Shown: positions 1-64,000 of the stretch, piece by piece
Layout: the number at the start of each line of letters is the position of its first letter
How positions within the stretch are numbered: position 1 is the first letter of the stretch
The notes under the pieces: model-generated
What the model was told of the DNA's origin: nothing
Database searches by the model: none
The model's input: only the letters and a program-made list of their open reading frames with translations
Position numbers and translations under genes: made by a program
Assembly: GCA_964457085.1 (NCBI GenBank)
Contig: CAYWDM010000001.1
Coordinates: 111,690-175,689, forward strand
DNA length: 64,000 nucleotides
From: an uncultured Pseudomonadales bacterium
GTDB taxonomy: Bacteria; Patescibacteriota; Microgenomatia; UBA1400; PJMF01
Direction of reading: 5' to 3'

Positions 1-774
1 CTAGCTCTAGTTCCACTGTGGTGGTGGCGAAACTGGATCTTGCAGTTTCCTAGCGGCATACCCGCTGCTGACTGGCTATTTAATAGTAATGGTATTCGCT
101 GGCGTCCAGCATGGTTTAGATGGCTTGGCTATGAGCGACTCACTAAAATCATGGTTGGCTACACTGGCTTAGTATTACTGGGTGCAAATTTTCTAAATAA
201 AAATACTAAAGAATGGATACTGCTGGGAAGTTGGTGGTTGGGCATCTTCGCCTACTTATCAATCATCGCTACAGGCAACGTGCAACATGATTATTATCAA
301 TCGATTACTATACCCGTGGTTTGTTTAACGTTGGGAAGAGGGGCAGTGGCTCTGTTTGATTTACTGAAAGCAAAATTTGGTCAAAAAACTGCCGCAATCA
401 CAGTCAGCATCATTGTGATCTCCAGTTGGTTTTTTGCTTGGCAGCAAGTCAAAGGTAACTTTAATATTAATCACTGGGAATATGTAGCAGCTGGCAAAGC
501 AGTTGATGCACAGGTGCCAATCGATGCAAAAGTTATTGCACCCGCATTTGGTGACACCATGTTTTTGTTTCAAACCAATCGAACTGGTTGGCCAATTGGG
601 TTTGAGATCGATCAAAAAATCAAGCTTGGTGCCACGCATTATGTGAGTACTAGCTACGATGACGAAGCTCGAATGCTGGAAAAAAACTTCAAAACTGTCC
701 AAAAAAATGAACAGTTTATCCTAATAGATTTAACTCAACCAATCTCTACAGATAGTGCGGAAATGAAACTATGA
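1..774 (+). CDS. C-terminal part of a polytopic membrane protein (possibly a GT-C-type glycosyltransferase); 5' end lies outside the window
   Basis: Reading frame is open from base 1 (no stop upstream). The listed TTG at 40 is an artefact of the window edge. Several hydrophobic helices are followed by a ~110 aa soluble tail. It sits directly upstream of, and overlaps by ATGA, a GT4 gene. Confidence 0.4.
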   Translation, partial: LALVPLWWWRNWILQFPSGIPAADWLFNSNGIRWRPAWFRWLGYERLTKIMVGYTGLVLLGANFLNKNTKEWILLGSWWLGIFAYLSIIATGNVQHDYYQSITIPVVCLTLGRGAVALFDLLKAKFGQKTAAITVSIIVISSWFFAWQQVKGNFNINHWEYVAAGKAVDAQVPIDAKVIAPAFGDTMFLFQTNRTGWPIGFEIDQKIKLGATHYVSTSYDDEARMLEKNFKTVQKNEQFILIDLTQPISTDSAEMKL

Positions 775-1970
775 AAATCTTGATGTTGACTCCGTATCTA
801 CCATATCCATTGCTTTCTGGTGGTCAAATTCGTACGTACAATTTACTCAAAAAATTAGCTCACAAACACGACATCACCTTATTTGCACTGATTAAAGATG
901 ATGAAGAACGACAACATATTAGTGAACTAGAAAAATACTGTACCAAAGTGCGAGTGTTTAATCGTTCAAAACATCCCTTTACTTTTCATAATGTTCTTGC
1001 AGCCCTTTTTTCAACCTATCCATTTCTAGTAATTCGCAATTTAGCACCCAAAACAATTGATGCCATTCGGGATGAACTCTCCAGCAACCAATACGACTTA
1101 ATTCATGCAGAGACTTTTTACATGATGCCGCATTTGCCCAATACAACTATTCCAACTATCCTAGTCGAACAAACCATTGAGTACTTAGGATATGAAAGCT
1201 ATGCCAATCGATCTCCGGCCATATTCAGACCATTCCTCAACCTTGATATCAACAAAATCAAGCGATGGGAAAAATATTACTGGGATAAATGCGATAAACT
1301 GATTGTGATGAGTGAAGATGATAAGAAATTCCTTTCTGATAAATTATCCGATCCTAAAAAAATTGAAGTTGTTTCAAATGGGGTAGACAGTGAGTGGTTT
1401 AATCAAAAAGAACGAGAACTGCCATCAGTACCTACCATTCTCTCTGTTGGAACATTCAACTGGTTACCAAACGTAGAAGCCGTTACTTTTCTTGTTAAAA
1501 AGGTCTGGCCATTAATTAAGCAGCAACTCGCAGTTGCACAGCTATTAATTGTTGGCAACAATCCCACTAAACAAGTTTTGAAATACCAAGAAAGTGATTC
1601 ACAAATTACTGTGGCAGGTCGAATTCCAGATATTCGAGATGCCTTTAAAAAATCACACGTCTTAGTTGCCCCAGTATTTAGTGGCAAAGGGACTCGTTAT
1701 AAAATTCTAGAAGCCATGGCTTCCGGCACCCCCGTTGTCGCTACCGACATTGCAGTTGAGGGCTTGGGTGTGGAAAATGGTAAGCATGTGCTGACTTCAA
1801 ATTCTGCTGAAGGTTTGGCAAAGAATGCCATCAAAGTCCTCAATGACAAACAACTTTGGCAGCAACTTTCAACTAATGGCTATTCATTCGTAATGAAGCA
1901 TTATAATTGGGATGTAATCGCAAATAAGTTAGACTCTATTTATCAACATATTGGTACAAAAAACCGATAA
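771..1970 (+). CDS. GT4-family glycosyltransferase (group 1)
   Basis: N-terminus MKILMLTPYLPYP..SGGQIR and a C-terminal EAMASGTPVVATD motif, both typical of the GT-B fold GT4 family. Start overlaps the previous stop. Confidence 0.8.
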   Translation: MKILMLTPYLPYPLLSGGQIRTYNLLKKLAHKHDITLFALIKDDEERQHISELEKYCTKVRVFNRSKHPFTFHNVLAALFSTYPFLVIRNLAPKTIDAIRDELSSNQYDLIHAETFYMMPHLPNTTIPTILVEQTIEYLGYESYANRSPAIFRPFLNLDINKIKRWEKYYWDKCDKLIVMSEDDKKFLSDKLSDPKKIEVVSNGVDSEWFNQKERELPSVPTILSVGTFNWLPNVEAVTFLVKKVWPLIKQQLAVAQLLIVGNNPTKQVLKYQESDSQITVAGRIPDIRDAFKKSHVLVAPVFSGKGTRYKILEAMASGTPVVATDIAVEGLGVENGKHVLTSNSAEGLAKNAIKVLNDKQLWQQLSTNGYSFVMKHYNWDVIANKLDSIYQHIGTKNR

Positions 1971-2001
1971 ACTACCTCGGTTTACAAAAGGAGCATAGTA
2001 C

Positions 2002-2883
2002 ATGTCAGCTACAAAACCCATGGATCTGAGTATTGTTATTCTCAACTACAATTCACAGTTCTGGCTCAAAAAAACCCTAGATTCACTCAAAAAATACTAT
2101 TTGGATAAAACAAAATTCGCAGTCGAAGTCATTGTCATCGACAATAATAGTACCGACGATTCAGTGAAAATGACCAAACGAGAGTTTAAATGGGCTACGT
2201 TAATCGTCAACCCAACCAACTGTGGATTTGCAGCTGGTAATAACGTCGCACTTAAAGATTCGACAGCCCGATACACCATGTTGCTTAATAATGACATTCA
2301 ATTTACTGAGCAATCCAACCTTGATTTGCTAATTAAGTTCATGGATAAGCATAACGAAACTGCAGTCATTTCACCAAAAGTTGTCCTTACCACCGGACAA
2401 TTAGACATGGCTTGCCACCGTGGAGAACCCACGCCACTTGCCTCACTCTATTACTTCATGAAGCTCGACAAATTGTTTCCGAAAAGTGCCACTTTTGGAC
2501 AGTACCACATGTCCTACAAGGACCTAGATACTCCACATATCATTGATGCTTGTACCGGTGCAGCCATGATTGTTCGCACCAAAGTCATGCACCAAGTTGG
2601 ATTACTAGATGAGCAGTTCTTCATGTATGCCGAAGACTTAGACTGGTGTAAAAGATTTCGCGATGCTGGTCACACTATAGTTTTTTACCCCGAAGTACAG
2701 ATCATTCATCACAAATACAAATCAGGCATCAAAAGCAAATCTAAAACTGTTGCATCAAAAACCAAGAGTTATTTTTACGACACCATGCTGCAGTATTATG
2801 ACAAACACTACCGCCGCCAATATCCAGAACTATATCGAATGTTGCTGAGTGCGTTTTTGTTTATCAAAAAAGAAGGTTTTTAA
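2002..2883 (+). CDS. GT2-family glycosyltransferase
   Basis: LSIVILNYNS...VIVIDNNSTDDS, the classic GT2 N-terminal DXD region. An AAAGGAG RBS lies at 1988-1994. Confidence 0.8.
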   Translation: MSATKPMDLSIVILNYNSQFWLKKTLDSLKKYYLDKTKFAVEVIVIDNNSTDDSVKMTKREFKWATLIVNPTNCGFAAGNNVALKDSTARYTMLLNNDIQFTEQSNLDLLIKFMDKHNETAVISPKVVLTTGQLDMACHRGEPTPLASLYYFMKLDKLFPKSATFGQYHMSYKDLDTPHIIDACTGAAMIVRTKVMHQVGLLDEQFFMYAEDLDWCKRFRDAGHTIVFYPEVQIIHHKYKSGIKSKSKTVASKTKSYFYDTMLQYYDKHYRRQYPELYRMLLSAFLFIKKEGF

Positions 2884-2888
2884 ATCTC

Positions 2889-4019
2889 ATGTCCCTGACA
2901 TCCGGCTATCGAATTGGCATTGATTGCAGACTGGCGGGAAGTCGTCACGCAGGTATCGGCAGGTATACGGCTAATTTAGTGCGTGAGTTATTACTGACTA
3001 CACCAGATAGCATCACCTGGGTATTATTTTTCTCTGACAAAACCCAGCAAGCTGAAATAGTCGCAATAATTCCCAAAAATGTCGAGGTTGTCATCGCACC
3101 AATACGACACTATTCACTTTCTGAACAGCTGAAAATGCCGGGCATCTTTAAAGCTGCAAAGCTAGATTTGCTGCATGTGCCACATTTTAATATTCCACTC
3201 GCTTACACTGGAAAATTGATCGTCACTATTCATGACTTGTTGTGGCACGAGCAGCGGGGGAGTACTGTTACCACGCTTGCTCCGGCAAAATATTGGTTAA
3301 AGTATTTTTTTTACCATCTAATTGTTTGGAAAGCAGTGCATTCAGCACAAAAAATTCTAGTACCGGCAGCTACAATCGCTGGAACTGTTAGCCGATACTA
3401 TCCTGGTGCAAAACAAAAAATCGTGATAACACCAGAAGGAATTGATCAATCATTCCTTGATACTTTGATTGGAAAAAGACGACAGCCACAGTCAGATGCA
3501 CTTGAACTAGTCTATACAGGGTCACTCTATCCACATAAAAATATCGAGGTAGTTCTACAACTATTGCAACAGTATCCTGATATTCACCTAACTATTGTTG
3601 GTTCAAGATCTGTTTTTCGTGACCAAGTCGAACAACGATGCAAGGAGCTATCTGTACAATACCAAGTGACATTTGCGGGCTATTTACCAGATGAGAAACT
3701 CTGTGATCTATACTCAGTATCGGATGTACTCATTCAACCGTCACTTTCTGAGGGTTTTGGACTTACAGGCTTAGAAGCACTCTCGCAGAACCTGCCAGTC
3801 ATTGTTTCTGATATTCCGATTTTTCGAGAAATTTATCAAAATGCAGCAGTCTTCTTCAATCCGCATGATCCAGTCTCTGTCTATGAGGCACTACTTGAAA
3901 CACTTAAAAAACAAACGGAGCTGTTGCAGAATTCCAAAAAATTATTGCCAAGGTATTCCTGGAAATTGATGGCCAATCAGACTTTGAACACCTACCTGCA
4001 AATACTAGAAAAAAAGTAA
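2889..4019 (+). CDS. GT4-family glycosyltransferase
   Basis: EGFGLTGLEALSQNLPVIVSD, the GT4 EX7E-type C-terminal motif. Confidence 0.8.
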   Translation: MSLTSGYRIGIDCRLAGSRHAGIGRYTANLVRELLLTTPDSITWVLFFSDKTQQAEIVAIIPKNVEVVIAPIRHYSLSEQLKMPGIFKAAKLDLLHVPHFNIPLAYTGKLIVTIHDLLWHEQRGSTVTTLAPAKYWLKYFFYHLIVWKAVHSAQKILVPAATIAGTVSRYYPGAKQKIVITPEGIDQSFLDTLIGKRRQPQSDALELVYTGSLYPHKNIEVVLQLLQQYPDIHLTIVGSRSVFRDQVEQRCKELSVQYQVTFAGYLPDEKLCDLYSVSDVLIQPSLSEGFGLTGLEALSQNLPVIVSDIPIFREIYQNAAVFFNPHDPVSVYEALLETLKKQTELLQNSKKLLPRYSWKLMANQTLNTYLQILEKK

Positions 4020-4040
4020 CTTATTCGCACATTTAGAGTT

Positions 4041-5204
4041 ATGGTGAAAAATCCCTCAGTTGCACTTGTCTATGACCGAGTCAACACCGCTTTCGGTGGT
4101 GCAGAGAGAGTTCTGTTAGCCCTACATCAAGCTTTTCCAGACGCACCCCTATATACTGCTGTAGCTGATAAACGTGCTTCAAGATGGGCAGAAGTCTTTG
4201 AGATACGAACTAGTTGGCTACAACAAGTTCCATTCGCAAGTCGACTCCACCGGCTGCTTGCTTCGCTCATGCCGTTGGCATTTGAATCGTTTGATTTGAG
4301 CAACTTTGACGTCATTATTAGTGTCACCAGTGCTGAGGCAAAAGCAGTTATTACCAGAACAAATCAACTGCATGTTTGTTATTTACTCAGTCCACCAAGA
4401 TATTTGTATCACCAAAGAGATGAATTGGTGAATGCTGCCTGGTGGTCATCCGTACCGGGATTATCACAACTTGGCAAACTTGCTCTGAAATATTTGACTT
4501 GGTGGGATCAGACTGCCATGTCTCGTCCAGATATCGTCATTCCCTTATCAAAAGTTGTTGCCAATAGATTTAAGAAAATTTATGGGCGAACAGCAAACCC
4601 AGTGTTGTATCCACCCATTGAGACAAAGCACCTTACTCCAAAAATCACTCAGCAAAAACTAAAACAATTTGCAGACACGCATCCTCACTTTCTGTTACTG
4701 ATTGCACGACTTGTTACCTACAAGCGTGTTGATTTAGCAATTGCTGCTGCCAAAAAATGTAATGTGCCATTAATCATCGTCGGCGATGGTCCAGATTTCA
4801 TCCAACTCAGTTCTCAAACTGGGGTCACAACCTTGTTGATTCCAAAAGTCTCGGAATCTGAACTGGCATGGTTATACTCTAACTGTACAATGGTGCTTAT
4901 TCCTGGAGTCGAAGATTTTGGCCTCACTGCACTTGAGGCAAATGCCTATGGTAAACCAGCGGTAATTAACAAAAATGCTGGTGCCAGTGAAGTAATTGAT
5001 GATGGAATCCATGGAGTACATGTCCAAAAAACTACTCTTGAAAGTCTGGTAACTGCTATTTTAAGCTGCCAAAAACTAGCCTTCTCACCAACCGTGCTTC
5101 GCCAAAACGCTAGTAAATATGATACAAGTATCTTTGTGACTGAATTCAAATCTATGGTTAAAATCGAGTGGGGAAAACAACAATCACGTATAATTCACAG
5201 TTAG
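4041..5204 (+). CDS. GT4-family glycosyltransferase
   Basis: EDFGLTALEANAYGKPAVI motif; GT-B fold. Confidence 0.75.
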   Translation: MVKNPSVALVYDRVNTAFGGAERVLLALHQAFPDAPLYTAVADKRASRWAEVFEIRTSWLQQVPFASRLHRLLASLMPLAFESFDLSNFDVIISVTSAEAKAVITRTNQLHVCYLLSPPRYLYHQRDELVNAAWWSSVPGLSQLGKLALKYLTWWDQTAMSRPDIVIPLSKVVANRFKKIYGRTANPVLYPPIETKHLTPKITQQKLKQFADTHPHFLLLIARLVTYKRVDLAIAAAKKCNVPLIIVGDGPDFIQLSSQTGVTTLLIPKVSESELAWLYSNCTMVLIPGVEDFGLTALEANAYGKPAVINKNAGASEVIDDGIHGVHVQKTTLESLVTAILSCQKLAFSPTVLRQNASKYDTSIFVTEFKSMVKIEWGKQQSRIIHS

Positions 5205-5217
5205 GCAAGGAGTTTTT

Positions 5218-6318
5218 ATGGCAACAGAGCACAGATATGCAGTGATTTTGGCTGGGGGTGGCGGCACAAGACTTTGGCCAAAATCCCGCAACCAAACACC
5301 AAAACAATTTTTAAACCTTTTCGGCAACCAAACTATGATTCAGGTGGCTGCAGAACGCGTCACTAAATTAGTGCCTTGGAAGAATGTGATTGTGGTGACT
5401 AACAGACTCTATTTAGATGATGTTCGAGATCAGTTACCTCAGGTTTTAAGTGAAAACATTATTGCGGAGCCAGAGAAGCGAGACACTGCAATGGCGATGC
5501 TGGTGGGAGCACTCTACGTCAAGAGTAAAGATCCCGATGCCATCATCATGAACGCTGCATCAGATCATGTAATCGCAGATGACAAGGAGTTTAGTCGGGT
5601 AATGACCGCAGCTGTCGAAGTGGCAGCGACAGATCACAAACTGGTAACAGTCGGTATCACTCCTACTTTCCCACATCCCGGTCTCGGATACATTAAAATT
5701 GGCCAAGATTTACGCAAGATTGGTCAAGGATTATCCCTTTTCAAGGTTGATAGCTTCACCGAAAAACCAAATCTACCAACTGCAAGAGCTTTTATCTCCA
5801 CAGGTAGATATTTTTGGAATGCCAATATGTATGTCTGGGGTGCTGAGGATCTCCAAGCTGCATTTGCTCGATATATGCCCAGCATGTTCGAGCTAACCAA
5901 ACATCTGCCAGACCTTGATTCCAAGGCATTTCACAAAGCTCTCCCTGCTGTCTATGCCAAAGCAGAGAGTATTTCCATTGACTACGCCATTAGTGAGAAA
6001 GCCGACAATCTGGTGTTGATTCCTGGAGATTTTGGCTGGAATGATGTAGGTGATTGGAAAGTAGTTTACGATCTGAGTAAAAAAGACTTAGCGAATAACG
6101 TGATCGTCGGCGATAAAGAAAAAGTTAAGACTCTGGCAATTAGCTCTCAAAACAACTTCATTCATGCTGATGGTAGATTAATTGCATTATTTGGCGTTAG
6201 TGACATGATTATTGTTGATACAGAAGAAATCCTGATGATCTGTCCCAAGTCTTCAAGTCAAGACGTTAAGAAAATCGTCGAGCGACTGAAAGAAGAAAAT
6301 AAAAAAGAATATCTATAA
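5218..6318 (+). CDS. manC: Mannose-1-phosphate guanylyltransferase (GDP-mannose pyrophosphorylase)
   Basis: AVILAGGGGTRLWPKSR nucleotidyl-transferase signature. AAGGAG RBS at 5205-5210. Confidence 0.75.
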   Translation: MATEHRYAVILAGGGGTRLWPKSRNQTPKQFLNLFGNQTMIQVAAERVTKLVPWKNVIVVTNRLYLDDVRDQLPQVLSENIIAEPEKRDTAMAMLVGALYVKSKDPDAIIMNAASDHVIADDKEFSRVMTAAVEVAATDHKLVTVGITPTFPHPGLGYIKIGQDLRKIGQGLSLFKVDSFTEKPNLPTARAFISTGRYFWNANMYVWGAEDLQAAFARYMPSMFELTKHLPDLDSKAFHKALPAVYAKAESISIDYAISEKADNLVLIPGDFGWNDVGDWKVVYDLSKKDLANNVIVGDKEKVKTLAISSQNNFIHADGRLIALFGVSDMIIVDTEEILMICPKSSSQDVKKIVERLKEENKKEYL

Positions 6319-6323
6319 ATCAA

Positions 6324-6950
6324 ATGCCATACGAAACCGAAAAACGACTGCTCGACATCACCGTATCATTGGCTCTGATTGTGGCTTTCATGCCAATCTG
6401 GATCTTTGCTCCAATCCTGATTTATCTTGACTCAGGCTGGCCAATTATGTTCATGCACAAACGCATGGGTAAGGGAGGCAAAGAGTTTCACCTCTACAAG
6501 TTTCGTTCCATGGTGCACAACGCCGATGAGATTTTGCATAAAAAAAACCCCGAGTTATTGGCAAAATTCAAAAAAGGCGACTGGAAAATCGAGGCCAAAG
6601 AAGATCCTAGAATCACCAAACTTGGGAGAATTCTCAGATCACTCACAATCGATGAGTTTCCTCAAATCTACAATGTGTTGCGCGGTGAAATGAGTATGGT
6701 TGGTCCTCGTGCTTACCTCAAAGCAGAGCTTGAAGAGCAAACCAAGAAATATCCCATCACCAAAAAGTTTGTCAAAGAAATTCTATCTGTTAAACCAGGA
6801 ATTACCGGTCCCTGGCAAACGAGTGGCCGTAACGAGATACCATTTGCACAACGAGCTGAAATCGACGCACATTATGCAAGAACCAGATCAATCAAAAATG
6901 ATCTCTTGATCTTACTGCGTACTCCAAAAGCCATGATTTCTAAGTGGTAA
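6324..6950 (+). CDS. Polyprenyl-phosphate sugar phosphotransferase (PglC/WbaP C-terminal-domain family), the initiating enzyme
   Basis: Single N-terminal TM helix. YKFRSMV and RGEMSMVGPRA motifs of the bacterial sugar transferase family. Confidence 0.8.
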   Translation: MPYETEKRLLDITVSLALIVAFMPIWIFAPILIYLDSGWPIMFMHKRMGKGGKEFHLYKFRSMVHNADEILHKKNPELLAKFKKGDWKIEAKEDPRITKLGRILRSLTIDEFPQIYNVLRGEMSMVGPRAYLKAELEEQTKKYPITKKFVKEILSVKPGITGPWQTSGRNEIPFAQRAEIDAHYARTRSIKNDLLILLRTPKAMISKW

Positions 6951-6998
6951 ACTTTGTTGGTGTGCTCACACCAATGATTTTGCTATACTGGTAGAACT

Positions 6999-9035
6999 AT
7001 GTCATTAGAACCAGTACAACAACTCGACCAAGAAAACTCATTACTGCCCACAGCTCAGGTTAAAAGACTTGATATTGATGATCTTGGCACCACTTCTGAC
7101 GACGAAACGCTCACACAGTTTACTCAATCAGCAGCAATCAAAACCTCTATGTCACGCAAATCATCATTTAAACCTTGGATGAAAGTATTGTTAGTCATCT
7201 GTATTATTTTGTTGGCAGTTGCTGGTGGTGTAGCTATTGTTGGCTTCAAAGCCTCACAAGTGGCCATCAAATTGCGATCACAGAGCGAAGATGCAAAAAT
7301 ACTTGGTAATTCCGCATATACAGCTTTCAAAGCTCAAAACCTTCCTGAAGCAGAAACAAAGCTCAAAGAGGTTAAAACCAAAGTCGATGAAATGGAAACT
7401 ACCTATCAGGAACTTGCTGTTTACGGCAAAATGCCCCTATTCAGTGGATATTTCCAAGATGGCGAGCATGCTTTCAAAGCTGCTAAGGCATCATTAAATG
7501 GTGGTGAAAAAGCACTAGCTGCAATTACTCCATACGCTGATGTTTTAGGGTTTAAGGGTGAAGGTACTTTCACTGGGGGTACTGCTGAAAATCGCATTAA
7601 AATGTTGATCGAGACGCTTGACAAAGTAATGCCGGTTTTTGACGAGATCAACACTGAATTTAAGATTGCCGAACAAGAATTGGCAGCCATTGACTCGAAT
7701 CGTTATCCCGAGCAATTTAAAGACATGAAAATCCGTTCACAAATTGTTGATGCTCAAAACATGGCTAAGACAACCATCGCCACTCTTGAAGAGTTCCGTC
7801 CTGTTTTGGCACAACTACCAGATATCGCTGGTGGCAAAGGTCAACGCAAAAAATATTTGATCTTATTTCAAAACGACAATGAACTCCGCCCAACTGGTGG
7901 TTTCTTAACTGCTTATGCAGTCGTTTACATAGAAAATGGCAAAGTTACTCCAGAAAAATCAGATGACATCTACGAACTAGATAAGAAATTTACCAAAAAA
8001 ATTCCTATCCCTGAAAAGTTAGGCAAATACCTGGTTACTGAGAAACTCTTTCACATGCGTGACATGAACACTTCACCAGATTTCAAAACTTCGATGGATC
8101 TCTTCTACTCACATTACAAAACCATCAAGACAGAGCCTGACAATATCGACGGCATCATTGCCATTGACACACAAATGCTGACCGATTTAGTTTCGATCCT
8201 TGGTCCAGTTGAAATTGCAGGTTATGGAACTTTTAGTGCTGAAAACGACAAACACTGTGACTGTCCACAAATTGTCTATGCACTCTCAGAAATCATTACT
8301 CGACCAACCCCATACCTAAGAGTAGACCGTAAAGGCATTCTTGGGCCCATGATGCAATCGATTTTAGCCAAGACCTATGGTGCTAACAAACAAGTCTGGC
8401 CAAAACTTTTTGAAACAGCTTGGAAAGGCGTTGAGGGACGTCATATTCAAATGTATTTCATGGATGAAAAAGCCCAAGCTGCTGCAGAAGCAGTGAATGG
8501 AGCAGGCAGAATGATTGCCCCAACCAACGGTGAGGATTTCCTAGCTATCGTTAATGCCAACCTTGGGGGTGCCAAATCAAATCTGTTTATCAATTACGAC
8601 CTCAAACAGACAGTTTCTGCACCAGAAAATGGTCAAATCACCAAAACTATCGAGATTACCTATAAAAACTCTCGAAAAGGTGATAACTGCAATCTCGAAG
8701 CTGGCTTGCTCTGTTTGAATGCACGTCTAAATGACTGGACTCGAATTTATGTTCCAGCTGGTTCGAAACTGGTCGAAGGTAAAGGTTTCATCAAAGAGCT
8801 CACTCAATATGATGAGGCTGGATTCACCGTCTTCGATGGAAACTTCAACCTTGAGCCAATGAGTTCTGCCAAATTAGTTGTAACGTACACAGTGCCATAC
8901 TCTGACGCGACAACTTATAAAACAACCGTGTGGAAACAGGGCGGCATCAGTCCATTCAATAGTATGTTTGATGTGGCTGGTGGCGAAGAGCAGGTGTTAG
9001 TTGATAAAGACACTGCCTTCCAAACCAAGTTCTAG
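6999..9035 (+). CDS. DUF4012-domain membrane-anchored protein
   Basis: N-terminal TM helix. KYLILFQNDNELRPTGGFLTAYAVVYIENGKV matches the DUF4012 signature (RYLVLFQNNAE.R.TGGFIG) found in polysaccharide loci. Confidence 0.7.
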   Translation: MSLEPVQQLDQENSLLPTAQVKRLDIDDLGTTSDDETLTQFTQSAAIKTSMSRKSSFKPWMKVLLVICIILLAVAGGVAIVGFKASQVAIKLRSQSEDAKILGNSAYTAFKAQNLPEAETKLKEVKTKVDEMETTYQELAVYGKMPLFSGYFQDGEHAFKAAKASLNGGEKALAAITPYADVLGFKGEGTFTGGTAENRIKMLIETLDKVMPVFDEINTEFKIAEQELAAIDSNRYPEQFKDMKIRSQIVDAQNMAKTTIATLEEFRPVLAQLPDIAGGKGQRKKYLILFQNDNELRPTGGFLTAYAVVYIENGKVTPEKSDDIYELDKKFTKKIPIPEKLGKYLVTEKLFHMRDMNTSPDFKTSMDLFYSHYKTIKTEPDNIDGIIAIDTQMLTDLVSILGPVEIAGYGTFSAENDKHCDCPQIVYALSEIITRPTPYLRVDRKGILGPMMQSILAKTYGANKQVWPKLFETAWKGVEGRHIQMYFMDEKAQAAAEAVNGAGRMIAPTNGEDFLAIVNANLGGAKSNLFINYDLKQTVSAPENGQITKTIEITYKNSRKGDNCNLEAGLLCLNARLNDWTRIYVPAGSKLVEGKGFIKELTQYDEAGFTVFDGNFNLEPMSSAKLVVTYTVPYSDATTYKTTVWKQGGISPFNSMFDVAGGEEQVLVDKDTAFQTKF

Positions 9036-9037
9036 AC

Positions 9038-9583
9038 ATGGGCAAACGATCAGGCTTTACAGTCACAGGGTTGATACTCAAACGAACGAGTGTCGGCGAA
9101 GCTGACCGCATTGTGACTCTTTTCACTCCAGATCAAGGCAAAGTAGTTTGTGTGGCCAAAGGTGCTCGTAAGCTAACTTCCTCTCAGCGAGGCTCTCTGG
9201 AACCAGGCAACCTTGTGAAAGCGATGATCATCCCCACTCAATCTCTCTGGCTGCTCACTCAAACGACATTGATTTCTGATTTGGGGGATTGTTGGAAAGA
9301 TTTGGCTCAATTGCGTCGAGTAAGCCAAATTCTTGAGATAACTGACAAACTGGTTGCGGAAGCCGATCCAGATCCAGAACTGTTTATTTTGGTTAGCCAA
9401 TTACTCACTAGAATCATCAAGCGAACTGCAAGTGATATCGTGGTGCGGGATCAATTAGACTCAATCATTCAGCATCTGGGTTTCCCAACTCTAGCCGAGT
9501 CTCAACACCAATCAATTTCTGATTATGTTAGTGAGCTAACTGATCGTGAAATTAAAAGTTTTAAATATCTTAAAGTTGAGTGA
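9038..9583 (+). CDS. recO: DNA repair protein RecO (short form, N-terminal OB domain)
   Basis: LILKRTSVGEADRIVTLFTPDQGKVVCVAKGARKLTS aligns to the RecO N-terminal domain (E. coli [38 protein letters not shown]). Only 181 aa, so the C-terminal zinc region is absent. Confidence 0.65.
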   Translation: MGKRSGFTVTGLILKRTSVGEADRIVTLFTPDQGKVVCVAKGARKLTSSQRGSLEPGNLVKAMIIPTQSLWLLTQTTLISDLGDCWKDLAQLRRVSQILEITDKLVAEADPDPELFILVSQLLTRIIKRTASDIVVRDQLDSIIQHLGFPTLAESQHQSISDYVSELTDREIKSFKYLKVE

Positions 9584-9641
9584 TTTTAGGCATATAATTG
9601 CTTTGTTCTAATGCCCTGAATTCGGCATTGATCAAAAAAAT

Positions 9642-10634
9642 ATGCCTCAAGATCCAATCAATCTTCAGTACACTACTATCAAGTCACCACTCCCTGATTT
9701 CATTTACGATGGGTTGAAACAATTTTCTGCAACAGCTAACGCCTATCAGCCACAACCGAAGATCCTAATTGATAAGCTCGCTGCCAAACACCACTTGCCT
9801 AGTGAACTGTTTTTCTTGACTGCCGGCATTGATGAAGCCATTCAAATGTTAATTCTGACGTACAGCAAGAATACCTTTGTATTTACCCCAACATACATTG
9901 TCTATGCTGATGTCGAGGTTTTTGGCGGCAAACTAACTCGCCTTCCTTCGATTATCGACTCCACATTTACCATTGATCCTCAACACATCCCCGGTGCTTC
10001 ATTAATTTTTCTTGCAAATCCAAACAATCCTTCTGGATTTACTGAAAAGTCTGTTGTAATGGAGTTAATTAAAAATAACCCCCAAGCAATTGTAGTCATC
10101 GATGAGGCTTATGGTGAGTTTGCAGAACTCTCAGTTATTGATGAAGTTCCAAAATATCCAAACTTAGTGGTGATGCGCAGTTTTTCTAAAGCATATAGCA
10201 TGGCTGGTAATCGAGTTGGTTATATCGTCGCAGCTCCGAATATCATTGCTGCCTGTCGCAATAAAGTGCAGTGGTCAAACATCTCGTACCTTTCGATAGG
10301 TGCAGCAGTGGTAGCACTCAACCATGAGAACTATTTTTTGGATCTGAGACAAAAAATTGGCCAGAGTAGGGATGAACTCCGTGAATTTTTAGTTGCCCAA
10401 GGTTTTAGTGTCCTGCCCTCAAAAATTAATGCTCTACTATTGCGGTTCTCATCTGAGACAGCTGGAACTGAGTTTGCTGAGTTCTTAACTGCTGAAGGTT
10501 TTATCATCAGCCATGGCAACGGGAATAGTAATATTGGTCTGGATAAATCGTTTGTCAGAATTGCGATTGGTACAGATGAACAGCTGGCAAAATTGCGTCA
10601 ATCCATTCTAAAATTCCACAGCGTGTTACAATAA
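9642..10634 (+). CDS. Class I/II PLP-dependent aminotransferase (HisC-like)
   Basis: RSFSKAYSMAGNRVGYIVA, a PLP-lysine motif of the histidinol-phosphate aminotransferase type. Confidence 0.65.
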   Translation: MPQDPINLQYTTIKSPLPDFIYDGLKQFSATANAYQPQPKILIDKLAAKHHLPSELFFLTAGIDEAIQMLILTYSKNTFVFTPTYIVYADVEVFGGKLTRLPSIIDSTFTIDPQHIPGASLIFLANPNNPSGFTEKSVVMELIKNNPQAIVVIDEAYGEFAELSVIDEVPKYPNLVVMRSFSKAYSMAGNRVGYIVAAPNIIAACRNKVQWSNISYLSIGAAVVALNHENYFLDLRQKIGQSRDELREFLVAQGFSVLPSKINALLLRFSSETAGTEFAEFLTAEGFIISHGNGNSNIGLDKSFVRIAIGTDEQLAKLRQSILKFHSVLQ

Positions 10635-10639
10635 ACACA

Positions 10640-10846
10640 GTGTTGATCCGCCTGGCAGGCGGGGAGCTATAACAAGTTCAGATAAAGCGGATAGGCAGAA
10701 TTGCGTTTCAGCCTATCAAAGGGGGTGGAACCGCGATTCCGCTCAGGATCTTAAAATCCTGACTAGAACCGTCCCTCTACAGTATTTTTTAATTAAATTG
10801 CTGTGGAGCGACGGTTTTTTATTACCCACCACAGCCGAAAGGTTTC
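10640..10846 (+). promoter_or_regulatory. T-box leader upstream of glyQS
   Basis: Exact T-box core AGGGGGTGGAACCGCG at 10720-10735 (consensus AGGGUGGNACCGCG). The variable N is A, complementary to the U73 discriminator usual in tRNA-Gly. A GGC codon occurs in a 5' hairpin (ccgcctGGCaggcgg). A ~200 nt structured leader directly precedes an aaRS gene. Confidence 0.55.
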
Positions 10847-12265
10847 ATGACTGACCAAATCCAGTCACCTCAACCACTTACACTCGACACCATCGTGGCA
10901 CTAGCCAAACGTCGAGGTTTTGTATTTCCCACCTCTGCAATTTATGGCGGTCTTGCCAACTCATATGACTATGGTCCACTCGGAGTCCAACTACTAAAAA
11001 ACATTAAAGATGCCTGGTGGCAGAGTTTTATCACTTCTAGACCTGACATGGTTGGACTTGACAGTCAGATAATGCTCCATCCTCGTACCTGGGAAGCTTC
11101 TGGTCACGTAGCTTCGTTTAGTGATCCTTTAGTTGAAGATCTCAAAACCAACAAGCGCTATCGAGCTGATCATTTGATCAAAGCCTGGCTGGCAACACAA
11201 ACTGATGAGACTCTTCGTGCCACCTCAGTTGAAGACATGAAAATAGAGGACATGGCGAAGTTTATCCTCGATCATCAAATTAAAAGTCCTGAAGGTAATC
11301 AAATCTCAGCACCTCGCTCTTTTAATCTCTTATTTGAGACTGCAATTGGTGCTGTCGCTGGTGAAAAATCCAAGGTCTATCTACGTGGTGAAACCGCACA
11401 GGGAATTTTTAGTAACTTTAAACAAGTACTGGACACCACTCGTACCAAACTACCATTTGGAGTTGGACAAATCGGAAAAAGTTTTCGCAATGAAATTACC
11501 ACTGGTCAGTTCATCTTCAGAACCTTTGAATTTGAGCAAGCAGAAATTGAGTACTTCTTCAACCCAGCACTGAGTGATTGGCAACAAATCATGAGCGACT
11601 GGAAAGACTCAATGTGGAGTTTTGTCACACAGAAACTGGGCATCCAGCAGGAACATCTGCGATGGCGCCAACACACCGATAAAGAACGCAGTCACTATAG
11701 TAAAGACACCTACGACCTGGATTATGAATATCCATTTGGGTGGAGTGAGCTTTGGGGAGTGGCTTACCGTACTGATTATGACCTCAAGCAGCATATGCAA
11801 TTTAGTGGTGAATCTCTTGAGTACATCGATCCATCCACTGGTGAGCGATTTGTACCACATGTGATTGAACCCGCAGTTGGTGTTAACCGCCTATTACTCA
11901 TGGTGCTCTGTGATGCATATTCTTTTGACAGTGAAAAACAGCGAACTGTACTTAAATTCGCACCAAGCATCGCTCCATACAAAGCAGCGATCTTTCCACT
12001 GGTCAAAAACAAACCAGAATTAGTCGGTTTAGCCCAAACTATTTTTGCAAGTCTATCCAAAAAGACTGCTGTTGCTTGGGATGACCGAGGTAATATCGGT
12101 AAACGATATTTAGCTCAAGATGAGATTGGTACTCCAATTTGTATCACCGTTGACTATCAATCACTTGAGGATCAAACGGTTACCATTCGACATCGTGACA
12201 GTGCTCTACAAGAACGACTACCAATAGAAAAACTTGAGGCATACATCGTAGCTATGATAAGCTGA
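10847..12265 (+). CDS. glyQS: Glycyl-tRNA synthetase, alpha2 (GlyQS) type
   Basis: AIYGGLANSYDYGPLGVQLLKNIKDAWWQ and class II aaRS motifs throughout. Confidence 0.9.
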   Translation: MTDQIQSPQPLTLDTIVALAKRRGFVFPTSAIYGGLANSYDYGPLGVQLLKNIKDAWWQSFITSRPDMVGLDSQIMLHPRTWEASGHVASFSDPLVEDLKTNKRYRADHLIKAWLATQTDETLRATSVEDMKIEDMAKFILDHQIKSPEGNQISAPRSFNLLFETAIGAVAGEKSKVYLRGETAQGIFSNFKQVLDTTRTKLPFGVGQIGKSFRNEITTGQFIFRTFEFEQAEIEYFFNPALSDWQQIMSDWKDSMWSFVTQKLGIQQEHLRWRQHTDKERSHYSKDTYDLDYEYPFGWSELWGVAYRTDYDLKQHMQFSGESLEYIDPSTGERFVPHVIEPAVGVNRLLLMVLCDAYSFDSEKQRTVLKFAPSIAPYKAAIFPLVKNKPELVGLAQTIFASLSKKTAVAWDDRGNIGKRYLAQDEIGTPICITVDYQSLEDQTVTIRHRDSALQERLPIEKLEAYIVAMIS

Positions 12266-12273
12266 AAGGAATA

Positions 12274-13083
12274 ATGAAAAAAAATCTCCCACTCATTGTA
12301 GGTGCTGCACTAGTTTTGGCGTTAGTTGGCGGTGCTGTTGTCATGAAACTCAATAATAAGCCACAGCAAACAGTTGAAACCGAACCAGAAAAAAAGAAAA
12401 AGGTGAGCGAACCAATTAATGCTATTGCAGTTAGTGATCGACCATATCTAACTGTCGAACCACTTGCAGATGGTAGAAATATTCTGATCAAGGTATTCAG
12501 TCTCAAAAAACCTGCTACTGAAGCAGAATATGAGCTCGAATATCAAGCAGGTTCATTGTTGCAGGGTGCATTTGGCAATATAAAAATCCCTAGCGTTCCA
12601 GCTGAGACCAAAATTTTACTAGGCAGCTGTTCAGCTGGTGGTGCCTGCACTTACCATGAGGATGTTAGAGGTGGCACTATCATTACTCGATTTAAAGGTG
12701 ACGAAAACTACGCACTTAAAAACGAGTGGAAATATATTGACAACAAAACCAAGGACAATGAATTTAGTTCTAAGGATGCCAAGTTCCAGATAGCGGCAGA
12801 CTCACTCAAAAAAGTACGCTTCATAACTATTACCAACAGTCCGGGATACCCAGAGGAGCCCACTGGAGTAGTCGTATCTGAGGTCTATGCGCTATCCACT
12901 GGTAGTGAGCTAACTGGCACGGCCAAAGTCTCGATCCGAGCCAAAGAAACTGGAGATCTAACCGTCATGGGTTGGGATGGCAAAACATGGACGGCACTGA
13001 CCACCACACTTGCCACTGATGATAATAAGATGGCACAGGCCGATGGCAAACTAATGCAACTCTACCTGGTTGTAAAAAAATAG
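12274..13083 (+). CDS. Hypothetical secreted / membrane-anchored protein
   Basis: N-terminal signal/TM segment (LPLIVGAALVLALVGGAVV) followed by a Lys-rich linker. RBS AAAGGA upstream. Confidence 0.5.
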   Translation: MKKNLPLIVGAALVLALVGGAVVMKLNNKPQQTVETEPEKKKKVSEPINAIAVSDRPYLTVEPLADGRNILIKVFSLKKPATEAEYELEYQAGSLLQGAFGNIKIPSVPAETKILLGSCSAGGACTYHEDVRGGTIITRFKGDENYALKNEWKYIDNKTKDNEFSSKDAKFQIAADSLKKVRFITITNSPGYPEEPTGVVVSEVYALSTGSELTGTAKVSIRAKETGDLTVMGWDGKTWTALTTTLATDDNKMAQADGKLMQLYLVVKK

Positions 13084-13107
13084 CCTCATAACTTTGTTAC
13101 AGGATTA

Positions 13108-13136
13108 GCGCTTGGCCAAAAACCAGGCGCTTTTTT
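13108..13136 (+). terminator. Rho-independent terminator
   Basis: GCGCTTGG / CCAGGCGC stem (one G-T pair) followed by TTTTTT. Confidence 0.5.
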
Positions 13137-13283
13137 GTGGTGTCTGCCAGTTTTCTACAAACTGACTATTTTCCATTTTCTTGACCAACAAACCCGAAAC
13201 AAGCTGACTATTGCATCAGTGTTTGTGGAGTGTTAATTTAATTATGGTAAAAAATGGTAAAAAATCCTATATAATTTCAGCAA

Positions 13284-13706
13284 ATGTTCATAGGCAAGTA
13301 CTATCATCGGCTGGAAAGCAATCAAAGGATTTCATTACCAAAAAAGTTTCGTGACCAAAGCGAAAGTTGGGTGGTAACTAGAGGTTTGGACGGATGTTTA
13401 TTTCTGTTTAAACCTGAAACCTTCCAAAGCGAAATCGCTGAGATCGCAAACCGCTCTTTGACAAAAAAAACTAATCGAGACTTAGTTCGGTTAATGACCA
13501 ATGAGGCACAAGAAGTTATTTCTGATGACAATGGTCGAGTACATCTGCCCGAGTACTTGATTGAGTTTGCCAAACTTCAAAAAGATGTCGTCGTGGTTGG
13601 CAGCTTAAACAGAGTGGAACTCTGGGATCAAAGTGCCTATCACGAATATGTCGCTAAACTGGAACTCTCAGCCGAGACCATCGCAGAAAGTATTGATGCA
13701 AACTGA
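13284..13706 (+). CDS. mraZ: Transcriptional regulator MraZ
   Basis: MFIGKYYHRLESNQRISLPKKFR, the hallmark MraZ N-terminus. First gene of the dcw cluster. TATAAT -10 box at 13268-13273. Confidence 0.9.
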   Translation: MFIGKYYHRLESNQRISLPKKFRDQSESWVVTRGLDGCLFLFKPETFQSEIAEIANRSLTKKTNRDLVRLMTNEAQEVISDDNGRVHLPEYLIEFAKLQKDVVVVGSLNRVELWDQSAYHEYVAKLELSAETIAESIDAN

Positions 13707-14601
13707 CCAACACCAAGCCGTTTTATTACACGAGGCAGTTGAATTACTCAACGTCAGGACTGGTGACTGGTATGTTGATGGGACTTTTGGTCGAGGTGGT
13801 CACACTGAAGCAATTCTTAAGTTGGGAGGCAATGTCATCGCTTTTGATTATGACGAACAAGCAATTCTTGCCGGACAAACTAGATTTGCGACCGAAATTG
13901 CAAACTCAAGACTGATCCTGGTTCGAGAAAATTTCGCCGCTCTCAAGACTATCCTGCCAACTCTCCCTGAGTATGCTGCAAAAATTTCTGGAGCCTTGTT
14001 TGACTTTGGAACCAGTATCGAGCAATTACGCTATGACCAACGAGGTCTGAGCTTTCTCAATGCTGCTGCACCGCTCGACATGAGACTAGACGCAAGGTTG
14101 GGTGTCACTGCTGCGGACTTGATCATGGTCTTACCAGAAAAACAGCTTGCCGATTTATTCTTCGAGGCTGGTGGAGAACTACGCGCTAAAGCCATTGCTA
14201 GAGCAATCGCCAAAGCAAAGAAAAAAGGCGTGGTTTACGCCACCACCGGTGATTTACTCAAAACCATCGGTTCAATCTCAGCTCACCGCCAAGGTCATTT
14301 GCACCCCGCAACTAAAGTCTTCCAAGCACTTCGTATCGCTGTAAACAATGAGCTCAGCAATATTAGTGATGGAATGCCGGTAGTATTTGAAGTGTTACAG
14401 CCAGCATCTCGATTAGTAACGATCGCTTTCCATGAGGGAGAGGATCGAATTGTCAAACAACTCTTTAAGAATTGGGAACAACTCAATTTGGGGACTAGCA
14501 TCACCAAAAAACCAATTGTTCCAAGTCCTGAAGAAATTAACAGTAATAGTAGAAGTCGCAGCGCTAAGCTTCGAGCCATAGAAAAAAATCATGCAAACTA
14601 A
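13696..14601 (+). CDS. rsmH: 16S rRNA m4C1402 methyltransferase RsmH (MraW)
   Basis: YVDGTFGRGGHTEAIL SAM-binding motif. The internal ATG at 13696 is preferred over the 13633 start in the track. Overlaps the mraZ stop. Confidence 0.85.
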   Translation: MQTDQHQAVLLHEAVELLNVRTGDWYVDGTFGRGGHTEAILKLGGNVIAFDYDEQAILAGQTRFATEIANSRLILVRENFAALKTILPTLPEYAAKISGALFDFGTSIEQLRYDQRGLSFLNAAAPLDMRLDARLGVTAADLIMVLPEKQLADLFFEAGGELRAKAIARAIAKAKKKGVVYATTGDLLKTIGSISAHRQGHLHPATKVFQALRIAVNNELSNISDGMPVVFEVLQPASRLVTIAFHEGEDRIVKQLFKNWEQLNLGTSITKKPIVPSPEEINSNSRSRSAKLRAIEKNHAN

Positions 14602-14887
14602 TCGCACCAATACCTTATATGCCACATGGTATTCAATCGGTGTCTTACTCCTGATTTTTCAAGCAGTTTCAACTGTCTATCAACTGAGTACTACCATCAG
14701 TGATGGCCAAAAAATTGCAAAACTCCAACGCGATCATCAAGAATTAACCAACCAAAAAACAACGTCCGAACAGCTTGCAACTTCATTAGTGGCAATTTCC
14801 CAGATCAAAGAACAGTTGCCTGCCGGTTTTGGTGCAGTCACCAAGCCACTGATTGTACGCACCAGTGACAGTGTTGCTTCAAGGTAA
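14591..14887 (+). CDS. ftsL: FtsL-like cell-division protein
   Basis: 98 aa with a single TM helix followed by a coiled-coil region. Sits in the canonical position between rsmH and ftsI. Confidence 0.5.
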   Translation: MQTNRTNTLYATWYSIGVLLLIFQAVSTVYQLSTTISDGQKIAKLQRDHQELTNQKTTSEQLATSLVAISQIKEQLPAGFGAVTKPLIVRTSDSVASR

Positions 14888-14899
14888 TAGACTATCCAC

Positions 14900-16681
14900 A
14901 TGGCACATTTGCCAATCACAGCCCATCAAGATCAACACTCTCATTCAACTAGAGGCAAGGTTTTTTTGTCATTGGTCTTTGTATCGCTTTTTTTCGTAAT
15001 TATCAGACTCGGATTTTGGCAAATAGTGAAAGGCAAGGAACTTCGAAGTGTGGCTGAACGGCAGTCACAGCGACAACTGAAAACTGCAGGGGACAGAGGA
15101 AAAATCTATACCAGCGACAACCACCTGTTGGTCTCAAATCAAGATTACTTTCGGGTGATGCTCAGCAAAGAGTTGCAAAAAGATCCAGCCGTCAGCATTG
15201 TTGATCGACTTGCCCCATTACTAATCGAAGCTGATCCTGAATATCTCCAAGCCTCCTCTGCGGCACAGCGAGAAGAGTTTACTTTGGCATTTACTGAAAA
15301 ACTCACCAAACAATTAAATCGTGACAGCAAATGGATTCAACTTAAAGCAAAAGTCCCAGCTGTCACAAAAGCTAAAATAGAGCTAATCAATCTGAGTGGA
15401 GTAACATTTGAATCATTTAGAGGCAGATATTACCCCGAAGCTTCGATGGCAGCTCATTTATTGGGGTTTGTGGGTAAAAATGATATTGGCGAAGACGTAG
15501 GATACTTTGGACTTGAGGGAGCACTAAACGAAGAACTGACAGGAAAAGTCGATAAACGTTTGGTCTTTACCGATGCCCTCGGACGTGCCTTACCTGGACA
15601 AGACTCAAGTGGCAACCGGGTGATTGATGGACGCGATATCGTATTAACTATTCGGCGAGATCTGCAAAACTTGGCAGAGAGCGAATTGTCTCGAGGCATC
15701 AGAAAATATGGTGCCCGCTCAGGTGAAATCATCATGATGGATCCAAATACAGGCAAGATATTAGCCCTCGCTACCTGGCCAAAGTACGATCCATATAGCT
15801 ACTTTATCTCACCAACCAGTTTGTATAAAAACCCCAGTGTGATTGATACATATGAGCCCGGCTCTACTTTTAAGACAATTACCGTTGCGGCAGCCCTGGA
15901 TGCTGGTGTAATCAACCCAGAAACTCAATGTCCTGTTTGTGCAGTTCCTCGTGAAATAGCAGGCCATGTAATTAAAACTTGGAACAATGAATATCACCCA
16001 AATATCACGATCACTGATGCCTTAGCCAAGTCAGACAATGTGGCCATGATTTATGTGTCTGATTTGCTTGGTCGTGACCGATTTGTCGAATACATCAAAA
16101 AATTCGGCATTAGTGAACCACTAAAAATTGACTTACAAGATGACACTAAAACACCTTTCCCCAGCAAGTGGGGACCGGTTGAGATTGCTACAGCATCTTT
16201 TGGTCAAGGAATCAGTACTACTAGCATGCAATTAATGCGTGCCGTGGGTGTAATCGCAAATGGAGGCAAATTAATGCGGCCTACAATCATCGAAAAGGTG
16301 ATTGATCACCAACTTAACAAAACAATCACTATCGAACCCATTGTGGAAAGGCAAGTAATTAGCCCAGCTGCAGCAGCCAGTGCCGCCAAAATGATGATTT
16401 ACTCAGCACACCACGGCGAAGCACAGTGGACAGTTTCCAAGCACTATACTGTGGCTGCAAAAACAGGTACCTCACAAGTCGTAACCGATGGAAAATATGA
16501 CGAAAATAAAACGATTGCCAGTTTTATCGGCTTCGCTCCACCAGAAAATCCAAAAGTACTAATGTTGGTCAAGTTCAATGAACCCAGCTCAAGCATTTGG
16601 GCAGCCGAAACTGCTGCACCAACTTGGTATGCTGTGGCTGAGAAAGCGTTCTTGCTGCTCAATATTCCTGCAGATCAATAG
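14900..16681 (+). CDS. ftsI: Penicillin-binding protein (FtsI/PBP2-class transpeptidase)
   Basis: SGSTFKTITVAAALDAG (SXXK), SDN, and KTGTSQ (KTG) transpeptidase motifs. Confidence 0.85.
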   Translation: MAHLPITAHQDQHSHSTRGKVFLSLVFVSLFFVIIRLGFWQIVKGKELRSVAERQSQRQLKTAGDRGKIYTSDNHLLVSNQDYFRVMLSKELQKDPAVSIVDRLAPLLIEADPEYLQASSAAQREEFTLAFTEKLTKQLNRDSKWIQLKAKVPAVTKAKIELINLSGVTFESFRGRYYPEASMAAHLLGFVGKNDIGEDVGYFGLEGALNEELTGKVDKRLVFTDALGRALPGQDSSGNRVIDGRDIVLTIRRDLQNLAESELSRGIRKYGARSGEIIMMDPNTGKILALATWPKYDPYSYFISPTSLYKNPSVIDTYEPGSTFKTITVAAALDAGVINPETQCPVCAVPREIAGHVIKTWNNEYHPNITITDALAKSDNVAMIYVSDLLGRDRFVEYIKKFGISEPLKIDLQDDTKTPFPSKWGPVEIATASFGQGISTTSMQLMRAVGVIANGGKLMRPTIIEKVIDHQLNKTITIEPIVERQVISPAAAASAAKMMIYSAHHGEAQWTVSKHYTVAAKTGTSQVVTDGKYDENKTIASFIGFAPPENPKVLMLVKFNEPSSSIWAAETAAPTWYAVAEKAFLLLNIPADQ

Positions 16682-16711
16682 TTCACCTCGGAAAAAATAC
16701 TCCTGAAAATT

Positions 16712-17542
16712 TTAGTCAATTTTTTGGTCTGCTAGTTGCAGAATTTTTTCCAAATCTTGCTGTGTTTCTTCTGGACTCCCTTTGAGTGTAATCGAAACTC
16801 TGGTTTGATTGCGTGAGCGAATTAATTTTAAGGCAGTTGGAGTGGTAAAGTACTCCTTGAACTTGGTTTCCCATTTCTTGACCTCCTCATCAGGTTGTGA
16901 AATTGGACGACCATGTCCAGCAGATTCACCCTTATTGGCAGAATCTTTAAATCTTCTGGCCAGTTCTTCTGCCCGGCGAACCGAAGCATTTTCCTTGAGA
17001 ATAATCTTGTAACACTCAATCATGTCCTGCTCGTCTTCGATGCCAAAAATTGCCCGAGCATGACCCTCAGTAATCTGTTGGCCTAACAAGCCATCACTAA
17101 TAGCGTCAGGTAAATCAAGTAATTTGATAGTGTTGCTAATGTATCCTGCAGATTTGCCGATTCTCTGTGCCACAGTACTTGCTGGCAGACCAAATTCTCG
17201 AATCAATCTTTGGAAAGCCTGTGCTCGTTCGATTGGATTGAGATCGGTGCGTTGCAGATTCTCTACAATCGCCATCTCCAGCATCCCTTTTGGAGTGGTT
17301 TTTTTGATGTGTACCGGCACGTCAGTTAGACCTGCAATTTTTGCGGCTCTCCAGCGTCGCTCACCTGCGATAATTTGATAGCCAGCTGGGGTTTCGGCAA
17401 CTACTAATGGCTCCAAAATCCCATACAATTTTATTGATTCAACTAACTCAGCAATTTCTTCTTTTTTAACTTTCTCTCTGGGTTGAAATGGGTTTGGCTG
17501 CAGGTTATTGATTGGTAGGGTTTGAATAGCTTGATTAGTCAT
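16712..17542 (-). CDS. parB: Chromosome partitioning protein ParB/Spo0J
   Basis: LEPLVVAETPAGYQIIAGERRWRAAKIAGLTDVPV, the ParB box. Confidence 0.85.
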   Translation of the reverse strand: MTNQAIQTLPINNLQPNPFQPREKVKKEEIAELVESIKLYGILEPLVVAETPAGYQIIAGERRWRAAKIAGLTDVPVHIKKTTPKGMLEMAIVENLQRTDLNPIERAQAFQRLIREFGLPASTVAQRIGKSAGYISNTIKLLDLPDAISDGLLGQQITEGHARAIFGIEDEQDMIECYKIILKENASVRRAEELARRFKDSANKGESAGHGRPISQPDEEVKKWETKFKEYFTTPTALKLIRSRNQTRVSITLKGSPEETQQDLEKILQLADQKID

Positions 17543-17618
17543 ATGCTTGATATACCATAATCATCACCTTTTTCACAAGGGGATTTTCACAAGCGAATTA
17601 AAAAGTAGCCTAGTAGCA

Positions 17619-17653
17619 ACAAAAAAGCTGCGTTTTGCGCAGCTTTTTACAAA
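17619..17653. terminator. Palindromic bidirectional terminator (copy 1 of a 35-bp exact repeat)
   Basis: aacaaaaaAGCTGCGttttCGCAGCTttttacaaa: 7-bp perfect stem, TTTT loop, A-run 5' and T-run 3'. Confidence 0.6.
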
Positions 17654-17668
17654 AAATAATCAAAAAAA

Positions 17669-18646
17669 CTATTTGACTACATTCATAATACTAAGCCAGT
17701 CATGGGCTTGCATCATTGACTGTTTTTTAACCCAATCTGGTAGATCTTTAACTACGTCCTGGAGACTAATGGCATCACCTTCAAGAACAGCAGTAACATA
17801 ATGATTTTTACCTACAGTGACATCAACAAATGAACCGTTGCCATCGGTATAATAGTTGAATTTTACATCGCCTTTTTTTGACTCTTCGACTCCAGCTAGT
17901 ACCTGTTTAACCTCGTCCTGCCACTCACGCACGACAGTTTCTCGACGATCCTGCTCATCAGGCGCGTCTGTTCTGTGCTGGATATATAAGTCACCCAAAT
18001 CTGAAATCTTAAAGAATCCATCGCCATCTTTGATTCCTAATTCATCTAGCGCCTTGAACGCGGGTAGAATTTTTTTCTTATGCTCTGCTGACTTCTTGTA
18101 ATTAACATTCATTAAATGAAGAGTTCCATTGGCGTCGAGAAAACCAAGCTGCTGATTCATACCTAGAAAAAAAGTATCGCCACTAAACGACATCGTTCTC
18201 GTTGGCTTAAGTGCTTGCAATGCCAAAATAAAATCCTTTGCATCAGCATACTCTACATATTCACGTCCTTCTTTTTCGCCTAATTCAGACTTCTTCAAAG
18301 TTGGAACCACTTCCTCAATGAATTTTCTAGCTTGAGAATTCACACCAGAATTTTCTGCATAAAATGTTGAGAATCCATCTGGTTCAGGTTTATCAACCTG
18401 ATCTTGCACAATCTCCTTGAGTGATGAAACAAACGCAACTTCATCCAGCTCAGGTGTATCAAGCAGTTTATTGATCTGGGCGATGGTAGCATCTCCGGAT
18501 TCATTATTTGCTCTAGAAGCTGCTCTTACTATATTTACGACTTCTGTTGAAATTGCTGGACCAAATCTTCCCTCAACTTTCTGAACCAAATCATTTAGTC
18601 GAGTTGCGTATGTCTCAAAAGGGATTGTTTTGTGAAATTCAGTCAT
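17669..18646 (-). CDS. Hypothetical cytoplasmic protein
   Basis: 325 aa ORF with host-like composition and no recognisable motifs. Flanked on both sides by the identical 35-bp terminator. Confidence 0.5.
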   Translation of the reverse strand: MTEFHKTIPFETYATRLNDLVQKVEGRFGPAISTEVVNIVRAASRANNESGDATIAQINKLLDTPELDEVAFVSSLKEIVQDQVDKPEPDGFSTFYAENSGVNSQARKFIEEVVPTLKKSELGEKEGREYVEYADAKDFILALQALKPTRTMSFSGDTFFLGMNQQLGFLDANGTLHLMNVNYKKSAEHKKKILPAFKALDELGIKDGDGFFKISDLGDLYIQHRTDAPDEQDRRETVVREWQDEVKQVLAGVEESKKGDVKFNYYTDGNGSFVDVTVGKNHYVTAVLEGDAISLQDVVKDLPDWVKKQSMMQAHDWLSIMNVVK

Positions 18647-18727
18647 TATTCTTTCGTAAAATAGATATCAAAGTTCAGTATCTCACGATATATAACAGAA
18701 CGTCAATCCACTGTGAAGCTTGATTAA

Positions 18728-18763
18728 AACAAAAAAGCTGCGTTTTGCGCAGCTTTTTACAAA
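18728..18763. terminator. Palindromic bidirectional terminator (copy 2 of the 35-bp exact repeat)
   Basis: Same sequence as 17619-17653. Lies downstream of rpmA. Confidence 0.6.
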
Positions 18764-18777
18764 TTCAATAAAAAAGA

Positions 18778-19035
18778 TTATTGATTAACGACGTTAACCA
18801 CAACCTTACCAAGTCGGCGACTGAAGGAAACGACGCCTTCAACCAGTGCGTGCAAAGTATAATCCTTGCCCATACCTACATTTTTGCCTGGCTTGTAGTT
18901 GGCACCTTTTTGACGAATCAAAATATTGCCAGCAATCACAGTTTCACCACCAGCTTTTTTCAAGCCTAAGTGACGACCTCTGCGTTTACCTTGTGCGTGT
19001 TGAATAACGCTACCAGAACCTTTGACGTGTGCCAT
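18778..19035 (-). CDS. rpmA: 50S ribosomal protein L27
   Basis: MAHVKGSGS...[27 protein letters not shown]; no N-terminal propeptide. Confidence 0.9.
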
Positions 19036-19047
19036 ATATATTTCTCC

Positions 19048-20211
19048 TTATTTGGATTGTTTCCAAGTGAAAACGATGATTTGACGCTGCACCACTGCTT
19101 TTGGCCTGGCGTATAGCACCGGATCGACCGTAAGAGTATAGCCGAAGGGCTTAAGCTTGTCAAACAAGTTTTCGAGACTAAAAGTACGTTTTCCACTCTG
19201 GACATACGGGAAAACAACCACCACTCGTGCATCATTTTTCAACCATCTGCACCAGTGCTTAAATGAACCGAGATAGAGCTTTTCTAAACCTTTAAAGATA
19301 TTAGCCAAATCATCCAATTTTGGAGTTGGCTTACCAAGGAAAGGTTCAGTGACTAAATAATCAATTGAGTGGTCGGGGAATGGCAATTGCAGATTTGTGG
19401 CATCAGCTGCTTGGACAAACAGTTTCACTTTTGATTGATACTCGGCAGCGAACCAATTGATGTTGCTCAACGTACCTCTGACAGCAGTTTTATCAAGATC
19501 AGAACCGTGAGCTGCTAAACCAATCATGGCTGACTCGAGTAAAATAGTACCTGAGCCACAGAATGGATCTAATAGTTGCTGTTTGGAAAGTGTTTCAGCT
19601 GGTGTGTTGGCTGCAGCGATGTTGACCATAATTCGAGCCAACTTTGGGGGCAACATACCTTTTTTGCGATCAGCGTATGGTTTGTATCGATCACGAACTG
19701 TCCAGTCATCAATGTCTTGAACTGATAAGGTACGAGCTACAAAAACAGTACCTGCCTCATACACGAGGCACCAATCCTGCACTTTTGTTTGATGTAGTAA
19801 GACTGCTGCTGGCAAACCAGTACCTGGTTGCTTAAGATAACGACTCTTAATTCCCAGTTCGCGCAGTGCTACTTTAATTTCTTGAAGTGAAAATTGTTCA
19901 AAACCAGATTGACCAAACTCTGCAAATCCAAAATCAATACCGTTGGCTGCTGCATGTGGAGCCATGACATCAGCTAATTGGCGAAGCAACGATTGCTCGT
20001 CGTCAGGTAATGGGAAACTAGTTAGTACACCATACAGTTTTACGATACTACCAGAACGCTTGAAAATTGCTTGTGCCTCGAGGTCTGACTCTAATTCAAA
20101 TGCCAATAACTTATCACCACCCACAAACTCTGGCTTTTGACCAACAACCATTTCCAACTCAAGCTTTGATAAAGCTGGAGTCGCACCAACCAAAAAATAA
20201 TATCTGGACAT
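19048..20211 (-). CDS. THUMP-domain class I SAM-dependent RNA methyltransferase
   Basis: DPFCGSGTILLESAMIG methyltransferase motif I. An N-terminal THUMP-like region resembling the RlmL/TrmN family. Confidence 0.7.
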   Translation of the reverse strand: MSRYYFLVGATPALSKLELEMVVGQKPEFVGGDKLLAFELESDLEAQAIFKRSGSIVKLYGVLTSFPLPDDEQSLLRQLADVMAPHAAANGIDFGFAEFGQSGFEQFSLQEIKVALRELGIKSRYLKQPGTGLPAAVLLHQTKVQDWCLVYEAGTVFVARTLSVQDIDDWTVRDRYKPYADRKKGMLPPKLARIMVNIAAANTPAETLSKQQLLDPFCGSGTILLESAMIGLAAHGSDLDKTAVRGTLSNINWFAAEYQSKVKLFVQAADATNLQLPFPDHSIDYLVTEPFLGKPTPKLDDLANIFKGLEKLYLGSFKHWCRWLKNDARVVVVFPYVQSGKRTFSLENLFDKLKPFGYTLTVDPVLYARPKAVVQRQIIVFTWKQSK

Positions 20212-20531
20212 TAGGCTGTGATTTTGTCGATAGTCACCACAGTTTGCTGTTGGCGATGACCCATCGTACGGCGATATCTCGACTTAGATTTGTATTTAAA
20301 AACGCGAATTTTATCTGCCTGTTTGCGAACTCCGACACTCACAGCGACAACCGCACCATCAACAAGTGGCATACCGATGCTGTGCTTCTCACCATCAACA
20401 ACTAATAAAACATCAGTTATCTTGAGTGAATCACCCTCAGCTGAAGAATGTAGTTGGTCAACAACAAATTGATCTTGTTCTTGAACTTTGTACTGCTTGC
20501 CTTGTAATTGAATTACTGCGTATTTTGACAT
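20211..20531 (-). CDS. rplU: 50S ribosomal protein L21
   Basis: MSKYAVIQLQGKQYKVQEQD from the internal ATG at 20531. The track ORF extends further 5' in frame. Confidence 0.85.
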   Translation of the reverse strand: MSKYAVIQLQGKQYKVQEQDQFVVDQLHSSAEGDSLKITDVLLVVDGEKHSIGMPLVDGAVVAVSVGVRKQADKIRVFKYKSKSRYRRTMGHRQQQTVVTIDKITA

Positions 20532-20598
20532 GGGATGGATTATATCATTTCGAGGACATTTTGAAAGTCGCAGTCGGTTACAAACAATATGTGCGGAT

Positions 20599-21678
20599 TT
20601 AAACAATTTTTACCGATATTTTTGATGATTCAACTGCTATTTGACGATGAATCAATCCAAACGTCACGCAAGTTGCCAGTATTGAACTACCACCATACGA
20701 CAACAATGGTAGCGTGATTCCAGTGATTGGTAACAACCCAATGTTCATACCAATATTTATCCCTGTCTGTACAAAAAAATAAATACTAGTTCCAAGCAAC
20801 ATGAATTTTCCGCCTGTTTGCAACTGGTATTGCTTGTCAATTAACCAGGTAATCAACGATGCATAGGCCAATACTACAGTCAGTGTGCCAATAAATCCCG
20901 TTTCTTCAGCCAACGATGCGAAAATGAAGTCAGTTTGTCGCTCGGGCAAAAATCGCAAATGAGACTGAACACCCTGTCCCAAACCTTTGCCCCACAAACC
21001 TCCCGAGCCAACCGCGATTAGTGACTGGCGTGCATTGTATTGAGTGCTTGTTTCCTCGCTAACTTGCCACTGGGTACTAGGATTTAGAAATCCCAAGATT
21101 CGATCCTTTTGATATTGCTTAAATATAAATAGCCAAACAAACACCACACCGATAACCAATGCTCCCGCTGCACTCAACACAACTTTTCTAGGAATTCCAT
21201 ATAACAGTAACATTCCAAATATTGATAAGAAATAGACTACACCAGTTCCGAAATCAGGTTCAAGAAAAATTAATACTCCAGGAAGTATTGCGATCACTGC
21301 GACAAGCAAAAGTTTTTTCCCAACCAGCTTGATACCAGTAGAAAATATCTGGACTAAATACGCCATCACTATTGGCACTGCAAATTGCGAGGGTTGAATC
21401 TTTAAGCCATATCCAACCTCAAACCATCCAGTGGTACCTCTAGTTCGGTCACCAAAAAAAAGTAATCCTAGGAGCACAATTGTAAGTACAACATATATCC
21501 AAAATACAGATCGACGATACAGTGACTCAGGAAGTTGTGTCAGTAAAAAACAGCTAAACCAACCGCCACAAAAAAACCAAAATTGTTTATCAACTAAATC
21601 TGGGCTGATACTTTTGAGCACCACTAAACTAAAGACTGACAAAAAACCACCAATGAGCCACAGAATCGACGAACGCAT
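20599..21678 (-). CDS. SEDS-family peptidoglycan glycosyltransferase (RodA/FtsW paralog)
   Basis: Ten predicted TM segments and SEDS motifs. The ATG at 21678 (MRSSILWL) is preferred over the extended track start. Confidence 0.8.
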   Translation of the reverse strand: MRSSILWLIGGFLSVFSLVVLKSISPDLVDKQFWFFCGGWFSCFLLTQLPESLYRRSVFWIYVVLTIVLLGLLFFGDRTRGTTGWFEVGYGLKIQPSQFAVPIVMAYLVQIFSTGIKLVGKKLLLVAVIAILPGVLIFLEPDFGTGVVYFLSIFGMLLLYGIPRKVVLSAAGALVIGVVFVWLFIFKQYQKDRILGFLNPSTQWQVSEETSTQYNARQSLIAVGSGGLWGKGLGQGVQSHLRFLPERQTDFIFASLAEETGFIGTLTVVLAYASLITWLIDKQYQLQTGGKFMLLGTSIYFFVQTGINIGMNIGLLPITGITLPLLSYGGSSILATCVTFGLIHRQIAVESSKISVKIV

Positions 21679-21724
21679 GATTTGATTGTAGCAAGTGTTT
21701 TTACAACCACTGTGCCAAACTTTT

Positions 21725-24568
21725 TTACACAACGAGCAATAGCTTGGGTTCGTCACCAATGAGTAGTTTGGTGAAGGTTTTTTTCTCGATTTCGCTCTGC
21801 CAGCTTGTTGGCCAACTCTGCAATTGCATTGTTGCAACCTGTCCAACTTTCAAGCCTGCTTGTTTCCTCAGGTTTTGGATTTGGCGCATGATGTCCCGGG
21901 CTTCACCTTCAGCTTTTAGCTCGTCGGTCAAAACTGTATCAAAAACAGGTTCTACTTCCACTTCAGCAATTTTCCAAAATACCTGCTTCACATTGAGTTC
22001 TGACGCAATCACACCTGAAAGTGTATCTGCCATAGTTAGTGCTGTTGAAACAGTAAATGTCACCGATGCTAATGGTTGTCTGACTTTGACACCAGCTTCT
22101 TTGCGTTTTGCATGTGCAGATTCAACTAATTTTCGTACCAACACCATTTCACTATTTAGTACCTCATCAACTTGTGCACTCGCATATGTTGGCCAGTCAG
22201 TTAGGTGAATGGAGCTCTGTGCATCTACCATGGTGTGGTGAACCAACTCTGCAAAAAATGGTGCTACCGGTGCAAACATTTGAGCTAATGTGTAGAGTGC
22301 ATACCCAAAAGTTTGACTTGTTTCTGTTTGAGTTTGATCTTTAATTCGCTCTCGACTCAACCGCAAATACCATGTCGAAATCATATCTACAAATTCCATC
22401 AAGGATCTGCAAGCACGAATCACATCATAGCCATCCATATACTTGGTGACATCTCGAACCAATGTCTCTGTCGCACTGAGCAACCACTGATCCATAATGT
22501 TGGTAACTTTTTCTGGTTTTGTGAATCCAACTTCATGGTTTGCAAAAGTTTGATAGAAACCAAGCACATTCCACCAAATTACAAATACTTTGCGACGGAG
22601 ATCTGAAACTTCTTTTTCCGAAAAATTTAGATTCTCAGATTTCATCACCGTCGAACTCATCAGATATAGTCGCAAACTATCGACACCATATTTATTAATT
22701 AAGACCATAGGGTCGGGATAGTTTTTCTTAGACTTGCTCATTTTTGAACCATCTTCGGCGAGGATGGTCCCGGTGGTTAAAACATTTTCAAATGAAGGTT
22801 TCACAAAAATTCCCACTGAAAGTACATGCATGGTGTAAAACCAAGCTCGAGTTTGAGCTATGTACTCACTCACAAATTGTGCAGGGTAGTTTCGCTCAAA
22901 CAACTCTTTGTTTTCGAACGGATAATGCTGTGCTGCAAATGGCATTGAGCCAGATTCAACCCAACAATCAAAAACCTCGCTGGTACGTTTACCCTTGACG
23001 GTTTTAGCTTCATCAACCCAAACCTCGATTTCATCTAAAAATTCACGGTGGATATCTGTTAATTCGTTGACCAGTTTTGGCTCAACAGCCCACTGAGCAA
23101 GTTCCTTGCGAGAACTGATAACTCGTAGCAATTCAACACCATCGTTATTGGTGCCTCTCCAAATTGGCATTGGGGTACCCCAATACCGTGATCGTGAAAT
23201 ATTCCAGTCAGGTGCATTCTCCAAACCCTTCAAGAAACGGCCATGTTTGAGATGTTTTGGATACCAATTAACGTTTTCATTTTGAGCAATTAATTCACTG
23301 CGTAGTTTAGAGACATTGATAAACCAAGCTGGTAATGGTGCAAAATACAAACGAGTATTACAGCGATAGCAAGCAGGCACGCTATGCGTATGTGGTTTTT
23401 CAGAATACATCAAACCACGAGCCGCTAAATCCGCATTGACCAATGGATTGGTTTTTAAAATGTACATTCCAGCCCATGGAGTTACTTCACTACGTATTTT
23501 TCCTTCACTGTCTACATGCTCAACCAATTGCACATGCTCACGCTGCATTACCCGGTAGTCATCTTCGCCATATACAGCTAAAGTGACGATTCCCGTACCT
23601 TCTTCTGCAGTTACAAACTCATCAGCAATAACCACCCCAATTTTCTCTCCCTTACTGCGATCTGGATACCAATCATAGTGTGGCTCGAATTGCCATGCTG
23701 CCAAATCAGTTCCTGAATATCTCTCGACTATCTCATATGGCAACTCACCGAGCATTGCCAGTGTAGTTTCAGCTAAGACATAAAACTCATCTTGCTGGGA
23801 AACTTTCACATATGTCAAAGTGGGATTAACCGCCAGTGCAGGTGTCGCTAATTTATTCCATGGTGTGGTTGACCATGCTAATAAATAGGTTTTTTCCTGA
23901 CCAACAACTTTATATTTATAGGTATTTGCTGGTTCAGTTACCGTTTGGTAACTGTTATCCATGGCGATCTCAAAGTTTGAAAGTGGAGTAGCACATCGTG
24001 GACAGTACAAGATTACTTTTCGACCCTCATATATCAGTCCCTTGTTGTAGAGTTGGGCAAAGCCCCACCAAACAGATTCCATATAGGGAGCATCCATAGT
24101 CTTATAGCTATGTTCGAAGTCAACCCAGCGACCCAACCGGCCAATGATTTTTTCCCATTCGCTGTCTAAACGAAGCACTTCAGTTCGACAAGCTTGATTA
24201 AATTTGTCGATGCCAAGTGCTTCAATACCTTTTTTGCCACCTTTAATGTCGAGGTTTTTCTCGATCATATTCTCGATTGGCAAACCATGACAATCCCAGC
24301 CCCAAACACGCTCAACTCTTTTACCTCTCATGGTTTGGTAGCGAGGAATGACATCTTTTGTGGTCGATGCAAGCAAGTGACCATAATGTGGCATGCCAGT
24401 TGCAAATGGAGGGCCGTCATAAAAAACGTAGCTATTTTTGCTGTTTTTTGATTCGACAGATTTTTTAAAAGTACCGTCTTGTTGCCAAAACTGCTGTGTT
24501 TGCTCTTCCAACTCCGGAAGATTTGGTGGAGTAGAGAAGTTAAGTTGTTTTTTCATATTTTTTTCCAA
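21725..24568 (-). CDS. ileS: Isoleucyl-tRNA synthetase
   Basis: PHYGHLL (HIGH), WGWDCHGLPIE (IleRS-specific) and KMSKSKKN motifs; 947 aa. Confidence 0.9.
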   Translation of the reverse strand: MEKNMKKQLNFSTPPNLPELEEQTQQFWQQDGTFKKSVESKNSKNSYVFYDGPPFATGMPHYGHLLASTTKDVIPRYQTMRGKRVERVWGWDCHGLPIENMIEKNLDIKGGKKGIEALGIDKFNQACRTEVLRLDSEWEKIIGRLGRWVDFEHSYKTMDAPYMESVWWGFAQLYNKGLIYEGRKVILYCPRCATPLSNFEIAMDNSYQTVTEPANTYKYKVVGQEKTYLLAWSTTPWNKLATPALAVNPTLTYVKVSQQDEFYVLAETTLAMLGELPYEIVERYSGTDLAAWQFEPHYDWYPDRSKGEKIGVVIADEFVTAEEGTGIVTLAVYGEDDYRVMQREHVQLVEHVDSEGKIRSEVTPWAGMYILKTNPLVNADLAARGLMYSEKPHTHSVPACYRCNTRLYFAPLPAWFINVSKLRSELIAQNENVNWYPKHLKHGRFLKGLENAPDWNISRSRYWGTPMPIWRGTNNDGVELLRVISSRKELAQWAVEPKLVNELTDIHREFLDEIEVWVDEAKTVKGKRTSEVFDCWVESGSMPFAAQHYPFENKELFERNYPAQFVSEYIAQTRAWFYTMHVLSVGIFVKPSFENVLTTGTILAEDGSKMSKSKKNYPDPMVLINKYGVDSLRLYLMSSTVMKSENLNFSEKEVSDLRRKVFVIWWNVLGFYQTFANHEVGFTKPEKVTNIMDQWLLSATETLVRDVTKYMDGYDVIRACRSLMEFVDMISTWYLRLSRERIKDQTQTETSQTFGYALYTLAQMFAPVAPFFAELVHHTMVDAQSSIHLTDWPTYASAQVDEVLNSEMVLVRKLVESAHAKRKEAGVKVRQPLASVTFTVSTALTMADTLSGVIASELNVKQVFWKIAEVEVEPVFDTVLTDELKAEGEARDIMRQIQNLRKQAGLKVGQVATMQLQSWPTSWQSEIEKKTFTKLLIGDEPKLLLVV

Positions 24569-24588
24569 TCAGTTTTGCTGACTTAATC

Positions 24589-24672
24589 CAAAAAAGCCTG
24601 CACAACTGACCAATTACTTGATCAATTACGCAGGCTTCTTCACAAATGCAAAGAAAGGTACCAGCCTGGTAC
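24589..24672 (-). promoter_or_regulatory. ileS leader with two tandem terminator-like hairpins (putative attenuator)
   Basis: Minus-sense GGTACCAGCCTGGTACC + UUUCUUUGCAUUU. Then AAGCCTGC..(34 nt)..GCAGGCTTTTTT, ending 28 nt before the ileS ATG. Confidence 0.35.
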
Positions 24673-24838
24673 TACTTAATTTTCTGTGATTACGGACAGC
24701 TCCGGCTCGATCTAGTTTTCAATTCGCACTTAAGCAAATGAATTTCTGCAAGCACCTCGCGTGGTGATAGCCACACTCAAACGGATTTACATAGGTAGTA
24801 TAACACTCGAAAATAAATTGCGAAAAGACTACTTAAAC

Positions 24839-25027
24839 TCATCCAGACCCAAACTTTTTTTCTGCTTCTCTTTTTCTTGCCTCTTCCAATGCTTTTTCTA
24901 ACAACGCTGCTCGTTCCTGCCTTGCTTGTCGCTCAACTGCCTCTTGTCGCAGTTTTTCCTCGTATTCTTTCATCTTCTGTTTTCTCGCAGCTTCCTTAAT
25001 TGGGTCAAAAGGGTATGCATCAATCAT
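24839..25027 (-). CDS. Small highly charged coiled-coil protein (hypothetical)
   Basis: 62-64 aa, K/E/R/A-rich (EEKLRQEAVERQARQERAALLEKALEEARKREAEKK). Immediately downstream of ftsZ. No clear SD. Confidence 0.3.
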   Translation of the reverse strand: MIDAYPFDPIKEAARKQKMKEYEEKLRQEAVERQARQERAALLEKALEEARKREAEKKFGSG

Positions 25028-25069
25028 ATTCAATCTACATAAGGATTAATTTGATCCAACAAAATCAGG

Positions 25070-26398
25070 TTAAGATTTGCGTTGTCTCAAAAACGCGGGA
25101 ATCTCGAACTCATCGTCGAAATCATCAGAATTAGCTGGAGCACTCTGCTGTGCTGGTTTTTCAGCCACTCTAGTATTTTCAAAACTTGTGGAGCGAACAA
25201 ATGGTTGTTCTGCTTCATCTTCACCAGCTATCTGACCCATGGTTTGTGGTTGTGTAAATGCTGATGGTGCTCGGTCAATTTTGCCTGGCTCCTCATCACT
25301 ATCCGGCATGCCAGCTCTGGCAACTACCGTGCTTGGTGATGGTGATCGACGGCGTGAATCTCGGCTGTATGCTCCAAACATCACTCGTTGGTTATATCCA
25401 GGTCGCTCATCAAACCCAGTGGCGATAACACTGACTTTAATCTTGCTACCTAGCTCTTCATCAATAGTGGCACCAAAGATAATGTTTGCATCTGGATCTG
25501 CAGCATCAGCAATGATTGCAGAAGCATCAGAAACCTCAGACATAGTCATATCTGGACCACCAACGATGTTGTACAGAATTCCTTTAGCACCGGTAATAGA
25601 AACTTCGAGCAAAGGTGATGAAATTGCCATTCGAGCAGCCGTAGCGGCACGATTCTCGCCGGTTGACTCTCCAATACCCATGAGAGCACTACCAGAATCA
25701 AGCATGATAGTTTTCACATCTGCAAAATCAACATTAATTAATCCTGGAGTAGTAATCAAATCTGAAATGCCTTTGACACCCTGACCCAACACATTGTCAG
25801 CTAATCTGAAAGCATCCAGCAAGGTCATTTTCTTATCTACAACTTCCATCAAGCGTTGGTTGGGGATCACAATCAAAGTATCAACGACATCGGTTAGACT
25901 TTCGATGCCTTCTTCAGCGGTCTGCATCCGACGAATGCCTTCAAACGCAAATGGCTTGGTAACAACTGCGACAGTCAAAGCCCCAGATTCTTTAGCGATC
26001 TCAGCTACAATTGCTGAAGCACCAGTTCCAGTGCCACCACCCATACCAGCAGTAATAAACACCATGTCGGTATCAAATAGCAAATCTTTCAATTTTTCGC
26101 GACTCTCTTCAGCTGCAGTACGACCCACTTCAGGGTCGGCACCTGCACCAAGTCCACGAGTAAAATTACTGCCAATTTGAACTTTAGTCTCTGCTTTTGA
26201 GGTCAGCAATGCTTGAGCATCAGTGTTAATAGCAATAAACTCAACATTTTGAATTTGCTTGGACATCACCATCGAGTTGATAGCATTGCCACCACCACCT
26301 CCAACACCGATGACCTTGATCTTTGCAAATGTAGTATTGGATGGTTTAACGAGTCCCATAAGTTGGTGTGCGCCTCTGGCGCGATTCTTGTGTATCAA
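25070..26398 (-). CDS. ftsZ: Cell division GTPase FtsZ
   Basis: [13 protein letters not shown] and [18 protein letters not shown] tubulin signature. The track start is TTG; the true start may be the ATG 13 codons downstream (MGLVKP). Confidence 0.9.
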
Positions 26399-26432
26399 AG
26401 TATAGCATAGCCATAACTACATACAGAATGTG

Positions 26433-27740
26433 TTATGGCAACACTGACTTAAATATTCCCATGATTTTTTGACCAATAGAACCTAGATTAAATGAGCTTA
26501 GGAAAGAAGGAAATGCACTTCCGGAAGACACAACCTCGCCACCACCTTGCTTAGCACCATATACGATCAGGCCAATACTGGTTGCATACGAAGGTTTATC
26601 AATATCACTAACTAGTCCATCTAGTTTCTTGGGATTCCCGATTCTGACAGGTAAGTTCAATGCTTTACGGGCAGTGTCAGCAATTCTAACTGTCTGAGCC
26701 CCACCTCCGCACAACACCAAGCCAGCAGGTACTCGACTCACCAAATCTTGCTCAACTAATTTCTCAGCAACTAAATCAAAAATTTCTTTAATTCGTGGAG
26801 CCATGATACCTTCAATCAAAGTGCGCTTTGATAATTTCTCACCACCATTGTCGACTCCTAATTTATCCAGATCTAATTGATCTGCCTTGCGACGTCGACG
26901 ATTTAGTTCCTCCTTAGATTCACCTGGCATTGGTTGGATAACTTGAAGATCTTCTAAACCGAGGGCTAACTTTACTTTTTCAGCTGCGTCCAAACTAATA
27001 CGGCAACCTAAGGCAATATCTTGAGTAATGTGACGGGCACCGATTGGCACAGATCCAGAATATTCTAAGCAACCATCAACATATGCACAAATTGAAGTGG
27101 TGCCAGCACCAATATCAATCGTGACCACTCCCAGTTCTTTCTCGGTTTCAGTCAAAACTACTTCTGCTGAAGCAAGTCCAGAAAATACAAAACCGTCCAC
27201 TTTGAGTGCTAAATCATTGAGACATTTTTCAAGATTCTTAAGCGAAGTGGTCATAGCACTAATAATATGCGCCTCTGACTCAAGTCGAACACCGGTCATA
27301 CCAACCGGGTCTTTAATACCTTCCTGTGAATCAACCTTAAAATCTCTAGGTACCACATGAATAATTTCGCGATCAGCTGGAAGTGAGATAGCACGAGCTG
27401 CTTCAATTACACGATTAATATCTAGCCGAGTAATTTCTTGATCTGGAGAAGCCACAGCCACTACGCCTTTTGAGTTGCGCGATGTAATGTGAGTGCCACT
27501 AACAGAAACGAACGCACTTTTTACTTCAAAGCCGGCCATACGCTCTGCAGCATCGACGCTTTCACTGATGGTATTGAGCACCTGCTCAAGATCAACAATA
27601 ACACTGCGTCGCATACCCCTTGAGGGAACCACTGAAACGCCAACCACACGCAGCAACCGATCTTCGTCGATAACAGCAATGAGGGTGACGCACTTATCAG
27701 TGCCCAGATCAATAACGGTAACTACTCGATTTTTTGACAT
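26433..27740 (-). CDS. ftsA: Cell division protein FtsA (actin-like ATPase)
   Basis: MSKNRVVTVIDLGTDKCVTLIA and conserved FtsA phosphate-binding motifs. Confidence 0.9.
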   Translation of the reverse strand: MSKNRVVTVIDLGTDKCVTLIAVIDEDRLLRVVGVSVVPSRGMRRSVIVDLEQVLNTISESVDAAERMAGFEVKSAFVSVSGTHITSRNSKGVVAVASPDQEITRLDINRVIEAARAISLPADREIIHVVPRDFKVDSQEGIKDPVGMTGVRLESEAHIISAMTTSLKNLEKCLNDLALKVDGFVFSGLASAEVVLTETEKELGVVTIDIGAGTTSICAYVDGCLEYSGSVPIGARHITQDIALGCRISLDAAEKVKLALGLEDLQVIQPMPGESKEELNRRRRKADQLDLDKLGVDNGGEKLSKRTLIEGIMAPRIKEIFDLVAEKLVEQDLVSRVPAGLVLCGGGAQTVRIADTARKALNLPVRIGNPKKLDGLVSDIDKPSYATSIGLIVYGAKQGGGEVVSSGSAFPSFLSSFNLGSIGQKIMGIFKSVLP

Positions 27741-27860
27741 ATCAACAACGAGTCATTTCTGTGTCTAACTATACAGAACTTAGAAGCAACTGTCGATAAG
27801 TTTATATGACTTATCACCAAATTGCTGCAGAGTAATCAGTACTCCAAGCTTACTCTAACA

Positions 27861-28667
27861 TCACTTACCTACAAATCTAATCACTGGAAACTTAAAACGC
27901 AAGTCAATTTCTGAAATTTTAGCCTCTGAAGTTCTCTCATTATTCTTGATTTCTTGTTCAATTAATTTTAGTCGTGCCAACTCAACTTGAGGAACTGATT
28001 TTGCTGCCACCAAAATACGTCTGCCATTTTGAAATAAAATTGAGATTTGATTGAGATCGTCGAATCCAATATAGGTAACCTCAGAACCAGCATCGTTTGC
28101 TGATTCAAGCCAATTGAGAATGAGTGAGTGCTCCTTTAGTGCCATGTTGTCAGTCCAAACCGCTTTTTGACTCCAAGCTTGACTAAAAAAACAAACTGGA
28201 ACCGAAATTTTTTGTGAAATTTGTTTAACCTTACCTTGCTCATTAACCACATACCACTCTTTTTGATCCTCCGTTACCAAATATTTTGGCTGGCTCACGT
28301 TAAAGTACAACTCAACTGTAGCGGGTAGTCGCTTACGAAGGTGAGTGAAATAAATAAGTTGATCTGACACTGAAATTTGTTGAATTTGTTGCAAACTGTT
28401 TTGGTCGTCGAGTTTTGAAAACAACAATGATTTACCATACAAGCCAGTTGCAGCCTGGCATTCTTGACTACTAATCTGTTGATTAGCTAGAAAACAATTA
28501 AGGTTTTTTATCACCAACCATTTCCAAAATAGCTGATAAAAACCAAAACAGAACACCGAAATCACACTTATAACGATAATAATTATTCCAACAATCTTTG
28601 CCACTTTTAAAACTTGAAGTGGATGTCGGTTTGCCTGTCCACTATGGCTACGATTATGGTGCAACAT
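27861..28667 (-). CDS. ftsQ: FtsQ/DivIB-like cell division protein
   Basis: Cytoplasmic N-terminus, one TM helix, then a POTRA-like and beta domain. Positioned between murG and ftsA. Confidence 0.55.
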   Translation of the reverse strand: MLHHNRSHSGQANRHPLQVLKVAKIVGIIIIVISVISVFCFGFYQLFWKWLVIKNLNCFLANQQISSQECQAATGLYGKSLLFSKLDDQNSLQQIQQISVSDQLIYFTHLRKRLPATVELYFNVSQPKYLVTEDQKEWYVVNEQGKVKQISQKISVPVCFFSQAWSQKAVWTDNMALKEHSLILNWLESANDAGSEVTYIGFDDLNQISILFQNGRRILVAAKSVPQVELARLKLIEQEIKNNERTSEAKISEIDLRFKFPVIRFVGK

Positions 28668-29754
28668 ATTTCATCAGTAAAAATAGCTTAGCAGTTGCAT
28701 CAATTGGCAAATGTAGTGATTGCAAACGAAGTTGTCTGAGTGCATACGTTCTATCCAAATCATCTATAGCAGCCAACAATTTTTGTGTCGATAACTCATT
28801 TTGCTCTAAAATGGTTGCCCCTCCGATACTTTCTAGCCATTTAGCATGTGCTTGCTGCTCACCATCAGCAGATCCAGGCAGTGGCACAAGTATGGCAGGC
28901 ACTGCCATAACTGCTAATTCATAGATTGTGTTTGCCCCAGACCGACAAATAGTTCGTGCATGTTGACGATATAACCAAAAGAGATCTTCGGCATTTAACC
29001 AAGCAGCACAGACATAATTTGGATATTCATCAGCCAATTTACGCAAACTTTGTTGAATACCATCCGCCTGAGTGCCGTCGTTGTGACCTATTTGATGCAC
29101 CACATACCATTTACTCAACAACTCAGGGAGAATTTTTAATACTGCCTGATTGATTGCTTGTGAACCCTGACTGCCACCAGTAACTACTAGAATTGGTAAG
29201 TTTTTATCATTTATATACCAAGTAGGCTGCGGCAAATTTTGATTAAAAGCAGCAGGACGTATGGCATTTCCAATCACACTGGTTGTTTGCTTTGGAAAAG
29301 TGCCCACTGTTTCTGGAAAACTAAGGGCAATTTGGTCCGCAAATCGTACAATTAATCGATTAGCCAAACCTGGTACCATGGTCTGTTCATGTGCCACAAC
29401 TTTAATCCGCAGTAATTTTGCAGCAAGCACCACGGGTACTGCCAAATAGCCACCAAATACTACTACTACATCAGGTTTAATTACTGATAATTTTTGAAGT
29501 GCTACTAAAATCGCCCAGACTAATTGTGGTAGTAACCATGGCCATTGCCATGTTCGACCAGCTAATTTGGGAGAATTAAATGCAATAAAAGTCGCTTTCC
29601 TTGCCTGGACCTCATCTGATTCAACAGCTTTCTGTCCTGGCCTACTAAAAATCCTCCCGAAAAACCACCACTGCACACCCAATTGGTGATGACTCGTGTG
29701 ATCCATTAGTGCTAGAGCTGGGGTTAGATGGCCGCCAACAGTTACTGCTTTCAT
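28654..29754 (-). CDS. murG: MurG (UDP-GlcNAc:lipid I GlcNAc transferase)
   Basis: VTGGSQGSQAINQAV and the GGY..P N-terminal region typical of MurG. Confidence 0.85.
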   Translation of the reverse strand: MKAVTVGGHLTPALALMDHTSHHQLGVQWWFFGRIFSRPGQKAVESDEVQARKATFIAFNSPKLAGRTWQWPWLLPQLVWAILVALQKLSVIKPDVVVVFGGYLAVPVVLAAKLLRIKVVAHEQTMVPGLANRLIVRFADQIALSFPETVGTFPKQTTSVIGNAIRPAAFNQNLPQPTWYINDKNLPILVVTGGSQGSQAINQAVLKILPELLSKWYVVHQIGHNDGTQADGIQQSLRKLADEYPNYVCAAWLNAEDLFWLYRQHARTICRSGANTIYELAVMAVPAILVPLPGSADGEQQAHAKWLESIGGATILEQNELSTQKLLAAIDDLDRTYALRQLRLQSLHLPIDATAKLFLLMKYVAP

Positions 29755-30923
29755 AGCTGCGTATATTCTCGCACAGTACGGGTGTGTCTATCTCCAGATG
29801 TGTGACTAATTTGCAATAAAACTCCAATGATAAAAAATAGCATTAATAACGATGAGCCTCCATACGAGAAAAAGGGTAGAGGGATGCCAGTGAGCGGCAC
29901 CAGGGCAACAACAGCAGCTAAATTAAGTACTATTTGGCCACTAATCCACAGCATGATGCCATAACCCACCAATCTCTCAAATGAATTTGGCTTGGTCATG
30001 CCAGTCAACAAATACAGCAAATAAATAAAATAGCCAAAAAGACTAATTAAAAAAACAGAACCTACAAACCCTACCTCCTCTGCAACCACTGCAAAAATCG
30101 AGTCACTGCTTGCCTCAGGAATATATAAATATTTCTGATGCGAGTTGCCGATACCCTTTCCCATCATGCCTCCGCTACCAAGTGCAATCGTAACTTGTCT
30201 CACATGAAAGCCTGCACCATAAGGATCTTTCTCTGGATTCAAATAGGTAGTGAGCCGCTGTAAACGATATGGAGAAATAATAATCGCGATAATCATCAAT
30301 AAAATCCCTAATCCAAAAAATGGTAGTAGTTTACGAATGCTACCGTACGCCAAAAAATACATTCCAAATGAAATCCACAATACTACCAACAGCGAACCCA
30401 AATCTGGCTGCAAGATAATTAGTAAGGCTGGCAAACCCACAAATATCAAAAAAGCACCCAGTCGTTGATGCTTTATCATCCACGAGGCAAAAAAAATAAT
30501 CACTGCAAACTTATAAAACTCAGCTGGCTGGAATAATGTAAATCCCAAATTTATCCAACGGTGTGCACCGTTCAGCTGTACACCAATTCCAGGCAAAAAA
30601 ACAGCAATTAAAAACAAAAAACCGATTCCATACCATAAAACTGCCGTTTTTCGCCAAAACTCTGTTGGCAAAAATCTACCAATAAGTAATGTCACCATAC
30701 CGAGCAGCATCCATAATGATTGCTGGCGTAAAAAGTGATATTGGTTGCCAACCATAGCAAAACTCTCAGCAGTGGAAGACTCAAAGACAAAAAATAAGCC
30801 AATGACACATAAGATTGCCATTACCGCCAAGGTTTTAATTCCCAAACTGGAAAGTTCCAACGCACTCCAAAAACGTTGTCTCAAACTAGCTGATTGCGTG
30901 CGTCGCCCCACTTGTATCATCAC
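29751..30923 (-). CDS. ftsW: FtsW (SEDS family)
   Basis: Polytopic; FAVVAEEVGFVGSVFLI SEDS motif. Adjacent to murG and mraY. Confidence 0.85.
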   Translation of the reverse strand: MMIQVGRRTQSASLRQRFWSALELSSLGIKTLAVMAILCVIGLFFVFESSTAESFAMVGNQYHFLRQQSLWMLLGMVTLLIGRFLPTEFWRKTAVLWYGIGFLFLIAVFLPGIGVQLNGAHRWINLGFTLFQPAEFYKFAVIIFFASWMIKHQRLGAFLIFVGLPALLIILQPDLGSLLVVLWISFGMYFLAYGSIRKLLPFFGLGILLMIIAIIISPYRLQRLTTYLNPEKDPYGAGFHVRQVTIALGSGGMMGKGIGNSHQKYLYIPEASSDSIFAVVAEEVGFVGSVFLISLFGYFIYLLYLLTGMTKPNSFERLVGYGIMLWISGQIVLNLAAVVALVPLTGIPLPFFSYGGSSLLMLFFIIGVLLQISHTSGDRHTRTVREYTQL

Positions 30924-30975
30924 CTACATTCTGTGCAGTTTTATCTTGAAAAATCAACTCCAAACTCACTAGGAA

Positions 30976-32019
30976 TTAAATAACAGCCAGCCAAACACCA
31001 AACAAGGTCAACATAATCTGCATCAGCCAAACTCGTTGGACAATTTTTGGCTCTTCCCATCCAGCTTGTTGTAACGTCAGATGAAAAGGTGCTGCAGGCA
31101 TCAATTTGCGTTTCAAAAATCTCTTACTAAGCAGCTGTGCAAATGAAGTACTAATCTCAAAAACAAAAATAAAACCGATCACCACTAAAGCGATCACTTT
31201 TCCCAACAGTAGTCCGACCACTGCCAACGTAGCACCAAATGCCATCGCCCCAACATCACCCATAAAAATTCTGGCAGGAAAAACGTTGAAGTATAAAAAT
31301 GACACCAACGAGCCAATCCACAAAACCAAAAATAACGAGAGGGGAATATCAAGAATTGCCGCAGACAAAAACCACAAGCCAAACAATGAAATCATCAGAG
31401 TGCCTGAAGCCAAGCCATCAAGTCCATCGGTAATATTCACCGCATTGGCAAAGGCCACAATCACAAAAATCGCGAAAGGAATAAAAAACATACCCAACTG
31501 AAAGGTACCAATAAAAGGGATATGAATGAATGAAATTCCCAAACTAAAGTACAACAAACTGGAAATAATAGTCGCTAACACTAGTTGTAAAAATAATTTG
31601 TGATGCATTCGCAAACCAAAGAACTGTTCTTTATCAAACCCGAAAAACTTTTTGATGTCATCGTACAAACCAAGAATACCAAATGATAAAAAGGTAAAAA
31701 ACAAAATATTAACCTCTGATTGGTAGTTGGTATAGACACTAGTCACCTTAATCCCAAACCAGCTTAGTAGGGGCAATAACAAAGCAAACAAGAAACACAC
31801 TACTAAAATCACTAACAAACCACCACCAACAGGGACTCCCGCTTTTACTCCGTGAAATTTATCAAAAATTGGGGTGGTCTTACCAAATGCATCTTTGGTA
31901 ACTTGATTTGCACGCTGAAATTTTAGTGCATACAGCAAGTTAATAAAGGGCACAATTACGATACTGGTGACTAAGAATGAGAAAATTAAAAAGCCTAATG
32001 ATAATGCTAATGAACTCAT
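30976..32019 (-). CDS. mraY: Phospho-N-acetylmuramoyl-pentapeptide transferase MraY
   Basis: NAVNITDGLDGLASG motif. Confidence 0.9.
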   Translation of the reverse strand: MSSLALSLGFLIFSFLVTSIVIVPFINLLYALKFQRANQVTKDAFGKTTPIFDKFHGVKAGVPVGGGLLVILVVCFLFALLLPLLSWFGIKVTSVYTNYQSEVNILFFTFLSFGILGLYDDIKKFFGFDKEQFFGLRMHHKLFLQLVLATIISSLLYFSLGISFIHIPFIGTFQLGMFFIPFAIFVIVAFANAVNITDGLDGLASGTLMISLFGLWFLSAAILDIPLSLFLVLWIGSLVSFLYFNVFPARIFMGDVGAMAFGATLAVVGLLLGKVIALVVIGFIFVFEISTSFAQLLSKRFLKRKLMPAAPFHLTLQQAGWEEPKIVQRVWLMQIMLTLFGVWLAVI

Positions 32020-32024
32020 ATAAA

Positions 32025-33380
32025 TTAACTTCTCGTTATTTTAGCTCCCAGTAATCGAAGTTTTTCTTCGATTCGCTGATAGCCTCGTTCCACTTGTTCG
32101 ATGTTGTGCAAAATGGTGGTGCCACTGCCACTGATCGCAGCTAACATTGTAGTCGCTCCAGCACGAAGATCATGTACAGTAAATTCGCCACCGGTGAAAT
32201 TGGTTGGGCCATAAATTCGAATCGCATGGATATCAGCCTCAGTGCCATCTTTCCACTCAAAATTGTATACATCTTCTGGGTGCTTTACCTCAGGATTAAA
32301 ATATTCAATTTTTGCTCCCATTTGTTTTAATGTCTCCACATATTGGAACCTGTTTTGCATTACCGTCTCGTGTATCACAGAAGCGCCCGTTGCATGACAA
32401 ACTAATGTTGCCCACAGTGGCTGCCAATCAGTCATAAATCCAGGGTGGATTTCAGTTTCAATATCGGTGGCACGAAGTGGTTGTTTGTAAAAAAAGCGAA
32501 TTCCATAATTACCGATTTCATATCCGCCACCAATCTCATCCAGTTTGTTTAAAAAGGCAATTAAGTCCTCACGATTAGCATTTTCGACCACGATATCGCC
32601 CTTAGATGCAATAGCGGCACAAGCGTATGAAACGGCCTCATTTCGATCTGGCATAATCCGATGAATACATCCACCAAGACTTGCCACACCCTCAATTTCA
32701 ATAACTCGAAAAGCTCTACGTCGAATCTTGGCACCCATTCCAATCAAGAAACGAATTAAATCATCAATTTCTGGCTCTAAAGCAGCGTTCTCCAAGACAG
32801 TCGTACCTTTTGCCAACACCGCTGCCATCAGTAAAGTCTCGGTGCCGGTATGTGTATTCTTGTTAAATTTATAGGTTGTTCCGACTAGACCATTAGTTTT
32901 TGCTCGAAGCATGCCATTTTCTTGCACTAGCTCCACACCCATGGCTCGCAAGCCATCCATGTGTCGCTCAAGTGGTCTCTTACCGATCTTGTCACCACCA
33001 GGTAAAGGCACTTCAGCTTGACCAAATCGTGCCAACAGTGGACCAAGGAAAAGTGTCGAAGCACGTGATGCTTCACCATGATTTGAATCGATACGAAATG
33101 ACGATAATAACTCAGGCTTTATAAACAATGTCTGCTCACCAGCATCTTGGACTTCTGCTCCGAGTTGGCCAATGATTTTTTTAACCAAATCGACATCTGA
33201 AATCGCAGGCAAATTGAGCAGTCGTGATTCCTGTCGACTGAGTAGTGCAGCAATCATCAACTTATAAGAAGCATTTTTTGCACCACCCACACGCACGCAA
33301 CCTCGAAGTGGTGTCCCACCTTCAATAGTAAAAGTACCGCCGGTAACTACTTGATTGGTCATAGCGAAATCATACCGCAC
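32025..33380 (-). CDS. murA: UDP-N-acetylglucosamine 1-carboxyvinyltransferase MurA
   Basis: FTIEGGTPLRGCVRVGGAKNASYKLMIAALL, the EPT-family N-terminus. Confidence 0.9.
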   Translation of the reverse strand: MRYDFAMTNQVVTGGTFTIEGGTPLRGCVRVGGAKNASYKLMIAALLSRQESRLLNLPAISDVDLVKKIIGQLGAEVQDAGEQTLFIKPELLSSFRIDSNHGEASRASTLFLGPLLARFGQAEVPLPGGDKIGKRPLERHMDGLRAMGVELVQENGMLRAKTNGLVGTTYKFNKNTHTGTETLLMAAVLAKGTTVLENAALEPEIDDLIRFLIGMGAKIRRRAFRVIEIEGVASLGGCIHRIMPDRNEAVSYACAAIASKGDIVVENANREDLIAFLNKLDEIGGGYEIGNYGIRFFYKQPLRATDIETEIHPGFMTDWQPLWATLVCHATGASVIHETVMQNRFQYVETLKQMGAKIEYFNPEVKHPEDVYNFEWKDGTEADIHAIRIYGPTNFTGGEFTVHDLRAGATTMLAAISGSGTTILHNIEQVERGYQRIEEKLRLLGAKITRS

Positions 33381-34403
33381 TTACGAAATAAAAAACACTT
33401 CCTCGTGCAACTCAACTGCAAAAAGTGTCTGTACCTTTTCTTTGATCAAGTTAATTAATTGTAATAATTCTTTAGCAGTACCACCACCGTGATTCACAAT
33501 AAATGCTGCGTGCTTATCGCTCACTTCAAGAGCTCCTACTCGAGTATTTTTTAGCCCTGCTTGGTCAATTAAAAAACCACCAGGGACATAACTTTTATCA
33601 GCAAATTGAGGAAAACGCTGTTTCAGTGCATCGGAATTTGGTACATTTTGGAAAATACACCCAGAACTTGGCATTCCCAGTGGTTGCGTTTCAGCTCGGT
33701 ACTTAATTGCACGAGTAATTAATTCTTTTGAAGTAGCAGGGTTCCCAGATTTTAATCGAAACTCAACAGCCACAATGATTTCTTTCGTTGATTGAAACCT
33801 TGAATGATCATATCCAAAATCACATTCTTCTAATGACAACCATTTTAAATTACTTTCAAGATCAATAACTTGAACTCGTTCAATATGTGCACTAATTAAA
33901 TCTGATAAATAATGAGCATTGTTAAACACTGCTCCGCCCAACATTCCTGGAACACCTAGGAAAAATTCAAGTCCGGTCAGCCCCTGATCTACAGTCTTTG
34001 CAACTAATGTTGCCATTTTAATGCCTGCACCCACGGTTACTAGAGTACCCAACTCATTTTGTTCACCCAGCATAAACTCGTTATTGGTAAGTCTAATCAA
34101 GACACCAGCTACTCCAGCATCTGCGACTACCACGTTACTCATACCACCAATGACTCGGCTTGGAATACCCTGTTGTCGGCAAAATTGGTTGACTTTTTGC
34201 AGCACGTCTAAATCTGCAACCTCCAAGTACAGCTCTGCAGCTCCACCTAGTTTAAAATACGCTATTGGTGACAGTGCAAAATCAAGCTTCCAATCAAGTG
34301 TTGGAAAAGCGGCTACTAGCTGCTGTTGAGTTACTGTCATACTCTTATTGTACTGTATGAGTGAAATAAACACTGATTTGAATGGTATTTTGTTGCTCGA
34401 CAA
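33381..34403 (-). CDS. murB: UDP-N-acetylenolpyruvoylglucosamine reductase MurB
   Basis: FAD-binding FKLGGAAELYLEV and PGMLGGAVFNNAHY motifs. The true start is probably the internal ATG (MTVTQQQ) ~21 codons downstream of the track start; that start would leave it clear of truB instead of overlapping it. Confidence 0.85.
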   Translation of the reverse strand: MSSNKIPFKSVFISLIQYNKSMTVTQQQLVAAFPTLDWKLDFALSPIAYFKLGGAAELYLEVADLDVLQKVNQFCRQQGIPSRVIGGMSNVVVADAGVAGVLIRLTNNEFMLGEQNELGTLVTVGAGIKMATLVAKTVDQGLTGLEFFLGVPGMLGGAVFNNAHYLSDLISAHIERVQVIDLESNLKWLSLEECDFGYDHSRFQSTKEIIVAVEFRLKSGNPATSKELITRAIKYRAETQPLGMPSSGCIFQNVPNSDALKQRFPQFADKSYVPGGFLIDQAGLKNTRVGALEVSDKHAAFIVNHGGGTAKELLQLINLIKEKVQTLFAVELHEEVFFIS

Positions 34404-35112
34404 ACCAATCGGTTATTCGAGTCACAATGTAGTAAACACAGTTCGGAAGGAAACTGGTGTAAAGCGAGTGGGGCATACTGGTACTCTCGACCCATTCGCT
34501 ACCGGGTTGCTCATTATCTTAGTCGGTAAAAAGTTCACCAAACTTCAAGATTTATTTCTCAAACAAGATAAACACTATCTCTGTGAATTTGAATTGGGTT
34601 ATGAGACCACGACTCTCGACAAAACTGGCGAACTCACACTCCAAACTCCACAAGACCAGATCATAACAATTACTCAGAAACAAGTTCAAACTGTAATGAA
34701 ACAGTTTATCGGGCCACAATTACAACAAGCCCCCGCATTTGCAGCAATCAAAGTTGCTGGAGAAAAACTCTATAGTCATGCTCTCAAATTGCTACACAAT
34801 CCGGATCACGCTGATTTTGAAGCCTGGCAGTCCCAACTTCCAAAACGTCAAATCGAGATTTTTGAGATCGTTTTAACGCAGTTCCACGCTGCCTGTAGTA
34901 CTAAATCTGCATGCTGCACCATCTCAGTTCACTGCAGTAGTGGCACTTACATTCGCTCACTGATTCGAGATATTGGCAAAGCACTCAACACCTATGCCAC
35001 TGCAATTTCACTCAAACGTACCCAGATAGGCACCATCAGGCTTTCTGACGCACAACAAGTCGACCAACCAGAATCTTGGGTTTGGCATCAAAAAACTGAA
35101 CTTCTCAACTAA
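34348..35112 (+). CDS. truB: tRNA pseudouridine-55 synthase TruB
   Basis: GHTGTLDPFATGLLIILVGKKFTKL catalytic Asp motif. The start may be the ATG 3 codons in (MSEINT). Confidence 0.85.
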   Translation: MYCMSEINTDLNGILLLDKPIGYSSHNVVNTVRKETGVKRVGHTGTLDPFATGLLIILVGKKFTKLQDLFLKQDKHYLCEFELGYETTTLDKTGELTLQTPQDQIITITQKQVQTVMKQFIGPQLQQAPAFAAIKVAGEKLYSHALKLLHNPDHADFEAWQSQLPKRQIEIFEIVLTQFHAACSTKSACCTISVHCSSGTYIRSLIRDIGKALNTYATAISLKRTQIGTIRLSDAQQVDQPESWVWHQKTELLN

Positions 35113-35115
35113 AAA

Positions 35116-35742
35116 TCAATACTTCGGCGGAATGATCTGCCCCATGGCAGTAAATGGAAAATAGCGGAAAAATGCTCTGCCAACAATTCCTGATTTTTTA
35201 ACTGGTCCCCAGGTTCGAGAATCGGCTGAATAAGGTCGGTTGTCACCACACACAAAATACTCATCTGGTCCAACCGTTATTGGGCCATTCGACGTGTATT
35301 TTCCTGGCATGATCGGAAAATCTTCAGGAATATATGGTTCAGATACCGGCACACCATCCACAACTATCTGACCATCCTTCACTTCAACTGTTTCACCTGG
35401 CAGTGCAAGAACGCGTTTAATAAAATCACAACCAGTACCCTTAGGACAATTCGCTGCCTCAGGTGCATGAATCACCACCACTTCACCCCGTTCAGGATTT
35501 CTCATTCGGTAGGTAACTTTATCGGTTAAAACGTACTCACCACTCTGGAAATTTGGCACCATTGACTGACCGTTCACTTGATGCGGTTGCATAAAAAAAA
35601 GATATACCACCAAAAAAATCGAGAGAGCGATAACTAATGTCTCGATCATGTCTAAGAAAAAAGCACCTAATTTTGAAAATATCATAGTCAGAAGACCCAT
35701 ACATTTTGGGTCTGTGCTCATACTACCTATGTTAAACAACAC
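35116..35742 (-). CDS. lepB: Signal peptidase I (S26 family)
   Basis: Ser/Lys catalytic boxes (SMVPNF..., RVLALPGETVEV, YFVCGDNRPYSADSR). Confidence 0.85.
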   Translation of the reverse strand: MLFNIGSMSTDPKCMGLLTMIFSKLGAFFLDMIETLVIALSIFLVVYLFFMQPHQVNGQSMVPNFQSGEYVLTDKVTYRMRNPERGEVVVIHAPEAANCPKGTGCDFIKRVLALPGETVEVKDGQIVVDGVPVSEPYIPEDFPIMPGKYTSNGPITVGPDEYFVCGDNRPYSADSRTWGPVKKSGIVGRAFFRYFPFTAMGQIIPPKY

Positions 35743-35848
35743 TCTGCAATAGGAAAAACAAAATTTGAATAGCTACTGCAGAAGAACCTGTTGCCTAAAT
35801 TATAACTTCCCCCACACAGTCATGATCTGACTCAGCTATAATAAATCT

Positions 35849-37096
35849 ATGGGTTATACCAAAAATGCTATCTCTGGGTTGAGTTGGCAAACTGTCCTCA
35901 AAATTGGCACTTCAGTACTGACTTTGGCGAAAATCTCAATACTTGCTCGTTTGCTGAGTCCCACTGATTTTGGTCTGTTTAGCTTGACAGCAGTGGCCCT
36001 GGGAATTACTGAAAGCCTGACGCAGACTGGCATAAATCTCACTATTATCCAAGCAAAACAATCTGTACGGTATTTTCTTGATACCGCTTGGGTTATTGCC
36101 ATAGCTAGAGGCTTTGCAATTGGGTTGATTATGGTCGCAGTAGGCTGGGGAATTAGCCAATGGTACAACGAGCCCGCATTATTTGCTCTAATTGCTGCTA
36201 CTGCTTTAGTCCCGATCATCAAAGGTTTTATCAATCCAGCAATAGTTTCGATGCACAAAGAAATGAAGTTTTTTCAAGATAGTGCCTATCGGTTTTCACT
36301 GTCACTAGTCGAGACTATCATCGCACTTGTTTGCGGTTTTGCACTTCATTCGGTCTGGGCTCTAGTGGTGGCACTCATTGGCACCGCTTTGTTTGAAGTT
36401 CTAATTTCATTTGTTTTTTTTGCCGATCGTCCAGTGTTCCATTACTATAAATCTCGAGCAGAAGTCATTATTAATAACGGAAAATGGCTCGGAATTGCAA
36501 CACTATTAAACTATTTAAATGAAAATGCTGACAACGTTGTGTTGGGGAAAATAGTGGGTACCCATAGTCTGGGACTCTATCAAAACAGTTATGCGCTAGC
36601 ACATAAAACTAACTACGAGATGGCAAAATCCATTCACCATGGTGTCATTCCGATTTTTTCTAAACTCAGCGACCAACCAGATAGATTAGTGGCTGCATTT
36701 AAAAAATCTCTCGCCTCCACGATTGTACTTTCGATACTAGGCAGTATCCCGCTCATATTCTTCCCTGATCTTGCAGTGCGAATTGTTTTGGGCTCAAAAT
36801 GGCTAGAGGCGGTACCATTACTCCCAATCCTAGCTGCAGCCGGAGCAGTGCAGAGCGTTAGCGTGGCCAGCTACACTTTATTTCTCGCCAAAAAACATTA
36901 CCATGTGCTCAACACACATCTTTGGATCACACTACTGACAATGGTAGGATTATTGCTTTGGCTAGCTCAAAAATATGGTGTGCAAGGTGCAGTTTGGGGA
37001 GTGTTACTCTCTAGAATTATATCTTTGCCAATCTTGGTGTATGGAGTCCGCTGGAGTCTAATGCACCCCACTAACTCGATTCATGAAAATAAGTGA
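35849..37096 (+). CDS. Polysaccharide flippase (Wzx/MOP superfamily)
   Basis: 12-14 TM helices. N-terminal QTVLKIGTSVLTLAKISILARLLSPTDFGLF is typical of the Wzx/RfbX family. Confidence 0.7.
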   Translation: MGYTKNAISGLSWQTVLKIGTSVLTLAKISILARLLSPTDFGLFSLTAVALGITESLTQTGINLTIIQAKQSVRYFLDTAWVIAIARGFAIGLIMVAVGWGISQWYNEPALFALIAATALVPIIKGFINPAIVSMHKEMKFFQDSAYRFSLSLVETIIALVCGFALHSVWALVVALIGTALFEVLISFVFFADRPVFHYYKSRAEVIINNGKWLGIATLLNYLNENADNVVLGKIVGTHSLGLYQNSYALAHKTNYEMAKSIHHGVIPIFSKLSDQPDRLVAAFKKSLASTIVLSILGSIPLIFFPDLAVRIVLGSKWLEAVPLLPILAAAGAVQSVSVASYTLFLAKKHYHVLNTHLWITLLTMVGLLLWLAQKYGVQGAVWGVLLSRIISLPILVYGVRWSLMHPTNSIHENK

Positions 37097-38621
37097 AATG
37101 AAAAAAACTAGTCCAAGTCATAAAAAAAAGAGTGCTTTACTCGCGACTGTTACCAGTTTTCTCAAAACACATTGGCTTGCCATTATTCTGGTCGCAATTG
37201 GCACTTGGCTCAGAATCGTCGATTTGCCAAACAACGCTATTGTTTTTCCTGACGCAGGCAGAGACTTACTTGAGGCAGTGACTGCAATCAAAAACCACGA
37301 GTTTCCATTGTTAGGTATTCCTTCAAGTATCCCTCGTTTTAAACAAGGACCTCTTTCAATCTGGCTTAATATGTCTATTTACTCCGCCGTAGGCTACAAA
37401 ATGGAAACATATAGTCTTGTGTATGCTTTTATTGGCATCCTGGCGATAATCGGCATTTACGAAACTTGTATTGTATTTTTTAATCAACGAGTGGGTTTGA
37501 TTGCCCTAGCCTTACTCAGCTTTTCACCACTAGCCATTGCCCATAGTCGCATGGCTTATCACACCACACCGATCCCAATTTTCACGATTTTTTATTGGTG
37601 GGGTTTACAGGCACTACTTCAAAATAAAAAACACGGGGTTTTCTGGGCAGTACTTACTGGTTGGCTGTTGTTTCAATTTGAACTGAGCCTGTTTCCAGTG
37701 TTACTAGCCATTCCCATAGTTTTATATCTCAAGAAAACTACATTCTTAAAATGCTGGAAAGATTGTCTGTTCGGGACTCTACTTGGATTGCTACCACAAA
37801 TCATTTTTGATCTCACACATAAGTTTGCACAGCTGGGTGGATTTGCAGTTTGGATGGGTTATCGAATTATCAGTCTCATTCTCCCTGGACAACATACTAT
37901 TAGTAGTCACAAGCTCTCACAATTTTGGACCAGTGTCAGCACCTATATACCTAGAATCTGGGGAGTCGATGTGAACTGGGTAAACGTTTTGCTCTTGTTG
38001 TTGTTTGTGCTTGGATTCATTCAAGTTTACAGAATTTGGAAACAAACTAAAAACCAATCATTTGGACTGTTGTTGTTACTATTTTTTTTAATCACTCTTG
38101 GCTATTTTGTCCACGGTTCGCCATCAGAAGCATACTATCCGATTTACCTAATTTTGCTGCCACTAATCACTGCAGCTGGTTTGGAATCACTAGGCAAAAA
38201 ACAATTTTTAGTCAGTCTCTGCGTTGTTTTAATTGTTGGAACTGCAAATTACCAAACGGTTATTCGACACTCGTTTTTTGTCAGCAATACACAGGAAATG
38301 AGCTACGGTCCGAGCAACTCTGAATTACAACAAATTGCCAGTGTACTACAAGCAGCCAATCGTCCCAAAATCACCATCGGTCTTGGTGGTGGAACAACTC
38401 AGTTTCCAAGTAGTTTTGATAATATCAAATGGGCAGCTGCTCAAAACCATCAAAAACAACCAAAGATGGAGCTCATGCTTGAGCCAACTACACCAGAAAT
38501 AGCCGAAGTACTCTATTTACCAAATAAATTAGTACAGTCTTCAGCTCAAAAAAACTCCAGACAAATCAAGTTTGCGAGTCAAACACTGCTGTGGCAAAAA
38601 ACACCTAATGCCAGAAACTAA
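37083..38621 (+). CDS. GT-C fold membrane glycosyltransferase (ArnT/PMT-like, GT39/GT83)
   Basis: Polytopic, with a DxD/DE-like motif in the first extracytoplasmic loop (FPDAGRDLLE); 512 aa. Confidence 0.5.
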   Translation: MKISEMKKTSPSHKKKSALLATVTSFLKTHWLAIILVAIGTWLRIVDLPNNAIVFPDAGRDLLEAVTAIKNHEFPLLGIPSSIPRFKQGPLSIWLNMSIYSAVGYKMETYSLVYAFIGILAIIGIYETCIVFFNQRVGLIALALLSFSPLAIAHSRMAYHTTPIPIFTIFYWWGLQALLQNKKHGVFWAVLTGWLLFQFELSLFPVLLAIPIVLYLKKTTFLKCWKDCLFGTLLGLLPQIIFDLTHKFAQLGGFAVWMGYRIISLILPGQHTISSHKLSQFWTSVSTYIPRIWGVDVNWVNVLLLLLFVLGFIQVYRIWKQTKNQSFGLLLLLFFLITLGYFVHGSPSEAYYPIYLILLPLITAAGLESLGKKQFLVSLCVVLIVGTANYQTVIRHSFFVSNTQEMSYGPSNSELQQIASVLQAANRPKITIGLGGGTTQFPSSFDNIKWAAAQNHQKQPKMELMLEPTTPEIAEVLYLPNKLVQSSAQKNSRQIKFASQTLLWQKTPNARN

Positions 38622-39357
38622 CTCAAAACTTGCAGTCAGCGTTCTAATCCTAGCTCCCAGCATATCCACACAATCGATATTGTCTAAGAACCAGTTACAG
38701 CGTGCAAGAGATTCAGCATCATTTGCAGATGAAGTAATCATTGTTGAACATACAGAACCGATTACTGACTTTGCCAAAGCACGCAATAATGCTATGGATC
38801 ACGCAAAGTACGACTGGGTTTTCTTTTTAGACAGCGATGAGTGGTTTGCAGTTGGTGCTGACGATGCAATTGCAGAATTACTTTCAGACAAACATATTGC
38901 TGGATTATGCATCCGCCGAATTGACGTCTTTCACAACAAGATACTTAAATATGGTGAAACTGGTCAGCATTTTTTACTACGATTCATGAGAAAAGACAAA
39001 AGCTGTTTTGTTAGGCCAGTACATGAGTTCGCACAAGTTATGGGCTGCGTGAAAAACAATAATTTAACCATCTGGCATGAGGGACATCACGATATCAATG
39101 ACTTCATCAAGAGCATAGCTCGCTACAGTAATTTGGAAGCCGAGTGGCAAATAGAGTCTGACCCAAAGATTTCAAGAGTAAAAGTGATACTACAAATGGT
39201 AACTTATCCAGTTGGTAAGTTCTTGTTAAATTATATTTGGAAGGGTGGCATTTTTGATGGTTGGCACGGTTTGGTCTATGCAGTGGTGATGAGTTTGCAT
39301 TCGTTATTTGTTCGTATTTTTTTGCTGGAAAAAATCAATCAGAATTCAAATAAATAA
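38608..39357 (+). CDS. GT2-family glycosyltransferase (WaaE/KdtX-like)
   Basis: VSVLILA...FLDSDEWF DXD region, and a C-terminal GWHGLVYAV segment typical of the WaaE-like subgroup. The ATG at 38608 is preferred over the track start. Confidence 0.55.
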   Translation: MPETNSKLAVSVLILAPSISTQSILSKNQLQRARDSASFADEVIIVEHTEPITDFAKARNNAMDHAKYDWVFFLDSDEWFAVGADDAIAELLSDKHIAGLCIRRIDVFHNKILKYGETGQHFLLRFMRKDKSCFVRPVHEFAQVMGCVKNNNLTIWHEGHHDINDFIKSIARYSNLEAEWQIESDPKISRVKVILQMVTYPVGKFLLNYIWKGGIFDGWHGLVYAVVMSLHSLFVRIFLLEKINQNSNK

Positions 39358-39374
39358 ATGAATAAATATTAATA

Positions 39375-40616
39375 ATGCTAAAAAAGATTGATTTATCATT
39401 TGTTTTGCTAGTATTTTTACTTTGTACAATATGCTTAGGTCAATTAACACGATTTAGTCTTTTTGGAATAACTCTTTACGCACAAGACATACTTCTAATC
39501 GTTGCATTTCTTAGCTCTGTAATCATAAATCCAGGTACATTTACTAACATATTGAAAAAAATCTGTCTATTTTGTGTCAGCAACAAACTGATTATGGCAA
39601 TGGGGCTTTGGATTTTGGTTGGATGGGGAATAGCGTTATCCAAATCGTCACTCTCATTGATGGCAGTTTTGACTACACTACGACTTGTTTTTTACAGTCT
39701 TTCCACGGCAACACTATTTTCTAATTTGTCAAAATCAAAGTTATGGGTCTCAACTGGTATATTTTTCACGAGTTTTCTGATGAGTATCTTAGGAATCTTT
39801 CAGTATCTACTACTGCCTGATGTGAGATTTTTGCAAATCTATGGTTTTGATGATCACTATTATCGACTGATTGGTCCACTGCTTGATCCAAACTTTGCAG
39901 GTTTGATAGTGATAATCGGCTGGCTATTTTGGCAAAAAATACAACCTAATATTCTTAATTGGCTAAAACAGCAAAAACTAAAATCGTTTGCTAGTACAAT
40001 GTTGTCCTTCTTGGTAGAAATCACTTTAGCAACTGCACTCGCAATGACCTTTTCAAGATCTAGCTGGCTGGCATTTATATTGGTCAGCATTTTTTTATTG
40101 ATTTCAAAAAAGTTAAATTGGAAACTGGTCACGAATTTCTTTCTTAAAACTGTCATCGTGTTTTGTATTGTCATCATCCTGCCCAAACCAACAGGAGAAG
40201 GTGTGGTGATTACTCGTACCAGCACCATTAAAGCTCGAGCAGAGCTAGGTCAGGAATTGGTCAAAGATTGGAAGCCAATCGAATGGATCTTTGGTAAAGG
40301 CTTATTCAATGTCAGACTGCAAAACTACTCCTCACAGTCCTTGGTGCCAAACACGGCTTGGCAACCAGATAATATTCTGCTGCAAATTATGGGATCGCTT
40401 GGGTTGATTGGAAGTCTGTTAGTGGCGTTGTTGGCTTATCAACGACGACGAGAATTGATGGAGCTGTCGATCACAACGCAAGCATTATTTGTGGCAATTT
40501 TTATCCATGCCCAGTTCAATAATAGTTTTTTTCAACCACAAATTTGGCTACTCTTTACACTTGGAATTTTAGCTGATCAAAAACCTCAGAATTTAAAAAC
40601 GAAATTGGACAATTAG
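39375..40616 (+). CDS. O-antigen ligase/polymerase-like membrane protein (Wzy_C family)
   Basis: ~10 TM helices with a large loop carrying MTFSRSSWLAFILVSIFLL, consistent with the O-antigen ligase domain. Confidence 0.5.
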   Translation: MLKKIDLSFVLLVFLLCTICLGQLTRFSLFGITLYAQDILLIVAFLSSVIINPGTFTNILKKICLFCVSNKLIMAMGLWILVGWGIALSKSSLSLMAVLTTLRLVFYSLSTATLFSNLSKSKLWVSTGIFFTSFLMSILGIFQYLLLPDVRFLQIYGFDDHYYRLIGPLLDPNFAGLIVIIGWLFWQKIQPNILNWLKQQKLKSFASTMLSFLVEITLATALAMTFSRSSWLAFILVSIFLLISKKLNWKLVTNFFLKTVIVFCIVIILPKPTGEGVVITRTSTIKARAELGQELVKDWKPIEWIFGKGLFNVRLQNYSSQSLVPNTAWQPDNILLQIMGSLGLIGSLLVALLAYQRRRELMELSITTQALFVAIFIHAQFNNSFFQPQIWLLFTLGILADQKPQNLKTKLDN

Positions 40617-41318
40617 CTCAGTTTCTGCCTGATTTCCAGCCTTATCAACCACTTTAATCTTGAGTTTGTTCTCACCCTCACTCAGCGAGTAGAGGATGGA
40701 GAAACTACCATCTGCCTTGGCATAATTGAGACGATCATTCACGTAGACTTTTGCATCTGGTTTTGCCATCCCTTTGATCGTCAAGTTTTGATTCTTGCGA
40801 CCTTCAATTTGTGCACCTGCAGCAGGTTCATCAACCTTGATTTCAACTGGCAGGTTGTCCATGTAGACTTGGTAGGTAATTGATTTTGCAGATTCATTTC
40901 CAGCACCATCCACGCCATACACTTCCAAACCATTTTCACCCTGATCGAGTCTTAAGTCTTGAGTAAAAGTGCCGTCAGCACCTGCTTTCACACGGCTAAT
41001 CTCACTACCATTTAATACAAACACAACAGAAGAATCTGCCTCTGCAAATCCAGAGAGTGCTACAGAAGCACTGCTGGTCGCATCAAGTGGAGCAGCCAAA
41101 ATAGGAATTTGAGGTGGCATCTGGTCACTCACGTCCATGCCTTTGTTGCTGTCCAGAAACTTGAAAAAGAATTTAATGGCGTTGGGCATAATCACCACCA
41201 CAAACACACCCAAGATTACTATGCCCAATACCACAAACCAAACAGTTTGTAGAACTAACTGTCGTTGTTCTTTTTTTACTAATCTAGAGGAAACGTGATG
41301 CACTGGTTCTGGAGTCAT
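40593..41318 (-). CDS. Membrane-anchored protein with tandem bacterial Ig-like repeats (hypothetical)
   Basis: N-terminal TM helix. Two ~70 aa repeats (..VKAGADGTFTQDLRLDQGENGLEVYGVD.. / ..AKADGSFSILYSLSEGENKLKIKVVD..). Confidence 0.45.
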   Translation of the reverse strand: MTPEPVHHVSSRLVKKEQRQLVLQTVWFVVLGIVILGVFVVVIMPNAIKFFFKFLDSNKGMDVSDQMPPQIPILAAPLDATSSASVALSGFAEADSSVVFVLNGSEISRVKAGADGTFTQDLRLDQGENGLEVYGVDGAGNESAKSITYQVYMDNLPVEIKVDEPAAGAQIEGRKNQNLTIKGMAKPDAKVYVNDRLNYAKADGSFSILYSLSEGENKLKIKVVDKAGNQAETELIVQFRF

Positions 41319-41370
41319 AAGACTATTCTAGCAGAAGTGCAAAATGGGAGTTAGTATCCTCATGAAAATG

Positions 41371-41443
41371 AGCCAGAGGTGGGAATCGAACCCACGACCT
41401 ACGGTTTACGATACCGCCGCTCTACCAACTGAGCTACACTGGC
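41371..41443 (-). tRNA. tRNA-Thr (anticodon CGU)
   Basis: Folded by hand: acceptor GCCAGTG/CTCTGGC (one T-T mismatch), D-arm GCTC/GAGC with AGTTGGTA loop, anticodon arm GCGGT/ACCGT with loop ATCGTAA, T-arm GTGGG/CCCAC with loop TTCGATT. The overlapping plus-strand ORF 41344-41694 is spurious. Confidence 0.85.
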
Positions 41444-41532
41444 TAACTGGTGCATTGTACAAAAGATATCAGGGGAGAGCAAATAAATTACTGGCAAATT
41501 TAAAAAAATTAAGCCAAATAAGGATTATTCAA

Positions 41533-41556
41533 GGGGTGCGACTTACGCCGCACCCC
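41533..41556 (-). terminator. Rho-independent terminator
   Basis: GGGGTGCG / CGCACCCC stem with an 8-nt loop, followed on the minus strand by a U-rich tract. Confidence 0.5.
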
Positions 41557-41565
41557 AAGAAAAAA

Positions 41566-41760
41566 CTACTCTTTCTTTTTCTCCTTCGGTTGAACAACCC
41601 CACGGGTTGCCTTATCAACACCAACGAGTTGCGCGATGCCCCAAAGAGCAAGCAATACCTCGTCGATGAAACCAGGAACAAAAAGAGCGACTAAACCAAG
41701 CACAAGGAAAAGCAAAATGCGCTTGGCTGGGGACAGCGAACCTATCCCTTTGAAATTCAT
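41566..41760 (-). CDS. Small membrane protein (64 aa)
   Basis: Strong AGGAGG RBS 8 nt upstream of the ATG. Two hydrophobic helices. Confidence 0.5.
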   Translation of the reverse strand: MNFKGIGSLSPAKRILLFLVLGLVALFVPGFIDEVLLALWGIAQLVGVDKATRGVVQPKEKKKE

Positions 41761-41786
41761 AGAACTGCCTCCTTACTGAATGATGA

Positions 41787-43004
41787 TTAGTAGATCGGAG
41801 TGCTGTTACGCTCCGCATAACTAATTAGCCGCTTGTGAGCAGCCAATGAGCCATCTTTCTCGCCCGTTACAGCCCAGATCTCACCATTGACTAGTGCGAT
41901 CTCAGCTTGCTGAGGGTTTGTGGTAAAGCGCTCAAACCGCCGAGTACGGGTTTGCGATACATCTACCTTTGGATAGGGAGCCATCGGTAAACCGGTGAGC
42001 ACCCACTTCGAGGTGGTACCGCTGTCCATGGTTTCATCCGTGAAAGCGGCCTCGGACGATTTCTTGTCCTTAGCAGCCAACAAAACAGACGAAACTACAG
42101 TCAACGAACGGTCTCCAAAATCCCCAGCCACTCCCAATAGTTCTGAAACATACTGGATAGAGCTGGTATAGATACCGCCTGAGATCATGCCACCTTCAGC
42201 CGCCACAACCGTGGATCGACTGTGTGCCATAACAGCACGGGTAACAGAATCGCAAATAAACACCACATCATATCCTGCTTGTGTAAGTCGACGAGCTCGC
42301 TTCACAGCAAACTCGAAAACCTGCACCTGGATATGCAATGGATCCTCACGAGGAGAAGTGAAGAATTCACCACGCTCAGGACCAACCAGATCCCAAACTT
42401 TTTTGTAATCGGTGAAGTCTTCAGATCTTTCTCCTAGATGAAGAACAATGGGATACAACTTCGCATCTTCTTTCGTAAGACGAAGCAGTGCTTCCCATAA
42501 TGCCAGCAGAACGCTGGTTTTACCACTGCCGCCTGGGGCGGCTAGGTAAATGGACTGGCCTTTGCCAATCGGGGCCAACAAAGTCAGCACCCGCAAAGAC
42601 AAATTGCCAAACTTTTCCACTCTCAAAGGACGAGTGGGATAGTTGGCCCCGAGAAATATACGCTTGTCGCGCAAATCCTCAGCCTCGCCAACGATCCGTG
42701 GCCACGCAGAGACCATTGCTGGATCTGTGCAGCCATTAACCGAGATGATGCTGTCTGGACTCTCGGAACTGAGTTCAACCAAATCGCCTTCTTCCAGATT
42801 CCACCTTAACACCACCGATGGACTAACCACCAGTGAATATTGAGGAGCATTGGGAGATTGCGCTTGGTCAATCAGATGCTGACGCCGGTGAGTTCTGAGT
42901 TTCCCCAGATTTCCCGGTATTAACGTTGTGAGTGGCGGCACGCGTTCCCCGTAAACGAGGACTGCGTTTGGATCCACTCCTTGCTGAAGCACCCATGCTT
43001 TCAA
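41787..43004 (-). CDS. Divergent Rho-family RecA-like ATPase (transcription termination factor Rho homolog)
   Basis: [31 protein letters not shown] versus Rho [40 protein letters not shown] versus [38 protein letters not shown] versus HVQVAEMVIEKAKRLVE..VIILLDSITRL. TTG start with an AGGAGGTG RBS. Higher GC than the surrounding genes. Confidence 0.65.
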   Translation of the reverse strand: [405 protein letters not shown]

Positions 43005-43219
43005 GGTTCACCTCCTGAGTGACTGAATGGGGTTTGACTCACCTCGCCTCTTTTTAAGGCATAGGGGAAAACTTAGTCCTATCAATTAATTTCAATAAGA
43101 CAAACTTTTCCCCTGTGCCAAATAATCCTTATTTGGCTGTTAAAGAACAAACACAACAAGAGAGCTTGGCCAACGGGCAAGGGGTGGAAAACCACCCCAA
43201 GCCCGAAGACACAAACTAA

Positions 43220-44401
43220 CTAACTTTCACGGAATGCGGGCCAGGGGTTTTCCATGGCTGGTGCATCGGTAGATGCAGGGATGACGGATTGACCATTTCT
43301 TCGATCCCAAATTCCAGGATCATCAGCTGTCAACAAGTCAATTACTTTGCCATCCTTTCCAACTTTTGCCCTTAGGGCCTCAAGATCAGCCACTTTGAAA
43401 GTGCCTGTTCTTAGGTTTCCTTGGAGCCCAACCTTGATTTTCTCTGCTTCCACAGCCAGAGCTCTAATGATTTGATTGGTCGACATGCACCAATCAACGC
43501 CACCAATGATGTTTGTGGCAAACTGCATGGCACTGGGAATGATTAGATACCCTGTGCCACTCTTCGAGTATAACAAGCGATTCCAGAGGTCCTGGAGGGC
43601 ACCAGTTCTACTCGGTCCCATGTTTTTGGTTAATCTGTCGATATCAGTTCCAGCCAATAACTCTTTGCAAGGAATTAGATCACCAAATGAAGCATCTGGA
43701 TCTTTCCCAAACAAAGTTGGCCTGACATTTATCTCCACCATAAACATGTTTGTGATTACCAACCGAGAATGCCGAGATTCCCAAGCTTTCACCCAATAGA
43801 TCAAGGGTAAAATGAAAAATGGCACTACGAAACCAACTAGAAAGTACCAGTAGTTCATTTCTGGCACCACTTCGCTGATCAACCCGGTGGTAACAATGAC
43901 ATAGAATCTATAGAGAAACTCTACAATGACGACCAATAGTCCGAAGACAAAGCCGGCACCAACAGCAGCCAGACTGGATGAGAACGTTACCCAACCAGCT
44001 GTTGCCATCAAATTCTTGTCAATGACAAGTTGGAGCTTTTCTCCTTCCTGCATAACCCAAGGCATAGAGCTTGGGAGCCACAGAAAATCAAAAACTTTGG
44101 AGATTAGAGGCTCTACTACCCGAACTATCCAGGCAATCAGAAACCAGAAAATCACCAATCCTACCACCGTCCAACCAATAGCTAGTAGGATCCTTACGAT
44201 GTTTTCCACACGTACCTCCTTTGTGGGTGGTACTCCTCTTACTTCCATACTCGCGAGAGTTGGGGAGCAGATGAAGCACCATGAATGAAGTGGATTGACA
44301 CCGGTATCCTTCAAGAGGACACCGTCGGCCGTTCTGCTCCCTTTTTCGGAGCTAGGGCTTTGTCTCATTGTTTTTTTGTCACTGCATGTCATGGTTGACA
44401 T
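43220..44401 (-). CDS. Polytopic membrane protein (hypothetical)
   Basis: Four TM helices then a ~200 aa soluble domain. The first 40 codons lie inside the 446-bp repeat and are identical to those of the ORF at 46192-48261. The true start may be an internal Met (MEVRGVPP). Confidence 0.45.
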   Translation of the reverse strand: MSTMTCSDKKTMRQSPSSEKGSRTADGVLLKDTGVNPLHSWCFICSPTLASMEVRGVPPTKEVRVENIVRILLAIGWTVVGLVIFWFLIAWIVRVVEPLISKVFDFLWLPSSMPWVMQEGEKLQLVIDKNLMATAGWVTFSSSLAAVGAGFVFGLLVVIVEFLYRFYVIVTTGLISEVVPEMNYWYFLVGFVVPFFILPLIYWVKAWESRHSRLVITNMFMVEINVRPTLFGKDPDASFGDLIPCKELLAGTDIDRLTKNMGPSRTGALQDLWNRLLYSKSGTGYLIIPSAMQFATNIIGGVDWCMSTNQIIRALAVEAEKIKVGLQGNLRTGTFKVADLEALRAKVGKDGKVIDLLTADDPGIWDRRNGQSVIPASTDAPAMENPWPAFRES

Positions 44402-44727
44402 GTCTTGAGAAACAGTGACACAGAGCCCTAGCTATATATCTGAAAAAGAAGAGTGGAGAAACAAACCAAAAAAGAAGTTATCAGTTTTTTTATTTTAATA
44501 AAAACATCTTTGTTTTTATATATCTCTCTTGTTGTGTTGTTAAAGATCTACCAAGCAAAACAGTTGAGAACTATACGCAAACAGAGACGCAGTGTGATTT
44601 GTGTTATACAGATCACGGTCTCTGTTGCACCTCTCAACCGATTATATTTACTTGGTCACTGTTTCGACTTCGAGAAGTCTCATCAGGTCTAGGCAAAACC
44701 TAGACGACAGTGCACAACAAGAGAGTG
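44282..44727. repeat. 446-bp direct repeat, copy 1 (100% identical to 48142-48587)
   Basis: Verified block by block. Contains a hammerhead ribozyme, an AT-rich putative promoter, nested hairpins around a start codon, and 40 shared codons. Confidence 0.9.
44657..44712 (-). ncRNA. Type III hammerhead ribozyme (copy 1)
   Basis: Minus-strand RNA 5'-CACUGUC|GUCUAGG-UUUUG-CCUAGAC-CUGAUGA-GACUUCUCGAAGUC-GAAA-CAGUG-3'. Closed stem I (7 bp), complete CUGAUGA core, stem II closed by G10.1-C11.1, GAAA, and a 6-bp stem III with a GUC cleavage triplet. Confidence 0.8.
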
Positions 44728-44767
44728 TTGCTTGGACGGAGGGAGAAGAGCACAATGCCCAACTCCC

Positions 44768-46189
44768 TCACGGTCCAATCAACGCCGGTGCCGCACTAGT
44801 CGGTACCGTTTCAAAGATGAGTAAATCACCAGATTCTGACCACTTTGCAGTGATCTCATGGTCAGTAGTATTCTCAATCACTAAATCCGCACTCTGACAA
44901 TTTATGCCCACCGTGAAGATAGGATAAAATGGATAGAAAGTGTGAGAAGGAGCTTTGGCTACTACAAGACCTGGTACTTGGCTTGCCCAGTTTTTGATGA
45001 CTGAAGCATTGGCACAAATACCACCAGCACTGATGTTTGCCGCGAATTTATATTGATCCCAGCCGGTCTCGTTCGTCTGTTGACAGAACGACCAAGTGCC
45101 ATTGGCTGGAACTACTATTGTCTGGTTTAAAGTTGACCAAAGCGCTACGTTATAGGCTTGGCCATCTGCAACCGGGACATCGCGGGTGAGATTGATTGTC
45201 AATTGCCCTGAACCAGGTACGAGTGTACCTCCAGGTAGACCAGCAGCTGCATTACCAGCTTCGGCCTGCCAATTCTCTGGCAAGAGACCCATCTCTTGGA
45301 AAAACTGAATGCTTGCTGACTGGAAAAATGCATATTCTCCAGGAGAACCAAATGATAGGCTGGTCTGGACATCAAAACCGCCCAAACCTCGACCGGCATA
45401 AATATCAGCCGTCGCTACCAACTGACGTCGGTAGGGCTCATCGTGGTTCCACCCATAAAGAACCTTCACTCTTTCCTCTACAGTCATGTCAGAGCGATAA
45501 CCCATGCGATTTACTTCATAGGCCATTGCAAAAAACATGACTTTCTGGTCCCAGAAGTCACAAGATTTGACAACCGGGTCAGTTGAGGTTTGAAGCGCCA
45601 CCTTACAGATTCGCCAAGCAGTGGTGGGAATAAACCCACCAGCACCAAGCTCACCTGCAGACGCGTGCCCCAACCAATCTGAATAATCTGACTTGATGTA
45701 TTGAGCTGCCACTGGGTTATGAGCCCGAATGTCCTGCTCTTTCCATAAAGCCAATAACTCCAGGCCAGCTTCCTTTTCTTTAGCAGCTATGAGGTTTGTG
45801 TTCCCCATTGCTGATGCAAGACCAGGCGAGCTACCCAGATTTGTTCCGCCTGCACTTTCGCCGCTATGGAGAGACTGCAAAATGGCGAGGTCAAGCTGAC
45901 CTTTCCACTGAGCGTTCACCCATGTGATTGCGGCTTGAGCGTCAGCCACAGCTGTCGGATCAAGTCCGATCGCCTTTACCGTCACCTCGTCGGTGGCAGA
46001 GAGCGAGTAGGAGAGTTCCGACCGAACCCCGAGGATCTGAGCCATCATGCGCTCATAACCCTCGGGGTTGGTATCATGTTGGTACAACAGGTAGACGAAT
46101 CCACCCATCGGAACAACACAGCTGACGACTGTGGCCACCACGATCGCAAGCAAGATGAGTTTTTTTGATAAGTTACGATGTCGCCTCAC
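44768..46189 (-). CDS. Membrane-anchored cell-wall-active protein with a lytic-transglycosylase-like region and a C-terminal VanW-like domain
   Basis: N-terminal TM helix. SGESAGG...AGELGAGGFIPTTAW resembles the SLT ES / AGAxGLMQ motifs. The C-terminus GGICANASVIKNWASQVPGLVV...YPFYP..G.DL.IEN resembles the VanW domain. Confidence 0.45.
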   Translation of the reverse strand: MRRHRNLSKKLILLAIVVATVVSCVVPMGGFVYLLYQHDTNPEGYERMMAQILGVRSELSYSLSATDEVTVKAIGLDPTAVADAQAAITWVNAQWKGQLDLAILQSLHSGESAGGTNLGSSPGLASAMGNTNLIAAKEKEAGLELLALWKEQDIRAHNPVAAQYIKSDYSDWLGHASAGELGAGGFIPTTAWRICKVALQTSTDPVVKSCDFWDQKVMFFAMAYEVNRMGYRSDMTVEERVKVLYGWNHDEPYRRQLVATADIYAGRGLGGFDVQTSLSFGSPGEYAFFQSASIQFFQEMGLLPENWQAEAGNAAAGLPGGTLVPGSGQLTINLTRDVPVADGQAYNVALWSTLNQTIVVPANGTWSFCQQTNETGWDQYKFAANISAGGICANASVIKNWASQVPGLVVAKAPSHTFYPFYPIFTVGINCQSADLVIENTTDHEITAKWSESGDLLIFETVPTSAAPALIGP

Positions 46190-46191
46190 GG

Positions 46192-48261
46192 CTAATCGCT
46201 CCTACCTAAACTCTCTACCAACACAGCTGGCAGGTGAACCTGCAAATGTGCGAGTAATTCTTGCTCGGATTCGGCTTTCCCAAATCGTCTAGGATCGTAC
46301 ACGTCAGCCATTTGATGGCCATCGTTTCCCAAACGAACGAGAATACTGCAAGACTCTACGAAACCGGCTGGGAAGTCTTTCACCAGCTCTTCCACCGAGT
46401 GAACGGTGAAATAGATATGTTGCCGATCCTTACGGACCGTATCTACAGCTTCGCGCATCTTGAGACGCGCACGTGCACCCAGTTGAGGACCGGTTTGGCC
46501 CAAAAATGAGTCTGCTGCTGATGGAAAACTCACCATGTCATCGAAAACGACATGGATTGTCCTACCACTCTCAACAGTCCACAAAGCCCACGCCTGAGTT
46601 AGTGCCTCGTAAAAGGCAAGAACCCAATTGTAGTACCGTAGGCTGTTGACCTTAGGTCTAATTGCAAGTGGCAACCAGCTTTCACCAGTTGTTCTCCACT
46701 TTTCTGCCAGTTTCCTGACAAAATCTTGAGCCTTTGCCGAATCCTTACGGAACAGCTCCTGTTCAAGATCAATGGCAGTTCTGTCGCCCTCTCCCTGATT
46801 GACATCAGGAAGATCTATTTCAACGACTTGACCACCAAAGGCTTTCGACCATTTATGACTCCCCTCCTTATCAGCGCTTTTCAACTGAACAAATACAACG
46901 TCAGCTGATTGCTGCAACATATAGAATGCTGCAAGCGTTGATTTTCCCGTCCCAGATGGACCCTCGAAAATCGTTGAGGGATACCTGGAGGCGTTCAAGA
47001 AAAAGGGTTGCTCCGGTTTTGCCAATTTACCGATCATGGCATAACCGAATGAGTGAGCTGTCTTCGGGGAGACAGATTCAGCGAGTTTGGCAAGTAGCTT
47101 CTCCGGCTTTTTAAGCAGGAAAGGTTTCCAAGCAGGTGGGGGTTGGTGACCTACCATGAAGCCAAAGTGAGCCTCACGGACTGCATTCCCAGTCAACCGC
47201 TCCCAACCTGGACCAATCAAGTCAAGCCTATCTTGAAGTGAATCAAGATTTGTTTGACCATTACTCGCAACCGCACTTTCTGCTCGAATAACTAACCGAA
47301 CATAAGCACGATTTTCAACTCTTTCGAGATGAAGCAGCACGTCAACATTGAGTGCCAATAGCTCATCGAGCTGGCGCTGCAATTCTGAGAGCTGTTTTTC
47401 AGGGTCTTTTTCCAGAGTTGCTATCACCCCAGTCCAAAACCCTAGCGCCTTACTACCTAGAAGCACATCGCTCATTCGCCAGCGGATAGCCAGCGGTGCA
47501 GCAATTAACTCGGGTTGTAAGGTGCCTGTGTACGTCATCGAAGACAGGTCAGCGTTATTTCTGCCATACTGACTTCGATTAAGCGTTGCCCGGACGAAGT
47601 TTCCTGATTCATGGTACGAAACCAGGTGACCTTCCGCAAAACGGCGCTGCTTATCTAAATGACGGCGAATGTTCAACCATGGTGCCCAAAGAACCAATTC
47701 TCTACCAAAAGGTTTTGAACCGGTGGGCACAGCCCATTCACTGACAGAAGCCAGGAATTCGGCGTATGGTTGGATCGCCTGCTTGCGTAGTTGCGCCTGG
47801 CGCAACATCTCCTTAAACGTCCCAGTGTCTTTCGGCACAGCACGAAAAAGAAGAGTAAACTCAGGCAACAATCTTGTCAGCTGCGCCAGATCAGGAACAC
47901 CACGGTTAAAATACACCGCCGCATTCCATCCCTTTTGAGCCTCATGACTGTCACTAACGTACCTACGGGAAAATCCCGCAGCGCCACCATCCAATGATGC
48001 TATCTGAAGATCGATCATTTGTCTTGATTCGACCAACTGATTTCTCACTGGTACTGGCAATTGAGAACCTAACGTGGCCACAGTACCTCCTTGTGGGGGT
48101 ACCTCGTCTCGCTCCTTTTGAGGGGAACAAAACAAAGTACCTGAATGAAGTGGATTGACACCGGTATCCTTCAAGAGGACACCGTCGGCCGTTCTGCTCC
48201 CTTTTTCGGAGCTAGGGCTTTGTCTCATTGTTTTTTTGTCACTGCATGTCATGGTTGACAT
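46192..48261 (-). CDS. P-loop NTPase, VirB4/TraC(ConE)-like ATPase candidate
   Basis: Walker A IFEGPSGTGKSTLAAF in the C-terminal half. Walker B-like HVVFDDM ~130 aa later. 689 aa. The first 40 codons are shared with the 43220-44401 ORF through the repeat. The true start may be internal. Confidence 0.45.
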   Translation of the reverse strand: MSTMTCSDKKTMRQSPSSEKGSRTADGVLLKDTGVNPLHSGTLFCSPQKERDEVPPQGGTVATLGSQLPVPVRNQLVESRQMIDLQIASLDGGAAGFSRRYVSDSHEAQKGWNAAVYFNRGVPDLAQLTRLLPEFTLLFRAVPKDTGTFKEMLRQAQLRKQAIQPYAEFLASVSEWAVPTGSKPFGRELVLWAPWLNIRRHLDKQRRFAEGHLVSYHESGNFVRATLNRSQYGRNNADLSSMTYTGTLQPELIAAPLAIRWRMSDVLLGSKALGFWTGVIATLEKDPEKQLSELQRQLDELLALNVDVLLHLERVENRAYVRLVIRAESAVASNGQTNLDSLQDRLDLIGPGWERLTGNAVREAHFGFMVGHQPPPAWKPFLLKKPEKLLAKLAESVSPKTAHSFGYAMIGKLAKPEQPFFLNASRYPSTIFEGPSGTGKSTLAAFYMLQQSADVVFVQLKSADKEGSHKWSKAFGGQVVEIDLPDVNQGEGDRTAIDLEQELFRKDSAKAQDFVRKLAEKWRTTGESWLPLAIRPKVNSLRYYNWVLAFYEALTQAWALWTVESGRTIHVVFDDMVSFPSAADSFLGQTGPQLGARARLKMREAVDTVRKDRQHIYFTVHSVEELVKDFPAGFVESCSILVRLGNDGHQMADVYDPRRFGKAESEQELLAHLQVHLPAVLVESLGRSD

Positions 48262-48587
48262 GTCTTGAGAAACAGTGACACAGAGCCCTAGCTATATATC
48301 TGAAAAAGAAGAGTGGAGAAACAAACCAAAAAAGAAGTTATCAGTTTTTTTATTTTAATAAAAACATCTTTGTTTTTATATATCTCTCTTGTTGTGTTGT
48401 TAAAGATCTACCAAGCAAAACAGTTGAGAACTATACGCAAACAGAGACGCAGTGTGATTTGTGTTATACAGATCACGGTCTCTGTTGCACCTCTCAACCG
48501 ATTATATTTACTTGGTCACTGTTTCGACTTCGAGAAGTCTCATCAGGTCTAGGCAAAACCTAGACGACAGTGCACAACAAGAGAGTG
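48142..48587. repeat. 446-bp direct repeat, copy 2
   Basis: Identical to 44282-44727 and offset by 3860 bp. Confidence 0.9.
48517..48572 (-). ncRNA. Type III hammerhead ribozyme (copy 2)
   Basis: Identical 56-nt sequence to copy 1. Confidence 0.8.
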
Positions 48588-48625
48588 AGAGAAGGTGGGC
48601 ATCTTACGACGCCCACCTCTTCACA
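48588..48625 (-). terminator. Terminator-like hairpin downstream of the 99-aa gene
   Basis: GGTGGGC..(10 nt)..GCCCACC followed on the minus strand by uucucuc. Confidence 0.4.
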
Positions 48626-48629
48626 TTTA

Positions 48630-48929
48630 CTACTGCTTTAATCTCCACTCTTCGTCTTCATGTCCTTTACCGCTTTCTTCACACTGACGCATATAGCGTC
48701 GATTTTTAATCCACCCAGGAATTCGAGTGAGCATGAAAATTACGGCAATAACTCCAAACACTTGGTACGTATATTTGGAATAATTAAACATGAGAACAAT
48801 CACGGCGCCACCAACCATAGCGATCACTTTCGTAATCAATGGCAATCCGTGCGAGCGATCGAACCACTCGTAGCGAGATCTTTTTAGCCAACGCTTGATT
48901 CCTCGAATCACTGGAGATGACGTGTTCAT
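48630..48929 (-). CDS. Small two-TM membrane protein (VirB3-like by size, topology and position; hypothetical)
   Basis: 99 aa with two hydrophobic helices. Lies immediately upstream (in operon order) of the VirB4-like ATPase. Confidence 0.4.
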   Translation of the reverse strand: MNTSSPVIRGIKRWLKRSRYEWFDRSHGLPLITKVIAMVGGAVIVLMFNYSKYTYQVFGVIAVIFMLTRIPGWIKNRRYMRQCEESGKGHEDEEWRLKQ

Positions 48930-50338
48930 GGTAGATCATCTCCATCGCTAATCACGATCGTATCCTTACCGGTAAACGGGTCGGATGCTGACTGCGAAGC
49001 GGAATCATCGAAATTGCTGGACAAATCACTTGGCCCTGTAGGCAGCACGTCGTCATCTGACACCAAAGTGTCTGAGACTATTGTTGCTGTAGTTGTGCCA
49101 ACTTGAGTGATTGTCCCTTCGATTTGCGTTTGGGTAGTGGGCAACTCATCCAGCTTGTCCACATCGTCACTGACGACAATCGTAGCCGCATCAACCGAAG
49201 CTGAACGACTCTTCTCATCACCGGTTTCGATTACGGGCAGCTCATCTTCTAAATCATGAGAGTCTGCCCCGTAAACCACTTGCTTAGGTGAATCCGAAAA
49301 TTCATCGTTTGCTGTTTCCTTAACCTGACCATCGACGACTCCGCTAGTTGCAGAGAGAAGACCGTCATTGGGAGGATAAGCATAGATGACATCAGAGTCG
49401 CCTTGTGGACCGTTGCCACCACTGCCACCACCGTCCACACCATCATCCGAAGAATTAGGCGTGAAAGGAAAAGGCACGAATGTTGCTGTGCTAGAAGCAT
49501 CAGCTCCAGTACCTTCGGCGGGCAGTTCGTCTTGAGCTGATTCTTGCTCGTCAGCGCTTTCACTTGGCATATAAACAATCGCCAAGATCGGCGGCAAAAA
49601 GTAAGTAACCAACCCCAGAATTAGCATTGTCACCAGATAAATCAGGTTAAACGCAACAAAGCTGCTCACGATCGCATTATCCGGACGGATGCTGCCAAGC
49701 AATTCTGTCACATTTTTGACCACTTCTGGTGCCAGTATCCAACCAGCAATACTCGCCGCAGCAACCCCAAGAGGCCGCCACGACCAAGTCATTATCGCGA
49801 CCGCAACACAGATGATGAGCACCACTGAGGTGACAATCTGCATCGCAGCATGAAATAACGGCCAGTTGAGAATGAACGACAACGCCCATATGAAACTGAG
49901 TGGGTTGGTGTCACCGACTGGAATCGGAAACGTCCAACCCAACTGAGTAGCAATCCAGCTGAGCGTGAGCGCCTCAGGCCAAGTAGCTCGGCCGAGTTGC
50001 TCAATGGCTGGTAAGATATAAGGGAGTATTCCTACCCCAAACATCAAACCAAACATTTTACGGACTTTACCCCAATTTTGTTTCTTCAAGCCAGAAATAA
50101 TGCCGAGTAAAGCAATCGGCACAAGGCACTGAAGAACAGAGAGCAACCCTTTGGCTGCAGATTGGGATAGATTGATGAACGCCATGCTTTTTAAGGGCAC
50201 CGCGTCATCAATTGCCCGATCGATTGCGCCACATCCCGAAAGAAATAGCATCGAAAGGGTTAGAATGATCGCGACCCTGAGTTTCATGGTCGCACTTCTA
50301 CTTGATACTGGAGACGAGGTTTGTGATGAGCAAACCAA
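48926..50338 (-). CDS. Polytopic membrane lipoprotein with a long acidic disordered C-terminal tail (VirB6/ConG-like candidate)
   Basis: Lipobox LSGC after a signal peptide. At least six TM helices. ~170 aa D/E/S/T-rich C-terminus. Likely start at the internal ATG near 50287 (MKLRVAIIL). Confidence 0.45.
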   Translation of the reverse strand: MVCSSQTSSPVSSRSATMKLRVAIILTLSMLFLSGCGAIDRAIDDAVPLKSMAFINLSQSAAKGLLSVLQCLVPIALLGIISGLKKQNWGKVRKMFGLMFGVGILPYILPAIEQLGRATWPEALTLSWIATQLGWTFPIPVGDTNPLSFIWALSFILNWPLFHAAMQIVTSVVLIICVAVAIMTWSWRPLGVAAASIAGWILAPEVVKNVTELLGSIRPDNAIVSSFVAFNLIYLVTMLILGLVTYFLPPILAIVYMPSESADEQESAQDELPAEGTGADASSTATFVPFPFTPNSSDDGVDGGGSGGNGPQGDSDVIYAYPPNDGLLSATSGVVDGQVKETANDEFSDSPKQVVYGADSHDLEDELPVIETGDEKSRSASVDAATIVVSDDVDKLDELPTTQTQIEGTITQVGTTTATIVSDTLVSDDDVLPTGPSDLSSNFDDSASQSASDPFTGKDTIVISDGDDLP

Positions 50339-50546
50339 TCCCCTGTGTCAGTGGACCGCTGGTGATGATATCCTTGGCTGCAAAAGCTGAAAGCGCCAGG
50401 ACAAACCACATCGCGACGACGACAGAAGTGTCGCCCCAAGAGGTCATCTTCTTGACCTTATTCACAGACTCGGGGAACACAGTGACCACACCAAACACTA
50501 TCATGGCGCTGATCAGAGCCGTACCGAAGTTGATTAAAGCTTGCAT
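50298..50546 (-). CDS. Small membrane protein (82 aa)
   Basis: AGGAG RBS 6 nt upstream of the ATG. Two TM helices. Preceded by conserved structured leader A. Confidence 0.45.
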   Translation of the reverse strand: MQALINFGTALISAMIVFGVVTVFPESVNKVKKMTSWGDTSVVVAMWFVLALSAFAAKDIITSGPLTQGIGLLITNLVSSIK

Positions 50547-50571
50547 GTTTACTCCTTATTTCTGAATGGTT

Positions 50572-50664
50572 GAATGGATTGACGATTGGAACAACGACGG
50601 GCGTCTTGCGACGCCGTGAGGATGCCCCATCTAGGGGCGGACAATTTGTGCGATATGCACCTCC
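50572..50664 (-). promoter_or_regulatory. Conserved structured 5' leader, copy A
   Basis: Minus-sense GGAGGUGCAUAUCGCAC..CCCCUAGAUGGGG..GGCGUCGCAAGACGCC (GNRA-like loop), then RBS and ATG. ~85% identical to copy B. Confidence 0.45.
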
Positions 50665-50950
50665 GTTAAGGATGGGATGTAGTGCAACGAACAGCTTTGC
50701 CCTTTTTTTGGGCTTGGGCCTAATAAACACTCATAAAAAAATAAGCGCTCATTGAGCCCAAGCCACGACAACCAACAGCTATATAAGAAGTTTAGTAAAT
50801 TCTCTTGTTGTGCTGTTAATGAGCAAGGCGACAAGTAACCTATTACAATAACAAGTTCTTATCGAAATACCCAGGCCAAATATGGCCAGATAACAACACA
50901 ATTATGCGGTTATCCAGCAATACTTTAAAAAGTAGGGGAATGAGTATTCA

Positions 50951-50984
50951 TTCAATTATGAGAGCGAAGTTTCCTTCGCCCTCA
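50951..50984 (-). terminator. Rho-independent terminator of the 153-aa gene
   Basis: 15-bp near-perfect stem ATTATGAGAGCGAAG / CTTCGCCCTCATAAT with a T-rich tail on the minus strand. Confidence 0.5.
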
Positions 50985-51006
50985 TAATTTCTGAATGATT
51001 GGTGGC

Positions 51007-51468
51007 TTATGTCGTGGTGTCTACGGACAGAGTCGACGGAGCGACGGGATAGGCAAACATCGGCGCCATCTCCGCATCACTCATGCCGCATGCTTTTGCC
51101 ATAATGCGTGCAGAATTAGCAGACGCTTTATTGATTTGGCTTCGAGTGTTAATGCGGAGAACTTCCACATCGCCAATCATGCCAACCAAAAAACCATCCT
51201 TTAACTCTACACGGACAAAACACATGCCCTTTGGGGCAAGCAGGCGAGTGTACAACTTACGTGCGAAAATCTCGCGCGAAACAGCTGTGCTCAACTTCAA
51301 GCTCATCTTGGGCGACTCGTAATCCCAGATGACTTCCCCACCGGGGTCGTCAGTGCTGAAACCACAAACAAACAACAACTGCGCTTCATTAGTGCAGATG
51401 ATCGCAAAACCGTCTTCTGGCATGCGAATCGAACGTGACCCTTTCGAGGCCGGGGCTTGTTTAGCCAT
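51007..51468 (-). CDS. Hypothetical protein (153 aa)
   Basis: GAAGGAG RBS then ATG at 51468 (MAKQAPASKG). Preceded by leader copy B. Confidence 0.5.
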   Translation of the reverse strand: MAKQAPASKGSRSIRMPEDGFAIICTNEAQLLFVCGFSTDDPGGEVIWDYESPKMSLKLSTAVSREIFARKLYTRLLAPKGMCFVRVELKDGFLVGMIGDVEVLRINTRSQINKASANSARIMAKACGMSDAEMAPMFAYPVAPSTLSVDTTT

Positions 51469-51493
51469 GACTGATACTCCTTCTAACTTGAAT

Positions 51494-51584
51494 GAATGGA
51501 TTGACAACGAGCAACGACGGGCGCCTTATGACGCCGTGAGGGTACCCCATCTAGGGGCGGACAATTTGTGCGATATGCACCTCC
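51494..51584 (-). promoter_or_regulatory. Conserved structured 5' leader, copy B
   Basis: Same three-hairpin arrangement as copy A, with a compensatory U-A to U-G change in the third stem. Confidence 0.45.
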
Positions 51585-52082
51585 AAAAAAAACAGAATGT
51601 AATACGGGCATGCTCTTTTTTTGAGCTGGGGCCAAAGCTACTAACAGGTATGACTATTAACAGCTTTGACCTCAGCTCTTATACTCATTCCCCTGTTAAG
51701 GTGCGAAACGACAAAAAAATTGCAACGCAAATGCTGCAAATATTTATATCGTTTTGCTATCAAATCTAAACAAAAAGTATCCTATATATATCAGTAGAAA
51801 AACATTACAGGACGTGTTATACATCTTCAATATGTAAAAGTCAATATACTTTGATAGAGTTCAACTCGATAAAAAATACAAAAAAACCTTCTCCCTCTTG
51901 CGAGAGAGCAGGCGATGCCACAAATGGAACGATATTTTGGCAGTCTGTTGAGCGGCATTCTGACAAACGCATTCACTTCAGTTCATCTCGAATTCTCGAT
52001 CAACCTTGTCAACAAATAACAAACAACTATGAGTTTTTACTCCAGACACAATTGCATTAGAAAAACTAATCCATACCTGAAT

Positions 52083-52445
52083 TTAATACATTTTTCCACC
52101 AACCACAGCAAAAACCTTATCAGGCCTAATCAATACACAGTCACCCTCGCCATCTGGGACTCCAAGCGTCAAACACTCAGAAATAAAAGGACCAATCTGA
52201 CGTGGTGGAAAATTTACCACTCCTAGAACTAGGGTATTCAATAATTGATCTGGCGTATAGTGTTTTACCAATTGAGCACTAGATTTCTTGGTTCCAATTT
52301 CAGCACCAAAATCTATTAACAGTTTGTATGCTGGCTTCCGAGCTTCAGGAAATTCTTTAACCTCTACAATCTTTCCAACTCGAACGTCAATTTTTTGGAA
52401 ATCTGAATATTCAATTTGCGAGAATGGTAGGGTAGAAACAGACAT
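52083..52445 (-). CDS. csaA: tRNA-binding protein CsaA/Trbp111 (EMAP-fold)
   Basis: KIDVRVGKIVEVKEFPEARKPAYKLLIDFG, the tRNA-binding OB fold. Confidence 0.8.
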   Translation of the reverse strand: MSVSTLPFSQIEYSDFQKIDVRVGKIVEVKEFPEARKPAYKLLIDFGAEIGTKKSSAQLVKHYTPDQLLNTLVLGVVNFPPRQIGPFISECLTLGVPDGEGDCVLIRPDKVFAVVGGKMY

Positions 52446-52607
52446 AACTATTCCTTAATTAACAAAAATAAAATCTATCTACTCATATCTTACCAGATTA
52501 AAAAAACTAACTACAAGTCTGGTGAAAAGTAGTGAATAGATTAATATAGTATTGTTAAAGCCGTAGTTATTCTAACAAACGAGCACTATGTATCGATGTA
52601 TACTAAT

Positions 52608-52776
52608 ACTACCTTCGGGGTAGGTTGATCTTGCGTAACCGCGAGAAAATACCAATCGGTGGTACACTCCACGAGTCTTGCTTGCGAGACATGATCTGGT
52701 GAAACTCCAGAAGCGACCGTATAGTCGGGTATAAAGAAGGTACTCAAAAAACCACGCTATTTTGCGTGGTGTTTTG
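52608..52776 (+). promoter_or_regulatory. FMN riboswitch (RFN element) with intrinsic terminator
   Basis: P1 UACCUUC/GAAGGUA. 5' UUCGGGGUAGGUUGA..ACCG..CGGUGGUA and 3' UGGUGAAACUCCAGAAGCGACCGUAUAGUCGGGUAUAAAGAAGG, closely matching RFN UGGUGAAAUUCCAAAGCCGACAGUGAAAGUCUGGAUGGGAGAAGG. Terminator CCACGC/GCGTGG + UUUU at 52752-52776. CCCCGAAG at 52782-89 is complementary to the P1 5' strand, and GGGGCAU pairs across the SD. Confidence 0.75.
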
Positions 52777-52812
52777 AGATGCCCCGAAGTTATATAAATT
52801 ACTGTAGGGGCA

Positions 52813-53379
52813 TTGATGAAATTTTTAAATAGTTTCTCTAATCGGGATATCGCACTTTCCGCTGCATTAGCAGCTGTTTCAGCTGTTCTCCAATTCGTTC
52901 ATATTGGCTACCAGTCGCCACAGTGGGGAATGTGGATTGACGTGGTTGCAGTTTCCTGGGTGATTGCGTATTTCTTATTGGGAACTCGAGCTTCGCTACT
53001 GGTCACACTCACCGGCTCACTCATCATCACACTTTTTGCACCCGACACCTGGCTTGGTGCCTCGATGAAATTAGTGGCAACACTCCCGATACTTTTCTCA
53101 TTATTTATCTGGAAAAAAATCAAAAATACTGGCTACTCGAACCCTAGAAATCTCGCAGTCCCTGTCATAGCAGGCATGATTATTCGCTGCGCAGTAGTAC
53201 TTCCTGCAAATTACTACTACGCAATTCCCATCTGGACTGGACTAACCCCAGCTCAAGCTATAGCAGCCATCCCCTGGATGGCCATCGCCGGATTTAATAT
53301 TGTCCAAAGTATTTTAGATGTCGCACTTGCTTGGATAGTGGTCTATCGATTCAAGGTAATTAGATTTAAACAAGGCTAA
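52813..53379 (+). CDS. ribU: ECF-transporter S component, riboflavin-type (RibU-like)
   Basis: 188 aa, 5-6 TM helices, directly downstream of the FMN riboswitch, followed by ecfA and ecfT. Confidence 0.6.
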   Translation: MMKFLNSFSNRDIALSAALAAVSAVLQFVHIGYQSPQWGMWIDVVAVSWVIAYFLLGTRASLLVTLTGSLIITLFAPDTWLGASMKLVATLPILFSLFIWKKIKNTGYSNPRNLAVPVIAGMIIRCAVVLPANYYYAIPIWTGLTPAQAIAAIPWMAIAGFNIVQSILDVALAWIVVYRFKVIRFKQG

Positions 53380-53386
53380 GTTAGCT

Positions 53387-54133
53387 ATGAAAAGTGGCAT
53401 TCAACTGCGATCAGTCACGTTTCAATATCCTGAAAAGCCACCAGTGCTTCGAGATATCTCGCTGTTTATTGAAAAAGGTGATTTTGTGGGGATCACCGGG
53501 GTAAATGGCTCGGGAAAAAGCACCCTCACCTACCTATTGAACAGCATTATTCCTCATGCAATTCCAGGCCAGCTAACAGGCGAAATCACTATTAATGGTA
53601 TAAACACTCGAGAAAAATCAATCGCTTACTTCGCCAGCCAAGTTGGGATGGTATTTCAAAATCCTGATTTTTCTCTATTTAATCTCACAGTGGCTGACGA
53701 GATTGCCTTTGGCCGTCAAACTGCAAAAAGCTCAATTGATGCTTCAGAAATTACTAAACTACTCAAGCGAGTGGGTTTGGATGGTTTTGAGTCTCGAGAC
53801 CCGCAAACATTGTCATTTGGCGAAAAACAAAAAGTGAGTATCGCCAGCGTGTTAGCACTCGACGTGTCATACATAGTCTTAGATGAACCAACGGCAATGC
53901 TCGACTATGCAAGTTCGATTAGTCTCTATCAACTCTTGCAGGAACTTAATCGAGAAGGCAAAACCATCATTACCATTGAGCATGATACTGATTTTCTCTG
54001 GGCTTACACCAAGAGAACCGCAATTATTGATCGGGGTACTATCAAAGCATATGGCAAGACTAACGTCGTACTCTCAAACATAAAGCAACTCAAGCAACTA
54101 GGTATCAAGCGACCACATTCACGCATCATATGA
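53387..54133 (+). CDS. ecfA: ECF transporter ATPase (EcfA/CbiO family)
   Basis: ITGVNGSGKSTL Walker A, LSFGEKQKVSIA signature and ILDEPT Walker B motifs. Confidence 0.8.
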   Translation: MKSGIQLRSVTFQYPEKPPVLRDISLFIEKGDFVGITGVNGSGKSTLTYLLNSIIPHAIPGQLTGEITINGINTREKSIAYFASQVGMVFQNPDFSLFNLTVADEIAFGRQTAKSSIDASEITKLLKRVGLDGFESRDPQTLSFGEKQKVSIASVLALDVSYIVLDEPTAMLDYASSISLYQLLQELNREGKTIITIEHDTDFLWAYTKRTAIIDRGTIKAYGKTNVVLSNIKQLKQLGIKRPHSRII

Positions 54134-54711
54134 CACAACTCTGGTTAACTCGTCTCAAATTGTTGCTATTACTAGCCACTACCTCCACACTGATCTTAAT
54201 TAGAAATCCCAACATCAGCCTGACGATATCAGTGCTTATAACAGTAATCGTCATCTCGACTATTAAACGGCAAAATATTGCAAATAGAATTAAGCCGTTA
54301 TTGGCTATTTGCTGTCTGGCGATCGTTTCTCAACTACTGGGAAATCACTTGGCGTCTTTAACAGACAGATTACTGCTTGGTATTGCCCATGCAACAAAAC
54401 TTTTAGCACTTAGTTTATTGGTTTTCCAATTTACTCAGACCACCTCCGCCAACAGCCTGGTGCGAGTTTTTTCTTTTCTGCCTCCTAAAATTGTACTGCT
54501 ACTAACAATCAGTTTTTCCCTAGTTCCTGTGATGATACGAGAAATTGATGCCATTCAAATTGCTCAAAAATCAAAAGGGCTCCAGTTCCAAGGGCTCCAG
54601 GCTTGGCGCAGTTTTATACCAGTAATTGTGCCACTACTCAACAGAACCTTAACTCGAGCTCAGCAGATCGCCATTGTGCTTGAAATTAGAGGATTTGAGA
54701 ATAAAAAATGA
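54130..54711 (+). CDS. ecfT: ECF transporter transmembrane T component (EcfT/CbiQ family)
   Basis: Polytopic 193 aa protein overlapping the ecfA stop, with the characteristic Arg-containing coupling region near the C-terminus. Confidence 0.65.
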   Translation: MTQLWLTRLKLLLLLATTSTLILIRNPNISLTISVLITVIVISTIKRQNIANRIKPLLAICCLAIVSQLLGNHLASLTDRLLLGIAHATKLLALSLLVFQFTQTTSANSLVRVFSFLPPKIVLLLTISFSLVPVMIREIDAIQIAQKSKGLQFQGLQAWRSFIPVIVPLLNRTLTRAQQIAIVLEIRGFENKK

Positions 54712-55240
54712 GCGGGTATTGGGCAGGTGTTTCATTACTCAAGCACGAGTAGTTAATCATCCTCACTTGCCGGCAGGAGTCATCCCATGCCTCGCATACT
54801 CGGCAGCTTGCCACCCATTTTGCCACTTCATAAAAATACTGGCTCTGCGAGCCACTATTTTTATGAGCGGGTAAAGGGAGTCGGACCCTCTTCTCATCCT
54901 TGGGAAGGATGCATTCTACCGGTGAACCATACCCGCACCATGAGACCAGTGCTGATTATAACCAACTTCATCATTTTTGCACCAAACGAATCTGTTCACC
55001 TGATCTAGCAGGAACGTTTTCACCATTTTTCATCTTGAGATAATATTGAAATTAGCTAAAGATTATCTTTGAGGTCATCAGGGAGTCTCCCACGGGACTA
55101 GGCAGGAGTTTGCTAATTTAGAACACCAGCAATTACACTTGTTCTCTTGCTGGCGGAACCCTTATTCATTTCATTCATCGGGTTGATCCGGTCCAAGCTC
55201 ATCATAAACAAAAAAATCCCTTGCGGGATATTTTTGTTTA

Positions 55241-55316
55241 TGGCGACCTCAACGGGAGTCGAACCCGTGATCTTCTCCGTGACAGGGAGACATGTTAACC
55301 ACTACACCATGAGGCC
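55241..55316 (-). tRNA. tRNA-Asp (anticodon GUC), CCA encoded
   Basis: Folded by hand: acceptor GGCCTCA/TGAGGTC, anticodon arm TCTCC/GGAGA with loop CTGTCAC, T-arm ACGGG/CCCGT with loop TTCGACT, discriminator G then CCA. The overlapping plus-strand ORF 55147-55437 is spurious. Confidence 0.9.
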
Positions 55317-55472
55317 AATGGAGTGCATTATAAGAAAAATAAGCGGTTTTGCCAAGCGGCTTAATATAGCTGTAAGATATCTCTCAACGGTTGTTGTTGA
55401 AAAACAGTGCCATGTATACTATAGGTACTATAATTAGCTAGTAATTATTTTAGGAGGCTCTCGCCAAATTCT

Positions 55473-56054
55473 ATGTTAATCCCACTCATCATCGTTGCAG
55501 CATTAGTTTTTTACTTGATCTCAGTTTTCAATTCACTTCAGACACTCAAAACCCAGATCACAGCTAGTATTCAAGAAATTGGCAATCAATTGAAGCGTCA
55601 AGCATCTTTGATTCCAAATCTAGAAACTGCCACCAAGGGTTATTTAAAGCATGAAAAAGGTGTCTATGAGATGCTGACCAAAGCTCGCATGAGTGCACAA
55701 AAAGCAAGTGAGAGTGGTGAGTCGGCAGACATTTCTAAAGCAATCGATAGTTTACAGTCAGTAATTCCACAAATTATCGTCACAGTAGAGAGCAATCCTG
55801 AACTTAAAGCAGATCAAACAATCGGTAAGTTCATGTCAGAACTCACTGACACCGCAGACAAACTTACCTACGCTAGAAGAAGTGTGATTGATTTGTCACA
55901 GGCATTTAATCAAATGCTCGTGGTATTTCCCTCTAACTTAGTTGCCAACGTCTTTGGCTTCAAGCCAGAAAAGGGCTTGGAAACACCAATGAGTGGTGAC
56001 CATGTCTCAGTCAGTGCTTCAGAGACGAAAGACGTCAAAGTTACTCTTGACTAG
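55473..56054 (+). CDS. lemA: LemA-family membrane protein
   Basis: N-terminal TM helix then the conserved LemA region (NSLQTLKTQI...LETATKGYLKHEKGV...). AGGAGG RBS upstream. Confidence 0.75.
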   Translation: MLIPLIIVAALVFYLISVFNSLQTLKTQITASIQEIGNQLKRQASLIPNLETATKGYLKHEKGVYEMLTKARMSAQKASESGESADISKAIDSLQSVIPQIIVTVESNPELKADQTIGKFMSELTDTADKLTYARRSVIDLSQAFNQMLVVFPSNLVANVFGFKPEKGLETPMSGDHVSVSASETKDVKVTLD

Positions 56055-56087
56055 AGAAAGCAAATTTTCGCGACAGGAAACCGTGCT

Positions 56088-56996
56088 ATGACGCACTATA
56101 ACTTGATAGCTAAAAATCAGCAGCAATCATGGATTGTGTTGATTTTGTTTATGGGGTTTATCTCCCTGTCCGCATATTTGATTACAGTTGGTCTTGGGTA
56201 TGGTCCTGACACCATCGCGATTGCCCTGATACTTGCAGGTATTTCAAGCTTTGCCGGTTATTATTTCTCTGACAAAATTGTGCTCAGCATCTCTGGAGCT
56301 CGACCAGCTACCAGGACAGAGTTTTTCGATTTTTACACCATCACCGAAAATATCTGCATGGCTCAGCGAATGCCAATGCCGGCACTCTATGTAATTGAAG
56401 ATAGTGCCATGAACGCATTTGCCACTGGTCGTGATCCAGAGCACAGTGCGGTTTGTGCTACTACTGGGATACTGAGTCGCCTGAGTCGTGGCGAATTAGA
56501 AGGTGTGATTGCCCATGAACTTAGTCATGTCCGTAATTACGATATTAGATTGATGTCGGTAGTTAGTGTTTTGGTTGGCATGTTAGCACTACTTTCAGAC
56601 TGGTTACTGCGAATGAGTAGCTGGGGTGGAGGACGACGTCGTTCTGATCGTGAAGACAATCAAGTGCAGTTAATCGTTTTCTTTGCTGGACTAGTCTTAG
56701 CTTTTTTGTCACCAATAATCGCCAAACTAATTCAACTAGCAATCTCACGTAATCGAGAATTTTTAGCAGATGCATCTGGGGCAGGTATGACCAAAAATCC
56801 AGAAGGGTTGGCGAGGGCACTAGAAAAGATTTCGCAGGATCAAGAACCACTGGAGGCTGCAAATAAAGCCACAGCACATTTGTATATTTCAAATCCACTT
56901 AAAAACACTCATGGTGGAGTCAGCTGGTTCGCAAAACTATTTAATACTCATCCGCCTGTCGAAGAGCGAATTAAACAGCTGAGAGCACTTACGTAA
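56088..56996 (+). CDS. htpX: Zinc metalloprotease HtpX (M48 family)
   Basis: HELSHVRNYD HEXXH motif and four TM segments. Confidence 0.85.
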   Translation: MTHYNLIAKNQQQSWIVLILFMGFISLSAYLITVGLGYGPDTIAIALILAGISSFAGYYFSDKIVLSISGARPATRTEFFDFYTITENICMAQRMPMPALYVIEDSAMNAFATGRDPEHSAVCATTGILSRLSRGELEGVIAHELSHVRNYDIRLMSVVSVLVGMLALLSDWLLRMSSWGGGRRRSDREDNQVQLIVFFAGLVLAFLSPIIAKLIQLAISRNREFLADASGAGMTKNPEGLARALEKISQDQEPLEAANKATAHLYISNPLKNTHGGVSWFAKLFNTHPPVEERIKQLRALT

Positions 56997-56997
56997 C

Positions 56998-57504
56998 ATG
57001 CCAGAAGAGCCACGGCTGCCAAACGCTTGGGAGAAAATCTTGTATAGATCTCCACAAATTCAACCGGAATTAAGTGCGGACGTGCAGATAATTGTCTCTG
57101 AGTTGTTAAAAATTGAGCAATTTATTGATACGATTATTCAACTGGGGGGCCATAAAAGATGGAAAACACTGCTTTCACTAGCACCAGAAAATACCGCACA
57201 TAGAGAATCGCAGACGCCACAGATTAGACTCTTACGTATAGTTCATAATGATCGCGTCATTGGCTTATTGGCAAAACTCAAGGAAAAAGATCCCAAACAA
57301 GCAAAGAAATATGCCAAAATTTTGAGCAAGACCACCCTAGCTCAACGCTACATTAATGAAGCAACGGCTCCACAAGGAGAGATAGAAATAACTCATGATA
57401 GAAAATCCTATCGACCAATCATTCAAGACTTAATCAACTGGCTCAGATCGTGGAAAAAAACTCCCAAGAATAATTCTGTCACTGCAATTGTAAAAAAAGC
57501 ATAA
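56998..57504 (+). CDS. Hypothetical protein
   Basis: 168 aa ORF with no recognisable motif. Tightly packed after htpX. Confidence 0.4.
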   Translation: MPEEPRLPNAWEKILYRSPQIQPELSADVQIIVSELLKIEQFIDTIIQLGGHKRWKTLLSLAPENTAHRESQTPQIRLLRIVHNDRVIGLLAKLKEKDPKQAKKYAKILSKTTLAQRYINEATAPQGEIEITHDRKSYRPIIQDLINWLRSWKKTPKNNSVTAIVKKA

Positions 57505-57546
57505 GCTGATCCTGTCAAACAAATTATTTTTTGCTACACTACAAAG

Positions 57547-57864
57547 TTGATGTCAAAAAACACGGTTTCACCAAACCAAGTCCAACATATTGCAAATCTA
57601 GCAACTATTCCAGTGTCCCAACAAGAGATTGAGAAACTCGCAGTTGAATTTAGCGAAACCCTTGACGTTGTTGATCAGCTTCGTACCCTCGATACCAGTA
57701 AAACCGCCATTACCTATCAGGTGACTGGCATGCAGAATGTGTGGCGCGAAGACATCGTCACGCCAGCACATAGTTTTACTCAGCAGCAAGCTTTGGCAAA
57801 TGCCTCACAAACTCACCAAGGCTACTTCGTGGTACCTGGACTGTTAAAAAATAAAGATTCCTAA
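57547..57864 (+). CDS. gatC: Glu/Asp-tRNA amidotransferase subunit C
   Basis: VQHIANLATIPVSQQEIEKLAVEFSETLDVVDQL, the GatC fold. Followed by gatA and gatB. Confidence 0.8.
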   Translation: MMSKNTVSPNQVQHIANLATIPVSQQEIEKLAVEFSETLDVVDQLRTLDTSKTAITYQVTGMQNVWREDIVTPAHSFTQQQALANASQTHQGYFVVPGLLKNKDS

Positions 57865-57915
57865 CAAAACAACCCAAGACACCACAACAGTAGCACCCAA
57901 GAAATAAGGAAAAAA

Positions 57916-59313
57916 TTGTATATGCTCAACACTCTAACACTCAAATCAGCAATCGATAAACTCAAATCAGGTGAGATCTCACTTGAAAATCTGTATCAAG
58001 ATACGATGGCTGCGATCGCAAAAGATAACAGTCGTTTAAATATTTACCTGACATTGAATGAATCAGCTTTAGAACAAGCAAAAAAGCAAAATAATACACC
58101 ATTGGCAGGCGTGCCAATTGCAGTTAAAGACAATTTCTGCACTGCAGGCATTCGCACTACAGCTAGTGCAAAACTCTTGGAAAACTTTGTCCCGGTTTAT
58201 GAATCTACCGTAACTACTCGACTACTGAAGCAAGGCGGTGTCATTATTGGCAAAACCAACATGGATGCTTGGGCACATGGTTCGTCAACTGAGACTAGTG
58301 ATTTTGGATCGACTAAGAACCCACGAAATCCAGAACATTTACCTGGTGGTTCATCTGGTGGCAGTGCTGCTGCAATCTCTGCAAATCTCTGCATCGGCAG
58401 CCTTGGCAGTGAAACTGCCGGCTCAATTCGTCAACCAGCTGCTTGGTGCGGCGTGGTGGGTCTTAAGCCCACATATGGTCGAGTGAGTCGGTATGGCGTC
58501 ATCTCCATGGCTTCATCCACTGACAGTCCAGGTCCAATTGGCAAGACTGTTGAAGACACTACTATTTTACTGAACACCTTTGCTGGCCCAGATCCACTTG
58601 ATGGTACCAGTCATCCTGAAGCAGCACCTGACTTCACTCAATTTTTGAATAAAAGTATTAAAGGCCTAAAAATTGGGGTTATTTACCATGACATTGCCGG
58701 CATGGAAGAGATCAACTCTACATTTGAAGAACAGTTAAAGGTTTTTACTGAACTTGGGGCTATTGTGGAAAAAACCACTGCTCTCGATCCAAAATATGCC
58801 ATTGGCGTGTATACCGTTGTGCAACGTGGTGAGGTCAGTAGTAATCTTGCTCGGTTCGATGGCATTCGCTATGGTCATGACCGTAGTTTCTTTGGCAGAG
58901 AGGCCAAACGACGCATTATGCTTGGTACTTTCACATTGGCAAAAGGCTATGCTGAAAAATACTACGAGCTGGCACAAAAAGTCAGAACCATGTTTATTGA
59001 AGATTACAACAAACTATTCCAAAAATACGATGTGTTGATAGCACCAACTTCACCAGGATATGCCAAAAAACTTGGTGCCAGTGCAGCTTCACCCATGTTT
59101 GGTGAATTGGAGGATATGCTGGTTGAAGCAAGCTCAGTGGCAGGATTGCCTGGCATAAATGTGCCTTGTCATCTTGATCCTACCAGTAACTTATTCCTAG
59201 GAATGAACATCATCGCCCCAATGTGGCGAGAAGATTTGGTGATTCAAGTCGGCGATGCTTTTGAAAAGAACACCCCTTGGAACACTTGGAGGCAAGATGT
59301 CACTATACGATAA
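57916..59313 (+). CDS. gatA: Glu/Asp-tRNA amidotransferase subunit A (amidase)
   Basis: GGSSGGSAAAISANLC amidase signature and DAWAHGSSTE. Confidence 0.9.
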   Translation: MYMLNTLTLKSAIDKLKSGEISLENLYQDTMAAIAKDNSRLNIYLTLNESALEQAKKQNNTPLAGVPIAVKDNFCTAGIRTTASAKLLENFVPVYESTVTTRLLKQGGVIIGKTNMDAWAHGSSTETSDFGSTKNPRNPEHLPGGSSGGSAAAISANLCIGSLGSETAGSIRQPAAWCGVVGLKPTYGRVSRYGVISMASSTDSPGPIGKTVEDTTILLNTFAGPDPLDGTSHPEAAPDFTQFLNKSIKGLKIGVIYHDIAGMEEINSTFEEQLKVFTELGAIVEKTTALDPKYAIGVYTVVQRGEVSSNLARFDGIRYGHDRSFFGREAKRRIMLGTFTLAKGYAEKYYELAQKVRTMFIEDYNKLFQKYDVLIAPTSPGYAKKLGASAASPMFGELEDMLVEASSVAGLPGINVPCHLDPTSNLFLGMNIIAPMWREDLVIQVGDAFEKNTPWNTWRQDVTIR

Positions 59314-59803
59314 AAAAATCGGTCACTTTATGGTTGCCGTTGGTGCAATCATCGAAGATGTAGGTACCAATAAAATTTTATTGGTTAAAAGAAACGACCC
59401 TTTTCATTTTGGTGAATGGGAAGTTACGTACGGTCGACTTGATCAACATGAGGAAATCCTTGAGGGACTTGCTCGTGAATTAAAAGAGGAAACAGGTATA
59501 ACCAAATTTGAAGTCATTCAAGTGTTACGACTCTGGCACATCTATCGGGGAGAGAAAAAAGCAGAAAATGAAGTCATGGGTACTACCTTTCATATCCAAG
59601 TTAGTAGCCCAACGATCACTTTGAGTGATGAACACTCAGAATTTCGTTGGGTCAGCGTCGAAGAAGCACTGCAAATGATTTCTGTCAAAGGTATTAAAGC
59701 AGACATGGCTCACTTCGCGGAGATGATGCATTCGAAGCAACAACATGTATTAGTTGCCCAAGCAGATGAGACTACCAGTAGCATAATTTCAAGAAAAAAA
59801 TAA
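59297..59803 (+). CDS. Nudix hydrolase
   Basis: Nudix box GRLDQHEEILEGLARELKEETGI (GX5EX7REUXEEXGU). ATG at 59297 preferred; overlaps the gatA end. Confidence 0.7.
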   Translation: MSLYDKKIGHFMVAVGAIIEDVGTNKILLVKRNDPFHFGEWEVTYGRLDQHEEILEGLARELKEETGITKFEVIQVLRLWHIYRGEKKAENEVMGTTFHIQVSSPTITLSDEHSEFRWVSVEEALQMISVKGIKADMAHFAEMMHSKQQHVLVAQADETTSSIISRKK

Positions 59804-59826
59804 ATACCAAAAACTAAGAAAAAATA

Positions 59827-61176
59827 ATGAAAAAAATAAAATACTACCCAATTATCGGTTTAGAAGTTCATGCAGAACTCAAGACAAAATCAAAAATGTT
59901 TTGTGGTTGTAAGAATGATCCATTCCATGCTGAAACTCCAAACTCGAACACATGTCCGGTCTGTTTAGGCATGCCGGGTGCACTACCAGTTGCCAACCAA
60001 AAAGCTATTGAATGGACCATCAAGCTTGGTTTAGCACTCAATTGCAAAATCAGTCTATTCTCAAAATTTGACCGCAAACATTATTTTTATGCAGATCTAC
60101 CAAAGGGATATCAGATTAGTCAGTATGATCAACCATTCTGCTACGACGGGTATATTGATACCAGCGAAGGCAGAGTCAGAATTCATCGCATTCATCTAGA
60201 AGAGGACACCGCAAAATTGCAGCATCAAGTCGTTGATGGCAAAAAGGTCAGTTTAGTTGATTTTAATCGCAGCAGCGTTCCCCTGGTGGAAGTGGTTACA
60301 GAGCCAGATATTAAAAATGGTGAACAAGCCAAAGAATATGGCAAAAAACTACGAGGCATCATTCGCTATCTGGACATTGGCGACTGCGACATGGAACAAG
60401 GTGGTATGAGACTTGAAGCCAACATCTCACTGTCACCAACTCAATACGACGGTAGCGAACAGTTTGTGTTGCCTGCATACAAAATTGAGGTTAAAAACAT
60501 CAATTCATTTCGTTTCTTAGAACAAGCAATTAACTTTGAAATTGAACGACAATCTGTTGTTCTGGACGACGGTACGGTTCCTATCCAAGAAACTCGTGGA
60601 TGGGATAGCGTCAAAAACTGTACTTTTTCACAGCGAAGTAAAGAATCTGCTGAAGATTATCGGTATTTTCCAGATCCAGATCTAGCACCTTTTTCTTTTA
60701 CCACTGAATATATTGAAAAATTACGAGCAAAATTACCAGAACTGCCAGAGGAAGTCATGAGTCGATGGCAGAAAGAATACGGAGTCGAAACTACTGTGAG
60801 TGAGCAATTAGTAACCTCGCCAACCACAGTGGCATGGTATGACCAAGTCATGAGTCTGGCACAAACACAGCAAATAGCCCCAACCAAGATACTGAACGCA
60901 TTGATAAATAAAAAAATCGCTGTCACCACATCTCAACCACCACAGATGGCCATTGATGCATTCACCGCTCAAAATAGCACTGATGTTGTGGGCGAGAGTG
61001 AGCTTGAGACAGCTATTACCAATGTCTTGGTTGCAAATCCTGACACCGTAGAAAAGTTCAAATCGGGCAAAACAGCAGTGGTTGGTTTCATTATCGGTCA
61101 AGTGATGAGAACCATGGGCAAAAAACTCGATCATGCCGTCGTTTCTAGTGCTGTCATCAAAGCACTCTCAGCATAG
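59827..61176 (+). CDS. gatB: Glu/Asp-tRNA amidotransferase subunit B
   Basis: MKKIKYYPIIGLEVHAELKTKSKMFCGC, the GatB N-terminus, and a conserved C-terminal YqeY-like domain. Confidence 0.9.
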   Translation: MKKIKYYPIIGLEVHAELKTKSKMFCGCKNDPFHAETPNSNTCPVCLGMPGALPVANQKAIEWTIKLGLALNCKISLFSKFDRKHYFYADLPKGYQISQYDQPFCYDGYIDTSEGRVRIHRIHLEEDTAKLQHQVVDGKKVSLVDFNRSSVPLVEVVTEPDIKNGEQAKEYGKKLRGIIRYLDIGDCDMEQGGMRLEANISLSPTQYDGSEQFVLPAYKIEVKNINSFRFLEQAINFEIERQSVVLDDGTVPIQETRGWDSVKNCTFSQRSKESAEDYRYFPDPDLAPFSFTTEYIEKLRAKLPELPEEVMSRWQKEYGVETTVSEQLVTSPTTVAWYDQVMSLAQTQQIAPTKILNALINKKIAVTTSQPPQMAIDAFTAQNSTDVVGESELETAITNVLVANPDTVEKFKSGKTAVVGFIIGQVMRTMGKKLDHAVVSSAVIKALSA

Positions 61177-61226
61177 GCACACAAACTGACAACAGACCAA
61201 CATCCTCGACTATAGCTATGGTATAA

Positions 61227-64000
61227 ATGGTGTTAGTGAACACAGCAAAAGACGCCATTTCCAGCAAAACTGAAACTCCAAAGAGCGACTCGGGTTCTCA
61301 ATTTGTGCATCTTCACGTCCACACTCAGTACTCGATGTTGGATGGTCTGTGCAAACTCTCTAAATTGGTTGATAAAGCAGTAAGCTGTGGACATACATCA
61401 CTAGCAATAACTGACCATGGCAATGTCTATGGTGCAATTCACTTCTACAATGCTTGCAGGAAAGCCGGAGTCAAGCCAATTATTGGCTGTGAGTTATATA
61501 TTGCTAAAAAATCTCGATTCGATAAGCAGGGCAAGCCTGGTTCAGATCAAGAGCATTTGACTGTTTTAGCCATGAATGCCGATGGCTACCGAAACATACT
61601 CAAGATGGTGACTACTGCACATCTTGAAGGGTTCTCATACAAACCGCGAATTGATCAGGAAATTTTAGAACAATTTAGCAAAGATATCATCGTGCTCTCA
61701 GGCTGTTGGTCGAGCCCTATTAACCATTTATTAAAAGATGGTGACTATGAGGGTGCAAAAGAAAAAGCTCTTTGGTACAAATCAGTATTTGGGAACCGGT
61801 TTTACATTGAGTTACAGTTGCCACCCTCATTTCCAGATGCTAAGCAACGCATGCAGCAGCTCTTGAGTCTAGCCAGAGAAATTGATGTGCAGGTTGTGGC
61901 CACCAATGACATTCATTACATTGAAGTAGATGACGCAGAAGCCCAAGATGCACTATTGTGCGTCCAAACTCGAAAACTGATTTCAGATGAAAAACGGATG
62001 AAGATGATCGATCATCCTGATTTTTACTATAAAACTACTGCTCAAATGCAGGAGTTATTCCACGATATTCCCGAAGCAATTGAAAACTCCACTGTAATTG
62101 CAGATCGCTGTAACGTCACCATTCAAACCGGACAACTGAATTTTCCTGCATATCCGCTGCCAAAAGGTGAAACAGAATCATCACTACTAGCCATCATGGC
62201 AAATGAAGGCATGCACAAGAAATTTAAAATAGTCACGAAAGAAGTCACTGACCGTCTCAAATACGAACTTGATATTATTCAACAAAAAGGCTATTCGACC
62301 TACTTTTTAATCACCCAAGATTTTGTTAACTGGGCAAAAAGCCAAGGGATTGGTGTCGGACCAGGAAGAGGTAGTGCTGCAGGCTCACTAGTGGCTTATT
62401 CGCTCAACATTACCACCCTGAATCCACTCGAGCATGGTTTGCCATTTGAACGATTCTTAAACCCTCAGCGACCAACGCCGCCTGATATTGATATGGACTT
62501 TGCTGATGATCGCCGTGATGAAGTGATTAGTTATGTGGCAGAAAAATATGGACATGACCATGTGGCACAAGTGATTACTTTTGGAAAAATGGAGGCACGC
62601 GTCGCCATTCGTGATATTGGCAGAGTGCTGGGTTTGCCATACGAAGATCCAGATAAAATTGCCAAACTGATTCCCAATGATCCCGGCAAACATGTCACTT
62701 TAAGTGACGCTCTGGCACAAGTGCCTGAGCTTGCTGAATATTACAAGCAACCTAAGATCAAGAAACTCATTGATTTGGCAAAAAAAGTTGAAGGCACTTC
62801 ACGTCATACCAGTGTTCATGCCGCGGCAGTGATTATTGGTGATAAACCGCTCCCAGAATACACCGCACTCCAACGCGATACTAAGTCTGGAAAAATGATC
62901 ACCCAGTACGATATGTATGCATTGGACTGCAACGTCTCTGATGATGCAATCGGTTTGTTAAAGTTTGATTTTTTGGGCCTGCGAAACTTATCAACTATTC
63001 AGACTGCAGTTCGGCTCGTTAAAGAAAATAAAAAAATTGAATTAGATATCGATACATTGCCTCTGGATGATCAAAAAACATTCGACTTGCTTTCCAGTGG
63101 CGATACCACTGGAGTATTCCAACTTGAGTCTGGTGGCATGAGACGGGTTGCTAAAACACTGCAACCAAACCAATTCAGTGATATTACTGCTATGGTGGCA
63201 CTATACCGACCAGGACCAATGGAGCTGATTCCCAAATTTGTAGAAGGCAAGCACAAACCTGAAACCGTGGTCTATCCACATCCCAGTCTAGAACCGATTC
63301 TCAAAGAAACCTATGGAATCATGGTCTACCAAGAGCAGATTTTGCAGATTGCCAATGTCATGGCTGGCTACTCCCTGGGAGAAGCCGATATTTTACGTCG
63401 GGCTATTGGTAAAAAGAAAAAAAGCCTGCTGGATGAAAATAAAAAAGGTTTTATTAAACAATCAGTTGATAAAGGTTATAAAAAAGAGATTGCTGAAAAA
63501 GTCTGGGGCTTTATCGAAGCTTTTGCCAACTACGGTTTCAACAAATCCCATGCTGCTTGCTATGCACTCATCGCGTATCAAACAGCTTATCTCAAAGCAC
63601 ATTTTCCAGTGGAATACATGACCGCACTGATGAGTGTTGAGTCGAATTCACATGGGGCAAACCGAGATGAAAAAGTGGCCGTCGCCATTGAAAATAGCAA
63701 AAAGATGGGCATCAAGATTTTGCCACCAGATATCAATAACTCTAGCGATGACTTCACCATTGAAGCCCACCCAGGATCACTCCAAGACTTGGCTGTGCGT
63801 TTTGGATTTACTGCTATTAAACATGCTGGAATCGCTGCAATTGAAAATATTTTGGCAACCCGAAAGCGAGTAGGTAAATTCACCTCGTTCACTCAATTTA
63901 TTCGAGAATCTGATGGTCGAAAAGTTAATAAAATGGTCTTGGAATGTTTAATTAAAGTTGGTGCATTTGATCAATTTGGGACTAGAGCCAGTATGCTCGA
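61227..64000 (+). CDS. dnaE: DNA polymerase III alpha subunit, N-terminal ~925 aa (3' end outside the window)
   Basis: ATG at 61227 preceded by an in-frame TAA. FVHLHVHTQYSMLDGL PHP-domain start. The frame stays open to 64000, which is why it is absent from the ORF track. Confidence 0.9.
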   Translation, partial: MVLVNTAKDAISSKTETPKSDSGSQFVHLHVHTQYSMLDGLCKLSKLVDKAVSCGHTSLAITDHGNVYGAIHFYNACRKAGVKPIIGCELYIAKKSRFDKQGKPGSDQEHLTVLAMNADGYRNILKMVTTAHLEGFSYKPRIDQEILEQFSKDIIVLSGCWSSPINHLLKDGDYEGAKEKALWYKSVFGNRFYIELQLPPSFPDAKQRMQQLLSLAREIDVQVVATNDIHYIEVDDAEAQDALLCVQTRKLISDEKRMKMIDHPDFYYKTTAQMQELFHDIPEAIENSTVIADRCNVTIQTGQLNFPAYPLPKGETESSLLAIMANEGMHKKFKIVTKEVTDRLKYELDIIQQKGYSTYFLITQDFVNWAKSQGIGVGPGRGSAAGSLVAYSLNITTLNPLEHGLPFERFLNPQRPTPPDIDMDFADDRRDEVISYVAEKYGHDHVAQVITFGKMEARVAIRDIGRVLGLPYEDPDKIAKLIPNDPGKHVTLSDALAQVPELAEYYKQPKIKKLIDLAKKVEGTSRHTSVHAAAVIIGDKPLPEYTALQRDTKSGKMITQYDMYALDCNVSDDAIGLLKFDFLGLRNLSTIQTAVRLVKENKKIELDIDTLPLDDQKTFDLLSSGDTTGVFQLESGGMRRVAKTLQPNQFSDITAMVALYRPGPMELIPKFVEGKHKPETVVYPHPSLEPILKETYGIMVYQEQILQIANVMAGYSLGEADILRRAIGKKKKSLLDENKKGFIKQSVDKGYKKEIAEKVWGFIEAFANYGFNKSHAACYALIAYQTAYLKAHFPVEYMTALMSVESNSHGANRDEKVAVAIENSKKMGIKILPPDINNSSDDFTIEAHPGSLQDLAVRFGFTAIKHAGIAAIENILATRKRVGKFTSFTQFIRESDGRKVNKMVLECLIKVGAFDQFGTRASML

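What the first reader, a model, noticed from the sequence alone, without database searches (positions are those of the whole stretch)
43138..50811. Recurrent CTCTCTTGTTGTG(T/C)TGTT..TTAA motif in the island, in both orientations
Plus-strand occurrences are at 44527-44548 and 48387-48408 (tctctcttgttgtgttgttaaag) and at 50798-50811 (ttctcttgttgtgctgttaa). The reverse complement occurs at 43138-43166 upstream of the Rho-like gene, and at 44713-44727 and 48573-48587 abutting the 5' strand of hammerhead stem III. Within each repeat the two copies form an inverted pair ~185 bp apart around the ribozyme. The motif is absent from the rest of the window. This fits an element-specific operator, promoter element or recombination site.
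Basis: seen in the sequence. Interest (0 to 1): 0.5.

Follow-up and report, generated by a model that had tools for sequence, protein, structure and literature searches.

The report
Paired RNA clamps bracketing gene blocks
The repeated motif and its reverse complement most likely are the two halves of long-range RNA helices that tie together the head and tail of each gene block in a secretion-system gene cluster; two tails are cut by hammerhead ribozymes, and the layout has not been described for bacterial messenger RNAs.

Summary
Exact CTCTTGTTGTG occurs six times, only between 43152 and 50812. Four copies are two sites inside a 446-bp perfect direct repeat.

All cluster genes are on the minus strand. 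On that strand the purine-rich form (A-form, CACAACAAGAGAG) heads three gene blocks. Its complement (U-form, CTCTCTTGTTGTG) ends each block, in strict order A,U,A,U,A,U. Two U-forms lie 7 nt before a type III hammerhead cleavage site.

Two further complementary pairs with unrelated sequences (14 and 18 nt) bracket the first and last units.

Eight related clusters, whose VirB4-like ATPases are 23-65% identical, keep the layout.
- Partners covary: 7 of 16 helix positions carry double changes, and 0 of 500 shuffles match.
- Some flanking bases match only the partner across the gene block.
- One lineage replaced a pair with an unrelated 17-nt complementary pair.
- Three lineages lack the ribozyme but keep the pairs.

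Selection is therefore on complementarity, not on a protein-binding sequence. No -10 element follows the -35-like TTAACA box, and no recombinase is present.

My best reading is RNA-level bracket helices that define or protect the ends of processed mRNA units. This is inferred, because no transcript data were available.

The parts
50801..50824 (-). Box GCTCATTAACA (50824-50814) followed by A0, the 5' partner of unit Q0 (GCACAACAAGAGA, 50813-50801). It heads the leader of the 82-aa / 453-aa / 99-aa gene block.
   Evidence: It is 13-nt perfectly complementary to U1/U2, including a G:C pair that A1/A2 lack.
48573..48585 (-). U1, the 3' partner of unit Q0 (CTCTCTTGTTGTG). It lies 8 nt after a GC-rich hairpin and 7 nt before the hammerhead cleavage site.
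48517..48572 (-). Type III hammerhead ribozyme, copy B. The predicted cut is after CACUGUC, between 48566 and 48565.
   Evidence: Rfam Hammerhead_3 at 30.7 bits, E 2.5e-05, full model. Stem covariation across 7 lineages. Local fold.
48410..48516 (-). Long imperfect hairpin between the hammerhead and the box. Its structure is conserved while its sequence differs between lineages.
48384..48409 (-). Box AGATCTTTAACAA (48409-48397) followed by A1, the 5' partner of unit Q1 (CACAACAAGAGAG, 48396-48384). It heads the leader of the VirB4-like ATPase and 473-aa genes.
   Evidence: The box is single-stranded in the local minimum-free-energy fold.
44713..44725 (-). U2, the 3' partner of unit Q1 (CTCTCTTGTTGTG).
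44657..44712 (-). Type III hammerhead ribozyme, copy A, identical to copy B. The predicted cut is between 44706 and 44705.
44550..44656 (-). Long hairpin, copy A.
44524..44549 (-). Box followed by A2, the 5' partner of unit Q2 (AACACAACAAGAGAG, 44538-44524). It heads the leader of the 329-aa membrane protein gene.
   Evidence: It is 15-nt perfectly complementary to U3.
43150..43164 (-). U3, the 3' partner of unit Q2 (CTCTCTTGTTGTGTT). No hammerhead follows it, and it lies 16 nt after a GC-rich hairpin.
51681..51694 (-). P5' (AGGGGAATGAGTAT). It directly follows a TTAACA box upstream of the 166-aa gene.
   Evidence: (I24)
50934..50947 (-). P3' (ATACTCATTCCCCT). It lies 7 nt after a hairpin downstream of the 166-aa gene.
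   Evidence: A compensatory G:C to A:T change is seen in L001 and L003.
43121..43138 (-). R5' (AGCCAAATAAGGATTATT). It overlaps a TTAACAG box upstream of the Rho-like gene.
   Evidence: (I6)
41512..41529 (-). R3' (AATAATCCTTATTTGGCT). It lies 3 nt after a hairpin, downstream of the Rho-like gene and a 64-aa ORF.
   Evidence: Three compensatory positions against L001/L003, plus one G.U pair in L001.
44282..44727 (-). Direct repeat copy A (446 bp, 100% identical to 48142-48587). It contains U-form, hammerhead, hairpin, box, A-form and most of leader 1.
48142..48587 (-). Direct repeat copy B.
46192..48081 (-). VirB4-like ATPase (629 aa from GTG 48081). It was the anchor used to find related clusters.
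   Evidence: AlphaFold model with pLDDT 88 matches TrwK/VirB4 at Foldseek E 1.7e-14.
41787..43004 (-). Divergent Rho paralogue (405 aa). It is the last gene of the cluster in all complete lineages.

Best explanation
The motif is one of three families of paired sequence elements that act by base-pairing in the sense (minus-strand) RNA of a ~10-kb T4SS-like gene cluster.

Layout. The cluster consists of five units:
- P: the 166-aa gene.
- Q0: the 82-, 453- and 99-aa genes.
- Q1: the VirB4-like ATPase and the 473-aa gene.
- Q2: the 329-aa gene.
- R: the Rho paralogue.

Each unit starts with a short box (RYTCWTTAACA) directly followed by a 5' partner. Each unit ends, a few nucleotides after a GC-rich hairpin, with the exact complement of that partner (the 3' partner). 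For Q0-Q2 the 5' partner is the A-form CACAACAAGAGAG and the 3' partner is the U-form CTCTCTTGTTGTG. P and R use unrelated sequences.

Pairing. Each A(n) pairs with U(n+1) across its own gene block, forming a 12-18 bp helix (26 bp in one relative). This ties the head and tail of the unit together.

Ribozymes. In this lineage the hammerheads after U1 and U2 cut the polycistronic RNA 7 nt beyond the helix. The U-form therefore becomes the 3' terminus of the released unit.

Most likely role. The helices define and protect the ends of the processed mRNA units by blocking exonucleases at both ends. They may also keep each unit in a closed-loop form.

Shown: the complementarity, its position and orientation, covariation, partner specificity, adjacency to the ribozyme, and covariation of the ribozyme itself.

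Inferred: that both partners are on one transcript, that the helices form in vivo, and what they do.
For: 1. An unbiased list of perfect inverted repeats in the cluster puts the R, Q and P pairs on top in the window, L001 and L003 (I6, I15, I16, I24).

2. On the sense strand the order is strictly A,U,A,U,A,U in every lineage. A-forms lie upstream of genes and U-forms downstream.

3. Covariation was counted over 16 cognate A(n):U(n+1) pairs from 8 lineages. 92.2% of cells pair over 16 bp. 7 of 16 positions carry double changes (25 cells). 0 of 500 shuffles reach this, and all slid registers fall to 33-58% paired.

4. The P pair has 1 compensatory position and the R pair has 3, between the window and L001/L003.

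5. Partner specificity favours bracketing.
- A0:U1 is the longest combination (16 bp) in L001, L003, L091 and L097. The extension lies at different ends in different lineages.
- In L091 the flank pairs are G:C for A0:U1 and C:G for A1:U2. The local combination U1:A1 would be C.C, and local U2:A2 reaches only 10 bp.
- In L099 the pair around VirB4 and the M23 peptidase is an unrelated 17-nt sequence. Its duplex energy is -29.5 kcal/mol, against -8.7 kcal/mol with the neighbouring U1-like element.

6. L091, L097 and L099 lack hammerheads but keep the pairs. The pairs therefore do not merely extend the ribozyme.

7. The segment between the U-form and the A-form is an RNA structural domain. The hammerhead stems covary through G.U intermediates, and the long hairpin keeps its structure with a different sequence.

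8. TTAACA abuts all five 5' partners in the window. Every 3' partner follows a hairpin by 3-16 nt.

9. A conserved sigma-70 promoter lies upstream of the whole cluster. In L001 and L003 a canonical terminator follows R3'. Both fit one long primary transcript.
Against: - There are no transcript data. It is not shown that A-forms and U-forms are on the same RNA.
- A terminator-like hairpin precedes unit P and precedes several U-forms. Some units may therefore be separate transcripts.
- G.U versus A.C mismatches at helix ends (5 vs 9) give no signal for RNA on the sense strand. Sense versus antisense duplex energies give none either.
- CACAACAAGA stays nearly invariant across very distant lineages. 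Together with the conserved -35-like box, this suggests that a sequence-specific factor also reads the element.
- Helices of 12-18 bp spanning 1.3-3.9 kb are short for RNase III and kinetically demanding.
- One distant cluster (L094) has a hammerhead but no detectable bracket pairs.
Confidence: 0.6

Rival explanations
1. The helices are processing stalks. The long-range duplexes are substrates of RNase III or a related double-strand RNase, which excises each unit from the polycistronic precursor, as with the stems flanking 16S and 23S rRNA. The helix is destroyed rather than kept.
For: The geometry matches rRNA processing stems, with complementary flanks 1.3-3.9 kb apart. In L099 the helix extends to about 26 bp. 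Units without hammerheads still need some way to be separated.
Against: Most helices are 12-18 bp, shorter than typical RNase III substrates. In the window the hammerheads already provide the cut 7 nt outside the helix, which makes a second cut in the helix redundant. No RNase III cleavage data exist.
Confidence: 0.15
2. Only the local pairing matters. U(n) pairs with A(n) 189 nt downstream and closes the hammerhead-plus-hairpin domain, extending stem III. This stabilises the ribozyme fold or holds the cleavage products together. A0, U3 and the P and R pairs are leftovers or coincidences.
For: The minimum-free-energy fold of the isolated U-to-A segment gives this closing helix plus a correct hammerhead in the window, L064, L001 and L003. 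The local helix is 13-15 bp in those lineages.
Against: A0 and U3 are conserved at the same places in three lineages and fit their cross-block partners as well or better. L091, L097 and L099 keep the pairs without any ribozyme. Local U2:A2 has decayed to 10 bp in L091, and local pairing is impossible in L099. The P and R pairs covary.
Confidence: 0.1
3. The element acts at the DNA level. The box plus A-form is a promoter or operator for each unit, read by a cluster-specific sigma factor or regulator. The U-forms are additional binding sites in the opposite orientation.
For: TTAACA (TTGAAA in L097 and L099) matches the -35 consensus in 5 of 6 positions and abuts every 5' partner. In the window TATAAA lies 17 nt after the box of Q1 and Q2. 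A 23-nt block TCTTTAACAACACAACAAGAGA is invariant in five lineages. Each A-form heads a conserved leader.
Against: No -10-like hexamer lies 16-18 nt after the box in units P and R, or in L091, L097 and L003. The scan finds no promoter there, although it does find a normal sigma-70 promoter upstream of the cluster. The motif is not palindromic. Pair-specific flanks within one genome, and the unrelated pair in L099, cannot be set by one protein. U-forms lack the box.
Confidence: 0.12
4. The copies are DNA recombination or transposition sites. They would be inverted repeats for segment inversion or cassette shuffling, or the terminal inverted repeats of a MITE that carries the hammerhead.
For: Inverted repeats flank each block. 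The U-to-A segment (about 200 bp with 13-15-bp inverted ends) has MITE-like dimensions. L064 lacks the block between the direct repeats.
Against: No recombinase or transposase is encoded in or next to the cluster. All lineages keep the same order and orientation, with no inverted variant. There are three different repeat sequences. There is no target-site duplication and there are no copies elsewhere in the window. The L064 deletion is explained by homologous recombination or by assembly collapse across the 446-bp direct repeat.
Confidence: 0.03

Closest known systems
Clustered hammerhead ribozymes flanking genes or short gene blocks in prophage and other bacterial transcripts (Perreault et al. 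2011, PMC3088659)
   Same: Two hammerheads lie in intergenic regions of one polycistronic unit and flank a two-gene block. The proposed role is to cut a long transcript into operon-length mRNAs.
   Different: Here the ribozymes are type III and sit inside a T4SS-like chromosomal cluster rather than a prophage. Each is preceded by an element whose complement lies at the head of the gene block. That paper does not describe such head-to-tail complementarity.
Processing stems of bacterial rRNA operons (long-range pairing of sequences flanking 16S and 23S rRNA, cut by RNase III; established knowledge)
   Same: Complementary sequences kilobases apart bracket a functional RNA within a longer precursor. 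Several brackets occur in series within one transcript.
   Different: The bracketed units here are protein-coding. The helices are shorter (12-18 bp). Cleavage is supplied at least in part by a ribozyme outside the helix. RNase III involvement is untested.
hok mRNA 5'-3' fold-back (fbi/tac pairing) of the hok/sok system (established knowledge)
   Same: The 3' end of a bacterial mRNA pairs with its 5' region, giving a compact, stable molecule whose ends are protected.
   Different: hok is a single small mRNA, and there the pairing silences translation until the 3' end is trimmed. Here five consecutive multi-kilobase units each carry their own pair, and no link to translation control is evident.
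Plant retrozymes and viroid-like RNAs (type III hammerheads in direct repeats; monomers circularised after double self-cleavage; PMC4918200)
   Same: Two identical direct repeats, each with a type III hammerhead, flank a segment. After double cleavage the 3' end (U2 plus CACUGUC) can pair with A1 and with the stem III strand at the 5' end. This rebuilds a complete nicked hammerhead with the 5'-OH and 2',3'-cyclic phosphate ends adjacent.
   Different: The segment is 3,860 nt and encodes two proteins. There is no reverse-transcriptase-dependent mobility and there are no dispersed copies. It sits in a bacterial chromosome, and circular RNA has not been shown.

Membership tests
Hammerhead ribozyme, type III (Rfam RF00008) | Conserved catalytic core CUGANGA ... 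GAAA and an NUH cleavage triplet | tested here: met
   The core is CUGAUGAG...CGAAAC with a GUC triplet at 48568-48566 and 44708-44706. The core is invariant in 7 lineages, with the triplet GUC or GUA.
Hammerhead ribozyme, type III (Rfam RF00008) | Three stems around the core with stem III open, supported by covariation | tested here: met
   96.4% of cells pair. 10 of 16 pairs have compensatory changes, and 0 of 500 shuffles reach this. The minimum-free-energy fold gives stems I, II and III.
Hammerhead ribozyme, type III (Rfam RF00008) | Score at or above the Rfam gathering threshold | tested here: not met
   There is no hit at the gathering threshold or at E<=5 on 9 kb. A 111-nt query gives 30.7 bits against a gathering score of 48.5, over the full model, E 2.5e-05.
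Hammerhead ribozyme, type III (Rfam RF00008) | Self-cleavage activity | not testable with these tools
   This needs in vitro transcription of roughly 48600-48370 (minus strand).
Sigma-70 promoter | -35-like hexamer | tested here: met
   TTAACA (5 of 6 positions), TTGAAA or TTAAAA abuts every 5' partner.
Sigma-70 promoter | -10 hexamer (A at position 2, T at position 6) 16-18 nt downstream, conserved among homologous sites | tested here: not met
   The scan lists no site at any A-form. The hexamers at +17 are GCTGAG (P) and TGGCAC (R) in the window, and AAGTGG, AATTTG and GCGGTG in L091.
Operator / protein-binding DNA site | One recognition sequence shared by all sites of a genome, often with dyad symmetry | tested here: not met
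   The motif is not palindromic. P, Q and R pairs have unrelated sequences. In L091 the flanks are pair-specific, and in L099 one pair has a different sequence.
Site-specific inversion / shufflon-type recombination sites | A recombinase gene nearby, and alternative orientations of the flanked segment | tested here: not met
   Pfam and PHROGs find no recombinase in the cluster. All lineages share the same orientation.
rRNA-type long-range processing stem (RNase III) | Complementary sequences flanking a functional RNA within one precursor | tested here: met
rRNA-type long-range processing stem (RNase III) | A helix of about two turns (20 bp or more) that is cut by RNase III | tested here: inconclusive
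   Helices are 12-18 bp perfect in most lineages and about 26 bp with one mismatch in L099. Cleavage is not testable here.
Retrozyme / viroid-like hammerhead circular RNA | Direct repeats that each carry a type III hammerhead and flank the unit | tested here: met
   The 446-bp perfect repeats each carry a hammerhead, 3,860 nt apart.
Retrozyme / viroid-like hammerhead circular RNA | Small, non-coding, multi-copy, and a circular RNA is detected | tested here: not met
   The unit is 3.86 kb, encodes two proteins and is single-copy in the window. Circularity is not testable here.
MITE (terminal inverted repeats) | Dispersed copies with target-site duplications | tested here: not met
   Copies occur only inside the cluster. 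No duplication flanks the U-to-A segment.

The most novel reading that the evidence does not exclude
The bracket helices make closed-loop mRNAs. For the unit cut by hammerheads on both sides (VirB4-like ATPase plus the 473-aa gene, 48565 to 44706), A1:U2 together with stem III rebuilds a complete nicked hammerhead. This places the 5'-OH next to the 2',3'-cyclic phosphate. The ribozyme itself or an RtcB-type ligase could then seal it into a 3.86-kb circular, translatable mRNA. That would be a protein-coding, retrozyme-like circular RNA in a bacterium.
Probability: 0.1. Interest if true: 0.9.

Novelty: new variant of a known kind. Interest (0 to 1): 0.68.

Why it matters
Ribozyme processing of bacterial polycistronic RNAs has been proposed since 2011. 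The fate of the resulting products has remained unclear.

This cluster offers a concrete and testable design. Each processed unit carries matching head and tail sequences, kept complementary by compensatory evolution across very distant relatives. Some relatives lost the ribozyme and others replaced the sequence, yet the pairs remain.

If the helices form in vivo, they would be a serial mRNA end-pairing system in bacteria, comparable to rRNA processing stems or viral genome cyclisation sequences.

The system would also suggest why hammerheads sit where they do. It provides a natural scaffold for RNA circularisation. It would allow unit-by-unit control of stability in a T4SS-like machine of uncultivated bacteria, whose cluster also encodes its own Rho-like RNA translocase.

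Tried and rejected
- Rfam at the gathering threshold and at E<=5 on 9 kb found no ribozyme. Only a 111-nt query recovered Hammerhead_3, below threshold.
- Genome collection. A protein scan with the ATPase found no relatives. The 18-mer DNA scan gave 47 single hits, about the chance number.
- Metagenome collection. The protein-profile scan found nothing. The DNA scan gave 31 hits, of which only L064 is a relative. The viral collection gave 4 chance hits.
- The word-indexed protein search returned only 4 family members even with a 30-sequence profile. The exhaustive HMMER search was needed to reach distant clusters.
- Strand or RNA-versus-DNA signal. G.U versus A.C at helix ends was 5 vs 9. Sense versus antisense duplex energies did not differ. 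Neither test is informative.
- Promoter reading. No consistent -10 follows the box, and treating the box as a -10 finds no -35 upstream.
- PHROGs and Pfam gave no phage or recombinase signal.
- L094 has a full distant cluster but no bracket pairs of 12 nt or more.
- An 11-nt complement of the hammerhead core lies in the downstream leader (44665/44419). It is not conserved in L064 and I judge it a chance match.
- A 13-nt pair in L091 (637/2214) may bracket another unit, but it is at chance level on its own.

Full report
**1. The observation**

The core CTCTTGTTGTG occurs exactly six times in the 64-kb window, all between 43152 and 50812. Three copies are on each strand. With one mismatch there are 9 hits against 2.0 expected. 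The longer form gives 4 hits against 0.24 expected.

Four of the six copies belong to a direct repeat that is 100% identical over 446 bp (44282-44727 = 48142-48587). There are therefore four independent sites.

**2. Orientation and anatomy**

All genes of the region are on the minus strand. Read on that strand, the cluster runs as follows:
- the 166-aa gene;
- [box + A0];
- leader, then the 82-aa, 453-aa and 99-aa genes;
- [hairpin, U1, hammerhead, long hairpin, box + A1];
- leader, then the 629-aa ATPase and the 473-aa gene;
- [U2, hammerhead, long hairpin, box + A2];
- leader, then the 329-aa gene;
- [hairpin, U3];
- [box + R5'];
- the Rho-like gene;
- tRNA-Thr.

The "A-form" is CACAACAAGAGAG and the "U-form" is its complement CTCTCTTGTTGTG.

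The two long ORFs that appear to share a 40-aa N-terminus do so only because they run into the repeat. The real starts are GTG codons behind AGGAGG.

**3. The hammerheads**

Seven nucleotides after U1 and after U2 lies the cleavage site of a type III hammerhead: CACUGUC^GUCUAGG..CUGAUGAG..CGAAAC AGUG.

Rfam missed it in large searches. It reports Hammerhead_3 over the full model at 30.7 bits, against a gathering score of 48.5, when given 111 nt.

Seven lineages were aligned. 96.4% of cells pair, and 10 of 16 stem pairs carry compensatory changes, including A-U / G.U / G-C series in stem III. No shuffle out of 500 reaches this.

**4. Two more pairs**

An unbiased list of perfect inverted repeats in the 10.8-kb cluster is headed by three kinds of pair (I6 and I24).
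- An 18-nt pair flanks the Rho-like unit: AGCCAAATAAGGATTATT at 43138-43121 and its complement at 41529-41512.
- The motif pairs (13-15 nt) come next.
- A 14-nt pair flanks the 166-aa gene: AGGGGAATGAGTAT at 51694-51681 and its complement at 50947-50934.

In all five units the 5' partner directly follows TTAACA. The 3' partner follows a GC-rich hairpin by 3-16 nt.

The cluster therefore has five units, each bracketed by its own complementary pair. The finding's motif is the pair family used by the three middle units.

**5. Relatives**

The ATPase family is rare: 4 proteins in the word-indexed search. An exhaustive HMMER search found 66 distant homologues.

Contigs were recovered for the following lineages:

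| Locus | ATPase identity to window |
|---|---|
| L007 | 65% |
| L064 | not determined (the contig lacks the ATPase gene) |
| L001 | 49% |
| L003 / L004 | 48% |
| L090 | ~31% |
| L091 / L092 | ~27% |
| L093 | ~29% |
| L094 | ~29% |
| L096 | ~28% |
| L097 / L098 | ~25% |
| L099 | ~23% |
| L100 | ~23% |

The gene order is conserved, including a Rho-like ATPase as the last gene. In distant clusters an M23 peptidase replaces the 473-aa protein.

The ATPase model (pLDDT 88) matches TrwK/VirB4 at Foldseek E 1.7e-14. The last gene matches Rho at E 1e-24, including part of the N-terminal RNA-binding domain. The cluster is therefore a T4SS-like system with its own Rho paralogue.

The cluster is GC-richer than its flanks. 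It sits in different chromosomal contexts in different genomes.

**6. Conservation and covariation of the pairs**

On the sense strand the order is A,U,A,U,A,U in every lineage.

For 16 cognate A(n):U(n+1) pairs, 92.2% of cells pair over 16 bp. Seven of 16 positions show double changes (25 cells). 0 of 500 shuffles reach this, and slid registers drop to 33-58% paired. For example, the window has CACAACAAGAGAG / CTCTCTTGTTGTG, while L093 has CACAGCAAGGAAG / TTTCCTTGCTGTG, with three compensatory positions.

The P pair has one compensatory position and the R pair has three, between the window and L001/L003. L001 also has one G.U pair.

**7. Which A pairs with which U?**

The isolated U-to-A segment folds so that U(n) pairs with A(n) 189 nt downstream, closing the ribozyme domain. 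Four observations show that the conserved feature is the cross-block pair.
- A0 and U3 have no local partner. They are nevertheless conserved and match U1 and A2 as well or better.
- A0:U1 is 16 bp in L001, L003, L091 and L097, and the extra pairs lie at different ends.
- In L091 the two intergenic modules have diverged. The flank is G:C for A0:U1 and C:G for A1:U2. Local U1:A1 would give C.C, and local U2:A2 has decayed to 10 bp.
- In L099 the pair around VirB4 and M23 is AAATAAGAAAAGAAATG / CATTTCTTTTCTTATTT (17 nt perfect, duplex -29.5 kcal/mol). The neighbouring U1-like element cannot pair with it (-8.7 kcal/mol).

L091, L097 and L099 have no hammerhead at all.

**8. Tests of the DNA-level readings**

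- The box resembles a -35 hexamer. No -10 element follows at 16-18 nt in units P and R or in L091 and L097. Treating the box as a -10 finds no -35 upstream.
- A standard sigma-70 promoter (TTGACT-17-TATAAC) does exist upstream of the whole cluster, in the window, L003 and L091. A canonical terminator follows R3' in L001 and L003. Both fit a long primary transcript.
- No recombinase is encoded, and no inverted arrangement is seen.
- A single DNA-binding protein cannot account for three to four unrelated pair sequences or for pair-specific flanks within one genome.

**9. What remains open**

- I could not obtain a strand-specific RNA signature. G.U versus A.C mismatches at helix ends are 5 vs 9, and duplex energies are alike on both strands.
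- The near-invariance of CACAACAAGA, and of the box, across very distant lineages suggests an additional sequence-specific reader. Alternatively, all six copies may be coupled because each U can pair with two A's.
- L094 has a hammerhead but no pairs.
- No transcript data were available.

**10. Comparison with known systems**

Hammerheads flanking gene blocks in long bacterial and phage transcripts are known. Circular or spliced products were considered in that work but not detected (PMC3088659).

The head-to-tail complementarity of each block is not described there. It also did not turn up in the papers retrieved.

The nearest analogies are rRNA processing stems, the hok mRNA 5'-3' fold-back and retrozyme monomers (PMC4918200).

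For the unit cut on both sides, A1:U2 plus stem III would rebuild a nicked hammerhead with the two ends adjacent. A circular mRNA is therefore not excluded.

**11. Verdict**

- The best explanation, at confidence 0.6, is a set of RNA bracket helices that define or protect the ends of processed mRNA units in a T4SS-like cluster.
- I rate this a new variant of known kinds of RNA processing architecture.

Noticed in passing
window 51601-51509 and 50681-50589 (minus strand); leader part of the 446-bp repeats (48383-48142, 44523-44282): Four units share homologous 5' leaders of about 250 nt. The common modules are a long hairpin, a hairpin with an A-rich loop (GCCC-A7-GGGC / CUCC-GAAAAA-GGGAG), and GUCAAUCCAUUCA just before the ribosome-binding site. 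The last module also precedes the Rho-like gene. There is no Rfam match, so this may be a new cis-regulatory leader.
   Followed up: partly
window ~51845-51710 (minus strand); L001 ~5990-6120; L003 ~6270-6400; L091 ~344-600: A good sigma-70 promoter (TTGACT-17-TATAAC) is followed by about 100 nt and a terminator-like hairpin with a U7 run, directly upstream of the first unit. The layout is conserved in relatives. It could be a small RNA gene or an attenuator controlling the whole cluster.
   Followed up: partly
window 41787-43004 (minus strand): A divergent Rho paralogue matches solved Rho structures at E 1e-24, including the OB-fold region. It is the last gene of the T4SS-like cluster in every complete lineage. 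A cluster-specific RNA translocase sits next to unusually elaborate RNA features.
   Followed up: partly
window 46192-48081 (minus strand): The 629-aa ATPase has no Pfam family, but a confident model (pLDDT 88) matches TrwK/VirB4. The island is therefore a minimal T4SS-like cluster. The 473-aa protein (weak VanW hit) is replaced by an M23 peptidase in distant relatives.
   Followed up: yes
L064 (WBZO01036117.1), whole contig: This relative joins the 97-aa gene, one repeat module and the 329-aa-like gene. It lacks the VirB4 block that lies between the two direct repeats. Either homologous recombination deleted the block or the assembly collapsed across the repeat.
   Followed up: no
window 43220-44401 and 46192-48261 (minus strand): Two ORFs begin with the same 40 residues (MSTMTCSDKK...) only because they extend into the 446-bp repeat. 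The database protein P0001 (678 aa) probably has an over-extended start.
   Followed up: yes
window 52607-52745 (+): An FMN riboswitch (70.5 bits) lies just outside the island, upstream of a 188-aa ORF and ECF transporter genes.
   Followed up: no
window 41000-52000 versus flanks: The cluster has 45-51% GC against 39-43% in the flanks. It abuts tRNA-Thr here, but in L001 and L003 it lies between ychF and rpsF-ssb-rpsR. It has been relocated or transferred, yet no integrase is present.
   Followed up: partly
L093 3720-3810: In this lineage the hammerhead is followed immediately by CACAACAAAGAGAG, which forms an imperfect extended stem III with the U-form. The box-linked A-form (GCACAGCAAGGAAG) further downstream is the perfect complement. 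There are thus two competing partners for one U-form.
   Followed up: partly
window 48642-48660 versus 48301-48319 and 44441-44459: A 19-nt, 89% complementary match links the 3' coding end of the 99-aa gene to leader 1 (I9 and I10). It may be chance, and I did not check it in relatives.
   Followed up: no

What the first reader, a model, noticed from the sequence alone, without database searches (positions are those of the whole stretch)
44282..48587. Twin, sequence-identical type III hammerhead ribozymes inside 446-bp perfect direct repeats, bracketing a 3.86-kb two-gene unit
Each repeat (44282-44727 and 48142-48587, 100% identical) encodes on the minus strand a complete minimal hammerhead: CACUGUC|GUCUAGG-UUUUG-CCUAGAC-CUGAUGA-GACUUCUCGAAGUC-GAAA-CAGUG. 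It has a closed 7-bp stem I, the full CUGAUGA/GAAA core, the G10.1-C11.1 pair, a 6-bp stem III and the canonical GUC cleavage triplet. Two same-orientation ribozymes exactly 3860 nt apart lie 5' of the VirB4-like ATPase and 5' of the next membrane-protein gene. Self-cleavage at both would release a defined 3860-nt RNA carrying the VirB4-like and hydrolase genes, with 5'-OH and 2',3'-cyclic-phosphate ends. The same geometry gives circularisable RNAs in retrozymes (established for eukaryotic retrozymes; inference here). At minimum, cleavage would cut the read-through polycistronic transcript into mRNAs with 5'-OH ends. Hammerheads within bacterial T4SS-like operons are, as far as I know, undescribed.
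Basis: partly seen in the sequence, partly recalled or inferred. Interest (0 to 1): 0.9.

Follow-up and report, generated by a model that had tools for sequence, protein, structure and literature searches.

The report
Twin hammerhead ribozymes punctuating an operon
Two identical copies of a small self-cutting RNA (a hammerhead ribozyme) sit in duplicated leader sequences in front of two gene blocks of a rare bacterial gene cluster, and most likely cut the long operon transcript into separate messages; this layout is already known from other bacteria, and here it is conserved and preserved unusually cleanly.

Summary
The segments 44282-44727 and 48142-48587 are 100% identical direct repeats 3860 nt apart. 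Each encodes on the minus strand a complete type III hammerhead (HH), with predicted cleavage at 44706|44705 and 48566|48565.

Rfam RF00008 scores it only 30.7 bits (gathering 48.5), but comparative evidence supports a real ribozyme. Three to four diverged relatives (ATPase 48-65% identical) carry an HH at both equivalent intergenic sites. The catalytic core is invariant and compensatory changes occur in all three stems.

The HH is nested in a larger structured leader. A 13-bp helix (P1) stacks on stem III and also encloses a long hairpin. More distant relatives have the P1 domain without an HH.

In three lineages the two HH-plus-leader units (426-469 bp) are identical within the genome, which points to gene conversion.

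Best explanation: ribozyme punctuation of a polycistronic mRNA, giving each downstream block a defined 5'-OH leader. Hammerheads flanking gene blocks in bacteria were described in 2011, so this is not a new kind of arrangement.

The circular-RNA idea fits the geometry but is untested. "VirB4-like" is unsupported: only a P-loop is detectable. I class it as a new member of a known kind, of moderate interest.

The parts
48142..48587 (-). Repeat copy C: the HH-plus-leader unit upstream of the P-loop ATPase gene
   Evidence: 100% identical to 44282-44727. The equivalent units in relatives are 469 bp (L002) and 426 bp (L004, L005), also identical within each genome.
44282..44727 (-). Repeat copy D: the HH-plus-leader unit upstream of the 329-aa membrane-protein gene
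48517..48572 (-). Type III hammerhead, copy C. Predicted cleavage between C17 (48566) and G1.1 (48565).
   Evidence: Custom covariance model R1 scores 70.5 bits. The sequence is identical to copy D.
44657..44712 (-). Type III hammerhead, copy D. Predicted cleavage between C17 (44706) and G1.1 (44705).
44713..44725 (-). P1 5' strand, CUCUCUUGUUGUG, directly abutting stem III (copy D). The copy C equivalent is 48573-48585.
   Evidence: RNAalifold predicts a 13-14 bp helix, with one C-G to A-U compensatory pair among close relatives. L012 and L013 carry CUUUCUUGUUGUG / CACAACAAGAAAG.
44524..44536 (-). P1 3' strand, CACAACAAGAGAG. It lies inside the invariant CA-rich motif CUUUAACAACACAACAAGAGA (44524-44545). 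The copy C equivalent is 48384-48396.
   Evidence: A third, HH-less copy of the motif lies at 50801-50818.
44550..44656 (-). Long imperfect hairpin between stem III and the P1 3' strand, forming the third arm of the junction. The copy C equivalent is 48410-48516.
   Evidence: The sequence varies among lineages, but a hairpin is kept at this position.
44210..44523 (-). Remainder of the structured leader: an A/U-rich tract, the GGGCU...AGCCC hairpin, the CUCCGAAAAAGGGAG hairpin, a UCAAUCCAYUUCAUUCA tract and the Shine-Dalgarno sequence AAGGAGG. The start codon is GTG at 44209-44207.
   Evidence: z-score -9.0 for the whole leader.
46192..48081 (-). The likely start is GTG 48081, not the upstream ATGs that lie inside the leader.
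   Evidence: Only 3 homologues were found in a database of 5.8 billion proteins.
44768..46189 (-). 473-aa protein. Its N-terminal domain is shared with proteins that carry SLT_2 (L012, weak hit) and Peptidase_M23 (L012, L013) domains in distant relatives, so a cell-wall hydrolase role is plausible.
43220..44209 (-). 329-aa membrane-protein gene served by leader copy D
41787..43004 (-). Rho/FliI-like RecA-fold ATPase, the last gene of the cluster
48594..48617 (-). GC-rich hairpin after the 99-aa gene, immediately upstream of copy C. It may protect the 3' end or act as a weak terminator. An equivalent hairpin follows the 473-aa gene at about 44745-44775.
50547..50930 (-). HH-less paralogous leader B, upstream of the 82-aa gene. 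It shares the CA-rich motif and downstream modules. Leader A lies at about 51469-51760.

Best explanation
The cluster of about 8 genes on the minus strand (about 51.5 to 41.8 kb) is transcribed at least partly as read-through polycistronic RNA.

Two of its four paralogous structured 5' leaders begin with a type III hammerhead. The hammerhead is nested in a three-way junction formed by the 13-bp P1 helix, hammerhead stem III and a long hairpin.

Self-cleavage after GUC would sever the transcript just downstream of the preceding gene's GC hairpin. This would have two products:
- The upstream mRNA would end in a 2',3'-cyclic phosphate close to a protective hairpin.
- The downstream mRNA (ATPase plus 473-aa gene, or membrane protein plus Rho-like ATPase) would start with a defined 5'-OH end followed by a standard leader. 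This is a natural counterpart of the synthetic RiboJ insulator.

Cleavage also separates the two strands of P1. Once the 5' fragment is lost, the invariant CA-rich motif becomes single-stranded.

The perfect identity of the two units within a genome is most simply explained by gene conversion between paralogous leaders. The tracts end where homology ends, at the flanking coding sequences.

Shown here: the motif, its fold, its conservation and covariation, the twin arrangement in relatives, and the within-genome identity. Inferred: actual cleavage in vivo, co-transcription of the genes, and the effects on mRNA stability and translation.
For: 1. The full catalytic core, three helices and GUC/GUA cleavage site are present.
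2. Homologous clusters in independent assemblies carry a hammerhead at both equivalent gaps: L002, L004 and L005. L008 has one, and L001 has two halves at its contig ends.
3. Compensatory changes occur in every stem among the four lineages: stem I 1.2-2.2 U-A to C-G; stem II 10.2-11.2 A-U to G-C; stem III A-U to G-C and C-G to U-A. The 13 core positions are invariant.
4. Across 13 hammerheads, 94.9% of cells are paired, 8 pairs show changes on both sides, 0 of 500 shuffles reach the observed value, and slid controls reach at most 41%.
5. P1 plus the HH fold is the minimum-free-energy structure of the whole leader (z-score -9.0) and the RNAalifold consensus.
6. All genes lie on the same strand with short or overlapping junctions inside the blocks, and long gaps occur only at the leaders.
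7. There is precedent. Clustered hammerheads flanking genes or gene blocks cleave in vitro and in E. coli (PMC3088659). A second natural example found here has 10 hammerheads, one per intergenic gap (L009).
8. Only two hammerheads exist in the 64-kb window, both at these leaders.
9. In the 3' cleavage product folded alone, the CA-rich motif is largely unpaired.
Against: - There are no expression or cleavage data.
- RF00008 scores below its gathering threshold.
- No conserved loop I-loop II tertiary contact is evident, so activity at physiological Mg2+ is uncertain.
- The contiguous 19-20 bp formed by P1 plus stem III would hold the products together after cleavage and could favour re-ligation.
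- A promoter-like arrangement overlaps the CA-rich motif: TTTAAC-N17/18-A/T-rich in the window clade, and TTGACA-N18-TATAAG in L013. If it is a real promoter, most downstream mRNA would start 3' of the hammerhead. The ribozyme would then act only on read-through RNA.
- More distant relatives manage without a hammerhead.
Confidence: 0.6

Rival explanations
1. Excision and circularisation. Cleavage at both hammerheads would release a 3860-nt RNA. Its 3' end carries the P1 5' strand plus the stem III 5' strand. That end would re-pair with the RNA's own 5' end, rebuild a hammerhead, and be ligated by the reverse reaction or by an RtcB-type ligase. The result would be a circular bicistronic mRNA.
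For: - The geometry is right: same-strand identical hammerheads, so a hybrid hammerhead made from the two ends equals the native one.
- 19-20 bp of pairing (P1 plus stem III) are available to hold the ends together.
- The twin arrangement, with unit lengths of 3701-3860 nt, is conserved.
- Within-genome identity of the two copies would keep the ends compatible.
Against: - No data exist for any circle.
- The same P1 and stem III pairing exists in cis at each copy and forms first during transcription.
- Perreault et al. looked for circular or spliced products from analogous bacterial arrangements and detected none.
- Identity extends about 250-400 nt beyond what end-pairing needs, up to the start codon. 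That fits gene conversion of a leader better.
- In the L001 lineage the assembly pattern suggests the two copies differ outside a roughly 30-nt core.
- No ligase gene was seen, although only part of the window was annotated.
Confidence: 0.1
2. The repeats matter mainly at the DNA level. As 446-bp direct repeats, they would be substrates for homologous recombination that deletes or amplifies the ATPase plus 473-aa block, as a form of on/off or copy-number variation. The hammerhead would be incidental cargo of the leader.
For: - L008 joins the 100-aa gene, through one leader, directly to the membrane-protein gene, with no ATPase or 473-aa block.
- L010 and L011 have a hybrid leader (5' part of type A, 3' part of type D) and lack six genes.
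- Perfect within-genome identity shows that recombination between the copies is frequent.
Against: - L008 may be an assembly collapse across a repeat.
- Recombination explains the identity of the copies. It does not explain the conserved catalytic core and compensatory stem changes of the hammerhead.
- The full cluster is retained in several diverged lineages.
Confidence: 0.12
3. The hammerhead is a catalytically dead or very slow relic. The functional element would be the P1 three-way-junction domain, for example an RNase III processing site or a terminator/attenuator. That domain also exists without a hammerhead in distant relatives.
For: - P1 plus two hairpins is present in L012 and L013 with no hammerhead or other known ribozyme.
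- The Rfam score is below threshold.
- No obvious tertiary loop-loop contact is present.
Against: - All 13 core nucleotides, the A15.1-U16.1 pair and an allowed H17 (C or A) are invariant across lineages whose surrounding leader is only about 67% identical.
- Compensatory substitutions preserve all three stems.
- A relic would decay in the core first.
Confidence: 0.1
4. The repeat is an artefact of assembly, or the hammerhead match is a chance occurrence.
For: Perfect 446-bp repeats can arise from mis-assembly.
Against: - The same twin architecture appears in independent assemblies from different samples and lineages. Short-read contigs break exactly k-1 bases into the repeats.
- The custom-model E-value is about 1e-20, and the motif is found nowhere else in the window.
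Confidence: 0.02

Closest known systems
Clustered hammerhead ribozymes flanking genes or short gene blocks in bacterial (mostly prophage) genomes (Perreault et al. 2011, PMC3088659)
   Same: - Several same-strand hammerheads lie in intergenic gaps of one transcription unit.
- Their proposed role is cutting long transcripts into gene- or operon-length mRNAs.
- Cleavage was shown there in vitro and in E. coli for three such arrangements.
   Different: - The context here is not detectably phage: PHROGs gives no meaningful hits, and the cluster is embedded among core chromosomal genes and syntenic in relatives.
- Each hammerhead is part of a duplicated 426-469-bp leader that is kept identical within a genome.
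- Stem III is extended by a conserved 13-bp helix in a three-way junction.
Rfam Hammerhead_3 (RF00008), the type III hammerheads of viroids, plant satellite RNAs and others
   Same: - Topology: stem III open, stems I and II capped.
- Full CUGANGA / GAAA core.
- GUC cleavage site.
   Different: - The score is 30.7 bits against a gathering score of 48.5.
- Stem I is a compact 7-8 bp with no internal loop.
- The sequence is encoded in a bacterial chromosome rather than in a replicating RNA.
Retrozymes (eukaryotic non-autonomous retroelements giving circular RNAs)
   Same: Direct repeats of a few hundred bp, each with a type III hammerhead, bracket a unit that double cleavage would release with ends that could be ligated.
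   Different: - The unit here encodes two conserved proteins.
- It is single-copy and syntenic across lineages.
- It shows no sign of mobility or of a reverse transcriptase partner.
- It is bacterial.
RiboJ-type ribozyme insulators (synthetic biology; sTRSV hammerhead plus hairpin placed 5' of a ribosome-binding site; my own knowledge, mentioned in PMC7536230)
   Same: A type III hammerhead removes variable upstream RNA, so the downstream message starts with a fixed, structured leader.
   Different: RiboJ is engineered. Here the arrangement is natural, the leader is about 485 nt long, and the cleaved-off strand stays base-paired through P1.

Membership tests
Hammerhead ribozyme, type III | Conserved catalytic core: C3 U4 G5 A6 N7 G8 A9, G12 A13 A14, the A15.1-U16.1 pair, and H17 (not G) 5' of the scissile bond | tested here: met
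   The window has CUGAUGA ... GAAA with GUC. Relatives have CUGAAGA or CUGAUGA with GUC or GUA. All core positions are invariant.
Hammerhead ribozyme, type III | Three helices radiating from the core, with helices I and II hairpin-capped and helix III open | tested here: met
   The minimum-free-energy fold, the fold in the full-leader context and the RNAalifold consensus all give this structure.
Hammerhead ribozyme, type III | Helices supported by covariation among homologues | tested here: met
   Compensatory changes occur in stems I, II and III among 4 lineages. Across 13 sequences, 94.9% of cells are paired, 8 pairs change on both sides, and 0 of 500 shuffles reach the observed value.
Hammerhead ribozyme, type III | Score at or above the Rfam RF00008 gathering threshold | tested here: not met
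   30.7 bits against 48.5. Ten unambiguous hammerheads in L009 also fail at the gathering score, so the model under-covers this compact bacterial class.
Hammerhead ribozyme, type III | Site-specific self-cleavage that yields 2',3'-cyclic phosphate and 5'-OH ends | not testable with these tools
   This needs in vitro transcription or end-specific RNA sequencing.
Hammerhead ribozyme, type III | Tertiary contact between loop/stem I and loop/stem II, which gives fast cleavage at low Mg2+ | tested here: inconclusive
   Loop II (CUCG or CUCA) and the adjacent pairs are conserved. Loop I varies (UUUUG, GAAA, AUUU). No pseudoknot or receptor could be assigned.
Clustered hammerheads punctuating bacterial transcription units (Perreault 2011) | Two or more same-strand hammerheads in intergenic gaps flanking a gene or short gene block | tested here: met
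   There are two hammerheads 3860 nt apart bracketing two genes. The same holds in L002, L004 and L005.
Clustered hammerheads punctuating bacterial transcription units (Perreault 2011) | Prophage or mobile-element context (typical for the family, but not strictly defining) | tested here: not met
   PHROGs gave one weak hit of unknown function among 8 proteins. The neighbours are the dcw cluster, tRNA synthetases, and the rpsF-ssb-rpsR genes (ribosomal proteins S6 and S18 with SSB).
Retrozyme | A non-coding unit between hammerhead-bearing repeats, dispersed multi-copy distribution, target-site duplications, and circular RNA | tested here: not met
   The unit encodes two conserved proteins. Each locus has a single unit, syntenic in relatives. 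One exact-match scan of metagenome contigs with the 21-nt CA-rich motif found a single contig. Circularity is not testable here.
VirB4 / type IV secretion ATPase | A significant match to VirB4-family models (CagE_TrbE_VirB, AAA_10, TraC-type) or to solved VirB4 structures | tested here: not met
   Only generic P-loop hits appear, with E>=5e-5, all below their cut-offs. NCBIfam gives none. The PDB profile search gives nothing below E=0.25. The AlphaFold model has pLDDT 45.6, too poor for a fold search.

The most novel reading that the evidence does not exclude
The twin ribozymes, together with the P1 clamp, may do more than cut. Two readings are not excluded:

(a) They could release a 3.7-3.9-kb RNA whose ends are held in a rebuilt hammerhead and ligated. 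This would give a circular, exonuclease-resistant bicistronic mRNA in a bacterium.

(b) Cleavage could act as a switch that unmasks the invariant CA-rich, G-poor motif (UUUAACAACACAACAAGAGA). That motif could then be recognised by the Rho-like ATPase encoded at the end of the same cluster. Ribozyme cleavage would thereby be coupled to cluster-specific control of transcription or mRNA fate.

Either reading would give a bacterial hammerhead a defined regulatory role.
Probability: 0.1. Interest if true: 0.9.

Novelty: new member of a known kind. Interest (0 to 1): 0.5.

Why it matters
The biological role of most bacterial hammerheads is still unknown. This locus offers a clean comparative case for four reasons.
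- The ribozyme sits in a conserved chromosomal operon rather than in a prophage.
- It occurs at two paralogous positions that are kept identical within each genome.
- It lies inside a larger structured leader.
- Sister lineages have the same leader domain without the ribozyme.

The locus therefore allows a direct comparison of ribozyme-based and ribozyme-free solutions to the same mRNA-processing problem. It may also show a hammerhead arising within, or replacing, a hairpin arm of a pre-existing junction.

It also shows that the Rfam RF00008 gathering threshold misses a class of compact bacterial type III hammerheads. Twelve clear examples across two unrelated lineages fell below it.

Tried and rejected
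- Rfam at the gathering score on the window and on all loci found no hammerhead. A 5-kb search at E<=10 returned only miRNA-like noise from the leader hairpin.
- A protein-pattern scan of GTDB genomes with the ATPase alignment found nothing. The window's lineage therefore seems absent from the species representatives, and I could not establish the taxon. Literature look-ups of the accessions were also uninformative.
- A profile re-search of the 5.8-billion-protein database added no ATPase homologues.
- The hammerhead pattern was absent from viral contigs.
- The AlphaFold model of the ATPase was too poor to use, so I ran no fold search.
- Rfam searches of the homologous gaps in L012 and L013, aimed at other ribozyme classes, found nothing.
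- A third hammerhead-like regex match near 22663 (minus strand) lies inside the Ile-tRNA synthetase gene, lacks proper stems and is not found by the custom model. I rejected it as chance.
- The sigma-70 scan gave no convincing promoter in the leaders: the best was 9 of 12 matches inside the long hairpin, and the region had fewer hits than shuffles.
- I considered the idea that P1 is a pair of terminal inverted repeats of a miniature mobile element. I rejected it because the 3' strand is part of a motif also present in HH-less leaders and the unit is not dispersed.

Full report
OBSERVATION

The two segments 44282-44727 and 48142-48587 are exactly identical: 446 bp, start-to-start spacing 3860. 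Identity falls to background immediately outside them.

On the minus strand each copy reads CACUGUC|GUCUAGG-UUUUG-CCUAGAC-CUGAUGA-GACUU-CUCG-AAGUC-GAAA-CAGUG. This is a textbook type III hammerhead:
- Helix III is open, with 6 bp including A15.1-U16.1.
- Helix I has 7-8 bp.
- Helix II has 5 bp, with G10.1-C11.1 and a tetraloop.
- The full CUGANGA/GAAA core is present, and the cleavage site is GUC.

The isolated 71-nt segment folds into the hammerhead as its minimum-free-energy structure. So does the same segment inside the 536-nt leader.

RFAM

RF00008 does not reach its gathering score. It is invisible in the whole-window and 5-kb searches and scores 30.7 bits (gathering 48.5; E=2.5e-5) when a 111-nt slice is searched. 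The criterion is too strict, however. An unrelated Dehalococcoidia locus found during this work (L009) has ten obvious hammerheads of the same compact type, and none of them is reported at the gathering score either.

COMPARATIVE EVIDENCE

The 629-aa ATPase downstream of copy C has only three homologues among 5.8 billion proteins: 65%, 49% and 48% identity. Their contigs (L001-L007) show the same gene order:
- a protein of about 81 aa, one of about 456 aa and one of about 100 aa;
- a gap of about 500 bp;
- the ATPase and a protein of about 478 aa;
- a second gap of about 480 bp;
- a membrane protein of about 330 aa and an ATPase of about 396 aa with an ATP-synt_ab domain.

In L002, L004 and L005 the two gaps are again 100% identical to each other within each genome, over 469, 426 and 426 bp. 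Each gap contains a hammerhead. Short-read contigs L003 and L006 end 25-30 bases into the repeats, as a k=31 assembler would produce. This rules out an assembly artefact particular to the window.

Among the four distinct sequences (window, L008, L002, L004) every core nucleotide is invariant, and H17 is C or A. The stems carry compensatory changes:
- Stem I, positions 1.2-2.2: U-A, C-G or U-G.
- Stem II, positions 10.2-11.2: A-U or G-C.
- The two outer pairs of stem III: C-G, U-A or U-G, and A-U, G-C or G-U.

I combined these four with nine L009 hammerheads and counted pairs. For this count I removed one loop-I base from L008 to keep the alignment in register. The result was 94.9% of cells paired, 8 of 18 pairs with changes on both sides, and 0 of 500 shuffles reaching the observed covariation. 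Controls with the 3' partners slid by 1-3 columns reached at most 41% paired.

A covariance model built from that alignment finds exactly two hammerheads in the 64-kb window, both at the repeats (70.5 bits), and none elsewhere. I conclude that these are real hammerheads under selection. Catalysis itself is inferred.

ANATOMY OF THE REPEATED UNIT

The repeat is not simply a ribozyme. It is a complete HH-plus-5'-leader unit.

Immediately 5' of stem III lies CUCUCUUGUUGUG (44725-44713). It pairs with CACAACAAGAGAG (44536-44524) about 175 nt downstream. This gives a 13-14 bp helix, P1, that stacks on stem III and also encloses a long imperfect hairpin (44550-44656), forming a three-way junction. 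P1 shows one C-G to A-U compensatory pair between the window/L008 group and the L002/L004 group.

The P1 3' strand lies inside a 21-nt motif, CUUUAACAACACAACAAGAGA, that is invariant in all four lineages, although the leaders overall are only about 67% identical.

Downstream of P1 come:
- an A/U-rich tract;
- a GGGCU...AGCCC hairpin;
- a CUCCGAAAAAGGGAG hairpin;
- a UCAAUCCAYUUCAUUCA tract;
- a strong Shine-Dalgarno sequence and the start codon.

In L002, L004 and the L001/L008 lineage the repeat runs up to and through the start codon. In the window, perfect identity stops about 70 nt before the GTG starts at 48081 and 44209. The whole leader is strongly structured, with a z-score of -9.0.

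The cluster has two further leaders that are paralogous but lack a hammerhead. They lie upstream of the 153-166-aa gene and the 82-aa gene, share the downstream modules, and in one case share the CA-rich motif (50801-50818).

DEEPER RELATIVES

Homologues of the last gene, a Rho/FliI-like RecA-fold ATPase, led to more distant versions of the cluster: L012 at 47% identity and L013 at 39%. The orthology of their ATPase and 433-aa genes was confirmed by BLASTP: E=6e-31 and 1e-53.

These loci have no hammerhead and no other Rfam ribozyme in the equivalent gaps. They do retain P1 (CUUUCUUGUUGUG / CACAACAAGAAAG, another compensatory pair), enclosing two hairpins (z-scores -9.4 and -5.8). The leader junction domain is therefore older than the ribozyme. 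In the window's clade the hammerhead occupies the position of the first hairpin.

L010 and L011 (58% identity) lack six genes. They carry a hybrid leader whose 5' part matches leader A of L004 and whose 3' part matches leader D. This suggests a deletion by recombination between paralogous leaders, although the reverse event, an insertion, is also possible.

L008 joins the 100-aa gene, through one hammerhead leader, directly to the membrane-protein gene. This is either an assembly collapse or a real deletion of the ATPase block.

MECHANISM

All cluster genes are on one strand. Junctions are tight within blocks, and long gaps occur only at the leaders. Each hammerhead follows a GC-rich hairpin that closes the preceding gene.

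The most economical reading is ribozyme punctuation of read-through transcripts. The upstream RNA would end in a cyclic phosphate near a protective hairpin. The downstream RNA would begin with a 5'-OH end and a standard leader, much as the engineered RiboJ insulator works (my own knowledge for RiboJ).

Because the P1 5' strand lies upstream of the cut, cleavage splits P1. Folded alone, the 3' product leaves most of the CA-rich motif unpaired. That could matter for translation or for factor binding; this is inference.

Three points count against a simple picture:
- The 19-20 contiguous base pairs of P1 plus stem III would keep the products annealed and could favour re-ligation.
- A promoter may overlap the CA-rich motif. 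L013 has TTGACA-N18-TATAAG there, while the window clade has only weak matches. If it is real, the ribozyme would act only on read-through RNA.
- No tertiary loop-loop contact could be assigned.

The perfect within-genome identity of the units in three diverged lineages is best explained by gene conversion between paralogous leaders, with tracts bounded by the non-homologous coding sequences. In the L001 lineage the contig begins exactly at a 30-nt stretch of the hammerhead core shared with L008. It also spans a whole leader, which suggests that its two copies differ outside that core. Identity of the two copies is therefore common but not universal.

CIRCULAR RNA

There is no evidence for it, though. 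Identity extends far beyond what end-pairing needs. The only published test of analogous bacterial arrangements found no circular or spliced products (PMC3088659). I give it about 0.1.

COMPARISON WITH WHAT IS KNOWN

Perreault et al. 2011 reported that multiple hammerheads often flank individual genes or short gene blocks in prophage genomes. They showed cleavage for three such arrangements and proposed processing of long transcripts into shorter mRNAs.

The context here is not detectably phage. The window contains a dcw cell-division cluster, tRNA synthetases and GatA/B. In relatives the cluster sits between ychF and the rpsF-ssb-rpsR genes, which encode ribosomal proteins S6 and S18 with SSB.

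The label 'VirB4-like/T4SS' could not be verified. Only P-loop matches appear, and the structure model was unusable. The 473-aa protein shares its N-terminal domain with proteins that carry Peptidase_M23 (L012, L013) and a weak SLT_2 hit (L012) in distant relatives. A cell-wall hydrolase role, and more generally an envelope-spanning machine, is plausible but unproven. I could not determine the organism.

VERDICT

I class the finding as a new member of a known kind: hammerheads punctuating a bacterial operon. Its variant features are the P1 clamp in a three-way junction, the concerted evolution of whole HH-plus-leader units, and sister lineages that have the same domain without the ribozyme. 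Interest is 0.5.

Noticed in passing
L009 1-8000 (CAXXBX010000061.1, Dehalococcoidia MAG): This locus holds an array of ten same-strand compact type III hammerheads, one in nearly every gap between ORFs of about 150-240 aa. Several of those ORFs are paralogous. None of the hammerheads is reported by Rfam at the gathering score.
   Followed up: partly
L010 8332-8860 and L011 5982-6510, compared with L004 6565-13642: These relatives lack the six genes from the 158-aa gene through the 453-478-aa gene. They carry a hybrid leader: the 5' part matches leader A and the 3' part matches leader D. This is consistent with a roughly 7-kb deletion by recombination between paralogous leaders.
   Followed up: partly
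L008 930-1760 (WBZO01036117.1): The contig joins the 100-aa gene, through a single hammerhead leader, directly to the membrane-protein gene, skipping the ATPase and 473-aa block. It is either an assembly collapse across the repeat or a true deletion variant.
   Followed up: no
window 50589-50681 and 51509-51601 (minus-strand leaders A and B); L002 6284-6489 and 7307-7512: A second pair of repeated leader modules lies upstream of the first two genes of the cluster. The two copies are 85% identical in the window and 98% in L002, so partial homogenisation also acts on the HH-less leaders.
   Followed up: partly
window 41787-43004 (-): The last gene of the cluster encodes a Rho/FliI-like RecA-fold ATPase. 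Its best NCBIfam match is Rho, at 98 bits, far below the cut-off. The family is small, with about 11 close members. Its possible link to the CA-rich, G-poor leader motif is speculative.
   Followed up: partly
window 48082-48261 (-): The database protein for the ATPase (P0001, 678 aa) starts at an ATG inside the leader hairpin. The homologues and the Shine-Dalgarno sequence support the GTG at 48081 instead (629 aa). This is probably a start-codon mis-annotation caused by the long open leader.
   Followed up: partly
window 52607-52745 (+): An FMN riboswitch scores 70.5 bits, above the gathering score. It lies upstream of a 188-aa ORF at 52813-53379.
   Followed up: no
L010 17510-17709 (+): A glmS ribozyme scores 57.6 bits and lies upstream of the GlmS gene in a relative's genome. 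This lineage therefore also uses another self-cleaving RNA.
   Followed up: no
window about 22620-22690 (-), inside the Ile-tRNA synthetase gene: A regex search found a CUGAUGA...GAAA match with a preceding GUC. It lacks canonical stems and is not found by the custom model, so I judged it a chance match.
   Followed up: yes

Follow-up and report, generated by a model that had tools for sequence, protein, structure and literature searches.

The locus discussed here raises the question of what a 446 bp sequence does in front of two different genes, and why it is the same in front of both. In the window (the whole 64,000-nucleotide stretch that was analysed, from a genome termed W), positions 44282–44727 and 48142–48587 are direct repeats 3860 bp apart. 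By exact-match extension they are 100% identical, a figure that may hide a few differences, since short-read assemblers can merge near-identical repeats. Alignment also bears out the 446 bp repeat of an earlier, preliminary description of this DNA, and chance cannot account for a perfect repeat of this length. On the minus strand, copy A is found 5′ of the gene for a 329-amino-acid membrane protein, termed gene A, and copy B is 5′ of the gene for a VirB4-like ATPase. The reading favoured here, which the sequence comparisons make quite probable, is that the repeat is a non-coding leader module headed by a hammerhead ribozyme that would cut read-through RNA, with complementary boxes that would pair to close or mark transcription units, and with copies that evolve in concert.

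Repeat edges and gene starts

The preliminary description had the DNA just outside the repeat boundary still alignable. This is so on the 3′ side, where alignment between the copies continues beyond the identical tract to a common AAGGAGG and GTG, but not on the 5′ side, where no alignable sequence was found between the two copies. The accompanying proposal, that old paralogous regions have been homogenised by gene conversion, is borne out: the two regions are old paralogous leaders. The flanks differ and target-site duplications are not found at the repeat edges. A MITE or insertion sequence origin was rejected, as the repeat ends have no terminal inverted repeats and there is no target duplication.

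At the amino acid level, open reading frames 43220–44401 and 46192–48261 (minus strand) do have a common start, MSTMTCSDKKTMRQSPSSEKGSRTADGVLLKDTGVNPLHS, and split at the repeat edge. The repeat had been proposed to supply two unrelated proteins with one promoter and with 40 genuine codons at their N-termini, perhaps a tag, leader peptide or secretion signal. Both open reading frames open from the same ATG, both linkers (72 and 60 nt) are in frame, and one public annotation begins both proteins at M12 (P0001, P0005). In addition, the upstream frame of W is open in both copies, and all three segments are stop-free in only 1.4% of shuffles. However, for both genes the homologues begin at the internal GTG or ATG, and protein conservation sets in there; the homologues of gene A are 331–332 amino acids in length. 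L002 and L004 display an in-frame TAA two codons 5′ of their ATG. The W codons M1 and M4 are within a W-specific 22-nt apical insertion that is missing from L008 and L001; these two relatives have GTG in place of M12. Relative to W the frame is shifted in L008, and it differs over SPSSEKG. In the comparison with related genomes, the frame of the 40 codons is not conserved even in the closest relatives, whereas the conservation of the region follows RNA base pairing. A shared N-terminus is thus very improbable, and the secretion tag or leader peptide finds no support in orthologues, where neither reading frame nor peptide is conserved. An N-terminal extension might just exist in the W lineage alone, where the frame is open.

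From the homologue starts, translation of gene A most likely begins at AAGGAGGU and its GTG (44207–44221, GTG 44209–44207, minus strand), and that of the ATPase at AAGGAGGU and the GTG at 48081–48079 (48079–48092, minus strand). A strong AAGGAGG precedes the internal GTG at 44209 and at 48081. The start codons of two genes are thereby corrected; at least one public annotation runs them into the leader.

The leader itself is ∼300 nt in length, has covarying hairpins, and runs to the Shine-Dalgarno sequence and GTG of its gene. The nested hairpin that had been noted around the putative ATG, with GCUAGGGCU and AGCCCUAGC as its base, is real. This hairpin, termed P-a (44351–44432, minus strand; 48211–48292 in copy B), contains the spurious ATGs; its base covaries in relatives, and among its RNAalifold pairs are some with compensatory changes as well as G-U pairs. 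A small hairpin, CUCC-GAAAAAG-GGAG, whose loop is A-rich, is found at 44337–44351 (48197–48211 in copy B), and its stem covaries between lineages as CUCC/GGAG, UCCC/GGGA, GCCC/GGGC and GCUC/GAGC. Leader hairpin 3 (44303–44323; 48163–48183 in copy B, both minus strand) occupies a position where every lineage has a hairpin, but of unrelated sequence. The fold z-score is −9.2. Conservation follows base pairing, and the fallback idea of the preliminary description, a structured leader instead of a true N-terminus, holds.

Hammerhead ribozyme and complementary boxes

Each copy of the repeat displays, in order on the minus strand, an R-box, a predicted hammerhead, a long predicted hairpin, an F-box and the leader. 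The hammerhead and the complementary R/F boxes are absent from the preliminary description of the repeat.

The hammerhead emerged only once relatives had been aligned and a stretch of 126 nt was searched. At Rfam gathering thresholds no family was found for the repeat in the whole window, and at E ≤ 5 on 43000–52700 only microRNA-type noise appeared. In this 126-nt stretch, Rfam RF00008 matches the copy A hammerhead over the full model at 30.7 bits (E 2.8e-5), which is under the Rfam gathering threshold of 48.5 bits. A custom model scores 100.8 bits and finds exactly two copies within the window, and in relatives the copies are at the same site. A group I intron, for which there was no Rfam signal, and a retron were both considered and rejected.

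Both repeats carry a complete type III hammerhead that is predicted to be self-cleaving. It is at 44657–44712 in copy A (minus strand), with a predicted cut after C17 at 44706 and a 3′ product from 44705, and at 48517–48572 in copy B (minus strand), with a predicted cut after 48566 and a 3′ product from 48565. The catalytic core of the RF00008 match, CUGAUGA, GAAA and GUC, is intact. All seven distinct sequences have the core, as CUGAUGA (CUGAAGA in L002 and L004), CGAAAC and GUC or GUA. Minimum-free-energy folds contain the three helices, of which I and II are loop-closed and III is open. The 18 hammerhead pairs are each 98–100% paired and all three helices covary among the seven sequences. 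Compensatory changes on both sides are found in 10 of the 18 pairs, a number that none of 500 shuffles reaches, and slid controls collapse. The G-U pairs are compatible with the minus (gene-sense) strand only. The loop sequences of the hammerhead are UUUUG/UGAAAG and CUCG/CUCA.

Directly 5′ of hammerhead helix III in copy A is the 13-nt R-box R3, CUCUCUUGUUGUG (44713–44725, minus strand), which complements the F-box over 13 bp and is preceded by a GC hairpin (44739–44769, minus strand). R2 (48573–48585, minus strand) is preceded by a GC hairpin at 48594–48617. R4 (43152–43164, minus strand) is found after gene A, where it follows a GC hairpin at 43181–43198 and there is no ribozyme. Between hammerhead and F-box, folding gives a long hairpin (44550–44656, minus strand; 48410–48516 in copy B); every lineage has a hairpin in this position, with differing sequence. 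F-box F3, UCUUUAACAACACAACAAGAGAG, is at 44524–44546 (minus strand), and 22 nt of it are invariant in five lineages; the invariant part includes UCUUUAAC. F2 is at 48384–48406 and F1 at 50801–50823, both on the minus strand; F1 heads the leader of an 82-amino-acid gene, a leader that has no ribozyme. A different pair serves a 166-amino-acid gene. On the same strand, the F0 box AGGGGAAUGAGUAU (51681–51694) is 5′ of this gene and the R0 box AUACUCAUUCCCCU (50934–50947) is 3′ of it. R0 complements F0 perfectly over 14 nt, and L002 and L004 display a compensatory G:C to A:U change in F0/R0.

The R/F helix has 13 pairs that are 100% paired. Changes on both sides occur in 12 of the 13, compared with 0 of 500 shuffles. 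F/R boxes bracket each transcription unit of the VirB4-like cluster, and this is also the case in relatives that have no ribozyme. As F1–F3 and R2–R4 share one sequence, local pairing (an R-box with the next F-box) and long-range bracket pairing both fit those units.

Might the boxes instead act as DNA sites, as operators or promoter elements to which a cluster regulator binds, with the repeat a duplicated promoter-operator and the ribozyme only trimming read-through RNA? The core of the F-box hardly varies among lineages with ATPases of only 28–30% identity; its UUAACA is like a −35 hexamer, with TATAAA 17 nt on in W, and the DNA after the box is A/T-rich. However, the lineages have no −10 element in common, and a consensus promoter scan shows no excess (10 found, 12.7 expected) and no conserved promoter within the repeat, where the preliminary description had placed one. 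In L018, L016, L022 and L002, changes in the box are matched by changes in the inverted partner, which keeps the two complementary. The partners are at opposite ends of each unit, and the wholly different complementary pair F0/R0 does the same for the unit of the 166-amino-acid gene. DNA sites are therefore an unlikely explanation, and boxes that would pair in the RNA are preferred.

Concerted evolution and the gene cluster

Within a genome, the identity of the two copies extends for 446 bp in W, 469 bp in L002, 426 bp in both L004 and L005, and 102 bp or more in L018, whereas between genomes the repeats are ∼77% identical or less and the borders of the tract vary by lineage. Short contigs also stop precisely where the repeat ends. 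As this pattern is found in every relative with two copies, it points to concerted evolution, and the within-genome identity is evidently maintained by gene conversion, on the basis of these sequence comparisons. The locus provides a clean case of intergenic RNA elements that gene conversion keeps identical in several lineages.

Two hammerheads in the same orientation flank the ATPase and hydrolase genes in W, L002, L004 and L005. L019 has a single copy. L016, L021 and L022 keep boxes without a ribozyme, L022 having exactly F1, R2, F2 and R3; this indicates that the ribozyme is dispensable for the architecture.

Direct repeats could also be recombination substrates that delete, excise or amplify the 3.86-kb segment of ATPase and hydrolase genes, resulting in phase or copy-number variation, with the RNA features secondary. 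The L008 contig joins a 100-amino-acid gene, one element and the gene A homologue directly, the L018 contig is unit-length with identical 102-nt ends, and identity is upheld in every two-copy lineage. Yet the L008 and L018 patterns are the usual assembler output at exact repeats, long contigs of three lineages have the intact two-copy arrangement, and L019 has but one copy. The ribozyme core, covarying hairpins and box complementarity are also left unexplained. Recombination as the primary role is improbable, compared with a leader module maintained in concert.

The repeat had no match by BLAST to phage and plasmid records, and two DNA patterns had none in viral contigs. A protein-pattern scan for the ATPase found no relative in reference genomes, and a profile search of a 5.8-billion-protein index gave no new members. 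Scans with 20-mers of reference-genome and metagenome collections revealed one true relative, L008; L009–L014 were rejected as chance 20-mer matches inside unrelated genes.

These results bear on the question of mobility. The form resembles that of plant retrozymes, where direct repeats each have a type III hammerhead (PMC6155905), and the repeats might be the LTR-like ends of an element recently inserted around the ATPase genes. But deep lineages share the same gene order and element positions, the repeat edges lack target-site duplications, the phage, plasmid, viral and reference-genome collections hold no copies, and core machinery genes are in the internal segment. A mobile element of this type is extremely unlikely.

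The cluster includes units for the 166-amino-acid protein, the 82-amino-acid protein, the VirB4-like ATPase with a hydrolase, and the 329-amino-acid membrane protein, and it is secretion-like; its last gene encodes a divergent homologue of Rho. It is chromosomal and syntenic, and adjoins the genes for Rho, S6, SSB and S18. The ATPase sequence has no match in Pfam and NCBIfam. The AlphaFold2 model from 59 sequences (pLDDT 91.5; an earlier model from four sequences gave 45) displays a two-domain VirB4 fold, with TrwK/VirB4 of R388 as the best Foldseek matches (E 2e-14). The gene 3′ of copy B is thus a VirB4-like ATPase by its modelled fold.

W, L002 and L004 share a conserved sigma-70-like promoter 5′ of the first unit, and a conserved terminator. 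The GC hairpins that precede the R-boxes have no clear U tracts, and the ribozymes are on one strand with the flanking genes; together with the single conserved promoter, this points, though only indirectly, to co-transcription. Most transcripts might be terminated at these hairpins.

Proposed RNA processing and known systems

The most likely function of the repeat, as predicted from its structures, is self-cleavage of read-through transcripts to produce unit mRNAs with defined, structured ends. Transcription would start at the sigma-70-like promoter 5′ of the first unit and pass the weak GC hairpins of the cluster. The ribozyme would then cleave the resulting read-through transcript 3′ of C 44706 and C 48566. 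The upstream mRNA would end 7 nt past its R-box with a 2′,3′-cyclic phosphate, and the downstream mRNA would begin with a 5′-OH, base-paired in helix I. With these cuts, the two downstream units (ATPase plus hydrolase; 329-amino-acid protein) would share an identical leader, structured and insulated. Each unit has an F-box 5′ and an R-box 3′, and these would pair over 12–14 bp and close or mark the unit.

A further proposal is unlikely, namely that the F/R boxes fold every cluster mRNA into a 5′–3′ panhandle. The released 3860-nt virB4-hydrolase RNA, with its 5′-OH at 48565 and 2′,3′-cyclic phosphate at 44706, might then rebuild one complete R/F-clamped hammerhead from its ends. This would allow ligation to a circular mRNA in a bacterium or, short of that, would amount to a new way of maturing mRNA that resembles the rRNA one. 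If so, cross-compatible ends would be one reason for the copies to stay identical.

The role of hammerheads in bacteria is still called an open question (PMC6155905). Here a hammerhead at a fixed position has clear sequence partners, the R/F boxes and identical leaders, and there are natural relatives without the ribozyme. Concrete predictions follow as to the RNA cut sites and which helices matter.

The ribozyme shares with other type III hammerheads (RF00008) the three helices, the core CUGAUGA ... GAAA and the GUC/GUA cleavage site. It differs in that helix III runs into the R/F helix of 13 bp and a three-way junction that includes a ∼80–105-nt hairpin, and in being within a conserved leader of 420–470 nt.

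The glmS ribozyme is a self-cleaving RNA in a 5′ leader, where the product with a 5′-OH could determine what becomes of the mRNA. The present element is likewise a predicted self-cleaving RNA in a 5′ leader, but belongs to another ribozyme class, and no ligand-binding domain was identified in it. In rRNA operons, complementary sequences flank the rRNAs and form processing stems that are cut by RNase III. Here also, complementary sequences flank each unit 5′ and 3′ within a longer precursor; however, the helices are only 12–14 bp, the units are mRNAs, and in some lineages the cut beside the 3′ arm is by a predicted ribozyme. RiboJ, an engineered insulator, consists of the sTRSV hammerhead plus a hairpin in the 5′ UTR. 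Both have a type III hammerhead and then a hairpin 5′ of the ribosome-binding site, and both would strip upstream RNA to leave a context-independent 5′ end. The present element differs in being natural and in having ∼400 nt of extra conserved structure between cut and start codon. RiboJ was used in PMC7536230.

Clustered hammerheads are known in bacterial prophages and mobile DNA, an example being the Agrobacterium tumefaciens trio around ardA (Perreault et al., 2011, PMC3088659). As in those clusters, two ribozymes of the same orientation flank a short gene block, and the expected role is to cut polycistronic RNA. A prophage or mobile context is not seen for the repeat, which is syntenic and has no phage, plasmid or viral matches; it is part of a chromosomal VirB4-like cluster whose gene order is deeply conserved. 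Long repeats identical within a genome, and units bracketed by complementary boxes, also set it apart. The likeness to plant retrozymes (PMC6155905) extends from the type III hammerhead in each direct repeat to the double cleavage, which would free a unit-length RNA with ends able to rebuild one ribozyme. Here, however, the 3.4 kb interior is coding and encodes two proteins, the host is bacterial, and the position is syntenic and non-mobile, with no duplication in the flanks and no dispersed copies found. Compared with all of these systems, the identical composite leader with its bracket helices appears to be new.

Identical repeats and their homologues

The two repeats at 44282-44727 (copy A, ahead of the gene for a 329-amino-acid membrane protein, gene A) and 48142-48587 (copy B, ahead of a VirB4-like ATPase gene) are direct, are identical over 446 bp and are spaced 3860 bp apart; the minus strand carries every gene around them. 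The repeat is a real feature, and its coordinates and hairpin were given correctly in the preliminary description. The 100% identity is an upper estimate, since near-identical repeats can be merged by assemblers.

Homologue contigs from related genomes display a constant gene order: a small gene, a polytopic membrane protein of ~450-640 aa, a ~100-aa gene, a gap, the ATPase, a secreted hydrolase of ~450-480 aa, a further gap, a ~330-aa gene and a Rho-like ATPase. The two gaps are identical to each other over 469 bp in contig L002 and over 426 bp in L004 and L005, and in all three the identical tract ends exactly at the start codon. Between genomes, the element is 77% identical (L002 versus L004) or 67% identical (window versus L001), and alignment is otherwise only patchy. 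The copies are alike within a genome and diverged between genomes, and therefore have been homogenised within each lineage, a pattern that is the signature of gene conversion.

Contig ERZ27256953 k141_213191 (L018), whose ATPase is only 28% identical, is of unit length, with a leader, ATPase, M23 hydrolase and hammerhead. Its ends (1-102 and 3758-3859) are identical over 102 nt; direct repeats on either side are the simplest explanation of its circular look. Both ends of short Logan contigs likewise fall on repeat borders. In contig WBZO01036117.1 (L008), a 100-aa gene, one ribozyme-leader element and a gene-A homologue are joined directly, and the ATPase and hydrolase are skipped; this is either a deletion via repeat recombination or the result of an assembler passing through the repeat. 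The L008 element is a mosaic, with a 5′ domain ~97% like that of the window and a 3′ domain ~95% like that of L001. L008 and L018 are compatible with recombination between the repeats, which may occur as a by-product; that the repeats exist as a recombination substrate is improbable.

Start codons of the two genes

Both mechanical ORFs, 43220-44401 and 46192-48261, have their starts within the repeat and open with 40 codons in common; these had been described, together with a shared promoter/leader, as identical N-termini of two genes. A coding role for these codons is rejected on the basis of homologue starts, an in-frame TAA and a frame difference relative to L008. The ATPase ORF has very few relatives, with five matches in a search of 5.8 billion proteins; three from other genomes are 65%, 49% and 48% identical and 606-646 aa in length. 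Comparison with homologues reveals that protein conservation begins near V61 of the window ORF, where AAGGAGGU precedes a GTG in each of the two window genes (44209 and 48081). L002 and L004 have a TAA in frame two codons upstream of the ATG. In the window ORF, the first and second ATGs fall within a 22-nt hairpin-tip insertion that is missing from L008 and L001; both of these relatives have GTG in place of the third ATG. Across the 'SPSSEKG' stretch, the reading frames of the window and L008 differ. The upstream frame is open in both window copies, as it is in 1.4% of shuffles. This is taken to be fortuitous in a structured, A-rich leader, and a lineage-specific N-terminal extension in the window has only a small remaining probability. 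A shared N-terminal peptide supplied by the repeat is very unlikely. One public annotation (protein records P0001, 678 aa, and P0005, 382 aa) places the starts at the M12 ATG (44368-44366 and 48228-48226), within the leader; these calls are probably ~50 codons too long.

Hammerhead, leader and complementary boxes

In gene sense, the module consists of the terminal GC hairpin of the upstream gene, an R-box (CUCUCUUGUUGUG), a hammerhead, a hairpin of ~80-105 nt present in all lineages with varying sequence, and an F-box (UCUUUAACAACACAACAAGAGAG), 22 nt of which do not vary across five lineages. These are followed by an A/U-rich stretch, hairpin P-a, which holds the spurious ATGs and has the base GCUNGGGC/GCCCNAGC, then a small A5-7-loop hairpin and a third one, the motif CAYUUCAUUCA, a fourth hairpin, and the Shine-Dalgarno sequence and start codon. 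P-a and the A-loop hairpin have many compensatory pairs. The fourth hairpin is outside the identical tract, yet window copies A and B both retain it. The 541-nt region has a fold z-score of -9.2, and the native hammerhead is present in its minimum-free-energy structure. A second related leader pair, 85% identical, is at 50589-50681 and 51509-51601 (minus sense), ahead of 82-aa and 166-aa genes, with GGAGGUGCAUAUCG and two hairpins in common. The L002 counterparts are identical over >110 nt, and therefore this leader class too evolves in concert.

Alignment of lineages revealed the block CUGUC|GUCUAG...CUAGNC-CUGANGAG-NCUUCUCNAAGN-CGAAACAG, a type III hammerhead. It has helix III (CACUGU/ACAGUG), the cleavage triplet GUC, helix I as a 7-bp hairpin, the core CUGAUGA, helix II as a 5-bp hairpin, and then GAAA; cleavage is predicted after 44706 and after 48566. 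The whole Rfam type III model (RF00008) matches with 30.7 bits (E 2.8e-5, 126-nt search), below the gathering score of 48.5. A custom covariance model based on five lineages hits the window at exactly two places (~100 bits each). Its other hits are a pair of copies in each of L002, L004 and L005, a single copy in L008, split copies where the contigs of L001 and L006 end, and, at the corresponding site, diverged hammerheads in L018 (36 bits) and L019 (25 bits). In a comparison of seven distinct sequences, pairing is kept in 98.4% of pair cells and 10 of 18 pairs show both-side changes, pairing and covariation values reached by none of 500 shuffles. The U-G pairs are compatible with the gene-sense strand only.

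The ribozyme core and the compensatory changes together are explained neither by an N-terminal peptide nor by a recombination substrate. The same applies to a duplicated promoter-operator region, which has little probability (no conserved promoter was seen within the repeat), and to a mobile retrozyme-like element, the least probable of the four.

R-box and F-box share 13 nt of complementarity. A further F-box (F1, 50801-50823), with a P-a and A-loop leader and no ribozyme, is upstream of the 82-aa gene, and a further R-box (R4, 43152-43164) is after the 329-aa gene; L002 and L004 have the same layout. A separate pair, F0 (AGGGGAAUGAGUAU, 51681-51694) and R0 (AUACUCAUUCCCCU, 50934-50947), flanks the 166-aa gene. 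It is a perfect complement of different sequence, and in L002 and L004 shows a compensatory G:C to A:U change across ~750 nt. Box ends covary in distant relatives (GAGAG/CUCUC, GAGAU/AUCUC, GAAAA/UUUUC, GAAAG/CUUUC), and in L018 three internal pairs are altered (CACAGCAAGGAA/UUCCUUGCUGUG). Counted jointly, all 13 F/R pairs are paired (100%) and 12 of them have changed on both sides, which none of 500 shuffles equals. Predicted duplexes have -23 to -31 kcal/mol, versus ~-10 for shuffled sequences. Contigs L016, L021 and L022 have boxes and no hammerhead. The L022 set is exactly F1, R2, F2 and R3; all four boxes are accounted for if the leading F of a unit pairs with the trailing R of that unit, whereas two boxes stay without a partner if each R pairs with the F that follows it. 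Thus the bracket seems to be older, with the ribozyme added just 3′ of the R-box in some lineages.

The VirB4-like cluster and relation to known systems

The ATPase (46192-48081, minus) belongs to a rare family, for which a set of 1.84 billion proteins contains only 66 representative clusters. Apart from generic P-loop families, nothing in Pfam or NCBIfam matches it, and all VirB4 models there miss it. [quoted passage not shown] In distant relatives the gene after the ATPase carries Peptidase_M23. The last cluster gene (41787-43004, minus) encodes a divergent Rho homologue, also at this position in L002, L004, L019 and L022; its best solved-structure matches are Rho (E ~1e-24), and it scores far under NCBIfam cut-offs. 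The protein is the housekeeping Rho or, alternatively, an RNA helicase specific to this cluster.

Ahead of F0, the window shares with L002 and L004 a conserved promoter-like TTGACT-17-TATAAC/TATACT and an intrinsic terminator; together they are candidates for control of the whole cluster by attenuation or a riboswitch-type device. In the window (~51845-51705, minus sense) the sigma-70-like promoter, TTGACT-17-TATAAC, is followed by the terminator (51739-51712) and F0. Elsewhere, an FMN riboswitch at 52607-52745 (+; 70.5 bits, over the Rfam gathering score) is upstream of genes from 52813 onward, and two identical 36-nt palindromic, terminator-like sequences (AACAAAAAAGCTGCGTTTTGCGCAGCTTTTTACAAA; 17618-17653 and 18728-18763) are 1110 bp apart with one gene between them.

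The complete covarying hammerhead, the structured leaders, the complementary boxes and the intragenomic identity are established. Read-through transcripts would undergo self-cleavage at the hammerhead, leaving the upstream unit with a 3′ end 7 nt past its R-box and the downstream unit with a 5′-OH nucleotide paired in helix I and the identical leader. With such a start and leader, both units would be insulated from upstream context and controlled alike, and F/R pairing may close or mark each unit.

None of the papers searched contains both 'hammerhead' and 'VirB4'. Three features appear to be undescribed so far: a composite leader (420-470 nt) whose copies stay identical within a genome, complementary boxes at both ends of every unit, and the link of a hammerhead element with a divergent VirB4-like cluster. 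The element itself belongs with the bacterial clustered hammerheads, an already known kind. The mechanism suggested here agrees with the role proposed for these by Perreault et al. (PMC3088659), and it would work in the manner of the engineered ribozyme insulators of synthetic operons.
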